Positions 1 to 64,000 of a stretch of 64,000 bases of DNA are shown here, piece by piece (within the stretch, counting starts at the first letter, position 1; the number at the start of each line of letters is the position of its first letter). The stretch lies in assembly GCA_963828735.1 (NCBI GenBank), contig CAWHFW010000002.1, positions 384,001-448,000 of the forward strand, in the 5' to 3' direction. Made by a program: the position numbers and the translations under genes. The notes under the pieces were generated by a model that saw nothing but the letters and a program-made list of their open reading frames with translations, did not search any database and was not told where the DNA came from. This DNA comes from an uncultured Gemmatimonadales bacterium. Its GTDB lineage: Bacteria; Gemmatimonadota; Gemmatimonadetes; Gemmatimonadales; GWC2-71-9.

Positions 1-623
1 GCCGCCCCCAGCTCGAGGTTGGCCAACGCGCCCCGCATGAGGGGAACATAGAGTGACGCCGCATCCTCGTTCCGCACCCCAGCCCGGTGCGCCAACTGCT
101 CGGCTATGTCGGCCAGCGCCACGAGGTAGTTCGAGGCGAACACAGCTCCCGCATGATACGCCGGCTTGCCGCCGGGCGCGAGACGGACCGGCCGCATGCC
201 GAGGGCCGTGGCGAGACGCTCGCCGGCGTCAAGCGCGCGGTCATCGCCCTCGAGGCCCGCGAACGCCCCCCGCAGGAGGCCAGATGCGCTGGCCGGGTCG
301 GCGATCGATTGAAGCGGGTGAAAGGACCCGAGTCCCGCGCCGGTGAATGCAAGCGTCTGCAGTGCGAGTCGATCCAGCAGGCCCGAGAGGTGAAGCACGA
401 CCTGGGCTTCGGTGATGGCCTCCTCCCGAGCCAGCTCTGCCGCGGCGCTTCCGATGGCATCGTCAGGCGTCGCGATGAGGACGAGCGAGGCTGTCAGGGT
501 ATCCTGTGGTGCCCGAGCTCTACCCAGGAGTCGGACCGGAATCCCGGCATCGGTCAATGCCGCCGCGAGCCCGCGGCCCATCCGGCCGGTACCCACGATG
601 GCGACTGAGCCGGGGGCGGTCAT
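1..623 (-). CDS. Rossmann-like/DUF2520 family oxidoreductase (runs off window edge)
   Basis: Hand translation from ATG 623: VAIVGTGRMG (GxGxxG), VLHLSG, SFHPLQS, KPAYHAGAVFASNY; not in ORF track because no stop lies within the window. Confidence 0.8.
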   Translation of the reverse strand, partial: MTAPGSVAIVGTGRMGRGLAAALTDAGIPVRLLGRARAPQDTLTASLVLIATPDDAIGSAAAELAREEAITEAQVVLHLSGLLDRLALQTLAFTGAGLGSFHPLQSIADPASASGLLRGAFAGLEGDDRALDAGERLATALGMRPVRLAPGGKPAYHAGAVFASNYLVALADIAEQLAHRAGVRNEDAASLYVPLMRGALANLELGA

Positions 624-657
624 ACGCGGGACCCTCGGGGGGCCGTACCGCGAACGC

Positions 658-695
658 GACGAAGGGGGCATGCCTGAGCGCATGCCCCCTTCGTC
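658..695. terminator. Perfect 16-bp hairpin downstream of ctpA
   Basis: GACGAAGGGGGCATGC (658-673) pairs with GCATGCCCCCTTCGTC (680-695); no strong U-tract. Confidence 0.55.
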
Positions 696-732
696 CGTGT
701 CGGCGTGATCCCGAGCGAGCCCACCGCCCGAA

Positions 733-2379
733 TCAGTTCTGCGCCGGCACCGCCGCCCGGTTCGAGGTCGCGAGAATCATCAGCTCCCGAGGCGAGCCGG
801 CCTTCCGCAGCAGGCCCATCGCCGTCTGAAGCTGCTTGTCATCCTGTGCGCGCCGACGGAACTCGGCAGGGCGGCCGAAGACGTACCGCGCGATCTCGTA
901 GCCGAGCTGCTCGGTGATCAGCTCGTTGGCGCCGCCGTAGACTTGGGGCGTGATCTCGATGCCCTTCGCGCGGAGCCGCTCGTAGATCTGTTGGCGCATG
1001 TCGGGGGTCACGGTGAACGCCTCGGACTTGACGGTGCCGCTCTTCTTGGCCTCGAGCGCGTAGGTCGTGAGCACGTCCCGATACTCCGGCAGATGGCTGC
1101 CGAGCGCCTTGGCGAACTCCTTTTCGCCGCCTGACAGGGTGTCAGGCCGGATGACGAGATCCGGCACGATGCCGCCGCCCCCGCGCACCACCCGGCCCGC
1201 GTCGGTGTGGAAGATCGGGCGACTGCGGATGGCGGAATCGCTGTGCTCCTTGTCGGGAAGGCCGGGTACCGTGTCGCCCGCCTCGATGGCGGCCTGGACT
1301 GCCTGGTCTTCCTCGTTCTTGGCGGTGCGCTGAATCGTGCGGCCGCTGGGCGTGTACCACCGAGCGGTCGTCAGCTTGAGCGCGACGCCGTCGCCGAGGG
1401 GGAACAGGGTCTGCACGAGCCCCTTGCCGAACGTCGGGGTCCCGACGACCACCGCCCGGTCATGATCCTGCAAGGCGCCCGCAATGATCTCCGCGGCGCT
1501 CGCGGTGCCGTCGTTGACGAGCACGACGATCGGCAGCTCGGGCCAGGACTGCTTGACCTCGTCGTAGAACTCCTTGGTGGACCCTCGCGCGCGGCCGCGC
1601 GTGGCCACGATCTCCTGCTTCTGGTCGAGGAACAGGTCCGCCACCTTCACGCCCTGGTCCAGCAGGCCGCCCGGGTTGAGCCGGAGGTCGAGAATGAGCG
1701 ACTTCATGCCCTTCGACTTCATCCCCGAGATCTCCGAGCGCAGCTCTTCTGCGGAGGTCTCCGCCACGGGGTTGAGCGAGATGTACCCGACGCCGGCATC
1801 GAACATGGTTCCGGCCGGCACCGACCGGATGTGAATCTGTGCGCGGGTCAGGGGGTACTTGATCGGGTCGGCCACGCCGGACCGTCGGACGGTGATCGTC
1901 ACCTTGCTGCCGGCTTCGCCGCGCAGCGACTTCACCGCCTCGTCGTTCTTCCAGCCTTCGGTGGACCGGCCGTCTACCTCGATGATCTGGTCGCCCGTGG
2001 CGACGCCGGCACGCTCGGCCGGTGTGTCGGGCAGCGGAGCGACGACGGTGATCCAGCCGTCGCGAACGTCGATCTGGATGCCGAGGCCGGCATAATTACC
2101 CGACGTCTGCTCGGTCAGCGCCTTGTAGTCGTCGCCCGTGAGCAGGACCGAATAGGGATCCTTCAGCTGCTCGAGCATGCCGCGCGTGGCGCGATCGTAC
2201 AGGTCAGTCTCGCCGATGGAATCCACGTAGTACGCGCTGACGTGGCCGAGCACGTCGTCGAAGAGGCGCGCCTGCTGGTAGACGTTGCCGCCGCTGGCCA
2301 CGCCCCGCTGCAGCAGCCAGCCGCCGCTCAAGAACGAGATCGCCGCCACCAGCACGATCAGCCCCCAACGCTGCTTCAT
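733..2379 (-). CDS. ctpA: S41 carboxyl-terminal processing protease with PDZ domain
   Basis: N-terminal TM; GLGI PDZ loop; DLRxNPGG, TASAAE (Ser), TFGKG (Lys); GGAGG RBS before ATG 2379. Confidence 0.9.
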   Translation of the reverse strand: MKQRWGLIVLVAAISFLSGGWLLQRGVASGGNVYQQARLFDDVLGHVSAYYVDSIGETDLYDRATRGMLEQLKDPYSVLLTGDDYKALTEQTSGNYAGLGIQIDVRDGWITVVAPLPDTPAERAGVATGDQIIEVDGRSTEGWKNDEAVKSLRGEAGSKVTITVRRSGVADPIKYPLTRAQIHIRSVPAGTMFDAGVGYISLNPVAETSAEELRSEISGMKSKGMKSLILDLRLNPGGLLDQGVKVADLFLDQKQEIVATRGRARGSTKEFYDEVKQSWPELPIVVLVNDGTASAAEIIAGALQDHDRAVVVGTPTFGKGLVQTLFPLGDGVALKLTTARWYTPSGRTIQRTAKNEEDQAVQAAIEAGDTVPGLPDKEHSDSAIRSRPIFHTDAGRVVRGGGGIVPDLVIRPDTLSGGEKEFAKALGSHLPEYRDVLTTYALEAKKSGTVKSEAFTVTPDMRQQIYERLRAKGIEITPQVYGGANELITEQLGYEIARYVFGRPAEFRRRAQDDKQLQTAMGLLRKAGSPRELMILATSNRAAVPAQN

Positions 2380-2516
2380 ACCCGCCTCCGGTCCTGCGGA
2401 ATGCCCGCGACCACCGTGCATGCACGGTGCTCAGTCTGTACGAGCCGGCGGCCGATTGCCGTTCTGTGCCGGCGGCCGACTGCTCGGATGGATCGCTCGC
2501 GTGCCACGATGTAAAC

Positions 2517-3158
2517 CTAACCTGCCGTGGCGCCGAACCGTTCCGGGTCCGTGGCCGCCACGGCCTCCCACGCCTCCTGCAAGAGCCGGTCCGGAGGAAG
2601 CGCCGCATCCAAATGTCGCACTCCGTTCCCGCGCGCCGCCAGATAGTAGTCCAGCACCCGGCGATGGAACTCGAGGCTCTCGGCGTCGAGACGGTCGAGC
2701 CGTTTGCCCGCGGCGACCTGCCGGGCCCGTCCGACCTCGGGCGCAAGATCCAGGATGAGCGTCAGGTCCGGCGTGAGTCCGCCTGCCGCCGCCCGGTTGG
2801 CCGGGAGCACCACGTCGGCCGGCAGTCCGCGGCCGATCATCTGGTACGCTTCGGTGGACATCGTGAAGCGGTCCGACAGCACGACGCGTCCCGCGGCCAG
2901 CGCCGGCGCGATGACGGTCGCGACCAGCTCGGCGCGGGCGGCCAGATAGAAAAAAAGCTCGGCGACCGCGCCCACCGGATGGTCGGGATCGAGCACCGCC
3001 TGCCGGGCGATCTCCCCCGCCCGCGTGCCGCCAGGCTCCCGCACGACGACGGGATCCACGCCGGCGGCTCGCATGCGGTCCGCCAGCGGCTTCGCCAGGG
3101 TCGACTTGCCCGAGCCCTCGGGCCCCTCCAGAACGACGAAGAGTCCCCTGGCGCTCAT
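2517..3158 (-). CDS. tmk: Thymidylate kinase
   Basis: LEGPEGSGKST P-loop, REPGGT, SDRF motifs. Confidence 0.95.
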   Translation of the reverse strand: MSARGLFVVLEGPEGSGKSTLAKPLADRMRAAGVDPVVVREPGGTRAGEIARQAVLDPDHPVGAVAELFFYLAARAELVATVIAPALAAGRVVLSDRFTMSTEAYQMIGRGLPADVVLPANRAAAGGLTPDLTLILDLAPEVGRARQVAAGKRLDRLDAESLEFHRRVLDYYLAARGNGVRHLDAALPPDRLLQEAWEAVAATDPERFGATAG

Positions 3159-3508
3159 CCCAGCGTGATGATGCTACTGCTGGCGCCCTTCTCCATCCCC
3201 TCGCTGATCTGCTGATTCACCTTGGCCATCAACTTCTCGAAGTTCGAGCGAGCCACGACGTACGCCTGGCCGACGGGACTCATTTCCAGATCGCGGACGG
3301 CCGTCTCGTAGGACTCGGCGGTGGTCTGATCCGGCATCTGACCGCCGGAGACTATTTGGTCCACCTGGCGTGCCAGCGTCTGGATCTGGTCCAGCTTGGC
3401 GACCGTGTCCTTGTCCTCGCGGAGCGCGGCTTCCGCGCGCCGGAGGGCCTGGTACTCCGCGGATTGCCCGATGAGCCTCCCGAGATCCTGCGCCTTGTCC
3501 CAGATCAC
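3155..3508 (-). CDS. YlbF/YmcA-like helical protein
   Basis: GTG 3508 overlaps prmC stop; IWDKAQDLGRLIGQSAEY pattern typical of Com_YlbF. Confidence 0.7.
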   Translation of the reverse strand: MIWDKAQDLGRLIGQSAEYQALRRAEAALREDKDTVAKLDQIQTLARQVDQIVSGGQMPDQTTAESYETAVRDLEMSPVGQAYVVARSNFEKLMAKVNQQISEGMEKGASSSIITLG

Positions 3509-4362
3509 GCGGCATCGCTCCTGCGCGCGAGCAGGTATCGCTCGCGGCCAAAAAGGTCCGGATGAACGGCGACGTCGGTCCAGCCCGACGCGCCGGCGCG
3601 CGCGGCACATCGGGCCGCACGCGCCACATCGATCTCCAGCGCCAGCCATCCGCCTGGGCGAAGCACGCGCCGGCCATCGTTCAGCAGGCGGTCGATCGCC
3701 TCGAGCCCGTCCGCACCACCCACCAGCGCCTGCTCCGGTTCCCACTCGCGAACCGACGAATCCAGCGTGGCATATTCGCCAGCCGTAAGATAGGGGGGAT
3801 TCGACACCAGCGCGTCGAGGCTGGCCGAGCGGAGCGACGCGGTGAGATCGCCGCGGACGAGCGCCACGCTCGCGCCGACCCGCCGCCGATTCTCCTCCGC
3901 CAGCGCCAGCGCGTCGGCCGAGCGGTCGATGCCCACGATACGATCGAAGCCGCCTTCGGTTGCCAGGCTCAGGGCGATGCAGCCGGTCCCAGTACCTACG
4001 TCGGCCACGTGGCCCACGCGGACGCGAGCCAGGAGGAGCTCGACGAGGCCCTCGGTCTCCGGACGCGGAATCAGCGCGCGGCGATCAGTCCGAAGGGTGA
4101 GGTGTCGAAACCCGGTCCAGCCGGTGACATGGGCCAGGGGCTCCCCCGCCGCGCGACGTCGAACCGCGGCAAGGAATGCCGCGGCCCGCTCGGACGACAC
4201 CGGCTCGTCGGCATCCAAAGACGCCCGAGCCGTCCAGCCACCTTCGAGGCCGCTCCAGATCCGCAATGCTTCGCGTCGGGCATCGCCAATGCCCGTCGCC
4301 CCGAGCGTCGCCACGGCGTCGGCGACCAGGCCGCGCCGCGTGAGGCCGAGGTCAGAGGCCAT
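3505..4362 (-). CDS. prmC: Release factor glutamine methyltransferase
   Basis: ALIPRPETE, DVGTGTG, SNPPY; directly downstream of prfA. Confidence 0.95.
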   Translation of the reverse strand: MASDLGLTRRGLVADAVATLGATGIGDARREALRIWSGLEGGWTARASLDADEPVSSERAAAFLAAVRRRAAGEPLAHVTGWTGFRHLTLRTDRRALIPRPETEGLVELLLARVRVGHVADVGTGTGCIALSLATEGGFDRIVGIDRSADALALAEENRRRVGASVALVRGDLTASLRSASLDALVSNPPYLTAGEYATLDSSVREWEPEQALVGGADGLEAIDRLLNDGRRVLRPGGWLALEIDVARAARCAARAGASGWTDVAVHPDLFGRERYLLARRSDAA

Positions 4363-5410
4363 CCTGCTCCTGCCGGCTCGCCATGCGAAGCGCTTCGACC
4401 AGATCGTCGAGGTCCCCATCAATCACGTCCGCGAGGTTGTGCACCGACAGATTGATCCGGTGATCGGTCACGCGGCTCTGCGGGAAGTTGTACGTCCGGA
4501 TCTTGGCGGAGCGATCGCCGGTGCCCACCATCGCGCGGCGATCGCGGGCGCGGGTCGCCTCCTGTTCGGCGATCATGCGATCGAGCAGACGAGCGCGGAG
4601 CACTTCCATCGCCTTGAGCTTGTTCTGCAGCTGCGATTTCTGATCCTGCTGGCTCACGACCACGCCGCTCGGCAGGTGAGTGATGCGGACCGCGCTATCG
4701 GTCGTGTTCACGCTCTGGCCTCCGGGACCCGATGAGCGGAAGACGTCGATCTTGAGGTCCTTGTCCTCGATCTTGATATCGACCTCCTCCGCCTCTGGCA
4801 GCACGGCCACGGTTGCCGCTGAGGTATGGATCCGCCCCTGCGTCTCGGTGGCGGGGACCCTCTGCACGCGATGTACCCCGGACTCGCGCCGCAGCAGGCC
4901 GTAGGCCTCGGGTCCGCGCACGGCGACGATCGCCTCCTTGATCCCGCCGAGGGTGCCGTCGCTCAGCGACATCGGCTCCCAACGGAGGCCGTGACGCTCG
5001 GAGTAGCGCTGGTACATTCGGTAGAGATCGGCGGCAAACAGGGCGGCTTCGTCCCCACCGGTTCCCGCGCGGATCTCCACGATGGCATCGCGATCGTCAT
5101 GCGGGTCGCGAGGGATGAGGAGCTCGTGCAGCTCCGCCTCGATCGGGGCGATCTCCGGCGGGAGGCGCGCCAGATCCGCCCGGGCCAACGCAGCAAGCTC
5201 GGGATCCGCCTCATCGGCGAGCTCCCGAGCCTGTTCGAGGTCACTCTCGAGCCTGGCGAGCCGCTCGGCCAAGCGGACGACCGGCACGAGCCGCGCATGC
5301 TCCCGACCGAGGGACTGGAGCTGTGCCGGATCCTTGGCGACCGCCGGGTTGGCTAGGAGTCGCTCGACCTCCTCCGCCCGCTGCAGCGCCTGGCGGAGTC
5401 GAGCCTCCAT
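4352..5410 (-). CDS. prfA: Peptide chain release factor 1
   Basis: GTGGDEA, VQRVPAT (PxT), GGQ, RTYNFPQ. Confidence 0.97.
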   Translation of the reverse strand: MEARLRQALQRAEEVERLLANPAVAKDPAQLQSLGREHARLVPVVRLAERLARLESDLEQARELADEADPELAALARADLARLPPEIAPIEAELHELLIPRDPHDDRDAIVEIRAGTGGDEAALFAADLYRMYQRYSERHGLRWEPMSLSDGTLGGIKEAIVAVRGPEAYGLLRRESGVHRVQRVPATETQGRIHTSAATVAVLPEAEEVDIKIEDKDLKIDVFRSSGPGGQSVNTTDSAVRITHLPSGVVVSQQDQKSQLQNKLKAMEVLRARLLDRMIAEQEATRARDRRAMVGTGDRSAKIRTYNFPQSRVTDHRINLSVHNLADVIDGDLDDLVEALRMASRQEQDGL

Positions 5411-5413
5411 GCC

Positions 5414-5632
5414 CTACGCCTTGGCGGGAGCGGACTCGGTCTGGTACTTCCGGCGGAACCGGTCGACGCGACCGGCGGTGTCCACCAGCCGCTGCTTGCC
5501 GGTGAAGTAAGGGTGGCACTGCGCGCAGACTTCGACGTGGATCGAGGCGGCGGTCGAACGGGTCTCGAACGAGTTGCCGCAGGCGCAGACGGCTGTGAGC
5601 TTCTTGTAGCTCGGGTGCAGATCGGGCTTCAC
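5414..5632 (-). CDS. rpmE: 50S ribosomal protein L31 (Zn-binding type)
   Basis: [22 protein letters not shown]. Confidence 0.97.
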
Positions 5633-5885
5633 TGTCCAAATCCTCGGGTTAGTGCGAAGCCGGTAAAGCTAGCTGGGGTGAAGGGTTAATGGAAGGGTGG
5701 AGGCGGCCGGGCGGCCGGGCGAAGGTGCGGTCGCTCGGAGCGCTGCCGGGATCCCTGCCGCGAGTCTGACAGTCGCTCGGTGGCCCCCGCCGCCGCCACG
5801 GGACCCTGCGCTTTCTCCCGCTCGAACGAGGTGGCGGTCGGGTCCCTCGGTTGCTCACACCGTTCAATGTGAGCCCTCCATCCGA

Positions 5886-5915
5886 TTGACATGACCACCC
5901 AGACGCAAGTATTGT
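5886..5915 (+). promoter_or_regulatory. Sigma-70-type promoter of Crp/Fnr gene
   Basis: TTGACA (5886-5891), N18, TATTGT (5910-5915); GGAGG RBS before GTG 5950. Confidence 0.6.
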
Positions 5916-5949
5916 ATCGCCAATTACTTCCGCTTTCACGGAGGCACGA

Positions 5950-6627
5950 GTGCCGCTGGCCCCCATCGAAGTCCTGCGCAAAGTCCCCCTCTTTGCCGGC
6001 CTGGGAGAGAGTGACCTCGTGGCGTTCGCCGAGCTGACGCGCGAACGGAGCTACCCCAAAGGCAGCGTCATCGTCTTCGAGGATGACCCCGGCGACGCCC
6101 TGTATCTCGTGGCGGCAGGCCAGGTCAAAGTCGTCATCATCGCCGAGGACGGCCGCGAAGTCATCCTGTCGGTGCTGGGCGAAGGCAGCTTTTTCGGCGA
6201 GATGGCGGTCATCGACGACGAGCCCCGCTCGGCGCACGTGATCGCGATGGAGGACTCGGGCCTCCTGGTGCTGCGGCGCGAAGATTTCTACGCGCGCCTG
6301 CGCAGCTCGCCGGAGGTGGCGATCTCGCTGCTGCGCGAGATCTCGCGCCGGCTTCGCCGTGCCGACGAGAAGATCGGGAGCCTGGTCCTGCTCGACGTCA
6401 ACGGGCGGGTCGCCCACCTGTTGCTCCGGATGGCCGACGACGAAGGCGGCGACCGCATCAGCCGGAAGCTCACCCACCACACCATCGCGCAGATGATCGG
6501 CTCCAGCCGGGAGACGGTGTCCCGGACCATGCGGAACCTCGTCGAGCGCGGCATCATCCAGGTGACACGCAAGGAGATCACTCTCCGCGACCGGCGTTCG
6601 CTCATGCTGGCCGCGCGACGGGCGTGA
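5950..6627 (+). CDS. Crp/Fnr family transcriptional regulator
   Basis: cNMP-binding FGEMA...PRSA; HTH IGSSRETVSR. Confidence 0.92.
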   Translation: MPLAPIEVLRKVPLFAGLGESDLVAFAELTRERSYPKGSVIVFEDDPGDALYLVAAGQVKVVIIAEDGREVILSVLGEGSFFGEMAVIDDEPRSAHVIAMEDSGLLVLRREDFYARLRSSPEVAISLLREISRRLRRADEKIGSLVLLDVNGRVAHLLLRMADDEGGDRISRKLTHHTIAQMIGSSRETVSRTMRNLVERGIIQVTRKEITLRDRRSLMLAARRA

Positions 6628-6717
6628 ACGTAGTCACGGCAGGGTTGTGACTCGAACCGTCGCTCGCGCGGTCGTACCCCAGCGAGCTTGGCACATGGTC
6701 CGTATTCCGATGGGTCG

Positions 6718-7590
6718 GTGGCCGTGCCGTACCGCCTGACCTTCTGGGGGACGCGCGGGTCGATTCCGACGCCGGGGCCCCAGACGAACCGGTACGGCGG
6801 CAACACGGCCTGCCTCAGCATCACCGGGGACGGCGACCGGCTGGTCATTCTCGACGCCGGCAGCGGCATTCGGCCACTGGGTCACCAGCTCATGTCCCAG
6901 CGCCAAAGGACGATCGCGGCGGACATCCTGCTCTCGCATACCCACTGGGATCACATCCAGGGACTGCCCTTCTTCAAGCCGCTGAGCGCCAGCGGCAACC
7001 GGTTTTGCGTCTACGGCGCGGCGCAAGGCGACGTGCCCCTCCAGGAGATCCTTCGGCGCCAGATGGACCCGGTGGTCTTTCCGATCCCGCTCGAGGCGCT
7101 GGCGGCCAAGTTCGAGGTCCACGACATCGCCGAAGGGGAATTTCCACTCCACGGGTTTCGCGTGCGGGCGTTCCGGCTTCGTCATCCCGGGGAGACGTTC
7201 GGTTACCGGCTGGCGCCGGCCAATGGAGGCCGGGACGTCGCCTACGTGACCGACAACGAGCTCGGCACCGGTGGCACCTACCCTGTCGCCGCCGATTGGC
7301 GGCAGCGGCTGGTGGAGTTCCTGGGCGGCACCGACACGCTGATTCACGACGCCATGTATTCCGACCAGTTCATTCAGCAGCGTGCCGGCTGGGGGCACTC
7401 GACGCCGCGGCAGGCGGTGGACCTCGCGGCAGAGGCCGACTGCCGCCGCGTGATCCTGTTCCACCACGAGCCGGAGAACGACGACGGCATGCTCGACCAG
7501 CTGTTGGCCGACGCCCGCGAGCACGCGCGACGGGTCGCCCCCGCGCTGGTCGTCGAGGCCGCGATGGAGGGCGACGGATTCTCGCTCTGA
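6718..7590 (+). CDS. MBL-fold metallo-hydrolase (RNase Z / cyclic-nucleotide phosphodiesterase-like)
   Basis: WGTRGSIP, YGGNTAC, HTHWDHIQG, GWGHS, FHHEP; start codon uncertain (6688/6718/6724). Confidence 0.85.
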   Translation: MAVPYRLTFWGTRGSIPTPGPQTNRYGGNTACLSITGDGDRLVILDAGSGIRPLGHQLMSQRQRTIAADILLSHTHWDHIQGLPFFKPLSASGNRFCVYGAAQGDVPLQEILRRQMDPVVFPIPLEALAAKFEVHDIAEGEFPLHGFRVRAFRLRHPGETFGYRLAPANGGRDVAYVTDNELGTGGTYPVAADWRQRLVEFLGGTDTLIHDAMYSDQFIQQRAGWGHSTPRQAVDLAAEADCRRVILFHHEPENDDGMLDQLLADAREHARRVAPALVVEAAMEGDGFSL

Positions 7591-7600
7591 GGAGGTCGCG

Positions 7601-8302
7601 ATGACGGGGACGATCCGGTGGAGCCTCGCGCTCGCAACGGCCACGGCCGCGACGGTCCCGCTTCGCGCGCAAGGCGCGCCGCCAGTGATCGCGGTGCTGC
7701 CGTTCGAGAACACCGGCTCGTACGGTCAGGACAAGGAGTCCTTCGAGGCACTCGAGATCGGTCTGCCACGAATTCTGGCGTCGACGCTGGCCGCGCACCC
7801 TGGTGCGCGGGTCGCGGATCACGCGCGAATGCGCCAGGCGCTCGAACAGCAGAAGCTCGGCGCGACCCGTCGGCTCGACGCCGCGTCGGCGACCGCGGTG
7901 GCGAAAGCGGTCGGGGCGCGGTACGCCATCACCGGCAGCTTCGCCGATTTCTACGGCAAGTTTCGCATCACGACGCGGGTGGTGGACGCGGAGACCGGGC
8001 AAATCCTGAAGGTCGTGTCCAACGACGATCCGAAGCTGCAGGACCGCGACCAGCTCGGCGCGATCGTCCAGCAGGTGGCGGATCGCATCGTTACCGCCGC
8101 GGGCCTCGCTCCATACCCGGCGGACATCGCGGCGAAGCGCCGAGCCGTCCCCACGGAGGCGCTCACGGACTTCAGTCGAGGTCTGATGTATGAGGATCGC
8201 GGCGACCGTACCAAGGCCGCCGAGGCCTATCAGCGCGCGCTCACCGCCGCGCCCGACTGGACAGATCCGCGTGACGGACTCCAGCGGGTCCGCGCGGGAT
8301 AA
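7601..8302 (+). CDS. Secreted CsgG/TolB-N-like domain protein with C-terminal TPR
   Basis: Signal peptide; IAVLPFEN motif; RVVDAETG; TPR-like C-terminus. Confidence 0.7.
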   Translation: MTGTIRWSLALATATAATVPLRAQGAPPVIAVLPFENTGSYGQDKESFEALEIGLPRILASTLAAHPGARVADHARMRQALEQQKLGATRRLDAASATAVAKAVGARYAITGSFADFYGKFRITTRVVDAETGQILKVVSNDDPKLQDRDQLGAIVQQVADRIVTAAGLAPYPADIAAKRRAVPTEALTDFSRGLMYEDRGDRTKAAEAYQRALTAAPDWTDPRDGLQRVRAG

Positions 8303-8314
8303 CGGAGCCCTGCG

Positions 8315-9604
8315 CTACCCGAGCCGATCGAGCGCGGCGGCGATCCCGACCTGAGCCGGCAGCGCGAGGGCGATGATCGGTCCGTTCACCTGATCGAACC
8401 CCGGCAGCAGCTTGAGCACCAGTCCCAGCAACGACAGGCCCGCCACCGCGGGTGCGACACGCCGCCATCCCACCGACATCGAGGGTCGCCGCACGACCGC
8501 GACAGCGGCCGGCCAGAGCAGCAGGGCGAACGGGCTGAGCTGGAACAGGTTCTCGTTCCGGTAGGCCATCACGTGATCCGTGAGCCCCCACAGGCCGGCG
8601 AGCACGAGTCCCGCGAGTCCCGCGACCACCGCCCAGCCGCCAGTGATCGTCAGGAACCCGAAGCGGGCCATTGCTGACGTTCGCGCGCGGCCCGCGAGCA
8701 TCAGGGCCGCGCCCCCGACGGCGAGCCCGACTGCGAGATACCATCCCACCCACGACGGCGGGGCCGCGGGTGGCGGAGAGGCCGACGACTCGAAGATGGT
8801 GCGCTCCGAACGCACGAGCGGCACGAGGGCACCACCGGGCCCGGGCACGGAGACGGTTCGGACCCAGTCCCGCATCTTGAGCGGCAGGAACATCTCCTCC
8901 CAGGCGGTAATGGGCCGATCCACCCCTTCCCCGAGGGCGGCGAGGAGGCCGGTGAAGATGAGCGGATCGTTGGCCGTGAGCCGCTGAGTATGGAACCGGT
9001 ACGTCGTCCCCGCGGGCACGGTGTCGGTCTGGCGGCGCAGGGCCCCGCTCAGGACGCGATCGACGGCATCGCGGACCCGCGTCGAGCAATTGTCCCTGTA
9101 GTAGTCGTAATGGTAGTAGCGGTGCTCGGGCTCGGCGTTCCATCGCAGGAATCGCTCGAGCTCCACCTTGGCGTCATGGGACAGTTCGAGCTCCTGAACC
9201 CAGACCGAGCGGTTGTCCCGCTCGTACTGCGCCACGTATCGAGGGGCGGGAAACCCGGCCATCCAATACCACATCTGCCCGCGCACGAACCGCAGCAGGA
9301 AGTTTTCCTGGTGAAAGTCGAACAAACCGTAGTTGTAGGCCTCGTCGGTCCCGTCTACCGGGTCGTGAATCCAGATCGCGTTGTGTCCGAATCGCTCCCA
9401 GACCTGCCGGCCCGGACCGAAGGTCATGAGGAAGACCTGAAGGGCCGCCGACGCATGATCGGGGGTCGGCGTGCCGGCCAAGGCTGGCGCACGTTGGGCG
9501 GAGCCGGACGCAGGCAGCGCCACGAGGCACGCCGCGAGGCCCACCGCACGGCTCCACGCGCCCAGCGCACGCGATCCGACCCGCCCCGCGCGGCCCCGCC
9601 TCAC
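8315..9604 (-). CDS. DUF4105 / Lnb-type lipoprotein N-acyltransferase-like membrane protein
   Basis: FGHNAIWI, YNYGLFDF, YDYYRDNCST, MFLP; C-terminal TM helices; GTG 9604 overlaps upstream stop. Confidence 0.75.
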   Translation of the reverse strand: MRRGRAGRVGSRALGAWSRAVGLAACLVALPASGSAQRAPALAGTPTPDHASAALQVFLMTFGPGRQVWERFGHNAIWIHDPVDGTDEAYNYGLFDFHQENFLLRFVRGQMWYWMAGFPAPRYVAQYERDNRSVWVQELELSHDAKVELERFLRWNAEPEHRYYHYDYYRDNCSTRVRDAVDRVLSGALRRQTDTVPAGTTYRFHTQRLTANDPLIFTGLLAALGEGVDRPITAWEEMFLPLKMRDWVRTVSVPGPGGALVPLVRSERTIFESSASPPPAAPPSWVGWYLAVGLAVGGAALMLAGRARTSAMARFGFLTITGGWAVVAGLAGLVLAGLWGLTDHVMAYRNENLFQLSPFALLLWPAAVAVVRRPSMSVGWRRVAPAVAGLSLLGLVLKLLPGFDQVNGPIIALALPAQVGIAAALDRLG

Positions 9605-10629
9605 AGGATGACATCCCGCCCGTCGTCGGCCGACTTGTACACCGCGTCGATGATCCGGTGCAACACGAGGTGCTCCTGGAGCGAAGGGGCCTTGGCCTCG
9701 CCGGCGATGGCGGCCTCGAAATGCGCCCACTCAGCGCGGTACGACGCGGTGAAGGCGTTCTCGCGGCTGCCCGAGGCGGTCGGTGAGACGTCGACGGGCA
9801 TCCCGTGCAGCTCCTTCCACACCGTGAGCGGATTGATGGCGGCGGTACCCTTGCTGCCGCGGAGCCCCACGCCAAACCGCTCGCCCTCACCCACGTGGTG
9901 CCAGGTGACGTCGACGAAGAGCGACATGCCGTTCTCGCACACGACGAACGCACTGCCGCTCTGCTCGACGGCCCGCTCCTTCCCAGCCGCGTCGAGCGAC
10001 GCGCTGACACGAACCGGCGCCGGCGTGCCACCGAGCCAGAGACCGAGATCGAGGATCGAGAGCCCGAGGTCCAGCATGGCGCCGCCACCGGCCTGATCCC
10101 GGCGCTGGCGCCAGCCGAGCTGGTTGCGACTCGGACGGAAGACGTGCCAGCTGCCGCGCACGCTCTCCACGCGGCCGAGCTCGCCGCTCTGCACGAAGCT
10201 CCGGACGATCTGGACGTCGGGGCGGTACCGATGATTCATGCCGACCAGCAGCACGCGGTCGCGCTTCTCGGCCGCACGCATGATGCGTTGGACGCTCGCC
10301 GCCGACATCGCGAGCGGCTTCTCGACCAGGATGTGCACGTTGGCCGACAGCGCCGCCAGAATGTGGGACTCGTGCAGATGATTGGGCGAGCAGATCACCA
10401 CCGCCTCGAGACCCGGCGTGCGGAGCAGGTCTTCGATGTCGTCCAGCGCGTCGGGCACGCCGAACCGGTTGGCGAGCGCGCGCGCCTTGGGCGCATCAAG
10501 GTCGCAGATCGCCTGCACCTCGACGGATTTGAGCTTCTTGAGCGTGGGCAGGTGAGCCACCTGCGCGATGGCGCCCCCGCCGATGATCCCGACCCTGAGG
10601 CGCTCGCTCCCGCTCCGGCTCGCCGTCAT
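9601..10629 (-). CDS. Gfo/Idh/MocA family oxidoreductase
   Basis: VGIIGGGAIA, EKP, GGGAMLDLG. Confidence 0.9.
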   Translation of the reverse strand: MTASRSGSERLRVGIIGGGAIAQVAHLPTLKKLKSVEVQAICDLDAPKARALANRFGVPDALDDIEDLLRTPGLEAVVICSPNHLHESHILAALSANVHILVEKPLAMSAASVQRIMRAAEKRDRVLLVGMNHRYRPDVQIVRSFVQSGELGRVESVRGSWHVFRPSRNQLGWRQRRDQAGGGAMLDLGLSILDLGLWLGGTPAPVRVSASLDAAGKERAVEQSGSAFVVCENGMSLFVDVTWHHVGEGERFGVGLRGSKGTAAINPLTVWKELHGMPVDVSPTASGSRENAFTASYRAEWAHFEAAIAGEAKAPSLQEHLVLHRIIDAVYKSADDGRDVIL

Positions 10630-10642
10630 GTGGTGTCCCCCT

Positions 10643-11947
10643 TCAGTAGAGACGCTCGAGCACCGCGCCCGGATAGTACGCGGCGAGGATGCGCTCGTGG
10701 TCCTGTCCCGAGCGCGAGCGGCCGACCGCGCCCCATTGGCAAAACCCCACGCCGTGCCCCGCGCCGGCCCCATCCGCGACCAGGCGGGTGACCCGTCCGC
10801 CGTCCCGCGTGACGGTCAGCGTGAATGTGTTGCTCCGAAGCAGCTCGCCCGATGGCGGCCGCAGGACCCGGCGGACGTTCGGTCCGTCCACGAGCACGTC
10901 ACCGCGTCGAAGGCCGACGGTGAGTTGGCCGACGCGCCCCGAGCGGGTCAGGTAGGAGACCCGCACGTCCCGGATCTCGCTCAGGTCCGAAGCCACCGCC
11001 GTCGACCCACCGCCGGCCGGGAGCGCGGGCAGCGTACGCTGCAGCGTCGCGCGCAGCTCCGGCCCGCTCCACTCCTCGTGCCAGCGGAAGCGTGGCGACA
11101 GACTGCAGTAGGCCGTGCCGTCGTCCGCCGCGTCGGACACGGAGCGCAGGTAGGGGCGGTCGGCGCCGCGAAACACCTCGGTGCCGTCGGCGGTGCGCCC
11201 ACCACAGGTGGAATAGAAAAAGGCGTCGATCGGCGCCCCACCGTAGGTGAGGATTCGTCCCCGGGTGGCGTCCACCGCCGCGCGCCCTTCGGGGGTCTCG
11301 GTTGCAGCGCCTCCGTATACCTGATCGGCCACGGTCGCGTAGAGATCGAAGCCCAGCGCCTGCCAGCGTCGCAGATTCCGCAGGGCGAACGTGCGCGAGA
11401 CGATCGCCTGTGCGCGGAGCGCCTCCTGCTCACCCGGGCTCCGGCGCCCCATCTCCGCGCTCACCACCCCGACGAGGTAGGACTCCATCGGAAGCCGGTC
11501 CACCACGGTTACCCCGGTCCGATCGCGCAGCGCCACGATGGTGCCCCGGTAGGGGCGTCCGTTCACGAGCACCGGCGCGTTGGGACTCGGTGAGCCGATC
11601 TCGAGCACGTCGGTCGGCGCGCTCGCGGCGCCGCCAGGCGACAGCACCACCACGCCGGTACCGTTCACCGCCACCCGCCACGTTTCGCCGGTCGGGATCT
11701 CCGCAAGCCGCGCGCCGGACGGGTCGCTCACGCTGAGCCCTGCCGTGCCCGACACCGAGGCCGCCGTCGCGCCGACCATGAGTCCGACGCGTATCGTCGG
11801 CTCGGTCGGGCCCTCGGCGGGAGGTCCGGGCGCCGCCGGTGTCGGCGGTGCCTCGGGCACCGACACCGGGGTTGGCGCGGGAGGCGCGGCCGCCGGGCTG
11901 CAACTCGCGATCACGACAGCCGCCAGCGCCGCGGAGGAGAGGCCCAC
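10643..11947 (-). CDS. SpoIID/LytB domain lipoprotein (peptidoglycan lytic enzyme)
   Basis: YLVGVVSAEM, AQAIVSRT, DQVYGG, STCGG, GHGVGFCQWGA; lipobox-like IASC; start uncertain. Confidence 0.85.
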   Translation of the reverse strand: MGLSSAALAAVVIASCSPAAAPPAPTPVSVPEAPPTPAAPGPPAEGPTEPTIRVGLMVGATAASVSGTAGLSVSDPSGARLAEIPTGETWRVAVNGTGVVVLSPGGAASAPTDVLEIGSPSPNAPVLVNGRPYRGTIVALRDRTGVTVVDRLPMESYLVGVVSAEMGRRSPGEQEALRAQAIVSRTFALRNLRRWQALGFDLYATVADQVYGGAATETPEGRAAVDATRGRILTYGGAPIDAFFYSTCGGRTADGTEVFRGADRPYLRSVSDAADDGTAYCSLSPRFRWHEEWSGPELRATLQRTLPALPAGGGSTAVASDLSEIRDVRVSYLTRSGRVGQLTVGLRRGDVLVDGPNVRRVLRPPSGELLRSNTFTLTVTRDGGRVTRLVADGAGAGHGVGFCQWGAVGRSRSGQDHERILAAYYPGAVLERLY

Positions 11948-11987
11948 GACGCTCCAGCATTGCAGCCGGGCGCGGACGTCCCCGCCC

Positions 11988-12491
11988 TCAGCCGCGGTAG
12001 TTGCCAAACTTGAGCTCGATGCCGAAATCCTGGCCCCGGAGGAAGGCGATAATGGCCTGGAGCTCGTCCCGTGAAGGGCTGGAGACCCGAATCTCATCGC
12101 CCTGGATCGTGGCCTGCGCCTTCTTGAAACCGCCGTCCTTGACGGCCTTGATGATCCGCTTGGCCGCGTCCTGCGGGATGCCCTGGGTCAGCTTGACCGT
12201 CCGGCGGACCGATTGGCCGGTGGCGGCGATCAGCTCCCCCACGTCCAGATTTTTCACGGGGACGCCGCGCTTGATCATGCGCCCCTGGAGAACGTCCACC
12301 AGTGCGTCCATTCGGAATTCGTCGTCGGCCGCGAGTCGAATCTCGGCCTTGGGGCGATCGAACTCGACGGTGCAGTGCGTGCCCTTGAAGTCATAGCGCT
12401 GGGCGATCTCCTTCAGCGCCTGATTGACGGCGTTGTCGACTTCCTGCAGGTCGGCGCCCGTCGATACGTCGAACGAAGGATTGCTGGCCAT
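11988..12491 (-). CDS. yajQ: YajQ family nucleotide / c-di-GMP-binding protein
   Basis: PSFDVS, EVDNAVNQA, RYDFKG, IQGDEIRV, NYR end. Confidence 0.93.
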   Translation of the reverse strand: MASNPSFDVSTGADLQEVDNAVNQALKEIAQRYDFKGTHCTVEFDRPKAEIRLAADDEFRMDALVDVLQGRMIKRGVPVKNLDVGELIAATGQSVRRTVKLTQGIPQDAAKRIIKAVKDGGFKKAQATIQGDEIRVSSPSRDELQAIIAFLRGQDFGIELKFGNYRG

Positions 12492-12563
12492 GGAGTGGTG
12501 GCGCGAGGGTGGAAGACAGGTCGGTGTCGGCGGATGCGGGAAGGATTACCCGGGGCCCCGCGC

Positions 12564-12592
12564 TTGACAACCCTTTCGGCCGTCACTAGTCT
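12564..12592 (+). promoter_or_regulatory. Sigma-70 promoter of met operon leader
   Basis: TTGACA (12564-12569), N17, TAGTCT (12587-12592); predicted TSS near 12599, just before the riboswitch. Confidence 0.75.
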
Positions 12593-12598
12593 CACGCT

Positions 12599-12679
12599 CA
12601 CGGCGGCCGACTTAAGGCCACTTGCTCCCGCCGGTGCCTCGGATGGTCCGGGACACGAACAAACAAGCTAAAGCGCCGG
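12599..12679 (+). ncRNA. SAM-II-like riboswitch (long-loop variant)
   Basis: P1 CGGCGG (12601-06)/CCGCCG (12628-33); CCGACUU loop; CUUG pairing with CAAG; 3' AAACAAGCUAAAG signature; inserted hairpin 12634-12656; upstream of metY/metX. Confidence 0.72.
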
Positions 12680-12746
12680 ATGCACGCCCTCCGAGCGCAC
12701 CTGGCCGGGGGGCGTCGTGTTTGGCCCCCAGACACACGAGAATTCC

Positions 12747-12845
12747 ATGCGGCCTCGCGCGAGCTGCTGTCGAATGATGCCCTACTGCCCCTGTCCGGGG
12801 TGGACGGCGTCATCGGCGCATGCGCGTGGAAGCGGCGGGGTCTAA
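12747..12845 (+). CDS. Putative 32-aa Cys/Met-rich leader peptide MRPRASCCRMMPYCPCPGWTASSAHARGSGGV
   Basis: Hand translation; 4 Cys and 2 Met within a 10-codon core; stop lies 20 nt before a terminator; upstream of Met biosynthesis genes. Confidence 0.65.
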   Translation: MRPRASCCRMMPYCPCPGWTASSAHARGSGGV

Positions 12846-15308
<2,463 letters not shown>

Positions 15309-15325
<17 letters not shown>

Positions 15326-15823
15326 GCTGGTTCACGCCAACGAGGCGTATGCCAGCACGTTTCGCCACGGCGAGCTGGCGCTCCCTCCGAGGCGCTACAT
15401 CGCCATTCTCACTGCATGGACGCCCGAATCCTTCCGTCGCGAGCCTTCGGCCTCGAGGAAGGCGACGCGCACGTCATCCGGAACGCCGGCGGGCGCGCCC
15501 GCGACGCCCTGCGCTCTCTCGTCATCTCTCAGCGTTTGCTCGGAACGCGTGAGGTCGCCATCATCCACCATACGGACTGCGGCATGCTGACGTTCAGCAA
15601 TCGGGATCTCCGGGAGAAAGTCCGCGAGGACCTGGACCAGGACACGGGCGAGTTCGACTTTCTACCGTTCAAGGACCTGGATGAGAGCGTGCGCGAGGAT
15701 ATCGAGTTCCTGCTCGCCACCCAGCTTCTCGACCCGGCGACGATCATCCGAGGATTCGTTTATGACGTCCGGACGGGACGGGCGCGCGAAGTGACACTCG
15801 AGACGGCGGACCACGCCCGGTGA
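15309..15823 (+). CDS. Beta-class carbonic anhydrase, clade D (Rv1284-like); one base missing near 15413
   Basis: MPVIDELVHAN...AILT then a frame change to CMDAR; IRNAGG, ISQRLLGTRE, HHTDCGML, GFVYDV. Confidence 0.85.
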
Positions 15824-16854
15824 CCTTGATCGGCGAAGGCCCAGCCACGACGGAGCTGGCCCTCGGCACGTTCGTCGGGGCCGACGGTCAACCACTCTCC
15901 GGCCTGCGGCTCCGATACCGGGTCGTGGGTAATCTCGACGCTGCGCGCGAGAACGGATGGATCCTGGTGTTCCACGCGCTCACGGGCAGCGCGGATGCCG
16001 AGGCCTGGTGGGGCCCTCTCATCGGCCCCGGTCGGGCGCTGGACACGTCACGGCACGCGCTCGTGTCGGCGAATCTGCTGGGGAGCTGCTACGGCTCGAC
16101 GGGACCTCAGGAGTGGGCGACCGAGCACGACGAGCCGTTTCCCGATCTCACCCCCGCCGATCTCGCACTCGCGCACGTGCCACTCCTGGAACACCTCGGC
16201 GTCGAGCGACTGGCGTTGGCCACGGGCGGCTCGCTGGGCGGCATGGTGGCACTTGAGTGGGGACGGCTGTCGAGCGTGCCGCTCGACCGGCTCGTGGTCT
16301 TCGCGGCCCCGGCGGCCACGTCGGCGCAGGCCATCGCGTGGAACACGGTCCAGCGCATGGCGATCGAGGCCGACCCCGCCTGGCGTCGCGGACGCTACCT
16401 CCCCGGCCACGGACCCACGGCGGGACTGGCCGCGGCGCGCGCGCTGGCGATGATCACCTATCGATCGGGGGTCGAATTCGACGCCCGCTTCGGGCGTATG
16501 TCCTCACGCACCGCGGGCAGATTTGACGTGGACCACTACCTCAGGCGGCAAGGGGACAAACTGGTGGCCCGGTTCGACGCGGCGAGCTACATCGCGCTCA
16601 TGCGCGCGATGGACCTGCACGACCTGGGAGACCTCGAGGCGGCCGCGCGGGCAACCGCCGCGCGCGTGAAGACGGTGGTCGGAGTGGGGGTGGATACCGA
16701 TCTGCTGTATTTACCGGGGGAAGTGCGGGCCTGGACGGACGCATACCGCGCGGCCGGCATGGACGCGCGGTATCGCGAAATCCGTTCGGCGTCGGGTCAC
16801 GACGCCTTCCTCATCGAGTGGGATCAGGTCGAGGGGATCCTCCGCGAGGCCTAG
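15820..16854 (+). CDS. metX: Homoserine O-acetyltransferase
   Basis: HALTG, NLLGSCYGSTGP, GGSLGGM, GHDAFL; GTG overlaps carbonic anhydrase stop. Confidence 0.9.
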   Translation: MTLIGEGPATTELALGTFVGADGQPLSGLRLRYRVVGNLDAARENGWILVFHALTGSADAEAWWGPLIGPGRALDTSRHALVSANLLGSCYGSTGPQEWATEHDEPFPDLTPADLALAHVPLLEHLGVERLALATGGSLGGMVALEWGRLSSVPLDRLVVFAAPAATSAQAIAWNTVQRMAIEADPAWRRGRYLPGHGPTAGLAAARALAMITYRSGVEFDARFGRMSSRTAGRFDVDHYLRRQGDKLVARFDAASYIALMRAMDLHDLGDLEAAARATAARVKTVVGVGVDTDLLYLPGEVRAWTDAYRAAGMDARYREIRSASGHDAFLIEWDQVEGILREA

Positions 16855-17255
16855 ATCCTTCCATCCGGCCGCTGGTGGCGCCGGCCCCGGTGCCACGGGC
16901 GGTGTAGTCGCATTCCCCGCTCCTCCAACCCTGCCCCTCGCCGATCACCGTGACTCTCCCACATCTGGCCCGTGCGGGCCCACGTGCGTGCCCGCATCCT
17001 CTGGCCGTCGCGCGAGGCCCAGCGACCCCGGAGGTGCCAGCGTCCGCTCCACCGTTCCATCCGCTCGCCTTTCCATTGCAGGTGCCTGCCGCGGCGCTCC
17101 ATGCGCGAGGCGTGATGGCGCTGCTGATTGTCCCGCCCCGGGCCCGAGGCCTGCGGGGCGGAAAGCGAATCGGGCGAAGTCACCTGGGCGGACGCCGGCG
17201 CGACCACGAGGACGCATGCCACGAGGATGGTACACAGCCGAATGCCGCCGGTCAT
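16851..17255 (-). CDS. Hypothetical secreted Arg/Trp-rich protein
   Basis: GGAGG RBS; signal peptide ending ASA-Q; basic low-complexity body. Confidence 0.55.
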   Translation of the reverse strand: MTGGIRLCTILVACVLVVAPASAQVTSPDSLSAPQASGPGRDNQQRHHASRMERRGRHLQWKGERMERWSGRWHLRGRWASRDGQRMRARTWARTGQMWESHGDRRGAGLEERGMRLHRPWHRGRRHQRPDGRI

Positions 17256-17392
17256 GGATTCCTCCCGCGGGATACGCTGCTCGTCTTGGATGGTGAGGTA
17301 ACGGTCGGTAGACGCGTGCGGGCCGTCGACGTTAAGCCGACGGGGTTACGGCGGGATTACGACTGGTCAGCGGGTGCGGCGAGCGGCCGGAA

Positions 17393-18262
17393 TCAGGCCA
17401 GGAAGCTCTCGAGCGCGCGGGCACGGCTCACGTGACGCAGCCGGCTCAACGCCTTCTCCTTGATCTGGCGCACCCGCTCGCGGGTGATCCCGAGAAGGCT
17501 GCCGATCTCTTCGAGGGTCATCGGCTCGGGCCCGTCGAGGCCGAAATAGAGCCGGAGGATCTTCGCCTCCCGCTCCTTGAGCGTCGAGAGCACTTCCTCG
17601 ATGGACTCGGTGAGCGCGTGCTCGAAGGTCTCGGAGTCGGGGCCGGGATTCTGGGTATCCGGCAGGTAGTCGAGAAGCTTGTTGTCTTCGCCCGGAGTGA
17701 GCGGCGCGTCGAGCGAGAGGTGGTTCTGGGAGATGGAAAGGGTTTTCTGCACCTCCTCCATCGAGATATCCATGCCCTCGGCGATCTCGGAGGGCGTGGG
17801 CTCCCGGCCCAGCTCCTGGAGCAGCATGGAGGACCGTTTGCCGATCCGGTGAAGCGTCCCCGCGCGGTTGAGCGGGACTCGGACGATCCGGCTCTGCTCG
17901 GCGAGCGCCTGCAGGATGGCCTGCCGGATCCACCAGACGGCATACGAGATGAACTTGATGCCCTTCGTTTCGTCGAACTTATGGGCGGCCCGGATGAGCC
18001 CGAGGTTGCCCTCGTTGATCAGGTCCGCGAGCGACACGCCTTGGTTCTGATACTTCTTGGCGACCGAGACCACGAAGCGGAGGTTGCTGCGCACGAGCTT
18101 GTCCAACGCCTCCCCGTCACCCGTGCGGATGCGCTGGGCGAGCCTGACCTCTTCCTCCTGCGGAATCAGCGGATACTTGCTGATCTCGCGGAGGTACTGG
18201 TCGAGCGATCCCTCATCGAACGAAGGACCTCGCCTGCCGGCACCAACCTGCATTGGACGCAT
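17393..18262 (-). CDS. RNA polymerase sigma-70 factor (RpoD/RpoS-like, no region 1.1)
   Basis: SLDQYLREI, NLRFVVSVAKKY, KFISYAVWWIRQ, TRERVRQI. Confidence 0.93.
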   Translation of the reverse strand: MRPMQVGAGRRGPSFDEGSLDQYLREISKYPLIPQEEEVRLAQRIRTGDGEALDKLVRSNLRFVVSVAKKYQNQGVSLADLINEGNLGLIRAAHKFDETKGIKFISYAVWWIRQAILQALAEQSRIVRVPLNRAGTLHRIGKRSSMLLQELGREPTPSEIAEGMDISMEEVQKTLSISQNHLSLDAPLTPGEDNKLLDYLPDTQNPGPDSETFEHALTESIEEVLSTLKEREAKILRLYFGLDGPEPMTLEEIGSLLGITRERVRQIKEKALSRLRHVSRARALESFLA

Positions 18263-18460
18263 GTGACTCAGCCTCGAACTGAATGGGGCGGGACTCGTGC
18301 AGCGGCGCGGCGTTCACGTGACCATCCCCTGCACCACACCGGAAGGACCTCGACTGGAGACGAAACCTGACGAACCTTACTCTCCGTGGAAGCGGTCGGC
18401 AACGGGTCCGTCGCGCCACCGGCGCGCGCCGGTCATCCGTCACATGGCCGTCGCGAGGCG

Positions 18461-19951
18461 CTACACGTCGTACGTGTCGATCTGCGCCCGCTGCAGCTTT
18501 CCGGAGTAGTCCACGTAGCCCACCTTGGTCTCGGAGTAGAACTCGAAGACTTCCCACCCGCCCTCGCGGTGGCCGTTGCCGGTCGCCTTCACACCGCCAA
18601 AGGGCAGATGCGCCTCGGCGCCGATGGTCGGCGCGTTGACGTAGGTGATGCCGTTGTCGAGCTCCTGAAGCGCGCGGAACGCGAGGTTCACGTCCCCAGT
18701 GTAGACGCTGCTCGAGAGCCCGTACCGCACGCCATTGTTCACCCGCACCGCCTCGTCGAACGAACCGACCCGCACGACGCTCAAGACCGGCCCGAAGATC
18801 TCCTCCTGCTCGAGCCGACTGCCGGCGCGAACGCCCGCAAAGACGGTGGGCCGGTAGAACCAGCCGCGGCCGAGCTTGCCACGCGGGGCCGACCCGCCGG
18901 TCACCAGCTCCGCGCCCTGACCCCGGCCGATCTCGACATACCGCTCGACCTTGTCGCGCGAGGCTTCGTGGATGAGGGGACCGACGTCGGTCTTGCCCGC
19001 TCGGCCGTCGCCAAGCCGTAGGCCCTCGGCCGCGTCCACCAGTCGGCGCAGGAAGCGGTCGTGCACCTTCTTGTGCAGTACGAGACGACTGGTGGCGGTG
19101 CACCGCTGACCGGTCGTGCCGAACGCGCCCCAGAGCACACCTTCCAGCGCGAGATCGAGATCGGCGTCGTCCATTACGATCATGGCGTTCTTCCCACCCA
19201 TCTCGAGCGACAACCGCTTGTGCATGCGGCCGCAGGTCTCGCCGATGATCGCGCCCGTGTCGGTGGAGCCCGTAAAGGAGATCACCGGCACGCCGCGATG
19301 CTCGACCAGGGCCTTGCCGACGGTCTCGCCGCGCCCATGTACCAGCTGCACGACTTCGGGCGGCAGGCCGGCCTCGAGCAGGATCTCCACCAGCAGGTGC
19401 ACGGTGTGGGGAACGTCCTCGGACGGCTTGATGATCACGGCGTTCCCGCAGAGCAGCGCCGGAAACATCTTCCAGGTGGGAATGGCCATCGGGAAGTTGA
19501 ACGGCGTGATCAGGCCCACGATCCCGATCGGCCGCCGGAAGCTCATCGCCCACTTCGAGCGGAGCTCGGAGGGGACGGTGTGCCCGAAGAGCCGCCGACC
19601 CTCGGTGGCCGCGTAGTAGGCGGTGTCGATGCCTTCCTGCACGTCGCCCCGCGCTTCGGCGAGTACCTTGCCCATCTCGCGGGTCATCGCGTCGGCGATG
19701 GCTTCCTTTCGCTCGACCAGCAGGTCTCCCACCCGGCGCAGCACGTCGCCCCGCACCGGCGCGGGGGTGCGGGACCAGAGCGCGAAGCCCTGCTTGGCGG
19801 AGCGCACCGCGGCTTCGATATCGGCCTCGTCCGAATCCGGGAAGCGCCCGATGAGGTCATCGGTGTCGGCCGGGTTGCGATTGTCGAAGTAGGCGCCGTT
19901 TCGCGGCGCCACCCATTCGCCGCCGATGAAGTTGCGGAACGTCTTAGCCAT
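18461..19951 (-). CDS. Aldehyde dehydrogenase family protein
   Basis: PFNFP, FTGS, LEMGGKN, GQRCT, EEIFGP. Confidence 0.93.
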   Translation of the reverse strand: MAKTFRNFIGGEWVAPRNGAYFDNRNPADTDDLIGRFPDSDEADIEAAVRSAKQGFALWSRTPAPVRGDVLRRVGDLLVERKEAIADAMTREMGKVLAEARGDVQEGIDTAYYAATEGRRLFGHTVPSELRSKWAMSFRRPIGIVGLITPFNFPMAIPTWKMFPALLCGNAVIIKPSEDVPHTVHLLVEILLEAGLPPEVVQLVHGRGETVGKALVEHRGVPVISFTGSTDTGAIIGETCGRMHKRLSLEMGGKNAMIVMDDADLDLALEGVLWGAFGTTGQRCTATSRLVLHKKVHDRFLRRLVDAAEGLRLGDGRAGKTDVGPLIHEASRDKVERYVEIGRGQGAELVTGGSAPRGKLGRGWFYRPTVFAGVRAGSRLEQEEIFGPVLSVVRVGSFDEAVRVNNGVRYGLSSSVYTGDVNLAFRALQELDNGITYVNAPTIGAEAHLPFGGVKATGNGHREGGWEVFEFYSETKVGYVDYSGKLQRAQIDTYDV

Positions 19952-19989
19952 AAAGCCCGAAGCTGAGGTGAGCGACGGTCGTCAGGCCG

Positions 19990-20695
19990 CTACGGACGCG
20001 CGGGTGACGGCTGCGCGGGCGACGGCTGCGCGGGCGCGGGCTGCGTCGGTGCGGGCTGCGTCGGTGCGGGCTGCGTCGGTGCGGGCTGCGTCGGTGCGGG
20101 CTGCGTCGGTGCGGGCTGCGTCGGTGCGGGCTGCGTCGGTGCGGGTTGGGCGGGAGACGTCTGGGCCGGCGCGGTCGGTCGGGGCGTCGTCTGTGCAGGC
20201 GCCGCTCTGGTCGGTGTGGTCGTGCCCGTCGCCTCACACATCCACGTGCGCGCCGTCCGGGCATATCCGACCCGAGGGAGCACTTCACGTACTGCGACCG
20301 TGGCCGCCCACGCCATCACGAGCAGCGCGAGCACGTGGGCGAAGGGGCGTCGGTGGGACCAGCTCGCCAGCGCGCCCAGCACGGCGACCAGCGCGGTGAT
20401 GCCCGCCGCGCCGAGGTAGAAGAAGAGCTGCGAGACCGCAGGAACGTTGGTAGGGCCAGATCACGAGCGCTGCCGCCAGCCCCACCGCCAGCGCTACCCA
20501 GAACCAGGTGAGCGCGACCGAACGCCGCCGCGGCGGCGCGATGCCTGCCGGCACCGTCGGGCGGGGCGCCGCCGGCACGGGTGGCGACCCGCCGACCGGT
20601 GCCGAGCCGCCCGCCGGCGCGTTGCCCTGCTGCTGTGCGATCACCCGATCGATGTCGGCCAGCTCGCGCTCCCAGTTCCTCGGCTGCTCGCTCAT
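19990..20695 (-). CDS. Hypothetical membrane protein with PAPTQ-repeat tail; one extra base near 20431
   Basis: ORFs 20285-20695 and 19990-20382 join into one multi-TM protein if one base is removed at TGC GGT CTC (G) CAG CTC. Confidence 0.7.
20006..20150. repeat. 15-bp tandem repeat
   Basis: Seven exact GCGGGCTGCGTCGGT copies (20036-20140) plus degenerate flanking copies. Confidence 0.95.
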
Positions 20696-22062
20696 GTCGC
20701 CTCCCGCGTGAGGCCATAGCGCTCGATCTTCTTGTACAGATTGGAGCGCGGCATCTTCAGCGCGCGGGCCGTCTCCGACACGTTCCAGTCGTGCAGGCGA
20801 AGCTGTTGCGCCAGGAAGCTCTTTTCCGCGTCCTGCTTGAAGCCCTCGAAGGTCTGGACCCCGTCCGCCGGGCCGCTCGGGACGGGGGAGACGCCATCCC
20901 CGGCGGGCAGGAGCCGCTCGATATCGGCGGCCGTCACGACCTTGCCGGGAGCCAGGATCAGGGCTCGCTCGACCGCGTTCCGCAACTCGCGGATGTTGCC
21001 GGGCCAGGACCGCGCCTTGAGCCGGGCCACGGCGTCGTTGGCGAATTTCTTTCCGGGCACGCCCGCACTGGCCGAGAGCGCGTCCGCGAAGTGCGCCACC
21101 AGGGCCGGGACGTCGTCGACGCGCTCCCGGAGTGCTGGCACCTCGATCGGGACTACGTTGAGGCGGTAGAGCAGGTCCTCGCGGAATCGTTGCTCGGCGA
21201 TCTCGCCTTCGAGATCCTTGTTCGTGGCGGCGAGCACCCGAACGTCCACCTGAATCGGCTTGGCGCCCCCGATCCGGGTCACGACGCCCTCCTGCAGCAC
21301 CCGGAGCAGCTTGGCCTGCGCGGGGAGGGACATGTCGCCGACTTCGTCCAGGAACAGTGTTCCCCCATCGGCCTGCTCGAACTTCCCGGCCCGATCGGCG
21401 AAGGCGCCGGTGAAGGACCCCTTCATGTGCCCGAACAGCTCGCTTTCGATGAGCTCGGACGGGATGGCGGCGCAGTTCACCTCCACGAACGCTTCGTCGC
21501 GGCGCGGGGACGCCTCGTGGAGCGCGCGGGCGACGAGCTCCTTGCCGGTGCCGTTCTCGCCGGTGATGAGCACGCGCGCGGCGGTGGGTCCCACCTTGGC
21601 GATGAGCTCACGCACCGCCTCCAGCGCGGGACTCGAGCCCACCATCTGGTAGCGGCTCTCGGTGGCCTCGCGCAGGCGTGCGTTTTCGCCCACCAGCTCT
21701 CCGTGGGCCAGCGCGTTCCGCACGGTCAGCAGCAGACGGTCGGTATCGAGCGGCTTCTCCAGAAAGTCGAACGCGCCCCGCTGGGTGGCTTCGACGGCCG
21801 TGGCGATGGTGCCGTGCCCGGAGATCATGACGATCTGCGCGCGCGGATCGAGATCGCGGAGGCGGGTGAGCGTCTCGAGCCCGTCGAGTCCGGCCATCTT
21901 CACGTCGAGGAACACGAGGTGGGGATGGAACTCGGAGTAGAGCGTGATCGCCTCGCCCCCCGACGCCGCGACCCGCACCTCCAAGCTCTCGTACTCGAGC
22001 ACCTGCTTGAGCGCCTGACGAATGCCCGCCTCGTCGTCCACGATGAGAACTCGTTGGCTCAT
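20692..22062 (-). CDS. Sigma-54-dependent response regulator (NtrX/NtrC family)
   Basis: REC (VDDE, LDVKM); GENGTGKE; ESELFGH...GSFTGA; WPGNIREL; Fis HTH. Confidence 0.92.
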   Translation of the reverse strand: MSQRVLIVDDEAGIRQALKQVLEYESLEVRVAASGGEAITLYSEFHPHLVFLDVKMAGLDGLETLTRLRDLDPRAQIVMISGHGTIATAVEATQRGAFDFLEKPLDTDRLLLTVRNALAHGELVGENARLREATESRYQMVGSSPALEAVRELIAKVGPTAARVLITGENGTGKELVARALHEASPRRDEAFVEVNCAAIPSELIESELFGHMKGSFTGAFADRAGKFEQADGGTLFLDEVGDMSLPAQAKLLRVLQEGVVTRIGGAKPIQVDVRVLAATNKDLEGEIAEQRFREDLLYRLNVVPIEVPALRERVDDVPALVAHFADALSASAGVPGKKFANDAVARLKARSWPGNIRELRNAVERALILAPGKVVTAADIERLLPAGDGVSPVPSGPADGVQTFEGFKQDAEKSFLAQQLRLHDWNVSETARALKMPRSNLYKKIERYGLTREAT

Positions 22063-22721
22063 GGGCGCGGGGCTCCGTAGAGGACGGCGGCCCCTGATCG
22101 GATGCGGATGGCGCGGACGCCGGCGGGGACCTTCCAGGGAACGGTGTGACGGGTGGAATCGCCAATGGCGCGAGAGACCAGGCGCTCGACGGCGGAAGCG
22201 GGGACCGGAAAATCGCGAATCTGGAACGACCGCACCGCCCATTCGCCCGTGCCGGGCCCGGTGACACGCAGCGGTCCGGTGGCTTCCACCGGCTCGCGCG
22301 GCTGCAGGACCGCCGCGAGCGGGCCAACGAGCTCGCGCGGGAGCCGCTCGGTGCGAAGGCGTGCACGCACCTTCACCTCGCCGTCGAGTAGCTCGACCTG
22401 CAGCGAATCCAGCTCCTTCCGAAATGCGGGCGACAGCCCGGTACCCATGAGCGAAGCGACCTCCGATGGCGTGAGCATGACCGAGTCGGCGCGCCAGCCG
22501 TTGAGCGAGTCGATCTTGGTCTCCGCGCTCACGAGCGCCTTTGCGCCCGGCCGTCCTCGAGCGCCGGCGGGAGACGAGGGCGACGCCGACGTCTCGATGC
22601 TGCCCAGCAGCCGTCGGCCTTCGCGAACGACGCGATCACGGTACAGCCAGCCGATCCCCAGCAACGCGACTAGTCCCAGACACCCGATCACCTTGAACGG
22701 CGCCGTCAAACACCCCATCAC
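22059..22721 (-). CDS. Hypothetical membrane-anchored protein
   Basis: N-terminal TM; overlaps both neighbours in an operon. Confidence 0.6.
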   Translation of the reverse strand: MMGCLTAPFKVIGCLGLVALLGIGWLYRDRVVREGRRLLGSIETSASPSSPAGARGRPGAKALVSAETKIDSLNGWRADSVMLTPSEVASLMGTGLSPAFRKELDSLQVELLDGEVKVRARLRTERLPRELVGPLAAVLQPREPVEATGPLRVTGPGTGEWAVRSFQIRDFPVPASAVERLVSRAIGDSTRHTVPWKVPAGVRAIRIRSGAAVLYGAPRP

Positions 22722-23272
22722 GTCGCCAGCTCCAGCGTGAGCCGGGGCTCGTAGCGTGGGCCCTGCGTCGTGAGCACGCTCTCATAGAGCACCAAGCGGC
22801 TGCCGAGAAACGGCGCCGGTTGCAACGAGTGGCCGGCGTCCTCGAGCCCTCCGGACGGAAGTCGATGTCCCTCCCGTACCCGACCGAGGGTGACGTGCGG
22901 CCGGAACGGGGCGCCCTCCGGAGGAAAGCCGATCGCCTCGGCGCCACGCTCCACCCGATCATACAGCAGCTCCAGCGCCGGCGGCGCCTCGACGCCTACC
23001 CAGAGCACCCGCGGACGGACGGCGCTCGGAAAGGCGCCGATTCCATCGAGCCTCAGCTCGAGCGCCCCGGTGTTCCGTCCCGCGATTCGCACGGCTTCTT
23101 CGATGACCTCGAGCCGCTCGGGCGCCACCTCGCCGAAGAACTTGAGCGTGAGGTGCAGCCCCTCGTCATGCACCCAGCGCACGGGCCAATCGCCCTCGCG
23201 CAGCCGCCCGAGGAGCGCGACGATCTCGCGCCGCGCCTCGTCGACGATCGGCACGCCCACGAACAGCCGCAT
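22718..23272 (-). CDS. thpR: RNA 2',3'-cyclic phosphodiesterase (2H family)
   Basis: MRLFVGV start; HLTL and PHVTL 2H motifs. Confidence 0.88.
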   Translation of the reverse strand: MRLFVGVPIVDEARREIVALLGRLREGDWPVRWVHDEGLHLTLKFFGEVAPERLEVIEEAVRIAGRNTGALELRLDGIGAFPSAVRPRVLWVGVEAPPALELLYDRVERGAEAIGFPPEGAPFRPHVTLGRVREGHRLPSGGLEDAGHSLQPAPFLGSRLVLYESVLTTQGPRYEPRLTLELAT

Positions 23273-24081
23273 CAGCGAGGCGAGCGCGGCGCGAGGGTCA
23301 GCAGTCCGCCCCGCCGGTAGCCCGCCGGATCCAGCTCGACCTCGGCGAACCCGAGGTCGCTGAAGAACGCGTCCACGGCGTCCCACGCGCTCTGGACTCG
23401 CTCGAGCTCCGCCGGAGACACCTCGATGCGCGCACGGTCGCCATGGTGGCGCACGCGCAGGTCGCCGGTCACCCCAAGTCCACGAAGGAACGCCTCGCCG
23501 TGCTCCACCTGACGAAGGCGAGCCGGCGTAATCTCCAGCCCGTAGACCACCCGGCTCGAGAGGCACGGCGCCGCCGGCGCATCCCAGGTCGGAAGCCCGA
23601 GCGACTGCGACGCCCCACGAATGGCGGCCTTGCTCCAGCCGAGCTCGGCAAGCGGCGAGCGGACGTGATGCTCCTCGGCGGCGCGCATTCCCGGTCGGTG
23701 CTCACCCAAGTCGTCGGCATTGGTGCCGTCGACGACGGTATCGAATCCGCGCTCGCTCGCGAGCCGGCCCAAGCGGCTCCACAGCTCAGCCTTGCAGAAA
23801 TAGCAGCGATCCGGGGAGTTGCCGAGGTACCGCGGATCGCTCAACTCGGCGGTGTCGACCTCGAGCAGGGGCACGTCGAACCGCCGAGCGAGCTCGACCG
23901 CGGTGCGCCACTGGGACTCCGGATAGGACGGACTTCGTCCGATGACGGCAAGCCATCGATCGGGGCCCAAGGTCTGCCGGCCCACCACGGCGAGGAATGC
24001 GCTGTCCACCCCTCCGGAATAGCCGAGAAGGACCCGCCCGAAGCCAAGCAGGTGTTGCCGCAGCATTTCGAGGTCGGACAT
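23272..24081 (-). CDS. larE: LarE-family ATP-dependent sulfur transferase
   Basis: YSGGVDS PP-loop, RCYFCK, DGTNADD, PCLSSR, LRVRHHG. Confidence 0.85.
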   Translation of the reverse strand: MSDLEMLRQHLLGFGRVLLGYSGGVDSAFLAVVGRQTLGPDRWLAVIGRSPSYPESQWRTAVELARRFDVPLLEVDTAELSDPRYLGNSPDRCYFCKAELWSRLGRLASERGFDTVVDGTNADDLGEHRPGMRAAEEHHVRSPLAELGWSKAAIRGASQSLGLPTWDAPAAPCLSSRVVYGLEITPARLRQVEHGEAFLRGLGVTGDLRVRHHGDRARIEVSPAELERVQSAWDAVDAFFSDLGFAEVELDPAGYRRGGLLTLAPRSPR

Positions 24082-24141
24082 GGGCAGTAACGTAATGCGG
24101 TGGGGCACCAAGTGAGAGCCCGACCGCAGTTAGTTTCCGGC

Positions 24142-24579
24142 ATGCCCGATGGCACTCATCTCGAGGTCGCGCCGGAGCTGCAACTCCCGCTTTCGGAGCT
24201 CGAATTTCGCGCCTCGCGATCGGGCGGACCTGGCGGGCAGCACGTCAACACCTCGTCGACTCGCGTGGAAGTCTGGTGGGACGTTGCCACCTCGCCCGCC
24301 CTGAGTGATTCCCAGCGCCAACGTCTGCTGGCACGTCTGGCCAGCCGCCTCGACGGGGCGGGTCGCTTGCGACTCGTTTCGAGCGGGTCTCGCAGCCATT
24401 TGAGGAATCGCGAGGAGGTGACCGAGCGGCTTCGCGACCTCGTGGCGCGGGCGCTGGCGGTGCCGAAGCCCCGCAAACGGACCAAGCCTCCGCGGGCCGC
24501 GAAAGCGGCACGCCTGGAAGGCAAGCGCCGGCGCTCGGCCGTCAAGCGCGACCGCCGGCAGCCCCGGGACGACGACTAG
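24142..24579 (+). CDS. arfB: Alternative ribosome rescue peptidyl-tRNA hydrolase
   Basis: RSGGPGGQHVN; basic C-tail RKRTKP...RLEGKRRRS. Confidence 0.9.
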   Translation: MPDGTHLEVAPELQLPLSELEFRASRSGGPGGQHVNTSSTRVEVWWDVATSPALSDSQRQRLLARLASRLDGAGRLRLVSSGSRSHLRNREEVTERLRDLVARALAVPKPRKRTKPPRAAKAARLEGKRRRSAVKRDRRQPRDDD

Positions 24580-24671
24580 ACCAGGGTCCGTATGGACCGG
24601 CGCGCCTGGCGGTTGTGCCTGGCGGCGCGTCATGCGATGTTGCCTGGGAGCTGCCGCGCCGATGTCCGGTG

Positions 24672-26210
24672 TCAGGCGGCTACCTTCGTCCGATCCAAGC
24701 TGCGATACTGAATTGCCTCGCTCACGTGGCCGGTGTCCAGAGAATCGGCGCCGTCGAGATCCGCGATCGTGCGCGCGATCTTGAGGATGCGGTGGTACGC
24801 TCGGGCCGAAAGGCCGAGCCGGTGGACCGCCTGTCGAAGGAGTGCTTCCGGAGCCGGGCCGAGGGCGCAGTAACGGCGCAGGTGGCGAGTCGTCATGTGC
24901 GCGTTCGCGCGGATGCCGGGTTCCTCGTGGAAGCGCTCCCGCTGCCGGATGCGGGCGCGCTCCACTCGCTCCCTGATGAGCGCGCTGGACTCCGGGGTAC
25001 GCGGCCCGATCAAATCGGGGTACGGAACGGCCGGAACCTCGAGGTGGATGTCGATGCGGTCGAGCAGCGGGCCTGAGACCCGCGAGCGGTACCTTTCGAC
25101 GTCCAACTCGGAGCAGCGGCAGCCGTGTGTGGTACTGCCGAAATAGCCACAGGGACAGGGGTTCATCGCCGCCGCGAGCATGAAACGTGCAGGAAATGTC
25201 AGGCTCACGGACGCCCGACTCAACGTCACAACGCCGTCTTCGAGCGGCTGACGCAGCACCTCCAGCACATTCCGGCGGAATTCGGGCAGCTCGTCCAGGA
25301 AGAGCACCCCGCCGTGGGCCAGGCTGACCTCGCCAGGGCGCGGCACCGACCCGCCGCCAATGAGGCCGGCATCGCTGATGGTGTGGTGAGGCGCCCGAAA
25401 GGGGCGCAGGACGCAAAGGGGTTTGCCTCGCTCGAGCACCCCGGCGACGCTGTGGATCTTGGTGGTTTCGAGCGCTTCGTCGAGGGTCATGGCGGGCAGG
25501 ATGGTCGGCAGGCGCCTGGCCAGCATGGTTTTACCGGCCCCCGGCGGGCCGATGAGCAGGAGGTTGTGCCCCCCGGCGGCGGCCACCTCCAGCGCGCGTT
25601 TGGCGGCGGCCTGGCTTCGGACATCGGCGAAGTCGACGTCCTCCCGGCCCCGCTCCGCCATCAGGGCCGACAGGTCCACGGCGGACGCGGGCAGGTCGGC
25701 ATCGCCGGCGAGGAACGCGCAGGCTTCGGTGAGCGTTCGAGCACCGTGGACCGCAAGTTGATCCACCACAGCGGCCTCGGGAACGTTGTCGGCGGGGACC
25801 AGGAGGGCGCGGCAGCCGGAGCTCCGGGCGGCCATAGCCATCGAGAGTGTTCCGCGGACGGGACGGAGGTCGCCCTCGAGCCCGACCTCACCGACGACCA
25901 TGAGGCCGTCGAGAGCACGATCGGGCAGCTGGCCGCTCGCCACGAGCACGCCAAGAGCGATTGGCAGGTCGAGTCCGGAGCCGGTTTTCTGGATGTCGGC
26001 GGGCGCGAGGTTCACGGTGATGCGGCGGAGGGGAAAGGCGTAGCCGGCGTTGGACAGGGCGGCCCCGATCCGCTCCCGGCCCTCGCGTACGGCGCCGTGT
26101 GGAAGCCCGACGGTTGCGAAGGACGGCAGCCCGCTGCTGATGTCCACCTCGACGTCTACCGGATAGGCGTCGACACCGAGGATGGCGGCGGATCGGACTC
26201 GGGAAAGCAT
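24672..26210 (-). CDS. comM: YifB/ComM Mg-chelatase-like AAA+ ATPase
   Basis: VNLAPAD, GPPGAGKT, PFRAPHH, LFLDELPEF, MNPCPCG. Confidence 0.9.
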   Translation of the reverse strand: MLSRVRSAAILGVDAYPVDVEVDISSGLPSFATVGLPHGAVREGRERIGAALSNAGYAFPLRRITVNLAPADIQKTGSGLDLPIALGVLVASGQLPDRALDGLMVVGEVGLEGDLRPVRGTLSMAMAARSSGCRALLVPADNVPEAAVVDQLAVHGARTLTEACAFLAGDADLPASAVDLSALMAERGREDVDFADVRSQAAAKRALEVAAAGGHNLLLIGPPGAGKTMLARRLPTILPAMTLDEALETTKIHSVAGVLERGKPLCVLRPFRAPHHTISDAGLIGGGSVPRPGEVSLAHGGVLFLDELPEFRRNVLEVLRQPLEDGVVTLSRASVSLTFPARFMLAAAMNPCPCGYFGSTTHGCRCSELDVERYRSRVSGPLLDRIDIHLEVPAVPYPDLIGPRTPESSALIRERVERARIRQRERFHEEPGIRANAHMTTRHLRRYCALGPAPEALLRQAVHRLGLSARAYHRILKIARTIADLDGADSLDTGHVSEAIQYRSLDRTKVAA

Positions 26211-26353
26211 GAATGGGGTGCCTGAAGGAGTCCCGGGCACATTAGAGCACTACTCCGGCACCGCGGGGATCACACCAGCGCCTGCCGGATCGAAGCCGCG
26301 CGATACGCCCACCCCCCGGGCCGCGCGGGACTGTTCACCACCGGAGTCACGAG

Positions 26354-26809
26354 ATGCGTCGGTTCGTCACAGGATTGCTGCTGCTGTCATCGGCCACCGC
26401 CTGTGCCGTGCCCAAGGTTGCGGGCGCGCCGCTGGCACCGGTCGAGCGCGCCTGGGAAGTGCCGACGCTCGAGCTGTACAGCGAGTGGTGGCGAAAGACG
26501 GAGGAGTGCTCGGGACGGAAGGCAGACATGAGCCGCGTGACCTTCTACGCGGTGGATTCCCCGAATGGCGCGATCGGACTCAACGGCACGCTCGCCCACG
26601 GGTGGTGGGTGCGGCAAGGCAACCGGATCTACCTGCCCGCCAACGCCCTCGGCGAGGAATGGCTGGTGCGCCACGAGATGCTGCATGCCTTGCTCCAGCG
26701 AGGCTCGCATCCGACGAAGAATTTCGTCGCGGCGTGCCACCTTGCCTCCGCCGATGTCTGGCGGGACTCGACCCTCACGGCCGACCCCGCGAACCCGCAG
26801 GGCCACTGA
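26354..26809 (+). CDS. Small putative lipoprotein with HExxH zincin motif
   Basis: Signal ending ATAC; LVRHEMLHALL...H. Confidence 0.65.
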   Translation: MRRFVTGLLLLSSATACAVPKVAGAPLAPVERAWEVPTLELYSEWWRKTEECSGRKADMSRVTFYAVDSPNGAIGLNGTLAHGWWVRQGNRIYLPANALGEEWLVRHEMLHALLQRGSHPTKNFVAACHLASADVWRDSTLTADPANPQGH

Positions 26810-26836
26810 CGCCAGGGCGTCGCCCGGGCCGCTGGC

Positions 26837-28393
26837 CTACCACCGGCAGCGGTTCGGCCCCTCCGGCTGGATCAATCGGAAATCCATCAGGCGCATCTCC
26901 CAATTGCGCCCTTCGGTGCGCCACACCGGATCGGCCACGATACTCGTCGTCGTGTGCACCTGTCCCTGGTAGACGAATGCCATCGGCACCGTGGCGCCCA
27001 TCGACGTCCATTCGTAGATCCACTTCTTGAACTCGACGACAGGGAGCTCCCTGCCGACCAGCGACTGGCCGGCGTAGCCCGGCGGGACCAGCCGGTCGTC
27101 GAACCTCGTGAACCGTACGACGTCCTCCTGATAGCCCCACATCTTGACCGGATTCGAGCCGAGAAGCAGATGATTCGACCGCGGGCCCTCGGTGCGCAGG
27201 TTGCTGAACATCGTGAAGTTACCGGCCGTCCGAAGCCCCAGGTACGAGGTGAGTCCATGCAGCGCGACGAAGACGGGAAAGAGATAGAGCCAGCGCGGCG
27301 TGAGGCGGCTCCCGATGGGGACGCCGGTCCACGTGGGCCGCGGCATCTGGGCCACCACGGCGCGAAGGACGGGCCAGAGCATGACGACCGCGCCGAGATT
27401 GAACAGGAGGGCCGCCGGTAGCCTTTCGTTGAGCCACGACAGCATGCCGGCGAGCGCCGTCATCGCGAAGAACGCGTAGATCCTCGGGAGCGAACGCCGG
27501 ACGATGGGCAGGCGCAGATCGCTCGTCATCATGTCGATGTACGGCGAGGGCAGAAAGGTGAACAGCATCGCGAACGCGAGCGCGCCGAAGTGAACGAAGC
27601 CGATGAACGCCAGGATGGCGTGCATCGCCCAGGAGAAGGCCAGCAGCGGCGCCTGGAAGCGCGGAACGGTCAGCAGGGCCCCGCCGAAGAACTCCCAGAG
27701 GATCACGATGCACGACATGCCGAGGATACCGAGTGCCGCGGCCGGGCCGGGAATCTCGGGCGCCAGGTTGAGCGCCAGCGTCGCCGGGACGACGATCAGG
27801 CTCAATGCGCCGACGCGGGCCGCCGGGCGAAGCGTCCGACCGCTGCCACGGGCGCTGACCAGCGCGGCGGCCAGCACGCCGGTGCCGGCGAGAATGAAGA
27901 GACCGGCCGGCGCATGGAGGATGGGCACCCGAATGGAGGCGACCCTATCCAGGTCGCGCATCATGTCGCCGACACAGGAGACGGCGGGATTGAGAAAGTC
28001 GCGGTTGAGCTTGGCGAAGCCGGCGAAGACGTACACCAGGATCATCGTCACCTGCAGGACCGGGCGAACCAGCTCGAAGCAGTCGTCGTCGGCCGGGTAG
28101 CGATCGCGATGGGCGAGCGAGTACGCGATGGCGACGAGGAGCAGCAGGTTACACGTGATCTCGACGTTCACGTGATTGGCGACGTCGGGAAACTGCGTCA
28201 CCAGCGGATGGATGGTGGCGACAGCCAGGAGGATCGGGAACGTCCGACGCGTGAGGCCGACGAGCAGGAGCAAGCCGCACAGCAGGAGGAGGCCGCCTGT
28301 GAAAATCGGGTAGTGCCATTTCTCTCCCGGCTCGAGAAACAGCGCCATCATGTAGAGCGTGGCGAACGTCGCGAAGCGGCCGATCCGGTGCAC
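26837..28393 (-). CDS. HTTM / vitamin K-dependent carboxylase-like membrane protein
   Basis: Many TMs; ANH and VYVFAGFAKLNRDF motifs; FTMFSNL; GTG 28393 with GGAG RBS. Confidence 0.65.
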   Translation of the reverse strand: MHRIGRFATFATLYMMALFLEPGEKWHYPIFTGGLLLLCGLLLLVGLTRRTFPILLAVATIHPLVTQFPDVANHVNVEITCNLLLLVAIAYSLAHRDRYPADDDCFELVRPVLQVTMILVYVFAGFAKLNRDFLNPAVSCVGDMMRDLDRVASIRVPILHAPAGLFILAGTGVLAAALVSARGSGRTLRPAARVGALSLIVVPATLALNLAPEIPGPAAALGILGMSCIVILWEFFGGALLTVPRFQAPLLAFSWAMHAILAFIGFVHFGALAFAMLFTFLPSPYIDMMTSDLRLPIVRRSLPRIYAFFAMTALAGMLSWLNERLPAALLFNLGAVVMLWPVLRAVVAQMPRPTWTGVPIGSRLTPRWLYLFPVFVALHGLTSYLGLRTAGNFTMFSNLRTEGPRSNHLLLGSNPVKMWGYQEDVVRFTRFDDRLVPPGYAGQSLVGRELPVVEFKKWIYEWTSMGATVPMAFVYQGQVHTTTSIVADPVWRTEGRNWEMRLMDFRLIQPEGPNRCRW

Positions 28394-28985
28394 GCTCTGC
28401 TCCCGAGGTGATTCCTCGTCGAGGAACAATCGGAGCCCGCTCGGGGGCCATCGAACCCGACGGCACTCCGGCGCAGGCACATGGACTTGTGAGAAGTGGT
28501 TTCACCGACGGGCAACTCCCGTGCCCCCGGGGCCTTCCGACCCCGGTGGCCCGGGCAACTGGAGGGGCCCTGCCCCCATCCGGGAGTGCCAAGAATCGCA
28601 CTACCGCCAAGACCATCTGGGGCCACACGATACCCAGCTCGCGCGCCGCCCCATCACGATTTCGCAACCAAATCGCGGGCCCAGATCATCCCGACTCACA
28701 CCCCGACCGCAGGAGCACGGCGCCTCGCTTCCGGCGCGGGCGAAACGCGGGCGTGGCGAGACGTCAACAACCGACCGTGTCCCGCCGGGGAGCGCCGCCG
28801 GCGCAAGGCGCGGTATGGGTGACGAACGGACCGGCCCACTGGGGAAGGTTCAGGTGGAGTTAAGATCTCCGAGATGTTGAACGAGGGAGCTGGGAGGACC
28901 GTGTGCGTGGCGAAGGACATTGGCGCGGGGCAGAGACCGTGGATACGGCGGGGCTACCGACGGCAGATGTCCCGCGCAGGCGCCT

Positions 28986-29414
28986 TCAGGTGCCGGGGTC
29001 GCACGCGGACGTGAGACGCGTCAACACGTCGAGCCGGTTTTCCATCGCGCCGGATTGCGCCGAGATGCGCAACGCGTAGTCGCGGAGCATGGCCTCGCGG
29101 TCGGCGCCCCGCGCAACCGCCACGCTCAGCTCTTCGCAGTAGGCTGGGATCTCCACCTCGATCACACGGCGAGCGGAGGTGAGGCTGGCGAAGAACGCGT
29201 CGCAGCCTCCGGCCTCGGCGGCCTGGCGTCGATGCACGGCTTCGTGGGCCAGGACCTCGGCAGCTTGCGGCGTCCCGACGAGGTCGGCACGAAGCCAGGT
29301 CTCGGGCAAGCCGTCGCGACAGAACGTGTAGCCGAGATAGCCTCGCGGAATCGGCGGCGCACTTCGCCCTGGCAGCGGAAAGAGGATCAACGGAAGCAGC
29401 CAGCTGAAACGCAT
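28986..29414 (-). CDS. Small secreted protein with HExxH zincin motif
   Basis: Signal-like N-terminus; VLAHEAVHRRQ...EIPAY. Confidence 0.6.
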   Translation of the reverse strand: MRFSWLLPLILFPLPGRSAPPIPRGYLGYTFCRDGLPETWLRADLVGTPQAAEVLAHEAVHRRQAAEAGGCDAFFASLTSARRVIEVEIPAYCEELSVAVARGADREAMLRDYALRISAQSGAMENRLDVLTRLTSACDPGT

Positions 29415-30261
29415 GACAAGTTCTCCAGGGACGAAGCCTTGGTCTCGCGGCGGGTAGCGGGCCTTTTATGATAGGAGAAGTTCCCAATCTCCGACAGCAC
29501 GCGACCCGTGGTCGCACCCAACGAGATGCCGCCGCAGCGGCTGGACCACTGCCCAGGCACCTCTCTCCCCCGTGCCGAGCTCGCGCCCCGATGGACGAGT
29601 GCGTCAGCCGGCTTCGGCACGCCGCGCAGACGCGCCTGGTCGACGACCCGCTGCGGCTCCGCCATGTTCTGGTTACCTTCGTAAGAACTCGACCAAATTC
29701 ACCGAGCGAGGCGAGCCGGTTCTCGGCGTGAACGCGGGACGACCCTCGGGACGTGATGCTGCTGCTCCGGCTCATTGTGCGCGACTCTCGGGGTCGGCAT
29801 CCCGGCCGCGCGACGAACCGTGATCCTCCAGCATTCACCCAGGCGGATTCCTCCACCACTCGAAAACACGGGGAACCGGACTGGGCCGCCCATCCGCGCC
29901 AGCTCGTCATCCTCATGAATCGCCGCATCGGCAACGCGTTCACCGTCGAAATCGCGATGCCGGACGGCCTGGTCCTCATGGACTCCGTGCTGCCCGACTC
30001 GACGGATAGGACACGACGGCTGGAATTTGCCGGCGATCGGCGGACCGCTCGAACGTGCCGTGGCGCGACGCCGGCGAAGCTGATGGGACGTGACCGCGGG
30101 CCCATCCGCGTGCCCTCCCAAATGGGTCCCGGCGGCAGGCGCCGGCCGAGGCTACGGCCTCCGATTTGCTGCCATATTGCATCGAGACGGTCTACCCTCA
30201 GTCTCGCCTCCGCAACCGCCGTATCCGGCAGATCTTCTCGCAATGTGCGGGAGCTTTGGTC

Positions 30262-31839
30262 ATGATGAGATCCTTTCCACGCGCCCGCTGGGCCGCGCTC
30301 GCCTCGATCCTGATCCTCACCTTCCTGAGTGGCGGATGGCTCCTCCGGCCAAGCCCCTCGGCCGAGGGCGGCGTGTACGAGCAGGCCCGCCTCTTCGAAG
30401 GCGTCGTGGGCGCGATCAACCGCCACTACATCGACTCCCTGGGCGAAGGCGATCTCTATCAGAGGGCGGCCGACGCACTGGTGGGCTCCCTCCATGATCC
30501 CTACGCCGAACTGCTGATCAAGGACTCCTATCGGGAGTATCAGCGGCAAATGGCGGGTACCGAGATCGATCTGGAGCGTGGGCCGGCGGAATCGGGTTGG
30601 GAAGGGCGCTCGGGCGGAAACCTCATCGCCCCGGGCGATGAGGTGCTCAGCATCGACGGCGAAAGCACCAAGGGGTGGTCCACCGAACGTATCGAGGAGG
30701 CGATCCGGAAGGTCATGGGTCCGACCGTCACGGTCGTCGTGCGCCCGCGGGGCGGGATGGACCCGGTGATCCGGCGCTTCACCCGCACCGAGGTACACAT
30801 CTCGGCCGCATCTCGCGGGGTCATGCTCGACGGCACGGTGGGCTATGTCGTGCTCCGTCGGATGAGTCAGGGCTCGGCGGATGAGCTTCGGGCAGCCGTG
30901 GACACCCTGGTCCAGCAGGGGATGACCTCGCTGGTCCTCGATCTTCGCTCCAATCCCGGTGGACTGATCCGTGAGGGCGTCGCGGTTGCGGGGCTGTTCC
31001 TCGAAGCAGGTGACACGGTGGCCACTTCGGTCGGCCGGTCCTGGAACCGCCCCAAGGCGTACCTCGCCGTCAATCCCGGTGGATGGGATAACCTCCGCCT
31101 CGCCGTACTCGTGAACCGCGGCACGGCCAGCTCGGCCGAACTCGTGGCGGGCGCGTTGCAGGACCACGACCGCGCGGTGCTCGTCGGAACGCCGAGCTAT
31201 GGCAAAGGCGTGCTGCAGACGACCTATCCGATCGGCGACGAAATCGCGATCAAGCTGACCACGGCGCGGTGGTTCACGCCGAGCGGCCGGACTGTCCAGC
31301 GGCCCCGTCCGGACAGCGCCGGTGGCCCCGGCAACCGCTTGCCGAGTACTCGGCCCAACGTGTTCTACAGTAGCGGCGGGCGAGTGGTGCCGGACGCGAG
31401 CGGCATTCTTCCCGATCTCCTCGTGCGCTCGATGCCGCGCTCCGACGGCGAACGGCTCCTGGCCGCCCGTCTCGGCGAGGACATGAACCGCTTCCGCGAC
31501 GTGGTAGCGGGGTACGCTGCCGAGGTGCGGGCCCAGCAGGTGAGCCAGGCCGACGCGCTGGCGATCACGCCCGAGCGGCGTGACTCACTCTTCGCCCGCC
31601 TCGAGGAAGCCGACGTGCACCTCGACCGGGAGACCTACGATCTCGCCTCGACGTATATCGAGGATCAGCTCGGCAACGAGTTGACGCGGGCCTTCTTCGG
31701 GAGCGAGTCGGTGCTCCGTCGTAAGGCCAAGAACGACCGGCAGCTGCAGGCGGCGCTCCAGGTGCTTCGCAGCGCGCCGACCCAGGATGACGTGCTCACG
31801 GCAGCGATGCACGCGCAACTGAGCGGGAGAGTGCGCTAG
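30262..31839 (+). CDS. Second S41 carboxyl-terminal protease (ctpA paralogue)
   Basis: FLSGGWLL, VYEQARLF, DLRSNPGG, TASSAE, SYGKG, KLTTARW shared with 733-2379. Confidence 0.88.
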   Translation: MMRSFPRARWAALASILILTFLSGGWLLRPSPSAEGGVYEQARLFEGVVGAINRHYIDSLGEGDLYQRAADALVGSLHDPYAELLIKDSYREYQRQMAGTEIDLERGPAESGWEGRSGGNLIAPGDEVLSIDGESTKGWSTERIEEAIRKVMGPTVTVVVRPRGGMDPVIRRFTRTEVHISAASRGVMLDGTVGYVVLRRMSQGSADELRAAVDTLVQQGMTSLVLDLRSNPGGLIREGVAVAGLFLEAGDTVATSVGRSWNRPKAYLAVNPGGWDNLRLAVLVNRGTASSAELVAGALQDHDRAVLVGTPSYGKGVLQTTYPIGDEIAIKLTTARWFTPSGRTVQRPRPDSAGGPGNRLPSTRPNVFYSSGGRVVPDASGILPDLLVRSMPRSDGERLLAARLGEDMNRFRDVVAGYAAEVRAQQVSQADALAITPERRDSLFARLEEADVHLDRETYDLASTYIEDQLGNELTRAFFGSESVLRRKAKNDRQLQAALQVLRSAPTQDDVLTAAMHAQLSGRVR

Positions 31840-32086
31840 GCGCCCACAAGGCCGCCGTAGACGGGACTCTCATTGCGAGTGTCGCGAGGGATCGTTCCGG
31901 TCGGCGTCCGAGCCCGGCCGGGGAGATCCCTCGGTTCGTTGGGGATGAGAACATCAAATGCGATCATGCGCCGGTCCGATGGCTCCCCTCAGTAAGCGGG
32001 CAGCGAATTCTCCCATGATCGCAGCCGGAATGCGCTGAGATCTCACAACAACCACCTGCGTTCGCCCGTCGTCCGGCCGCCTTCCC

Positions 32087-35000
32087 TCACCCGGCCATCC
32101 TCACCAGCACCCGAGTCCCCCGCCCCACCTCGGTATCCACCTCGATCCTGCCGCCCCACCCTTCGACCAGCCGACGCACGATCGCCAGGCCGAGACCGGA
32201 TCCGCTGGTCGTCGTGGAGAAGCGAGGCTCGAAGATCCGGGGAAGCAGGTCCGAGGGAATGCCGGTGCCGTCATCGGCGACCTCGATCCGGTCCGGTCCC
32301 ACGGTCACATCCACCACCCGGGCCCCCGCATTGCGCGCGTTCTCCAGCAGGTTGACGACGACCTCCTTCACCTCGTCGGGGCGGGCCGCGCCGAATGCCC
32401 CTGGCTGGCAGGTAAGCGTCACCGTGCAGCCCTCCTCCGCCAGCCGGTACAACTGGATCACCTCGCCGACCACGACACCGAGATCGATGCGGTCCAGCGG
32501 CTGGGCCACATCGGCGGGGGCCGCGAAACGGCTGAAGGCGCGTGCGATCGTGTCGAGCCGATCGATTTCCGCGAGCATCCGGCCGGCGGTGTCTTCGAGC
32601 GTGCGATCGAAGTCCGGGCGCCGATCCCGGTACACCCGCCTGAGGTGCTGCATGCCGAGACGCATCGGGGTGAGCGGGTTCTTGATCTCGTGCGCCACTT
32701 GTCGCGCCATCTCGCCCCAGGCCAGCACGCGCTCGGCACGGGACACGTCGGTGACGTCGTTGAGCGCGATGACGACGCCGCGCACCTCGGGCCCAAGCGA
32801 CGCCAGCCGGAAGGAGATCCGGCGGCCTGCTGCCTCGAGCTCGGCCGCGTCCGGGGCCTCCGGGTCGTCGAGAAAGCGGCGGACCGCCGTCGTGAACCCG
32901 CTCCACTCGGGTCCCAACCGATCGAGCAGGGGCGCTCCTTCCTCGAGCTCGGTTCCCACCAGCTCGACGGCCTGCCGATTGGCGATCAGCACGCGGCCGG
33001 CCGGATCCACACCCACGACGCCGGTGGTCACCGTCGCGAGCACGGCGGAGGTTCGCCGTCGGGCCTCCTCTAGCGCGTGTTGGCTGCTGCGGATGTCGGC
33101 CACCATCCGCTCGAAGGCCCCGAAGACGGGCTCGAACTCGAGAGGCTGCGGCTCGGCGTGGGGCGGCATGGCCTGACCGCGTCCGAGCGCGAGCGCGCTG
33201 CGCCGGAGATCGGCGACTGGCCGCGAGAGCGCCCGCGAGGCCCGGCCCGCGCCAGCCAGGGCCGCGCCGACGCCGGCCAAGGTCGACAGCAGCAGGACCA
33301 ACGCCAGGTCGAGCTGCCGAACGCCGAGCGAGGCATCGCTGGCGAGTTGCGGCGTCGCGAGCACGCCGATGTCGGTCGGTCCCCCCGGCTGAATCACGCG
33401 GTACCCGATACGCTCGGCGAGGGCCGGAATCGAGCCGTCGCGGGTCACCTCGAGGTCGCCACCGAGTGCCAACGCCGCGTAGGCGTCAGGATCCATCAGT
33501 TGCGGCATGACGCCGAGGTCCTCGAGCACCTGCGTGCTCGTGCCGGCGAGGCGACCACCCAGGTACAGGGCGAGATCGGCGTCGATCCGTCGGCTCAGCT
33601 CGCGCAACCGCTCGTCCGGCTCGGGACTGCCGCCACGAACCAGGCCGCCGGCGGTCAGCACCGCGTCCCTGAGGGTCTGCGTGATCAGGAGGTCCCGGCT
33701 CCGCTCGACCTCCTTGGCGAGCCGGGCGAAGCTCCACGCGGCGAATCCGAGGGTGGGAAAGATGAAGAAGGCGGCGAGGGTCACCGCGAGCCGGATGCGG
33801 AACGACCGCGCGAGGCTCCGCCAGCGCGGAGGACGGAAGCGAAGCCCCGACACCAGCTCCGCCGCGAGCCAGAGCACCCCAAGCACGCCCGCGTCGAGCA
33901 GCACGACGAGCACGCCCCGTACGAACAGCGGAACCGGACCACGCAAGTCGATCGCCGCGTGAACCGTACGCCGCCCGCCCGGCAGGTCGAGCGGATACGC
34001 GTTTCGGAGCGACCAACCCTCGCGATGCCATCGGGGTCTCGGCGTCGGCGCGGAGGGATCGGCCGGCGGGCTCAAGGTCAGGCGGTAGAGCGGCGCCTGC
34101 TGGCTGCCTGGGTCGAGCAGTCGCCCCACACGGCCCGGCTGGACCAGGGCGGAGCGCGGGCCGATCGCGGCCGTCATGACTTCGTCGCGGGGGAAGCGCA
34201 CCAGAAGGATGTAGTGAACGCCCGGTACCCGCAGAACCTGCGTGACGTGAAGCGAGTCTCTCGGCGCGAGATCCCGCACCATCGTGGACAGTAGCGACGG
34301 CGGCAGGTCGAGCGAGTCGAGGACGAGCTCGTCCACGAGCGCGCCCCCGGCTGACCAGAGTGCCAGATGGGCCGGATATCCCTGCGATCCGAGCGACGAG
34401 CCGCGCCAGAGGGCATACATCGCCGACGCGGTCTCGGGCGTCTCGCTCCGACGGAGCGACTCGCCGAACCGCTCGAGCAACGGCACCGCGAGCGGATCGG
34501 GCTCGTTCCCCAGGCGCGCCACGTCGCGCTGGGCGACCTGAACCCGGCCAGCCAGCTCGGCGCCCCACGTCACGAGCGCCGCGGAGCTTCCGGCCACGAG
34601 CGCGATACCCGTGATCGTAGCCCACCGCGGGCCGCGGAGCGTGACCAACAGCAGAGCCGGCGTCCAGAGGAACGTGTACCAGTCCGGCCACCCGCCGCGC
34701 GGACTCCACACCAGGACGCCCACCACGGACGCGGCCAACGCGATCGCTACGCCCACGGCGATGTGGCGCCAGCCCCGGGGCTCCGCCGAGGAGCCGCGGA
34801 ACAGTGCGGCGGTCGGAACGATCAGGGCCGCGGCGGAGACCATCAGCGCGAGCTGCCAGCTCAGCCAGAGGCCGATCGGCACGCCATCCGCCGGCGGTGT
34901 GATGCCGCGGCCGAGGTTGCTGACGAGGTAAGGGGACGCGAGCAGGAGCGCGCTCCCGAGCGCCACTCCGTACCATCGTCGTGGAAGCCGCTGGCCCCAG

Positions 35001-36046
35001 AGCCAGACGCCGCCGATCGTGAGCAGGATGCCCGCGAGCGCGAGCACGCCGGCGGATCCAGACAGCGGACCGAGCAGCGGCCGGAAGAAGGTGGCAGGCG
35101 AGAACAGCGGTTGGAGTCCGAGCGCGGGGCCGACCGGCGCGCGCACCGGCAGCCACACGAGGGCCGCCAGAAGGGCGATCCGCCCGGGAGGGCTGTCCGC
35201 CACGCTGAGGCCGAGGGCGAGCGTCAGCAGGACCAACCAGGTGGCCAGCCGGCTTCCGCGCTCGTAGGCGAGCTGTTTGGCCGTCCCCTGCTCCGGCGGG
35301 ACCGGCCGCACGCTGAAGAGCAGCCGTGGGCCGGCGGTCGTGGGCTCTTCGTAGTCGAACACGTCGGCACTGTCGGGGGCGGTGTTCGGTGGGTAGACCA
35401 TGAGGCCGACCTCCGTCCGCTCGCGAAACAGCTCGGCAAGGCTCCGGCTTCGGTCCGGGACCGCCGGATGCGCCCAGATGAGCACCGCCGCCACGGCGAC
35501 CCGGCCGTCGTCGGTGTGGCGTCGGGCCTCGAGCACCACGTAATATCCAGTCGCTCGCGAGGCGATCGAATCGCCCTGCGCCACCGGCGGCAGCCGGTGG
35601 CGACCCGACCACGCCCAGGGGAGGCCATTGGCGTCGAGAATGACGACGCTCATCTCGGGGCCACTGGCGGGAATGAGACGATCCAGCACCGCGAACGCGC
35701 CCGAGCGATCGTCGCCGGGTGTCGCCGCCGCCGCCGCGGCCAGCCGCTCGGCGCGATGGAAGGCGGCATGGAGATCGCCCGCGAGCCGCTGGGACGCGGC
35801 CGTGACGCGATCCTTGCGCTGCGTGGGCCACTCGCGCTCGATGGCCGTGAGGCGAGACTGCGCGATAACCAGGGCGGCGACCAGCCACGCGAGCGCGGCC
35901 ACCAGCCCACGCCGCCGCCAGCCCGCGAGGGGGCGCAGGAGCGGAAGCAGCGCCGCAAGCGCCGCTCCGGCCGCAATCACCCAGACCCAGCCGGGCCGAC
36001 GCAACCATTCCGCCGCCGACACGCCGGCGGCCAGCACCACCACCAC
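32087..36046 (-). CDS. Large multi-TM sensor histidine kinase (NtrY-like; HAMP/PAS/HisKA/HATPase)
   Basis: MARQVAHEIKNPLTP H-box, NLLENA, DDGTGI, GSGLGL; start uncertain (GTG 36046 or TTG 36070). Confidence 0.85.
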   Translation of the reverse strand: MVVVLAAGVSAAEWLRRPGWVWVIAAGAALAALLPLLRPLAGWRRRGLVAALAWLVAALVIAQSRLTAIEREWPTQRKDRVTAASQRLAGDLHAAFHRAERLAAAAAATPGDDRSGAFAVLDRLIPASGPEMSVVILDANGLPWAWSGRHRLPPVAQGDSIASRATGYYVVLEARRHTDDGRVAVAAVLIWAHPAVPDRSRSLAELFRERTEVGLMVYPPNTAPDSADVFDYEEPTTAGPRLLFSVRPVPPEQGTAKQLAYERGSRLATWLVLLTLALGLSVADSPPGRIALLAALVWLPVRAPVGPALGLQPLFSPATFFRPLLGPLSGSAGVLALAGILLTIGGVWLWGQRLPRRWYGVALGSALLLASPYLVSNLGRGITPPADGVPIGLWLSWQLALMVSAAALIVPTAALFRGSSAEPRGWRHIAVGVAIALAASVVGVLVWSPRGGWPDWYTFLWTPALLLVTLRGPRWATITGIALVAGSSAALVTWGAELAGRVQVAQRDVARLGNEPDPLAVPLLERFGESLRRSETPETASAMYALWRGSSLGSQGYPAHLALWSAGGALVDELVLDSLDLPPSLLSTMVRDLAPRDSLHVTQVLRVPGVHYILLVRFPRDEVMTAAIGPRSALVQPGRVGRLLDPGSQQAPLYRLTLSPPADPSAPTPRPRWHREGWSLRNAYPLDLPGGRRTVHAAIDLRGPVPLFVRGVLVVLLDAGVLGVLWLAAELVSGLRFRPPRWRSLARSFRIRLAVTLAAFFIFPTLGFAAWSFARLAKEVERSRDLLITQTLRDAVLTAGGLVRGGSPEPDERLRELSRRIDADLALYLGGRLAGTSTQVLEDLGVMPQLMDPDAYAALALGGDLEVTRDGSIPALAERIGYRVIQPGGPTDIGVLATPQLASDASLGVRQLDLALVLLLSTLAGVGAALAGAGRASRALSRPVADLRRSALALGRGQAMPPHAEPQPLEFEPVFGAFERMVADIRSSQHALEEARRRTSAVLATVTTGVVGVDPAGRVLIANRQAVELVGTELEEGAPLLDRLGPEWSGFTTAVRRFLDDPEAPDAAELEAAGRRISFRLASLGPEVRGVVIALNDVTDVSRAERVLAWGEMARQVAHEIKNPLTPMRLGMQHLRRVYRDRRPDFDRTLEDTAGRMLAEIDRLDTIARAFSRFAAPADVAQPLDRIDLGVVVGEVIQLYRLAEEGCTVTLTCQPGAFGAARPDEVKEVVVNLLENARNAGARVVDVTVGPDRIEVADDGTGIPSDLLPRIFEPRFSTTTSGSGLGLAIVRRLVEGWGGRIEVDTEVGRGTRVLVRMAG

Positions 36047-36061
36047 CCACCACGACCCCCG

Positions 36062-36775
36062 ATGACTCAATCCGGACAGCCCTGGCGCATAAAAGAGATG
36101 ACCCCCGGCGCGGTGCGTGAACGGCTGCAGGAGCGGCCCGGCCTGGTCGTGCCCGTGGGCACCACCGAGCAGCACGGCCCGCATCTGCCGCTGGGTTGCG
36201 ATACCATCATCGTGGAGCGCCTCGCCGATGATCTGTCGGCGGAGTTCGGGATCCTGCGAGCGCCGACGGTGGCGTACGGCGTCCACGCGCCGACCCATGC
36301 GTTCCCTGGCGGCGCCTCACTTCGGCGGCGCACGCTGCATCGGGTCATGAACGAACTTATCGAGTCCTGGGAGGAGGGGGCAGGCGTCCGGGAGTTCGTC
36401 ATCCTCACCGCGCAGGCCAGCGAGGCTCACCTCGAAGCACTCAGCACGATTCGCACGGACGAGGCCACGGTCCAGGTCATCGATGTCTTCAGCCTGGATT
36501 TCGGACCGCTGCTCGAGCGGCCCGGCTCTCCGATTCAAGGCGGCGAGCTCGACACCTCACTGCTGCTCTACCTCGCACCCGAGACGGTCCGGATGGAGCT
36601 GGCGCAGGACTTCGCGGTCACCCCGAATATGGTCAACCGCTTCCGGCCGGGGCATAGTCGCCGGCTGCCACAGGGTTCTCCCGGCTCGGTCGGATTTCCC
36701 AGCCTTGCCTCCGCCCAAAAAGGGGAGCTGCTGTATAGATTCATCGTCGATCGGATCAGGAGTTGTCTGACGTAG
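36062..36775 (+). CDS. Creatininase-family protein
   Basis: VPVGTTEQHGPHLPLGCD, DTSLLL, ASAQKG. Confidence 0.82.
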   Translation: MTQSGQPWRIKEMTPGAVRERLQERPGLVVPVGTTEQHGPHLPLGCDTIIVERLADDLSAEFGILRAPTVAYGVHAPTHAFPGGASLRRRTLHRVMNELIESWEEGAGVREFVILTAQASEAHLEALSTIRTDEATVQVIDVFSLDFGPLLERPGSPIQGGELDTSLLLYLAPETVRMELAQDFAVTPNMVNRFRPGHSRRLPQGSPGSVGFPSLASAQKGELLYRFIVDRIRSCLT

Positions 36776-36913
36776 GACGGTCGGAGGTCGGGCGGCCGGC
36801 CGAATGGCCGCCCGAGTCTCGTGGCGCCAGGCCCGGGCCAGGCCGACACGCGAACTGCTGACCGTTCGACCGCCCGGCCGCCCCTCCGGGCGTCCGTCCC
36901 GAAGGAGCTTCCC

Positions 36914-37558
36914 ATGCGGACCGCAGCGCTGCTGTTGATGCTGCTGCCTGCCCTGTCGGCGGCTCAGGAGCCGCTCGAGACCAAGCTGGTGGTCTCGCAG
37001 GGGGGACAGGAGATCGGCCGGGAGGAGTTCACCCTTCGGTCGACTCGCGGGCGCGGCCTGCCTGGCAGCACGATCATCGCCGCCGCCCGGTATCCAGCCA
37101 CCGGTCCCACGACGCGTCTGGCCGCCACGCTCGAACGCACCCCGGACAGCGCGCTGGCCAAATTCCAGCTGGACGTCGAGAGCGCAGGCGCCGTGACCGT
37201 CATCCTGGCCGCTGGCTCTGGCGCGCGGTTGATCGTGCGCACGGTGGCCAAGGGGTCGGAATCGGGCCGGGAGCTGCCGGGCGGACCCGACGTCGTTCTG
37301 CTCGATGATTCGGTCTACTCGCTCTATCATCCGGTGGCGGAGCTCGCCACGCCGGCGGGACGGACGCTGACGGCCATTTTCCCTCGGTCGGGGAGGCGGG
37401 CAACGTTCACGGCCCGACGGGATTCCGGGGTGGCCGGCGGAGCGAGCCATGTAACCTTGACCGGCGACATCGCTGGCACGCTGGTGACGGACCACGGCGG
37501 CCGCCTCGAGCGGCTGGAGTTTCCGTCGAAGGTGACGGTCGTGACGCGGCAAGAGTAG
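36914..37558 (+). CDS. Hypothetical secreted beta-rich protein
   Basis: AAGGAG RBS; signal peptide. Confidence 0.65.
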   Translation: MRTAALLLMLLPALSAAQEPLETKLVVSQGGQEIGREEFTLRSTRGRGLPGSTIIAAARYPATGPTTRLAATLERTPDSALAKFQLDVESAGAVTVILAAGSGARLIVRTVAKGSESGRELPGGPDVVLLDDSVYSLYHPVAELATPAGRTLTAIFPRSGRRATFTARRDSGVAGGASHVTLTGDIAGTLVTDHGGRLERLEFPSKVTVVTRQE

Positions 37559-37678
37559 CAACCCTCCTCAAGTCGTTACCACGCATCGTAGAAGCTTGCG
37601 TCGTCGCAACCTGAAACCTCCGCGGCGAGGGTCGCGTATAGGGCCCGGCCACATCCACATCCCTTGAGGGTTTCGTCC

Positions 37679-39199
37679 ATGAATCGCTGGTTCGGCTACC
37701 TCGCGCTGATCGCGCTGTTTCCCGGCTTGGCGGCGGCACAGGACTCGACGGCGGTGGCCCGTCCCGCGCCGGCCGTGACGCTCTCGCTCCAGGAAGCGCT
37801 CGACCAGGCCCGGGCCAACAGTCCGACCTATCGGCAGACGCTCAACGACGCGAACCCGGCCAGATGGGGAGTGAAAAACGCCTACGGCAGCCTGCTGCCC
37901 TCGGTGAGCGTCGGCTCGGATGTCGGCTATACCGGCAGCGGCCAGTCCAGCATCGGCGGCGGGCTGGTCCTGCCCACGTCCGCCTTCTACACGTCCGGGT
38001 ACGACGTGAGCCTTCAATGGCAGCTGAATGGACGGACGATCACCGCCCCGGCGGAGCAGAAGGCGCTTCAGCACGCCACCGACGAGGACATCAGCGGGGC
38101 CGGCATCACGCTGCGGTCGGAGATCACCACGCAGTATCTCACTACCCTTCAGGCGACCGCCCAGGTCGCAGTCGCCAGGCAGCAGGTCACGCGGAACGTC
38201 GACTTCCTGACGCTCGCCAAGGCGCGGTACCAGGTGGGGCAGGCGACGCTGCTCGATGTCCGCCAGGCCGAGGTGACCAAGGGACAGAGTGACGTCGCCC
38301 TCCTCCGAGCGGTCCAGGCCGAGAACGAGGCCAAGCTCGACCTGCTGCGACGCATGGGCGTCGAGCCGCCGGTCGAGGTGGACCGGATCGCCCTCACCGA
38401 CTCGTTTCCCGTCACGGCCCCGACCTACCAGCTCGACTCGCTGCTCAAGCTCGCGGAGGAGCAGAATCCGTCGATCCGCTCGCTCCATGCGCGGACGACC
38501 GCAGCCTCGCTGGGCGTCCGCTCGGCGAAGAGCGAGTTCCTTCCGACCCTGTCCGCCCGGGCCGGCTGGAGCGGGTTCACGCAGCAGTACACCGACGAGA
38601 ACTTCCTCGTGAACCAGTCCCTCGGCCAGGCGCAGTCGCAGGCGGCGGGCTGCCAATCGGACAACGAGGTACGCGCCGCGGTCGGCCTGCCCACCTCGGA
38701 CTGCTTCGCCGCCGCGGGGCTCACGCCGGACGGCAGCACGCTGCAGGATCCGATCCTGCAGACGATCGAGAACGGCAACAACGCGTTTCCCTTCAGGTAC
38801 TCGAGGCAGCCGTTCCAGGCGAGCTTCCGCATCTCGCTGCCCATCTTCACGGGCTTCGGCCGCTCCCTCCAGCTCGCTCAGGCTCGGGCCCAGGAACAGG
38901 ACGCCGACGAGAACGAACGAGCGCGCCGCCTCCAGGTGCGGAGCGACGTGCATGCCCGCTGGCTCGGCCTCCAGACCTCGTACCAGGCCATCGCCGTGCA
39001 GGCGGCGAACCGCGAGGCGGCCCGGGACCAGCTTCGCCTGGCACAGGATCGCTACCGGCTGGGCGCCGGCACCTCGCTCGAAGTCTCGGACGCCCAGAAT
39101 GCCGTCCAGCGCGCCGAGGGCGATTACGTGAACTCGATCTACGATTACCACAAGGCGATCGCGGCGCTCGAGGCCGCGGTCGGTCGTCCCCTTCGCTAA
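37679..39199 (+). CDS. TolC family outer membrane protein
   Basis: Signal peptide; LSLQEAL; two RYxxG...L(D/E)V repeats. Confidence 0.9.
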   Translation: MNRWFGYLALIALFPGLAAAQDSTAVARPAPAVTLSLQEALDQARANSPTYRQTLNDANPARWGVKNAYGSLLPSVSVGSDVGYTGSGQSSIGGGLVLPTSAFYTSGYDVSLQWQLNGRTITAPAEQKALQHATDEDISGAGITLRSEITTQYLTTLQATAQVAVARQQVTRNVDFLTLAKARYQVGQATLLDVRQAEVTKGQSDVALLRAVQAENEAKLDLLRRMGVEPPVEVDRIALTDSFPVTAPTYQLDSLLKLAEEQNPSIRSLHARTTAASLGVRSAKSEFLPTLSARAGWSGFTQQYTDENFLVNQSLGQAQSQAAGCQSDNEVRAAVGLPTSDCFAAAGLTPDGSTLQDPILQTIENGNNAFPFRYSRQPFQASFRISLPIFTGFGRSLQLAQARAQEQDADENERARRLQVRSDVHARWLGLQTSYQAIAVQAANREAARDQLRLAQDRYRLGAGTSLEVSDAQNAVQRAEGDYVNSIYDYHKAIAALEAAVGRPLR

Positions 39200-39211
39200 C
39201 GAGGAACGCAC

Positions 39212-40482
39212 ATGTCGCGCGGGATGAAGGTCGGTCTGATCGTCGTGGGCATCGCGCTGGCCGCAGGCGGCGGCATCGCCTACCAGGTCCAGAAGAAGAA
39301 GCACGCCGGCACCGAGGTCCGTATGGAAAAGGTGGCGCGGCGTGACCTGGTGAGCGCGGTGACCGCGAGCGGAAAGATCGAGGCCAAGACGTCGGTGGAC
39401 ATCAGCGCCGACATCACCGGGCGGATCATCCGACTGGCCGTTCGCGAGGGGGACCTCGTGACCAAGGGCCAGTTCCTGATCCAGATCGACCCGGCCCAGT
39501 ACCAGGCCGCGGTCTCCCGCGCCCAGGGCGCCGTGGCCTCCACCGAGGCGACGCTCATCCAGGCCCGGGCCAACCTGGACCAGGCGGAGCGGGCCTGGAA
39601 CCGTGCGCGGCAGCTCTCGCAGCTCGGTCCCAACCTGATCGCGCCGGAGGCCGCCGAGCAGGCGCGCACGTCGTACGACGTCGCGCAGGCGACCTGGCAG
39701 GCGACCCGCGCGCAGCTCGAGCAGTCACGCGCGAGCCTCCAGGAGGCGCGCGACAACCTGTCCAAGACGCGGCTCACGTCGCCCATCTCGGGGCGGGTGG
39801 TGCGTCTCGCCGTCGAGGAGGGCGAGGTCGCCGTGCCGGGCACGTTCTCGCGGGAGACCGGGTTGCTCATGACCGTTGCGGACCTGTCCGTGATCCTGGC
39901 CAAGGTGCAGGTGGATGAGACCGACGTGGTGCGCCTCGCACCCAACGACTCGGTCCAGGTGAGCATCGACGCGTATCCCGACACGTCCTTCATGGGGCGC
40001 GTGACCCAGATCAGCCACAGCGCCAAGATGACCGAGACGCAGACGGCATCGGGCTCCAACGACCGCGCCGTGGATTTCGACGTGGAGGTGACCCTGGACA
40101 GCCCGCCGCGCGACATCCGGCCCGACTTGAGCTGTACGGCCCGGATGGTGACCGACACGCGGTCCCAGACGCTCAGCATCCCGATCATCGCGCTCACCGT
40201 GAGAGACCACGAGCGCGTGCCGAACGAGAATCCGAACGTGGACACCACGAAGCTCAAACGGCTCGGCAAGGAGGCCGAGGGCGTGTTCGTGGTCCGGGAT
40301 GGTCAGGCGACGTTCCGGCCGGTCAAGGTCGGCATCGCGGGCGACGAGTACTTCGAGGTCGTCGACGGTGTTCGCGAGGGCGAGACGATCGTCGCCGGCA
40401 CCTACCAGGCCATCCGTGACCTCAAGGATGGGGCACGCGTTCGCGAGGCGGATACGACGAAGACCAAGAAGGACGCCGAGAC

Positions 40483-40486
<4 letters not shown>
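39212..40486 (+). CDS. MacA-like periplasmic adaptor subunit
   Basis: N-terminal TM; lipoyl halves ([18 protein letters not shown]); VDETD. Confidence 0.9.
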
Positions 40487-42420
<1,934 letters not shown>

Positions 42421-42424
<4 letters not shown>

Positions 42425-43683
42425 CCCCCGCCCGGCCGATCACGCTGCTGAGCCGAATGGCGGAGGGCATCGCCATCGCCCTCGATTCGGTACGCTCCAA
42501 CAAGGTCCGTGCCGCCCTCACGGTGCTGGGCGTGGCCATCGGCGTCACCGTGGTGATCGCGATGGGGTCGGCCATCACCGGGATCAACCGCAGCATCACG
42601 GCCATCCTCGAGTCCGCCGGCCCCAAGACCTTCTTCGTGCAGCGTTACTTCGACGGCGGTATCACCGTCTCCGATGGCTCGGACGAGCTGTCGCCCTGGC
42701 GGCGCATGCCCTGGGTCACGACCGATGAGGCCGAGATGATCCGGCGCCTGCCCAGCATCCGCGACGTCAACATCGGCGAGTACACCCGCGGCCCCGTGAG
42801 CGCCGAGAGCATGAGCCTGTCGAGTGTGTCGGTCGCGGGATTCAGCCCGACCTACCTCCAGGTGAACGGTGGCGACATCGTCGCGGGCCGAAGCTTCACG
42901 CCGGTGGAATACGCCGCCGGCGCGCACGTCGCGGTGATCAACGACAAGCTGGCGCAGTCGCTCTACCCGGAGCGGGACCCGATCGGCAAGACGATCAAGA
43001 TCTTCGGCGTCCCGTTCCAGGTGATCGGGCTGCACGCCGAGGCGTCGTCGCTCTTCAGCAACGCCGACGAGCCGCGTCTGGCCATCCCGCACACCGCCTT
43101 CGTCAAGGTGGCCGACTATGAGCGCGGCTGGATGGAGATCGCGGTGGTGCCCACCGACTCGGCGACGACGCTCGAAGCCCAGGATGAGGTGACCGCGGCG
43201 ATGCGGAGCGCGCGCGGGCTTCGGCCGGGGGAGGCCAACAACTTCGCGATCGTCACGCAGGACCGGGTGCTCGAGGCGTTCAACAAGATCACGGCCGGCT
43301 TCTTCATCGTGATGATCGCGCTGTCGAGCGTCGCGCTTATGGTGGGCGGCGTCGGCGTCGTGGCGATCATGATGATCTCCGTGACGGAGCGCACCCGCGA
43401 GATCGGCGTCCGCAAGGCGCTCGGCGCCACGCGGGGCGAGATCATGTTCCAGTTCCTGGTCGAGGCCGCGACGCTCACCTTGATCGGCTGCCTCATCGGC
43501 ATGGCGCTCGGCGCCGCGGCCGCGTGGGGCATTCGCTCGGCCACGCCGATCCCGGCCACGGTGCCGCTCGCCTCGGTGATCGCGGCGGTCCTCGCCTCCA
43601 TTCTGACGGGCGTGCTGTTCGGCCTGTACCCCGCCAGCAAGGCATCACGCCTGGACCCGGTGGAAGCGCTTAGATACGAGTAG
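42421..43683 (+). CDS. MacB-type ABC permease 2 (intact)
   Basis: NKVRAALT; ERTREIGVRKALGA; DPVEALRYE. Confidence 0.92.
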
Positions 43684-43708
43684 CACGCGAGCCGCCAAGT
43701 GGAGCGAC

Positions 43709-43742
43709 GGGCGGAGGGGGCGCTGACCGACTCCTTCCGCCC
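43709..43742 (+). terminator. Intercistronic hairpin between permeases 2 and 3
   Basis: GGGCGGAGGGGG/CTCCTTCCGCCC stem with G-U pairs, followed by pyrimidine-rich sequence. Confidence 0.4.
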
Positions 43743-43779
43743 TCTGCGTTTTCACCACCCTTCCCGTCTATCTTTCCTC

Positions 43780-45028
43780 ATGCCCCTGTCAGAGGCTCTC
43801 CGGCTCGCGCTCCAGGCCATCTGGGGCGCCAAGCTCCGCTCGTTCTTCACCCTCCTCGGCATCATCGTTTCCGTCGGATTCCTGGTCGTCGTCGTCGCCG
43901 TCATCCAGGGGATGAACGCGTACGTCAAGGAAAACCTCACCGGCGCGATGATCGGCACCAACGCCTTCCAGGTGCGCCGCTCGCCCATCTCGGTCGGCCT
44001 GATGGACGACGCGCAGGTGAAGGCCATCGCGAAGCGGCCCGCTCGTCTCCGAGGAGGACGCCGCCACGGTGCTGCACGCTCTCCCGGACGCGCAGGCGGT
44101 TGCCCTCCAGTCGGGGTGGCCCACGCCGATCAGCGACGTCTCGTATCGGGATCGAACCGTCGGCAACGTGCTGATCTTCGGCGTCACGCCGCCCTACCAG
44201 ATCGTGCAGGACTACCGGATGCTCGCCGGCGTGCCGCTCACCGAGCCCGACGTCCGCGAGCGTCGCCCGGTGGCCGTCATCGGCTACGAGATCGCCGAGA
44301 AATTGTTCGACCAGCCCGCATCCGCGGTCGGCAAGAAGATTCGGATCGCGGGCCGGGAGGTACTGGTGACGGGCGTGATCGCAAAGGAAAGGGCGCGTAC
44401 TCGGCCAGTCCTTCGACGCGTTCATGCTCCTTCCCTTCTCCACCTTCGAGTCGTTCTACGGGCGCCGGAAGACCACCGTGGTCTCGGTCAAGATGGCGAG
44501 CGCCGAGGCGGTCGAGCCGGCCATGGTCCGCGCCGAAGAGGCGATGCGGATCGCCCATCGTCTGCGGCCCGGCGAGGAGAACGACTTCACCGTGGACAAG
44601 GCCGACGCGCTGGTCGCGTTCTGGCGCCAGCTCACCCGGCTGCTCTTCACCGCGATCCCCGCCGTGGTCTGCGTCGGGCATCGTCGTCGGCGGCATCGTG
44701 ATCATGAACATCATGCTGATGAGCGTCAACGGAGCGCACCCGGGAGATCGGGCTGCGCAAGTCGCTCGGCGCCAGGCGCGCGGACATCCGCCGCCAGTTC
44801 CTGATCGAGGCCGTGGTGCTCTCGACGCTCGGTGGGCTGCAGGGCGTGCTGGCCGGCTGGGGGCTCGCCTTCGCGGTCTCGAGCTTCACGCCGCTGCCGG
44901 CCCGGATCACGCTCTGGTCGGTGGCCGTCGCGCTCGCGCTGGGCGGTGGCGCCGGCGTCGTCTTCGGCGTGTTCCCGGCCGCCCGAGCCGCGCGGCTCGA
45001 CCCGATCACCGCGCTCCGCGCCGAGTAG
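43780..45028 (+). CDS. MacB-type ABC permease 3 (several frameshifts)
   Basis: KLRSFFTLLG; VGGIVIMNIM; DPITALRAE, spread over different frames. Confidence 0.8.
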
Positions 45029-45034
45029 CGACAC

Positions 45035-46289
45035 GTGCTGCCGCGACTCGGCATCCGGAACGTTGGCGAGGGCGTCGGCATCGCCTTCGACGCCCTCCGC
45101 GCCAACAAGCTGCGGTCGGCGCTCACGATCCTGGGCGTGGTGATCGGCGTGACCACCGTCATGGCGATCGCCTCGATGGTCCAGGGCATCCGCAACGCAG
45201 ATCTTCAACGCGATCGAGACCGCCGGCCCGTCGGTGTTCTACGTGGTGCGCTTCTTCTCGCAGACCCCGCTCAATCCCGACCGCCTGCCGTACGAGGTGC
45301 GCATCCGGCCCATCGTGAGCTCCACCGACGCCGAGGCGATCGCGCGACTGCCCCAGATCGCGTACGCGGGGATCTGGGTGCAGCTGTTCCAGCGCATGGA
45401 GTACCAGGGGAACCGGACCCAGACGATCACCGTGTTCGGAGCCGACGAACACTACATGGACATCCAGGGCGGCACCCTGCTCCGGGGCCGATTCTTTACG
45501 CGCGGCGAGCTGACCGGCGACGAGGTCATGGTGATCGAGGCCGACGTCGGCCGACCGGTTGTTCGGCCGGCTCGATCCGCTCGGCCGGTACGTCCGGGTC
45601 GGCTCGACGTCCGCTGCGCGTCATCGGCATCTACCAGAAGCCCGAGAACATCTTCGAGCCGCCCGGCCAGGAGATCGGCGGCGTGATCCCGTTCGAGACC
45701 GCGCGACAGAACTATCGCTACGACGAGACCAACAACCTCTTCATCGCCGTGAGGCCTCGACCCGGCCTGGATCCCGGCGCTGACCCGTGACCAGACGACG
45801 GTCGCCCTTCGCCGGGTGCGGAACCTCCGGCCCGGCATGCCGAACACGTTCGACCTGATCACCCAGGATCAGATCCTGGACGTGGTCGGCAAGTTCACCA
45901 CCTATTTCTTCCTGGCGATGGTGTCGCTGTCGAGCGTGGCGCTGCTGGTCGGTGGCATCGGCGTCATGGCGATCATGATGGTCTCGGTGACGGACCGGAC
46001 CCGCGAGATCGGGCTGCGCAAGGCGCTCGGCGCCACCCGCCGGGAGATCCTGTGGCAGTTCCTGGTCGAGGCCGCCACCCTCACCTTCGTCGGCGGCCTC
46101 CTGGGCATCGTGTTCGGGCTGGGCGCGGGCGAGCTGATGAAGGCCGCCCTCGACCTGCGCTCGGGCGTGCCGCTCTGGAGCGCCGGGTTGGCGTGCGCGG
46201 TGAGCATCGGGATCGGTCTCGTCTTCGGTCTGTACCCCGCCAACCGGGCGGCCCGCATGGATCCGGTGGAGGCGCTCCGCCACGAGTGA
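45035..46289 (+). CDS. MacB-type ABC permease 4 (several frameshifts)
   Basis: NKLRSALT; DRTREIGLRKALGA; DPVEALRHE. Confidence 0.8.
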
Positions 46290-46374
46290 GCGGCGCCCGG
46301 ACGTGGCGCCGCTCGCCGACCGGAGCTATCCTTGCACCGCGGCCCCCGGTTCCGACCCCCGCCCGGAGCGTTCA

Positions 46375-47096
46375 ATGCCCGTCGATCTGCTGGCCATCGC
46401 CGCCCACCGTGACGACGTCGAGCTCACCTGCGCCGGCACCCTGCTCCGCGCGGTCGGACGCGGGGCACCGGACCGGGATTCTCGACCTCACCGCCGGGGA
46501 GACGCGGGACCCGCGGCAACGCCGACCTCGCGCGCAGGAGTCGGACCGGGCCGCGGCCATTCTTGGCGTGGCACGAGCGCCGGAATGCCGGACTGCCCGA
46601 TGCGCATCTCCGCAACGACGACGAGAGCCGCCGCGCGGTCGTCGAGCATCATCCGGCACTTCGCGGCCCCGCGTCGTGATCCTCCCTTTCCCGGTGGGCC
46701 GCCATCCCGATCATCGGGTGGCCAGCGAGCTCGGCCGCGACGCCTGCTTCCTCGCCGGGCTCGCCAAGTACGACGCCGGGGCACGCCGCACCGGCCGTTC
46801 AAGGTCCTGTATGCGCTCGTCGTACCGCGAGGATCCGGTCAAGCCGACGTTCGTCGTGGACATCAGCGGACAGTTCGACCGGAAGATGCAGGCCATCCGT
46901 TGCTACGCGAGCCAGTTCGACGGCGCCAAGGCGGCCGGGGAGATCTTCCCGACCGGCCAGGACCTCTACTCGCTGGTCGAGACCCAGACTGCGCACTACG
47001 GCTCGCTGATCCGCACCCGGTACGGCGAGCCGTTCTTCACGCCACGAGACGATGGCCGTGGACGACGTGGTCGCACTCGGCGTGCAAAGCATGTAA
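46375..47096 (+). CDS. bshB1: PIG-L family deacetylase, BshB1-like (frameshifted)
   Basis: AHRDDVELTCAGT, DLTAGE, RHPDH, CYASQF, YGEPF across frames. Confidence 0.72.
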
Positions 47097-47118
47097 CGTC
47101 CCGGGATATTTTTCCCCC

Positions 47119-48290
<1,172 letters not shown>

Positions 48291-48299
<9 letters not shown>

Positions 48300-49360
48300 G
48301 CGCGTGCTCGTCGCGATGTCGGGCGGAGTCGACAGCTCCGTGGCCGCGGCGCTGCTCGTCGAGCAGGGCTACGACGTCGTCGGCGCCACGATGAAGCTGT
48401 TCTGCTACGGCGACGACGTTCCCGACCGGCCCTGCTGCTCGCTCGACTCGATCAACGACGCGCGCGACGTCGCCGCACACGCTCGGCATTCCGCACTACG
48501 TCCTCAATCTCGAGGATCGCTTCGACCACCACGTCATCGCAGAACTTCGTCGCGCGAGTACAGCGGCGGCCGCACACCCATTCCGTGCGTCCGCTGCAAC
48601 TCGTTCACCAAGTTCCGCGACCTGCTCGCTCACGCCGACGCGCTCGACTGCGCCTACATCGCCACCGGCCACTACGCGGTCGCGCGCGACGGCGGGCTGT
48701 ATCCGCGGCGAGGATCGCGCGCAAGGACCAGAGCTACTTCCTCTGGGGGATCGACCGCGCGGTGGTGGCCCGCATGCTGACGCCGGTCGGCTCGCTCACC
48801 AAGGCCGAGACGCGGGCGATGGCCGCCGCCTGGGGCTCGCGACGGCGGACAAGCCCGACTCGGTCGAGATCTGTTTCGTGCCCGGACGACGACTACGTCT
48901 CCGTCCTGGAGCGTCACCTTCCCGCGGACGCGCCCGGCTCTCGACGCCCGGGCCCGCTGGTGACCACCGTCGGGCGACGTGGTCGGCGAGCACGAAGGAT
49001 TCGCGCGCTACACGATCGGCCAGCGGAAGGGCCTCCCCGGGGGATTCGCTGAGCCCATGTACGTGGTGGCCATCCGTCCCGAGCAGCGCGCGAGGTCGTG
49101 ATCGGCACGGCGACGATCTGTTCGGCCACGGGTCCGTCTCGAGGAGGTCAACTGGCTCGCTGATCCGCTCCGCGCGAGGACGATCAGTGCGGGTCCAGAT
49201 CCGTTATCGCGCGCGCGCCGTGCCCGGCATGGTCGTGCGCACGCCGCGCCGCGCTCGGCTGCCGCTCCTCGCACCGGTGCGCGCCATCACGCCCGGCCAG
49301 TCCGGTGTGCTCTACGACACAGACGGCCGCCTCCTAGGCGGCGGCGTGATCGCGAGCTAG
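48291..49360 (+). CDS. mnmA: tRNA 2-thiouridylase (frameshifted)
   Basis: AMSGGVDS, TPIPCVRCN, ATGHY, KDQSYFL, TPGQ; start approximate. Confidence 0.88.
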
Positions 49361-49386
49361 CAGGACGTCCTCGACCCGGAGTCCCC

Positions 49387-49758
49387 ATGCGCTCCCTGCT
49401 GCTCCACTGGCTCTTCAACGCGGTCGCCCTCTGGGTCGCGGCCTACCTCCTCAACGGCCTCGACTTTACGGGCGATCTGGTCAAGCTGGTTCTCGTGGCG
49501 GCGGTGTTCGGCATCGTCAACAGCCTCCTCCGGCCCCTGCTCACCGTGCTCACCTGCCCGCTCATCGTGCTCACGCTCGGCCTGTTCACGCTGGTCATCA
49601 ACGCGCTGATGCTGCTGGTCACCGGCTGGCTGTCGGCACGGTGGAACCTGGGCTTCACGGTGGCGGGGTTCTGGCCTGCATTCTGGGGTGGTCTTGTGGT
49701 CGGGCTGGTCAGCCTGGCCCTGTCCCTGGCCTTCCCAAGGACCAAAAGGCTGAGCTGA
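49387..49758 (+). CDS. YvlD/DUF360 (phage-holin-like) membrane protein
   Basis: 4 TM; PLIVLTLGLFTLVINA. Confidence 0.8.
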   Translation: MRSLLLHWLFNAVALWVAAYLLNGLDFTGDLVKLVLVAAVFGIVNSLLRPLLTVLTCPLIVLTLGLFTLVINALMLLVTGWLSARWNLGFTVAGFWPAFWGGLVVGLVSLALSLAFPRTKRLS

Positions 49759-49790
49759 GGCGGGGTTTGGGCGGAGGGCTGTTACCCCTC

Positions 49791-49799
49791 TGTTACAAT
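49791..49799 (+). promoter_or_regulatory. Extended -10 element upstream of ppk1
   Basis: TG-T-TACAAT about 40 nt before GTG 49837. Confidence 0.4.
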
Positions 49800-49836
49800 T
49801 CGTTCCGCACCCCGGGCCTGGCCCTACATTCCGGTA

Positions 49837-52009
49837 GTGACCGACCTCCTCCAGCCCGTCGTCTCGCCTCCCGCGATCGACCTCCGGGATCCCAGCTCTC
49901 TACCTGAATCGCGAGCTGTCCTGGCTCGAGTTCAATCGCCGGGTTCTCCACGAAGCCCTGGACCCGCGCACGCCGCTGCTCGAGCGGCTCAAGTTCCTCG
50001 GCGATCTTCAGCTGCAATCTCGACGAGTTCTTCCAGGTCCGTGTCGCCGGACTCAAGCAGCAGTCGGCCGCCGGCATCGTCGAGCGCACCGCCGACGGCA
50101 TGACGCCGGAGGATCAGCTCTCGGCGATCTCCTCGAGCGTCCGCGAGATGGTCCGGCAGCATCGGCACTGCTGATGCAGGACGTGCTCCCCGCGCTCGCC
50201 GCCGAGGGGCTGACCCTCCACCAGCGGATTCGGGATCTGCGCCCAGGCCGAGCGGGACCATGTCGACGGCTATTTCCAGGCGAACGTCTTCCCGGTCCTG
50301 ACGCCGCTCGCCGTCGATCCCGGCCACCCCTTCCCCTACATCTCGAATCTGAGCTTGTCGCTCGCGGTGGCGCTCCGCGGCACCGGACGGCGAGGAGCGC
50401 TTCGCGCGGGTCAAGGTTCCGAAGATCCTTCCGCGGTGGGTCCCGCTTCCGACGCCGAACGCGTTCGTGCCGCTCGAGGAGGTCATCGGCGCCAACCTCG
50501 AGGCGCTGTTCCCCGGGGTCGAGATCCTGGGTGGTACACGTTCCGGATCACCCGGAACACCGACCTCCAGATCGATCACGGGACGAGGCCGACGATCTGC
50601 TGAGCCTCATCCAGGAGGACGTGCGGAACCGGCGCTTCGCCGAGGTGGTCCGGATCGAGGTGCAGCCTCGATGCCGCCGTCGCTCCGCGAGCTGCTGCTG
50701 ATGGAGTTCAGCGACCAGCAGGATCCGCCGACCCGGCCGCTCACGACGGACGACCTGTACGAGATCCAGGTCTGATGGACACGGCCGACCTGCTCGCGCT
50801 GGCATCGCTCGACCTGCCGGCGCTCCGGGATCCAATGTTCCATCCGGTCACCCCGCCGCGCCTCGCGTCGCGGCCGCAACATCTTCGACGTGATTCGCGA
50901 GGGCGACGTCCTGCTCCACCACCCGTACGACAGCTTCCAGACCTCGGTCGAGCGGTTCATCCAGGCGGCCGCGGAAGATCCCGGACGTCGTCGCCATCAA
51001 GCTCACGCTCTACCGCACCGGCGGCGACTCCAGCATCGCCCGGATGCTGGTCCAGGCGGCCGAGCGCGGCAAGCAGGTGGCGGTCCTGATCGAGCTGCAG
51101 GCCCGGTTCGACGAGGAGAACAACATCATCTGGGCGCAGCGGCTCGAGGATGTCGGCGTCCACGTGAGCTACGGCGTGGCCGGACTCAAGACGCACGCCA
51201 AGGTCGATGCTGGTCGTCCGCCGCGAGGGCGACACGCATGCGGCGGTACGTGCACATCGGCACCGGCAACTACAACCCGAAGACGGCGCGTCTCTACACC
51301 GACTTCGGGCTGCTCAGCGCCAACCCCGAGCTCGGCGCCGATCTGACCGATCTGTTCAACGTGCTCACGGGGTTCGCGTCGCCGGCGGGATATCGCAAGC
51401 TGATCGTGGCGCCGCGCGGCATGCGCGAGCGGTTCATCGCGATGATCCGCCGGGAGATCGCCCACGCAGCGCGCCGGCGCGCCCGCGCGGATCGTCGCCA
51501 AGATGAACGCGCTGGTCGACCCGGATATCATCGCAGCCCTGTACGAGGCGTCGGGTGCCGGGGTCCCGATCGATCTGATCGTTCGCGGGATCTGCTGCCT
51601 CCGCCCGGGCCTGCCGGGCGTCAGCGACTCGATCCGGGTGATCAGCATCGTCGGCCGGTTCCTCGAGCACTCGCGCGCCTTCTACTTCCTGAACGGCGGC
51701 GACGAGGAGGTCTACATCGGCTCGGCCGACTGGATGCCGCGCAACCTCGACCGCCGGATCGAGGCGGTGACCCCGATCGACAACCCAGCGGATCGCCAGG
51801 CGTTGCGCGACCTGCTGTTGCTCATGTGGGAGGACAACCGCCAGGCGTGGGAGCTCAGGCCCGATGGCACCTACGTGCAGCGACGCCCCGCCGGGACTGG
51901 AGTCCGAGCGGGCGACCCATCGGCGGCTGATCGAAGTGCGTGGCGCGCATCGCGAGCACGATACACGTCCCGACGAAGCGGCGACGGCTTCGCCGGGCCC
52001 TCGCGATGA
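49837..52009 (+). CDS. ppk1: Polyphosphate kinase 1 (many frameshifts)
   Basis: [49 protein letters not shown]; end approximate. Confidence 0.88.
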
Positions 52010-52028
52010 TGTCCCGTGAGCAGCGACG

Positions 52029-53133
52029 CTAGAACTGCAGGCCCGCCGACTCGGCGAATTGCTTGAGCAGGTCCTGCTGCTCCGGGGTGAGCTGACCGGG
52101 AACCGTCACCTGCACCTGCACCAATTGGTCTCCCTTCACACCACTCTTCTCGACGCCCTGCCCCTTGATACGGAAGCGCCGGCCTGGCTGCGTGCCGCCA
52201 GGAATGCGGAGCATCGACTTTCTTCCCGTCCAGGGTCCGCACCCGCAGCCGGGTGCCCAGCGTGGCCTGGGCGAGGTTGAGCGGTACTTCGCAGACGATG
52301 TCGAGACCCTCGCGATGGAAGAAGCGGTCTGGCTGTACCTGGAAGGTGACCAGGAGGTCGCCCGCGGGGGCTCCAGCCCTTGCCGACTGACCCTGTCCGC
52401 GCATGCGCACTCGGGTGCCCGTCTCGATGCCGGCAGGGACCGTGATGGCCACCTGCCGGTCCGTGCGGACCTCGCCGGCGCCGCGGCAGGTCGGACATGG
52501 CTGTGACGGGATGCGGCCGCGGCCCCGGCACTGCGGGCAGGGTCGGTTCACGGCGAATCCGCCCTGACCGAAGGAGATCGTGCCCCGGCCCTTGCACTCG
52601 GGACAGGTGGACCAGGTCGCGCCGGGTGCGCCACCCGAGCCCGAGCAGGTCGGGCAGGTCTCCGTCACCTGCAGGTTGACCGTGACCTTGCCGCCAAGCG
52701 CCGCGACCCGGAACGGAACTTCGACCACGGTCTCGATCACCTCGGCCCCGCCCGGTTCCTCCTGGCGACCGCCCCGCCCGAAGATGGACGAGAAGATGTC
52801 GCCCAGTCCGCCGAAGTCACCGAAGTCGAACCCTTCGGCGCCGGGTTCCGGCCCGGCCCCACGGCGCGCGCCGGGACCGGGACGGGGGCCGCGGGCGGCC
52901 GCGCCGTCGAACGCGCCCAGTCGGCGCATCTGGTCGTACTGCTTCCGCTTGTCCGGGTCGGACAGCACGCTGTGCGCCTCGGAGATTTCCTTGAAGCGCT
53001 CGGCGGCCGACGGATTGTTCGGGTTGGCGTCGGGATGATACTGCTTGGCGAGCCGCCGATAGACCTTCTTGATCTCGTCCTGGCTGGCCGAGTCAGAGAC
53101 GCCGAGGACCTGATAGAAGTCCTTTGCCGCCAC
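52029..53133 (-). CDS. dnaJ: Chaperone DnaJ (frameshift near 52216)
   Basis: HPD J-domain; G/F region; four CxxCxGxG repeats; C-terminus in ORF 52029-52214. Confidence 0.92.
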
Positions 53134-53696
53134 TAGACCTGTCCCTGATCGGAGTAGACCTGCACGCGCGCCGGCCGGACGAGCGTCCCCCTGAAACGAT
53201 ATCCAGGCTGGAAGGTCGCGCTGACCTGGTGGTCCTGTTGCTTCGTGGGCGCCGGGACGGTGGAGACGGCCTCATGCAGGCTGGGATCGAACGGAGTGCC
53301 AACCGGGTCGATGCGCTCGAGGCCCGCGGCCTGCAGCTCCTTCCAGAGCTTCTTGTCGACCAGCTCGACCGCCTGTCGCAGTTGCTCGCCGGACGCACTC
53401 CCTCCGTCGGCGCTCAAACGATCCATGTCGTCGAGGACGTCGAGCAGACGACCCACCAAGGCCGCCTGGGCGCGATCGCCGAGCTCGGTGCGCTCGCGCA
53501 CGACGCGCTTGCGGTAGTTGTCGTACTCGGCGGCGAGCCGGAGATGTCGATCGCGCGCCTCCTGGAGCTGATCCTCGAGGCGGCGAACGGCCTGTTCCGC
53601 AGGCTCTGCCGGAAGGCCGACGCCTGGAGCGAACTCCGACTGCGGCGAATCGGCGCCACGGGAGGAAGGTTCCTGGGACATATCGGTGGATGCCAT
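53133..53696 (-). CDS. grpE: Nucleotide exchange factor GrpE
   Basis: RLAAEYDNYRKR, FDPSLHEA, GYRF...RPARV. Confidence 0.93.
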   Translation of the reverse strand: MASTDMSQEPSSRGADSPQSEFAPGVGLPAEPAEQAVRRLEDQLQEARDRHLRLAAEYDNYRKRVVRERTELGDRAQAALVGRLLDVLDDMDRLSADGGSASGEQLRQAVELVDKKLWKELQAAGLERIDPVGTPFDPSLHEAVSTVPAPTKQQDHQVSATFQPGYRFRGTLVRPARVQVYSDQGQV

Positions 53697-53938
53697 GTCG
53701 GCGCCGTCGGCACTCTGCCCCCCTGGCCGGGATTGGTCATGCCGCCCGGGGTGTGCATGCGCTCGACGTCGCCCGCGTATTCGCCGCTAAATCTTCGGGT
53801 GTCAGCCACTTGTGACCTCGCGTCGTTCGGGAGCCAGCCGGAAGATAATACCGGCCGGAAGCGAGGAATCACAGATGGCAGGCAGTCGGAACCCGCACGA
53901 TGTGAAGGGATTGCGGTGAGATCGCGAACACTCGGACG

Positions 53939-55177
53939 TCAGCGTTCGAGCAGGTGACGATCGAGCATCGCCAACGCCGCCTGGGCCGCCCGCACGCGCA
54001 CGTTGTGCCGGTCGCCGGGGATCTGCACCCGGCGGGCCTCGACCGAGCTCCCGTCGGCCAGCGCGAGCCAGACCGTGCCGACCGGCTTGGCCTCGGTTCC
54101 ACCGTCTGGGCCGGCGATGCCGGTAACCGCCACCGCGAGATCCACGCGGAGCGCGCGCACCGCGCCCACCGCCATCGCCCGCGCGACCGACTCGCTCACC
54201 GCGCCGTCCGATTGGATGAGGGCTGGATCCACGCCCAGCAGCACGGTCTTGAGCTCGTTCGAGTAGCACACCACGCCGCCCTCGAACACGTCGGAGCTTC
54301 CGGGAATCTCGGTCAGGCGGCCCCCGACCAGGCCGCCGGTGCACGACTCCGCCGTCCCGATTCGGAGTCCGAGCGCGCGCGCCCGATTCAGCACGATGCC
54401 CGCCAGATCGTCCTCTCCCTCCCCGTACGCATAGCGGCCGGCGCGTTCGCGAACGAGCGCCGCGCCTGACCGGAGCCGGGCCTCCGCCTCGTCGACCGTC
54501 AGATTCCAGGCGCTGAGTCTCAGATCCACCCCGTCAAACCCCGGGAGGTACGCCAGCGTGAGCGGCGCCACATCCCGCTCGATCTCCCCCAACCGCTGCG
54601 CGAGGGTCGATTCGGGAATGCCGGTGGTACGGACCACGCACGAGCGAATCACGCCGTCACGGCTCCGGGCGGCCAGCCTCGGCACCACCTCGTGCTCCAT
54701 CAGCTTCCGCATCTCTCCGGGCACGCCGGGCAGCATGATGACGAGACCGGATGTCCCCTCGAACCAGAGACCGGGCGCCGTGCCCCACCGATTCGGCAGC
54801 ACCACAGCCCCGCGTGGCACCTCGGCCTGCGACCGGTTGCTGGGCGCCGGCGTCCGACCGAGGCGCGCGAAGCGCTCCACGAGCTGGCTCCAGACCTCTT
54901 CGTCGAAATCGAAGGGCATCCCGAAGAGCTCCGCGACGACCGTCTTGCTCACGTCGTCGCGGGTGGGCCCGAGGCCGCCGGTGGTGAGGACCGCTCCCGT
55001 CCGCGCAAGCGCATCCTGCACGGCGGTCCGGATGGCGTCGGGATCATCCCCGACGCTCGTCCGTCGGACGACGCGGACCCCGACGCCCGACACGGCCGAC
55101 GCGATCTCCGCCCCGTTGGTGTCGACCGTGAAGCCGAGCAGAAGCTCGGTGCCGATGGTGAGCAGCTCGAGGTCCAC
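53939..55177 (-). CDS. cinA: Competence/damage-inducible protein CinA (NMN deamidase fusion)
   Basis: IGTELL, GGLGPTRDD, AESCTGG, TGIAGP. Confidence 0.92.
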   Translation of the reverse strand: MDLELLTIGTELLLGFTVDTNGAEIASAVSGVGVRVVRRTSVGDDPDAIRTAVQDALARTGAVLTTGGLGPTRDDVSKTVVAELFGMPFDFDEEVWSQLVERFARLGRTPAPSNRSQAEVPRGAVVLPNRWGTAPGLWFEGTSGLVIMLPGVPGEMRKLMEHEVVPRLAARSRDGVIRSCVVRTTGIPESTLAQRLGEIERDVAPLTLAYLPGFDGVDLRLSAWNLTVDEAEARLRSGAALVRERAGRYAYGEGEDDLAGIVLNRARALGLRIGTAESCTGGLVGGRLTEIPGSSDVFEGGVVCYSNELKTVLLGVDPALIQSDGAVSESVARAMAVGAVRALRVDLAVAVTGIAGPDGGTEAKPVGTVWLALADGSSVEARRVQIPGDRHNVRVRAAQAALAMLDRHLLER

Positions 55178-55180
55178 GGC

Positions 55181-55819
55181 CTAGCGGGCCCGGTCGGAGA
55201 AGAGCGCGCGGTTCCGGTAGAGGTAGAGGACGAAGGAGTAGACGGTGAGTAGCGTCGCGACGGCGAGGGTCACGGCCACGAATCCGCCGTGGAACTGATT
55301 CCAGTAGTTCGCGTAGCGGCTGTGTTCCCAGCCCATCGGCTTACGCGCGTCCCGGAAGGCGAACCAGAGTATGACCGCGCCGATGAAGACGTTCTGAATG
55401 ACGGTCTTGAGCTTTCCCGCGCCCGCCGCGGCGATGACGACGCCACGCCGGCTCGCCCACACGCGGAACACGGTCATGGCCATCTCCCGTCCGATCAGGA
55501 GCAGGCAGACCCACAGCGGAATGCTTCCCCAGATCGGAATATCGTACAGGTCGTGCCGCGCGCGGGAGATCCAGTAGATCGGGATGAGGGTGGCGAAGAG
55601 GAGCAGCTTGTCGGCGATCGGATCGAGCAGCTTGCCGAGATCGGTGACCTGGTTCCGGGTGCGGGCCAGGTATCCGTCGTAGACGTCGCTGATGGCCGCG
55701 ACGAGGAAGATGACGAACGCGATGAGCTTCGGCCAGTAGCCCGCGATGAAGGGCAGGAGCGCGATGACCGGGGTGAAGCAGATCCGGATCAGGGTGATGA
55801 TGTTCGGGACCGTCCACAT
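55181..55819 (-). CDS. pgsA: CDP-alcohol phosphatidyltransferase
   Basis: PNIITLIR, DVYDGYLAR...GKLLDPIADK. Confidence 0.85.
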   Translation of the reverse strand: MWTVPNIITLIRICFTPVIALLPFIAGYWPKLIAFVIFLVAAISDVYDGYLARTRNQVTDLGKLLDPIADKLLLFATLIPIYWISRARHDLYDIPIWGSIPLWVCLLLIGREMAMTVFRVWASRRGVVIAAAGAGKLKTVIQNVFIGAVILWFAFRDARKPMGWEHSRYANYWNQFHGGFVAVTLAVATLLTVYSFVLYLYRNRALFSDRAR

Positions 55820-55828
55820 GCCGGCGGC

Positions 55829-56503
55829 CTACCCCAGGGTCTTGACGACGCTCTTGCTGATCGCCTTGAGGGTATCGAACACCCCCTCGCCGGTGAGTGC
55901 GACCGCCTCGAAGTAGGGGGCCCGCTCGATCCACTGGCCGTCCTGCTGCGAGATGAGATACTCGGATTCGCGATTCGGGTCCGGCGTCACCTTCTGCTTC
56001 GCCGGCTCGTCCAGCGGCCACCCCGGGTTGAGCGCGGCCTGCAGCTCGGCGACCGGCGCGGCGTTCGGCAGGTCGCGCTTGTTGTACTGGACGGCGAACG
56101 GGATCTTGGTGAGGTCGTACCCATGCTGGGTCATGTTCTCGTACAGGTTCTGCATGGCCTCGATGTTCGCGTCCATCCGCTCGATCTGGCTGTCGGCCAC
56201 GAACACCACGCCGTCCACGCCCTTGAGGATCAGCTTGCGGGAGGCGTTGTAGTACACCTGCCCCGGCACGGTGTACAGGTGGAACTTGACCTTGAAGCCG
56301 CGGATGGTGCCGAGGTCGACCGGCAGAAAGTCGAAGAACAGGGTGCGCTCGGTCTCGGTAGCGAGCGAGATCATCTTGCCACGCGACCCCGGGGCGACCT
56401 TGTTGTAGACGAATTCGAGGTTCGTCGTCTTGCCGCCGAGCCCCGGCCCGTAGTACACGAGCTTGCAGTTGATCTCGCGCGAGGCGTAGTTGATCATCGA
56501 CAT
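55829..56503 (-). CDS. mglA: MglA small Ras-like GTPase
   Basis: [26 protein letters not shown]. Confidence 0.93.
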
Positions 56504-56517
56504 GCCAGCGGTCTCCC

Positions 56518-57009
56518 TCAGGCCCCGAAGAGTTTGTCGATCTCGTCTTCCGCCTCGCCGAGGAACTCCGACGCCACCCCCGGCGCGCTCGTGCCGTCCC
56601 GGTTGAACATGTCCGTGAACACCTGCGTCAGCTGTCCCACCGCCGCCTTCACCCGCAGCTTGACCAGTCCCAACGTCGTGCGGTTGTCGAACAGGACTAC
56701 CAGGATGACCCGGCGAGCAACGTCCGCGAGGTACATCGATTCACGCTCGCCCTGATGGAACAGCGCGCCGAACTCCGGCTCGCCAAGCATCCGGGCGAGC
56801 TGATCGTTGGCGCTGAAGTCGGCCGCGGTGAGCGAGGCAAAGGCCGTCGGATCGAACTGCGGCGACTCGCCGACCGTGGCGACCATCTGGCCGGTGCGAT
56901 CCACGATGAGGGCGGTCCGGGCGTTCGATTCCGCGAGAAAGCCGCTCAGGATGCCCTGGATGGCTCGCGAATCGTCCTCGCGGAACGACCAGCTCGATGC
57001 ACCGCTCAT
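56518..57009 (-). CDS. mglB: MglB roadblock/LC7 GAP
   Basis: [21 protein letters not shown], acidic C-terminal helix; adjacent to mglA. Confidence 0.9.
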
Positions 57010-57019
57010 CGGACCAGCC

Positions 57020-57289
57020 TCATGCCAGGGTAGCCTCCAGCCCACGCAGGATCGCCATGGCGCGACGGCGAAGCACGGGCTGCCGCTCCCAGGCGAGATA
57101 GTCGCGGAGGAGGCGGATCGTATCGATGCCCGCCTGACCCGCGAGATAGCCGAGCGCGGCCAGCCGACGGAGCGGGCGCGGGCTGAAGAGGTCGCGCTGA
57201 TGCGTCGCCAGGCGCCGCTGCGCCAGCGCCCACCCTGCCATCGCGCCGACCGCGAGTCCGCCGACGAAGAGCACCGCGCGCGACTTCAT
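57020..57289 (-). CDS. Small hypothetical membrane protein
   Basis: N-terminal TM; fills the gap between recR and mglB. Confidence 0.65.
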   Translation of the reverse strand: MKSRAVLFVGGLAVGAMAGWALAQRRLATHQRDLFSPRPLRRLAALGYLAGQAGIDTIRLLRDYLAWERQPVLRRRAMAILRGLEATLA

Positions 57290-57879
57290 CAGGACAACTC
57301 CTGCCGCGCGACGAGCGCGTGTGCCAGGGTGACGCCGTCGACATACTCGAGATCGCCGCCGACAGGCAGCCCGCGGGCGAGACGGGTGACGCGCACGCCG
57401 TGCCCCGCGAGCAGCTGCTGGATGTAGGTCGCGGTGACTTCGCCCTCCATGGACGGATTGGTGGCGAGGATGACCTCGCGCACTACCCCGTCCCGGACGC
57501 GCGCCACCAGGTGGTCCAGCCGAAGGGCCTCGGGCCCGATGCCGTCCAGCGGCGATAGCCGACCGCCCAGCACATGGTACCGGCCGCGGAAATCCGTGGA
57601 GCGATCCACTACGGCCACGGTGGAGGCCTCCTCGACCACGCAGAGCACCGCCGGATCGCGCCGCGGATCACGGCAGATGGCGCACGGCTGCTCTTCCGTG
57701 AGATTGCCGCATTCCTCGCACGGCCGCACACGCTCGCTCACGGCCACCAACGCGGACGCGAGCCGCCCCGCCTGTTCGGGGGGTTGTTGGAGCAAATGGA
57801 AAGTGAGACGTTGGGCCGTCTTGCGGCCGATCCCGGGCAGCCTGGCCAGCTCCGTGATCAGCGCTTCGATCGCGCTCAC
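57289..57879 (-). CDS. recR: Recombination protein RecR
   Basis: LPGIGRKTA, C4 Zn finger, ATNPSMEGE. Confidence 0.95.
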   Translation of the reverse strand: MSAIEALITELARLPGIGRKTAQRLTFHLLQQPPEQAGRLASALVAVSERVRPCEECGNLTEEQPCAICRDPRRDPAVLCVVEEASTVAVVDRSTDFRGRYHVLGGRLSPLDGIGPEALRLDHLVARVRDGVVREVILATNPSMEGEVTATYIQQLLAGHGVRVTRLARGLPVGGDLEYVDGVTLAHALVARQELS

Positions 57880-57881
57880 CG

Positions 57882-58187
57882 TCAGCCGGCGACGAACGGC
57901 AGCGTAGGGACCTTCCGCATCTCGGCCTGCAGGAGGTCGGCCGCGCGACGCTGCGCCTCGGCCACCGCCGCCGTCACCAGGTCGCCGAGGAACTCGGCGT
58001 CGTGTCCTTCAAAGACGGCGGGGTCGATGACGACGGCATGCACGGTGCCGCGGCCATCGGCGGTGACACGCACCATGCCCCCGCCCGCCGTGGTCTCGAT
58101 CGTGCGCCCGGCGAGCTCGGACTGGAGTTGCTGCAGCCGGCCCTGCATCTGCTGGCCCAGCTGGAAGAGCTGCTGAAGATCTGCCAT
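57882..58187 (-). CDS. ybaB: YbaB/EbfC nucleoid-associated protein
   Basis: AGGGMVRV, DLVTAA; between dnaX and recR. Confidence 0.88.
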   Translation of the reverse strand: MADLQQLFQLGQQMQGRLQQLQSELAGRTIETTAGGGMVRVTADGRGTVHAVVIDPAVFEGHDAEFLGDLVTAAVAEAQRRAADLLQAEMRKVPTLPFVAG

Positions 58188-58248
58188 GCTATCGGGTAGT
58201 CCGGCCATTGACCCGGCAAAGTAAAGGGACTGGGATTCCGCGGGCAAG

Positions 58249-59934
58249 CTAATCCACGATCTCCAAATCTAACGCATCGGCGGCAGTGTCGAGGCTCGGA
58301 TCCTTCGATCGAAAGCCCCGCAGCCGGTCGGCCTTGATGGTGGCCTCCGTGAGCTTGCGCGGGGCGGGTGCCGGGGTGCTCTCCCCAGGTGCCGCTTCGA
58401 CCACGCGGAGACGCGCCGGCACCCCGAGCGCCCGCTCGAGCACCTCCTCCACCGCTCGAGCCTGCGCCTGCAACCGCTCGGCGAACAAGGGGTTGGGCTC
58501 GGCGAGCTCGACGGTGAGCCAGGGGACCTCGAGCGCGATCGGCGTCGTGGCCGCCAGCGCCTCGCCCAGGAAGCGGCTCCGGGCCCGGACCTCCGCCACA
58601 AGCTCGGGCCACGCGACGCGAACCGCGTCCAGGGCGGCGGGTACGCGCTCGACGACCGACGTCGGTGCCGTCCCCGGCGACGGGCGAGGGGTGGCTGGGG
58701 CCGGGTTGGGAGTCGGGGCCGTGCTCGCCGGTGGTCCGGACGGCGCCGAACGGGGCACAGACGTAGGCTTCTGGGCCGGCGATCCACCCGTCCCCCCTGA
58801 GCCCGGTCCGGTGCCGAGCACCTGGGCGAGGTCCACGATCCGGTCCAGCATGGTCCACCGGAGCAGCAAGGTCTCGACGATCAGGCGGGGATTGGCGCTC
58901 CGGCGGATGGCTGTCTCGCTGTCGGCGAGCAGCCGGAGCATCCGGAGCACGTCACCCGCCTCCAGCCGGTCGCGATAGGATGCGAGCGAGTGCCGCATGG
59001 CCTCCGTCAGCCCCTCCGGCTCGTTACCGAGCTGCACCATCAGGAGGGCCCGCAAGGTCTCACCCGCCCCACCCATGAACTCCGCCAAGTCGGCGCCCGC
59101 GTTGACCAAACGGTCCACCAGCGGGAAGACGCCGGCCGGCTGCCGCTCCACCACGAGCGCCAGGATCTCGGCGTAGAGCTCGTCGCCCACCAGCCCGAGG
59201 ACCTCGCGCACCCGTTCGGCCGTGACCGCCCCTTCCCCGAAGCTCAGACACTGATCCAACACGCTCAGCGCGTCGCGCATGCCGCCGTCGGCGTGCCGAG
59301 CGATGAGCGTAAGGGCGTCGTCGTCCGCAGCGATGCCTTCCGCATCGAGCACCTGCCGCATCCGGTCCCGGATCGCGGCCGGACCGATCCGCCGGAAATC
59401 GAACCGCTGGAGCCGCGACAGCACCGGCGCCGCGGCGGCGGCGATCTTCTGCGGCTCGGTGGTGGCGAAGACGAACACGACGCGCGGCGGCGGCTCCTCG
59501 AGCACCTTGAGGAGTGCGTTCCATGCCTCACGGGTCAACATGTGGGCCTCGTCCACGATGTAGACCTTGTAGTGGCCTTCGCGCGACGCGGCGTACATCG
59601 CGCGCTCCCGGAGGTCCCGGGCGTCGTCCACGCCGCGGTTGCTGGCGGCGTCGATCTCCACCACATCGAGATTGGCCGTGCCGCTCCAGACCCGGGTGCA
59701 GTTCTCGCACTCGCCGCAGGGATCACCCTCGGCGTCGCGGTTCGGGCAGTTGAGCGCCATGGCGAGGATGCGGGCGGCGGTGGTCTTTCCGACCCCGCGC
59801 GGACCGGTGAGCAGGTAGCCGTGTCCGACGCGGCCGCGAGCGACGGCGCCCCGCAGGACGGCCGCGACGTGGTCCTGAACGAGCAGGTCGGCGAATCGCT
59901 TGGGACGGTAGCGGCGTGCGAGCGCGATGGTCAT
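58249..59934 (-). CDS. dnaX: DNA polymerase III subunit gamma/tau
   Basis: ARRYRP, GPRGVGKTT, EIDAAS, DEAHML, EEPP. Confidence 0.95.
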   Translation of the reverse strand: MTIALARRYRPKRFADLLVQDHVAAVLRGAVARGRVGHGYLLTGPRGVGKTTAARILAMALNCPNRDAEGDPCGECENCTRVWSGTANLDVVEIDAASNRGVDDARDLRERAMYAASREGHYKVYIVDEAHMLTREAWNALLKVLEEPPPRVVFVFATTEPQKIAAAAAPVLSRLQRFDFRRIGPAAIRDRMRQVLDAEGIAADDDALTLIARHADGGMRDALSVLDQCLSFGEGAVTAERVREVLGLVGDELYAEILALVVERQPAGVFPLVDRLVNAGADLAEFMGGAGETLRALLMVQLGNEPEGLTEAMRHSLASYRDRLEAGDVLRMLRLLADSETAIRRSANPRLIVETLLLRWTMLDRIVDLAQVLGTGPGSGGTGGSPAQKPTSVPRSAPSGPPASTAPTPNPAPATPRPSPGTAPTSVVERVPAALDAVRVAWPELVAEVRARSRFLGEALAATTPIALEVPWLTVELAEPNPLFAERLQAQARAVEEVLERALGVPARLRVVEAAPGESTPAPAPRKLTEATIKADRLRGFRSKDPSLDTAADALDLEIVD

Positions 59935-59953
59935 TGGGCGGAGGGAAAAGAAA

Positions 59954-60055
59954 GTGCCTCAGGCTCCCCGAAGCGACACCGGGCATCGCTTAGCGCTGCT
60001 ACCGGCGAGGTCCTGACGCGGTTCACGCGCCGGCGCCCTTCGGACCTGAGGCACC
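59954..60055 (-). ncRNA. ffs: Signal recognition particle RNA (4.5S)
   Basis: Terminal stem GUGCCUCAGG/CCUGAGGCAC; core GAACCGCGUCAGG...AGCAGCGCUAAGCG; upstream of dnaX; TATATT -10 upstream and U-tract downstream. Confidence 0.9.
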
Positions 60056-60089
60056 AGCAATATATACCGCCACCGGCGCCGAGGGAACT

Positions 60090-60596
60090 CTATTTGGCGG
60101 GTGGAGGCGGCTGGTTGGAGCTGTACATGTCCACCGCGTATTGCCAGCGGCCGTCGCCCTGGCGGCGGAGCACCTCGACAAATTTGCCCTCTTCGTGGAA
60201 AGCCCGGGCTCCGGCTGCCTTGGGTGTGGCGTCCAGTGTGTAGTGCCCCCGGGCATACGCCAGGTCACCCCGGCCCTCGATCTCGTCCGCGCTCGCCGCC
60301 AGGGTCACCTGGTAGGCATCCAAGAAGGCCTTCCAGAATTTCTGGATCGCCTCCCGCCCTTCGATGGGTGGCGCATTGGGCGGCAACAGGTGGGCGTCCG
60401 GCAGGTAGGTCGCGGCAACCCCGGCAGCGTCGCCCGCGCTGACCGCCCCGGCGAAGGTCGAGTCGGCGGCGCGGATCGCGGCGATGTCGGCGGCGGCGAG
60501 CAGCGGGCCGCCGCCATCGTCACTCGGCGCACGCTCCGCAGGAGCGGGGCTGCAGCCTGCTACCAAAACCAGGGCGAGACCGATCGGGCGAAGCAT
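60090..60596 (-). CDS. DUF4440 / NTF2-like lipoprotein
   Basis: LVAGC lipobox; LLPPNAP.IEGREAI; GDLAY; DGRW. Confidence 0.8.
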   Translation of the reverse strand: MLRPIGLALVLVAGCSPAPAERAPSDDGGGPLLAAADIAAIRAADSTFAGAVSAGDAAGVAATYLPDAHLLPPNAPPIEGREAIQKFWKAFLDAYQVTLAASADEIEGRGDLAYARGHYTLDATPKAAGARAFHEEGKFVEVLRRQGDGRWQYAVDMYSSNQPPPPAK

Positions 60597-60631
60597 GGGA
60601 CCTCCCGCTCGAGAGGCGGCTGGCCCACGGG

Positions 60632-61570
60632 TCAGCCGAGGATGATGCGTTGCCGCTGCTGCATCCGGCGCAGCTCCCAGGTCTCGGCAACCACGCCGCC
60701 GAGGAGGAAGACGATGGCCGTGTAGTAGATCCACAGAATGAACAGGACCGCGGCGCCGATGTTGGCATCGCCGACCGCACTTTCCACCGACGCGAAGTGC
60801 GCCAGATACAGCCCGTACAGGCGCTTGGCGACCTCGAACAGCACAGCGGTGAAGCTGGAGGCCAGCAGGGCGGTCCGCCAGGGGAGCCGGCGGAGCGAGG
60901 CATAGCGGTAGGTGACGTAGAAGAGCGAGATCGAGAAGGCGAACGCCACCAGCTCGCCCAGCAGGCGGCCTATGGTCGAGAAGAAGAACGCGAACTGCGG
61001 AATCACGCGCTCGGAGCCTCTGGCCCAGGCGATGGTCACCAGGGTGCTGAAGGCGGTATTGACCAGGAAAAGGAACACGGTGGCCACCACCATTGAGATG
61101 TCCCGCGCCTTGGCCGCCACCCAGGTCAGCACGAAGTGCCGCGGCGCCGCCGGTCGCGCCGAGACGTCATAGATGTCGTTCAGGGAGGTCCGCACGCCCG
61201 CGAAGAGGCGAGTGCTGAACCAGATGAACGCGGGCACCGCGTAGAGCGAGATCTGCCCGCGGTTCTGGCTGACTCCGATGAGCAGCCGCTCGACGAGCGC
61301 GAAGGGATCACGGCCAGGCGCCGAGGTGTGCGGAGGAAAGAAGCGATGAAACAGCGCGGTCGGATTGACGGCCGGCCCGCCCGCGACGGCCTGCGCGAGA
61401 TGCGTCAGTCCGATGAGCACGAGGAGGACGAACGGCACGGCCGCCAGGAGCGCGTCGAACGTCAGCGCGCTCGCCAAGAACGGGATGTTGTTTTCGTCGG
61501 CGGCCTGCAGGGTACGGCGAAGGAAGCCGGCGGGCGTCCGGTGCCACCCGCCGGGCCGGAGCCGCTTCAG
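60632..61570 (-). CDS. YihY/BrkB family membrane protein
   Basis: ASALTF, SLNDIY, LFEVAK, LWIYY; start uncertain. Confidence 0.8.
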   Translation of the reverse strand: MKRLRPGGWHRTPAGFLRRTLQAADENNIPFLASALTFDALLAAVPFVLLVLIGLTHLAQAVAGGPAVNPTALFHRFFPPHTSAPGRDPFALVERLLIGVSQNRGQISLYAVPAFIWFSTRLFAGVRTSLNDIYDVSARPAAPRHFVLTWVAAKARDISMVVATVFLFLVNTAFSTLVTIAWARGSERVIPQFAFFFSTIGRLLGELVAFAFSISLFYVTYRYASLRRLPWRTALLASSFTAVLFEVAKRLYGLYLAHFASVESAVGDANIGAAVLFILWIYYTAIVFLLGGVVAETWELRRMQQRQRIILG

Positions 61571-61971
61571 GCGAGCGGCTCCTCGAGGTCGCCCACGGCG
61601 CGGCGGCGGGCGCGCGACTCGGCGAGCCGGCGCTCCAGCTCGTCCCGCGCGCTGCCGCTCGAGGCCCGCGGCCGGAGCGGCGGCGGCTCGCCGAGATCGT
61701 CGAGCTCGTCCTCGTCGTCGTCGGTCAGGTCCTGGAGCGCCTCCCGGCCGCTCGAGAACTGCTGGGCAAGCTCGTCCAGCTTCTCTTCGGTGACGGCCCG
61801 GAGCTTCCACAATTTCCGCTGCAAGACCCGGCGGGTCTCCTCACCGGTGCGCGGCGCGTAGAGCAAGGCCAGGCCCGCACCAAGCACCGCTCCCCAGAAC
61901 AACCACTTGGCGGAGGCGTCGCCCCCGCGCTCGACATACACGACCTCGCGACCGCCTTTGCGTCGTACCAT
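61567..61971 (-). CDS. YtxH-domain protein
   Basis: GAVLGAGLALLYAPRTGEETR. Confidence 0.85.
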   Translation of the reverse strand: MVRRKGGREVVYVERGGDASAKWLFWGAVLGAGLALLYAPRTGEETRRVLQRKLWKLRAVTEEKLDELAQQFSSGREALQDLTDDDEDELDDLGEPPPLRPRASSGSARDELERRLAESRARRRAVGDLEEPLA

Positions 61972-61980
61972 TCGTTCCTC

Positions 61981-63399
61981 CTATTCCCCCGCGTCGGGAT
62001 CGTCCTCGGCCGCGACCAGCGCCGGCCGGAGCGCCGCGTGGTGCTGCATCGGCGCCTGGACGAAACGATTGATGTCCTTCTCGGTACCGTTGACGTTGAG
62101 CTGCTCGAACAGGAAGGCGAACGTGCGCTCCAGATCCGCGGCGATGGCCGCGCGGACGTCCTCATCAAGCGACCAGAAGTCGCGCTTGAACGGCCCGATC
62201 GCCTTCTTCCGGGCCTTGTAGTAGAACTGCTCGTCGGTATCGCCGCTCTTCCGCTCGCTCGCGGCGTTCTCGTCGAGCCAGCGCCGTACGCGATCCCGCA
62301 GGTCGGTCGGGAGCCTGGGGTGATCGAGTACGATGTTCTGGAAGTTGGTGGCGAGGTGAATTTCCGCCGTCTCGATGCGGGGAAAATTGCCGAAGGCGTT
62401 CGGCGGCAACGTACTGGCGCCGTGCTGCACCGCGCCGGCCAGCCCGTACTCCTCGCGCGCCGCCTTGGAGAGGGCGGCCAGCGCCTGGAGGTCGAGCTTC
62501 ACATCCGCGATCGAGCCGTCCGGCAGCACCACACCCCCATGGGACGTGCCGGTCTGAACCGAGATCTTGCTGATGCCGGTGAGCTTCCCGCCCCGCCCGG
62601 CCAGCGAGCGGACATAGCCCTTCATGAAGGCGTGCAGCTCCTCCACGGTGCTGTTCTTCATGCCGACTTCGCCGATCTCGGCACCCACGGAGACGGTGAC
62701 GCCGTCGGGCTCGTGCGCGCGGATGAAGGCGGTGATATCGGCGGCGCGCTCGAAGTTGAGCCGCTGCTGCGCGTCGAGGCCTTCGTGCGAGAGATCCACC
62801 AGCGTCGAGGTGTCGACGTCGACGTTGTAGAACCCCGCGCCGATTTCCTCGGCGACGAGCTTCTTCACCTCGCCGACTTCGCCTTCCGGATCGCTCTGGT
62901 ACTTCTTCTGGTTGACCTGGCAGTGGTCACCCTGGATGAACAGCGGAAGAACGTAGCCTTCGCGCAGCGCCGCGGCGATCAGCACCGCGACATACTCCGC
63001 GGGACGCTGGTCGGTGTAGGCGATCTCGGACCGGGCGATCTCGAGCAGGATCGCGCCGGCCTTGCCCGTTCGGGCGGCGCGGAAGACGGCGCGCGCCGTA
63101 TCGTACGCCATCATGCGGACGTTGATGGCGGGAACCGTGAATCCGCTCACGTCGCCCCGTCCACGCGCTTCGTAGAGTCCCTGGATCGACGCGGGCCGGG
63201 CGCCCGTCACCTGCCCCAGCTCCCACAGAAGCCACCGGGCCGCCTCCTTGGCGTCGCCGGACCCGAATACCGCCTGCCAGACCAGGCGATCGGTCGCGGG
63301 GCCGCGGAGCCGCGCCGGATCGCGTACCGTCACGCCTCCGGGCACCTGCGTCACGGCTCCGTCAAACAACCCGATCGCCCGTTGGATCTCGTCGGCCAT
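61981..63399 (-). CDS. fba: Class II fructose-bisphosphate aldolase-like protein
   Basis: VPAIN, QGDH, EIGEVG, GTSHG, QHGAS; next to pgi. Confidence 0.75.
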   Translation of the reverse strand: MADEIQRAIGLFDGAVTQVPGGVTVRDPARLRGPATDRLVWQAVFGSGDAKEAARWLLWELGQVTGARPASIQGLYEARGRGDVSGFTVPAINVRMMAYDTARAVFRAARTGKAGAILLEIARSEIAYTDQRPAEYVAVLIAAALREGYVLPLFIQGDHCQVNQKKYQSDPEGEVGEVKKLVAEEIGAGFYNVDVDTSTLVDLSHEGLDAQQRLNFERAADITAFIRAHEPDGVTVSVGAEIGEVGMKNSTVEELHAFMKGYVRSLAGRGGKLTGISKISVQTGTSHGGVVLPDGSIADVKLDLQALAALSKAAREEYGLAGAVQHGASTLPPNAFGNFPRIETAEIHLATNFQNIVLDHPRLPTDLRDRVRRWLDENAASERKSGDTDEQFYYKARKKAIGPFKRDFWSLDEDVRAAIAADLERTFAFLFEQLNVNGTEKDINRFVQAPMQHHAALRPALVAAEDDPDAGE

Positions 63400-63593
63400 G
63401 TCTCGACACCCTCGTGATTTCAGAGGCTCAGCACGTTGGTAAAGGTAGGCCGGGACGTGAAGAGCGTCAAACAATCCGGCGGGTCGAAGCTCCTGCCGCA
63501 GCCGGAGCGTGCGGCTTCCGTCCGCAACCGGCGTTCCTTGCCCCACGAGCCCGGCTCACCGTCGACCTGCCGAAGCGTGGCAGCGACCGGGGC

Positions 63594-64000
63594 TCACACG
63601 ATGTCGGAATCCTGCCCCTGCGCGGGCTGGGCGTGGGCCTCGTAGCCGGGTCGTCCCATCGCCGCATAGGTGAGCTGCTTGCCAAGTTCGACACCGGGCT
63701 GATCGAACGGATCGATTCCGTAGAAGACGCCGCCATACCCGGTCGCGATCTGGAAGAACATCACAGCCTCGCCGAACGTGTCGGCATTCAGCTTCGGCAA
63801 CCGGAGGGTGCAGCTCATGCGCCCCATCTGCGCCAGCGCGGTCGCCGTGGCCTCGTACTCGGCCCGCAACAACGCGCCGAGGGAGTGGCCTGACAGGTAC
63901 GCGAGGTCGGCGGGCAGTGGGGCGATTCCGGGGATGTCTTCCGGCGGCGGCGGGATGGGCACGTCGTCGCCGAGGTCGTCCACGACGACGAACGTGATCA
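63594..64000 (-). CDS. pgi: Glucose-6-phosphate isomerase (C-terminal part)
   Basis: GIDPFDQPGVELGK. Confidence 0.9.
   Translation of the reverse strand, partial: ITFVVVDDLGDDVPIPPPPEDIPGIAPLPADLAYLSGHSLGALLRAEYEATATALAQMGRMSCTLRLPKLNADTFGEAVMFFQIATGYGGVFYGIDPFDQPGVELGKQLTYAAMGRPGYEAHAQPAQGQDSDIV

What the first reader, a model, noticed from the sequence alone, without database searches (positions are those of the whole stretch)
12599..12679. SAM-II-like riboswitch with inserted hairpin, in tandem with the attenuator
Seen: starts at the predicted TSS; H-type pseudoknot elements are present (P1 CGGCGG/CCGCCG, CUUG/CAAG, GCUAAAG tail), with GACUU instead of the usual GAUUU and an extra hairpin at 12634-12656. 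Known: SAM-II usually sequesters the RBS of the adjacent gene and is mostly reported from Proteobacteria and Bacteroidota. Here it lies about 250 nt upstream of metY, ahead of a leader peptide. Inference: two-input control (SAM level plus charged tRNA-Met/Cys) of one terminator.
Basis: partly seen in the sequence, partly recalled or inferred. Interest (0 to 1): 0.75.

Follow-up and report, generated by a model that had tools for sequence, protein, structure and literature searches.

The report
SAM switch plus Cys/Met leader attenuator
In front of a methionine-synthesis operon of Gemmatimonadales bacteria sits a form of SAM-sensing RNA switch that the standard RNA-family library misses, with its own stop signal, followed by a short cysteine- and methionine-rich reading frame with a second stop signal, so the operon is probably made only when SAM is low and these amino acids are scarce.

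Summary
The element is real. Window 12601-12677 is a SAM-II-type pseudoknot with a hairpin (P3, 12634-12656) inserted after P1, where SAM-V has its P3. No Rfam model finds it. It is conserved in 84 distinct Gemmatimonadota loci, all before metY, metX or an aspartokinase gene, and aligns to Rfam-positive SAM-II of the same phylum plus the insertion.

The aptamer has its own terminator T1 and an antiterminator with a compensatory pair (63 C-G, 19 A-U). A Cys/Met leader with terminator T2 follows.

Best model: two switches in series, expression only with low SAM and poorly charged tRNA-Cys/Met. In this genome's sub-lineage T1 has a weak U-tract and the aptamer carries GACUU, so the SAM step may be leaky. 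The same logic is published for SAM-I/T-box(Met) tandems. This scan noted SAM-II plus a Cys/Met leader before on another genome. Binding is untested.

The parts
12564..12592 (+). sigma70-type promoter (-35 at 12564-12569, 17-nt spacer, -10 at 12587-12592); start predicted near 12599-12600
   Evidence: Sequence; -35-like box 36-38 nt before P1 in 61 of 84 loci; not called by the strict scan; start site not measured
12601..12633 (+). P1 helix (12601-12606 with 12628-12633) enclosing the third strand (12609-12615), the P2a 5' strand (12616-12618) and the P2 5' strand (12622-12625)
   Evidence: a U-A to C-G change against canonical SAM-II in 8 of 30 rows
12634..12656 (+). inserted hairpin P3, directly after P1, where SAM-V has its P3
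   Evidence: Folds at -2 kcal/mol or better in 84 of 84 loci; all 5 counted pairs show two-sided changes among 67 sequences; SAM-V P3 position from PMC6061858
12657..12677 (+). A-rich linker and pseudoknot 3' strand: G12667, C12668, U12669 (predicted partner of the SAM adenine), A12670-A12672, P2a 3' strand 12675-12677
   Evidence: Aligns to the RF00521 consensus and to 18 Rfam-positive SAM-II; C-G to U-A change in L164. The tail was fixed by my search pattern in the 84-locus set
12673..12698 (+). antiterminator AT1 (12673-12680 with 12690-12698); uses the P2a 3' strand, so it excludes the pseudoknot
   Evidence: Predicted in 83 of 84 loci folded from the tail; compensatory pair C-G 63, A-U 19, unpaired 2. 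In the full window transcript an alternative P3-based pairing is 2.1 kcal/mol better
12684..12723 (+). terminator T1 (stem 12684-12715, -22.7 kcal/mol; interrupted U-tract 12716-12723)
   Evidence: at least 4 U in 8 nt in 63 of 84 loci; weak tail in this sub-lineage; not called by the strict scan
12747..12845 (+). 32-codon leader ORF with Cys7, Cys8, Met10, Met11, Cys14, Cys16
   Evidence: 6 Cys/Met in 12 codons, 0 of 1000 shuffles reach it; 72 of 73 loci p<=0.05; no Pfam match
12797..12805 (+). attenuator region 2 (antiterminator strand for T2; otherwise paired with the control-codon region)
   Evidence: Conserved DNA motif read in different frames (40, 21 and 4 of 65 classified); 1:2 hairpin; ribosome walk
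12866..12909 (+). terminator T2 (stem 12866-12900, tail 12901-12909)
   Evidence: Found in 70 of 71 leaders examined, all 70 with at least 4 U in 10 nt, median -25 kcal/mol; not called by the strict scan
12930..14258 (+). metY, O-acetylhomoserine sulfhydrylase, first regulated gene
   Evidence: TIGR01326 above cut-off
14255..15325 (+). aspartate kinase-like gene
   Evidence: TIGR00657 183.6 bits, below its cut-off of 208.7
15820..16854 (+). metX-like homoserine O-acetyltransferase
   Evidence: TIGR01392 E 1.3e-93, below its cut-off

Best explanation
Two independent premature-termination switches lie in series in the 5' leader of the metY operon. (1) A SAM-II-derived aptamer with a SAM-V-like P3 folds as transcription starts. 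Without SAM, its 3' tail (12673-12680) pairs with the 5' arm of T1 and polymerase reads through. With SAM, the pseudoknot locks that tail, T1 forms and transcription stops near 12720. (2) Transcripts that pass T1 meet a classical leader-peptide attenuator. A ribosome stalled on Cys7-Cys14/Met10-Met11 frees region 2 to pair with the 5' arm of T2 (read-through); a ribosome that runs to the stop codon lets T2 form. The operon is fully expressed only when SAM is low and tRNA-Cys or tRNA-Met is poorly charged. Shown by sequence and comparison: the anatomy, conservation, covariation of P3 and AT1, Cys/Met enrichment. Inferred: SAM binding, termination, leader translation and stalling. In this genome's sub-lineage the SAM step may be weaker than in relatives.
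For: Conserved in 84 distinct loci: 73 before metY, 9 before metX, 1 before an aspartokinase gene, 1 before a weakly matched metY; two divergent forms lie before metH-like ORFs (my reading of the translations). Aligns to Rfam-positive SAM-II of the phylum with a hairpin insertion and often the same 3' tail; 93% of cells paired, 0 of 500 shuffles as high, slid controls 32-51%. P3 covaries. AT1 in 83 of 84 with a compensatory pair at a position unpaired in the aptamer; T1 with U-tract in 63 of 84. T1 5' arm sequestered before its 3' arm is made in 79 of 82. Canonical SAM-II of the phylum also end in terminators (29 of 32). Leader: mean 5.8 Cys/Met per best 12 codons against 2.4 in shuffles. Predicted antitermination 0.64 with the ribosome on Cys/Met codons (487 positions) against 0.30 elsewhere (1857 positions) in 68 leaders; in the window it peaks at codons 7-14. 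The modules occur apart: leader without the aptamer in L005, L022, L023, aptamer plus T1 without leader before metX.
Against: No Rfam match at E<=10 in the window and none at E<=1 in 9 related variant loci. P1, P2 and P2a are invariant in the 84-locus set largely because my pattern fixed them; pseudoknot covariation rests on one locus for P2 and two canonical rows for P2a. The window has C at 12611 (GACUU in 2 of 84). Its long-P3 sub-lineage has a U-run of 4 or more after T1 in only 4 of 23 loci (38 of 59 in the rest) and third-strand deviations in 11 of 23 (2 of 59), related genomes, so not independent. In the full window transcript the AT1 pair has probability 0.01-0.02 at equilibrium; 66 of 82 loci reach 0.5. 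At equilibrium full-length T2 forms at every ribosome position, so switching must be kinetic. The leader's ribosome-binding site is weak (-3.0 kcal/mol; 41 of 69 reach that level). RNA contigs cannot show starts or stops.
Confidence: 0.72

Rival explanations
1. In this genome's sub-lineage the SAM module is decaying or leaky, and the Cys/Met attenuator does most of the regulating; the two-switch model holds only for relatives.
For: C12611 replaces a U kept in most loci and is real (kept in an independent contig); weak T1 tails and core deviations cluster in the long-P3 group; AT1 is not favoured at equilibrium in the window; close relative L005 lacks the aptamer.
Against: P3, the T1 stem and AT1 complementarity are still intact; two Rfam-positive SAM-II (L191, L199) carry G at the same position; in SAM-V the equivalent U8 bonds to U47, not to SAM itself (PMC6061858); the T1 arm is still sequestered with probability 0.85.
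Confidence: 0.14
2. One reading: both inputs act on one terminator (T2). SAM binding forms the T1 hairpin, which hides a ribosome-binding site on its 3' arm, so the leader is not translated and T2 forms by default.
For: In the window a GTG at 12717 follows the G-rich T1 3' arm and opens the leader frame; 11 of 21 long-P3 loci have such an open in-frame start; the T1 U-tract is weak in this group.
Against: In-frame starts after T1 are near chance (31 of 77 overall, 12 of 27 in the long-P3 group); 67 of 69 leaders have a nearer start codon; aptamer plus T1 stand without a leader before metX; 63 of 84 T1 have a U-tract.
Confidence: 0.08
3. The aptamer variant senses a ligand other than SAM (for example SAH or another sulfur metabolite), or the leader is an arrest peptide that senses a small molecule and not tRNA charging.
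For: Variant aptamers can change ligand (PMC10853860, search listing only); two divergent loci alter the tail next to the pocket (L165, L166).
Against: The U and A positions that PMC6061858 names for adenine, sulfonium and amino-acid contacts have counterparts here; gene context is methionine synthesis; beyond Cys/Met content the peptide is not conserved and its downstream part is read in different frames.
Confidence: 0.05
4. The SAM-II resemblance is chance in a GC-rich leader.
For: No Rfam hit; nested folding z-score -0.51.
Against: Conservation in 84 loci, fixed distance to the promoter, covariation and alignment to canonical SAM-II; nested folding cannot score a pseudoknot.
Confidence: 0.01

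Closest known systems
SAM-II riboswitch (Rfam RF00521 SAM_alpha; Corbino 2005, PMC1273637)
   Same: P1 plus pseudoknot, same core and tail motifs, start just after a promoter, terminator downstream, methionine genes; direct alignment to Gemmatimonadota members
   Different: A covarying hairpin after P1 (linker 21-38 nt in all), different P1 sequence, one or two extra linker bases; not found by the model
SAM-V riboswitch (RF01826; Huang and Lilley 2018, PMC6061858)
   Same: Hairpin P3 directly after P1; same type of binding pocket; metY is a known target
   Different: SAM-V has a 4-bp P1, a 2-bp P2a over the Shine-Dalgarno and controls translation; this element has a 5-6-bp P1, a 3-bp G-C P2a, a terminator and SAM-II sequence; no RF01826 match
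SAM-II long loops (RF01726; Weinberg 2010, PMC2864571)
   Same: A SAM-II variant missed by the standard model
   Different: Listed for Bacteroidetes and marine samples; does not match this locus at E<=10. I could not see its description (only a table row in the supplements)
SAM-I / T box(Met) tandems before metX and metY (Sherlock 2022, PMC9481103)
   Same: Same logic (low SAM and uncharged tRNA-Met), same order in 7 of 9 published cases, same genes
   Different: Different parts: SAM-II-type aptamer and a translating ribosome on a Cys/Met leader instead of SAM-I and a T box; Cys is read as well
Classical leader-peptide attenuators (trp, his, thr; recalled) and mycobacterial polycysteine ORFs (bioRxiv 10.1101/834739, abstract; PMC1262725, passages)
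   Same: Control codons, alternative 1:2, 2:3 and 3:4 pairings; cysteine sensing by ribosome stalling
   Different: Mixed Cys/Met codons; the mycobacterial Cys leaders control translation and lack intrinsic terminators; here a riboswitch stands upstream

Membership tests
SAM-II (RF00521) | Score at or above the gathering threshold (36 bits) | tested here: not met
   No match at E<=10; 0 of 9 variant loci at E<=1
SAM-II (RF00521) | Single stem P1 plus pseudoknot P2 | tested here: met
   covariation in P2 rests on one locus because my pattern fixed these bases
SAM-II (RF00521) | No P3 hairpin (PMC6061858) | tested here: not met
   P3 folds in 84 of 84 loci and covaries
SAM-II (RF00521) | Conserved pocket bases (third-strand U's, UUGC, GCUAAA) | tested here: met
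   GAUUU in 70 of 84 (not fixed by the pattern); the window has C at the first U (2 of 84)
SAM-II (RF00521) | 5' of methionine/SAM genes, just after a promoter, often with an intrinsic terminator | tested here: met
   84 of 84 before metY, metX or an aspartokinase gene; T1 with U-tract in 63 of 84
SAM-II (RF00521) | Binds SAM and rejects SAH | not testable with these tools
   Needs probing or calorimetry
SAM-V (RF01826) | P3 stem-loop after P1 | tested here: met
SAM-V (RF01826) | Short P2a overlapping the Shine-Dalgarno of the next gene; translational control | tested here: not met
   257 nt to metY with two terminators between
SAM-V (RF01826) | Model match | tested here: not met
   No match at E<=10 in the genome
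SAM-II long loops (RF01726) | Model match | tested here: not met
   Only the two canonical SAM-II score, below cut-off
Classical leader-peptide attenuator | Short ORF with clustered codons for the pathway's amino acids | tested here: met
   72 of 73 loci p<=0.05 against shuffles
Classical leader-peptide attenuator | Intrinsic terminator and an exclusive antiterminator placed for stalling at the control codons | tested here: met
   T2 in 70 of 71; ribosome-walk folding, computational only
Classical leader-peptide attenuator | Leader is translated and stalling controls read-through | not testable with these tools
   Only assembled contigs were available

The most novel reading that the evidence does not exclude
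In the window's sub-lineage T1 has stopped terminating and the SAM switch now gates translation of the Cys/Met leader, so that SAM, Met-tRNA and Cys-tRNA all converge on the single terminator T2: a riboswitch that controls an attenuator. It would have evolved from the two-terminator form seen in relatives.
Probability: 0.1. Interest if true: 0.8.

Novelty: new variant of a known kind. Interest (0 to 1): 0.58.

Why it matters
It adds a structural form between SAM-II and SAM-V (SAM-II sequence and terminator, SAM-V-like P3) that Rfam 15 misses in dozens of species, so such leaders are unannotated. It also points to a riboswitch in series with a ribosome-dependent Cys/Met attenuator, a second route to the logic published for SAM-I/T box(Met) tandems. 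I found no paper on this pairing or on SAM riboswitches in Gemmatimonadota in nine searches of the open-access library (listings only for most hits; subscription papers not covered). Natural forms with either module alone make the logic and its evolution directly testable.

Tried and rejected
Rfam scans of 1601 and 116 nt and genome searches with RF00521, RF01726 and RF01826 gave nothing at this place. Nested folding of the aptamer is uninformative (z -0.51). The strict promoter/terminator scan called neither the promoter nor T1 or T2. CUUG/CAAG pairing rejected (1 of 84). Translation control of the leader by T1 not supported by frame counts. Three non-Gemmatimonadota pattern hits (L038, L056, L086) were dropped as chance, and 10 duplicate loci were dropped before counting (97 to 84). 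L008 was left out of the leader-structure counts because the script picked another ORF; L048's T2 was not matched by my expression; L010 and L072 were skipped (tail tallies). A genome search for other leaders starting Met-Cys-Cys-Arg found 5 hits against 10 in the control, so no evidence for a wider regulon. RNA contigs (X15, X17) cover parts of the leader but cannot show starts, ends or levels. A literature search for the effect of the U-to-C change found no paper. The original SAM-V paper (PMC2764483) is not held. Look-ups of earlier findings by sequence and by relatives gave nothing.

Full report
OBSERVATION. A TTGACA-17-TAGTCT promoter lies at 12564-12592; the strict scan did not call it. 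The downstream genes are metY (12930, above the TIGR01326 cut-off), an aspartokinase-like gene and a metX-like gene (both below their cut-offs). Rfam gives no SAM match here at E<=10. RF00521 finds two other sites in this genome over its cut-off, but not this one; RF01726 and RF01826 do not find it either. My loose SAM-II pattern has one hit in the 4.78-Mb genome, this locus.

CONSERVATION. Of 20 close metY orthologues in the genus draw (own genome included), 17 carry the element, one (L005) lacks it and two are cut by contig ends. An exact-pattern scan of GTDB found 111 stretches; 80 were listed, 77 of them titled Gemmatimonadota or a subgroup. After dropping the three others and 10 duplicates, 84 distinct loci remain: 73 before metY, 9 before metX, 1 before an aspartokinase gene, 1 before a weakly matched metY. 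A -35-like box lies 36-38 nt before P1 in 61 of 84. A covariance model of the variant finds strong hits (E below 1e-11) in 20 of 151 genomes drawn from the phylum and hits at E<=1e-5 in 24 of 151 drawn from the family; its two most divergent strong hits lie before ORFs that I read as metH. L010, L148 and L201 come from unpublished genomes (G003, G106); they are single rows in the counts, G106 and G143 enter the tallies, and no conclusion depends on them.

WHAT THE APTAMER IS. The variant model aligns to Rfam-positive SAM-II with the P3 segment deleted. An alignment of 12 variant and 18 Rfam-positive sequences shows the same core and tail with a hairpin inserted after P1: 93% of cells paired, 0 of 500 shuffles as high, slid controls 32-51% (related sequences inflate this). 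P1 shows a U-A to C-G change in 8 rows; P2 shows C-G to U-A in one (L164). The pseudoknot is UUGC with GC-U-AA, leaving U12669 for the SAM adenine, plus GGC/GCC. P3 folds in 84 of 84 loci and all five counted pairs show two-sided changes (96 such cells in the whole structure against 37 in shuffles). In that set P1, P2 and P2a were largely fixed by my pattern, so their invariance is not evidence. Huang and Lilley (PMC6061858; passages and part 2 of 5 read) place the SAM-V P3 directly after P1, state that SAM-II lacks it, and state that most SAM-II are transcriptional. The element thus has SAM-II sequence and control with a SAM-V-like P3. It fails the SAM-II model and the no-P3 feature, so I call it SAM-II-derived, not a member of RF00521. 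The third strand is GAUUU in 70 of 84; the window's GACUU occurs in 2. The equivalent U8 of SAM-V bonds to U47, not to SAM, and two Rfam-positive SAM-II have G there, so the change may weaken binding without abolishing it; this is inference.

ITS OWN EXPRESSION PLATFORM. Hairpin T1 follows at 12684-12715 (-22.7 kcal/mol) with an interrupted U-tract. Across 84 loci T1 has at least 4 U in 8 nt in 63, and an antiterminator that uses the aptamer tail and the T1 5' arm is predicted in 83. One tail position that is unpaired in the aptamer pairs C-G in 63 loci and A-U in 19, unpaired in 2: a compensatory change in the antiterminator. In full transcripts up to the T1 loop this pairing reaches probability 0.5 in 66 of 82; in the window it is 0.02, because a P3-based alternative is 2.1 kcal/mol better, though that too sequesters the T1 arm (0.85; 79 of 82 loci at 0.4 or more). 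Canonical SAM-II are common in the phylum (101 of 151 genomes over cut-off), and 29 of the 32 examined end in a terminator-like hairpin. This agrees with PMC2258182, PMC1273637 and PMC9373788 (passages).

THE LEADER. The ORF 12747-12845 has 6 Cys/Met in 12 codons; 0 of 1000 shuffles reach this. In 73 loci the mean is 5.8 against 2.4, and 72 have p<=0.05. T2 (12866-12909) is found in 70 of 71 leaders, all with at least 4 U in 10 nt. A G-rich motif (12797-12805) that pairs with the T2 5' arm is read in different frames (40, 21, 4 of 65), so the constraint is on RNA. With a ribosome footprint held unpaired, predicted antitermination averages 0.64 at Cys/Met codons and 0.30 elsewhere in 68 leaders; in the window it is 0.53-0.84 at codons 7-14 and 0 at the stop. 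Full-length T2 wins at equilibrium at every position, so the switch must be kinetic, as in classical attenuators (recalled). The leader's ribosome-binding site is weak.

MECHANISM. Two switches in series: SAM closes T1; charged tRNA-Cys and tRNA-Met close T2. The modules also occur apart: leader only (L005, L022, L023) and aptamer plus T1 only before metX. The one-terminator reading would need T1 to hide the leader's start. A GTG at 12717 does open the leader frame, but in-frame starts after T1 are near chance (31 of 77; 12 of 27 in the long-P3 group) and 67 of 69 leaders have a nearer start. Against my model: the window's long-P3 group has a U-run of 4 or more after T1 in 4 of 23 loci (38 of 59 elsewhere) and third-strand deviations in 11 of 23 (2 of 59; related genomes, two loci unclassified). 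The SAM step may be leaky here, or be rewired. RNA contigs cover parts of the leader but cannot decide.

COMPARISON AND NOVELTY. Sherlock 2022 (PMC9481103, passages) lists nine SAM-I/T box(Met) tandems, those with SAM-I first described before metX and metY with the same logic; the passages searched had no mention of attenuators, leader peptides or Gemmatimonadota. Cysteine-sensing leaders are known in mycobacteria, acting on translation (bioRxiv 10.1101/834739, abstract; PMC1262725, passages). Tandem attenuators are known in Salmonella mgtCBR (PMC3641672, listing only). Nine searches showed no paper on this aptamer form or this pairing; subscription papers, the original SAM-V paper and the text on SAM-II long loops (only a table row seen) were not available and may bear on novelty. 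Verdict: a real, new variant of a known riboswitch kind in an undescribed but logically familiar tandem. Interest 0.58.

Noticed in passing
L021:1139-1260 (G057:C1): A second SAM-II-like pseudoknot with a longer P2 and an inserted hairpin, not matched by Rfam or by my model, followed by a terminator-like hairpin and then an RF00521-positive SAM-II (1327-1402) before metY: apparently a tandem SAM switch with no leader peptide.
   Followed up: partly
window 15306-15823: A beta-carbonic anhydrase gene (PF00484) between the aspartokinase-like gene and metX has a frame break near 15410: assembly error or pseudogene. It is absent from this place in L009.
   Followed up: partly
G000:C3:79140-79213 (-) and G000:C5:1246023-1246092 (+): Two canonical SAM-II over the Rfam cut-off in the same genome, both followed by terminator-like hairpins; the second precedes a metH-like ORF.
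   Followed up: partly
L165:1501-1597 (-), L166:1501-1579 (-): P3-bearing forms in two other families, before metH-like ORFs, with U in place of the G that should pair with the last base of UUGC.
   Followed up: no
L022 and L023, upstream of the metY match: Cys/Met leader ORF and a strong terminator with no SAM aptamer, in another family: the attenuator is older or more widespread than the tandem.
   Followed up: partly
L106, between T1 and metY: Aptamer and T1 are followed by a T2-like hairpin but no leader ORF: possibly a leader deletion.
   Followed up: no
window 11988-12491 (-): yajQ-family gene (NF003819 above cut-off) is transcribed divergently from the leader promoter.
   Followed up: no
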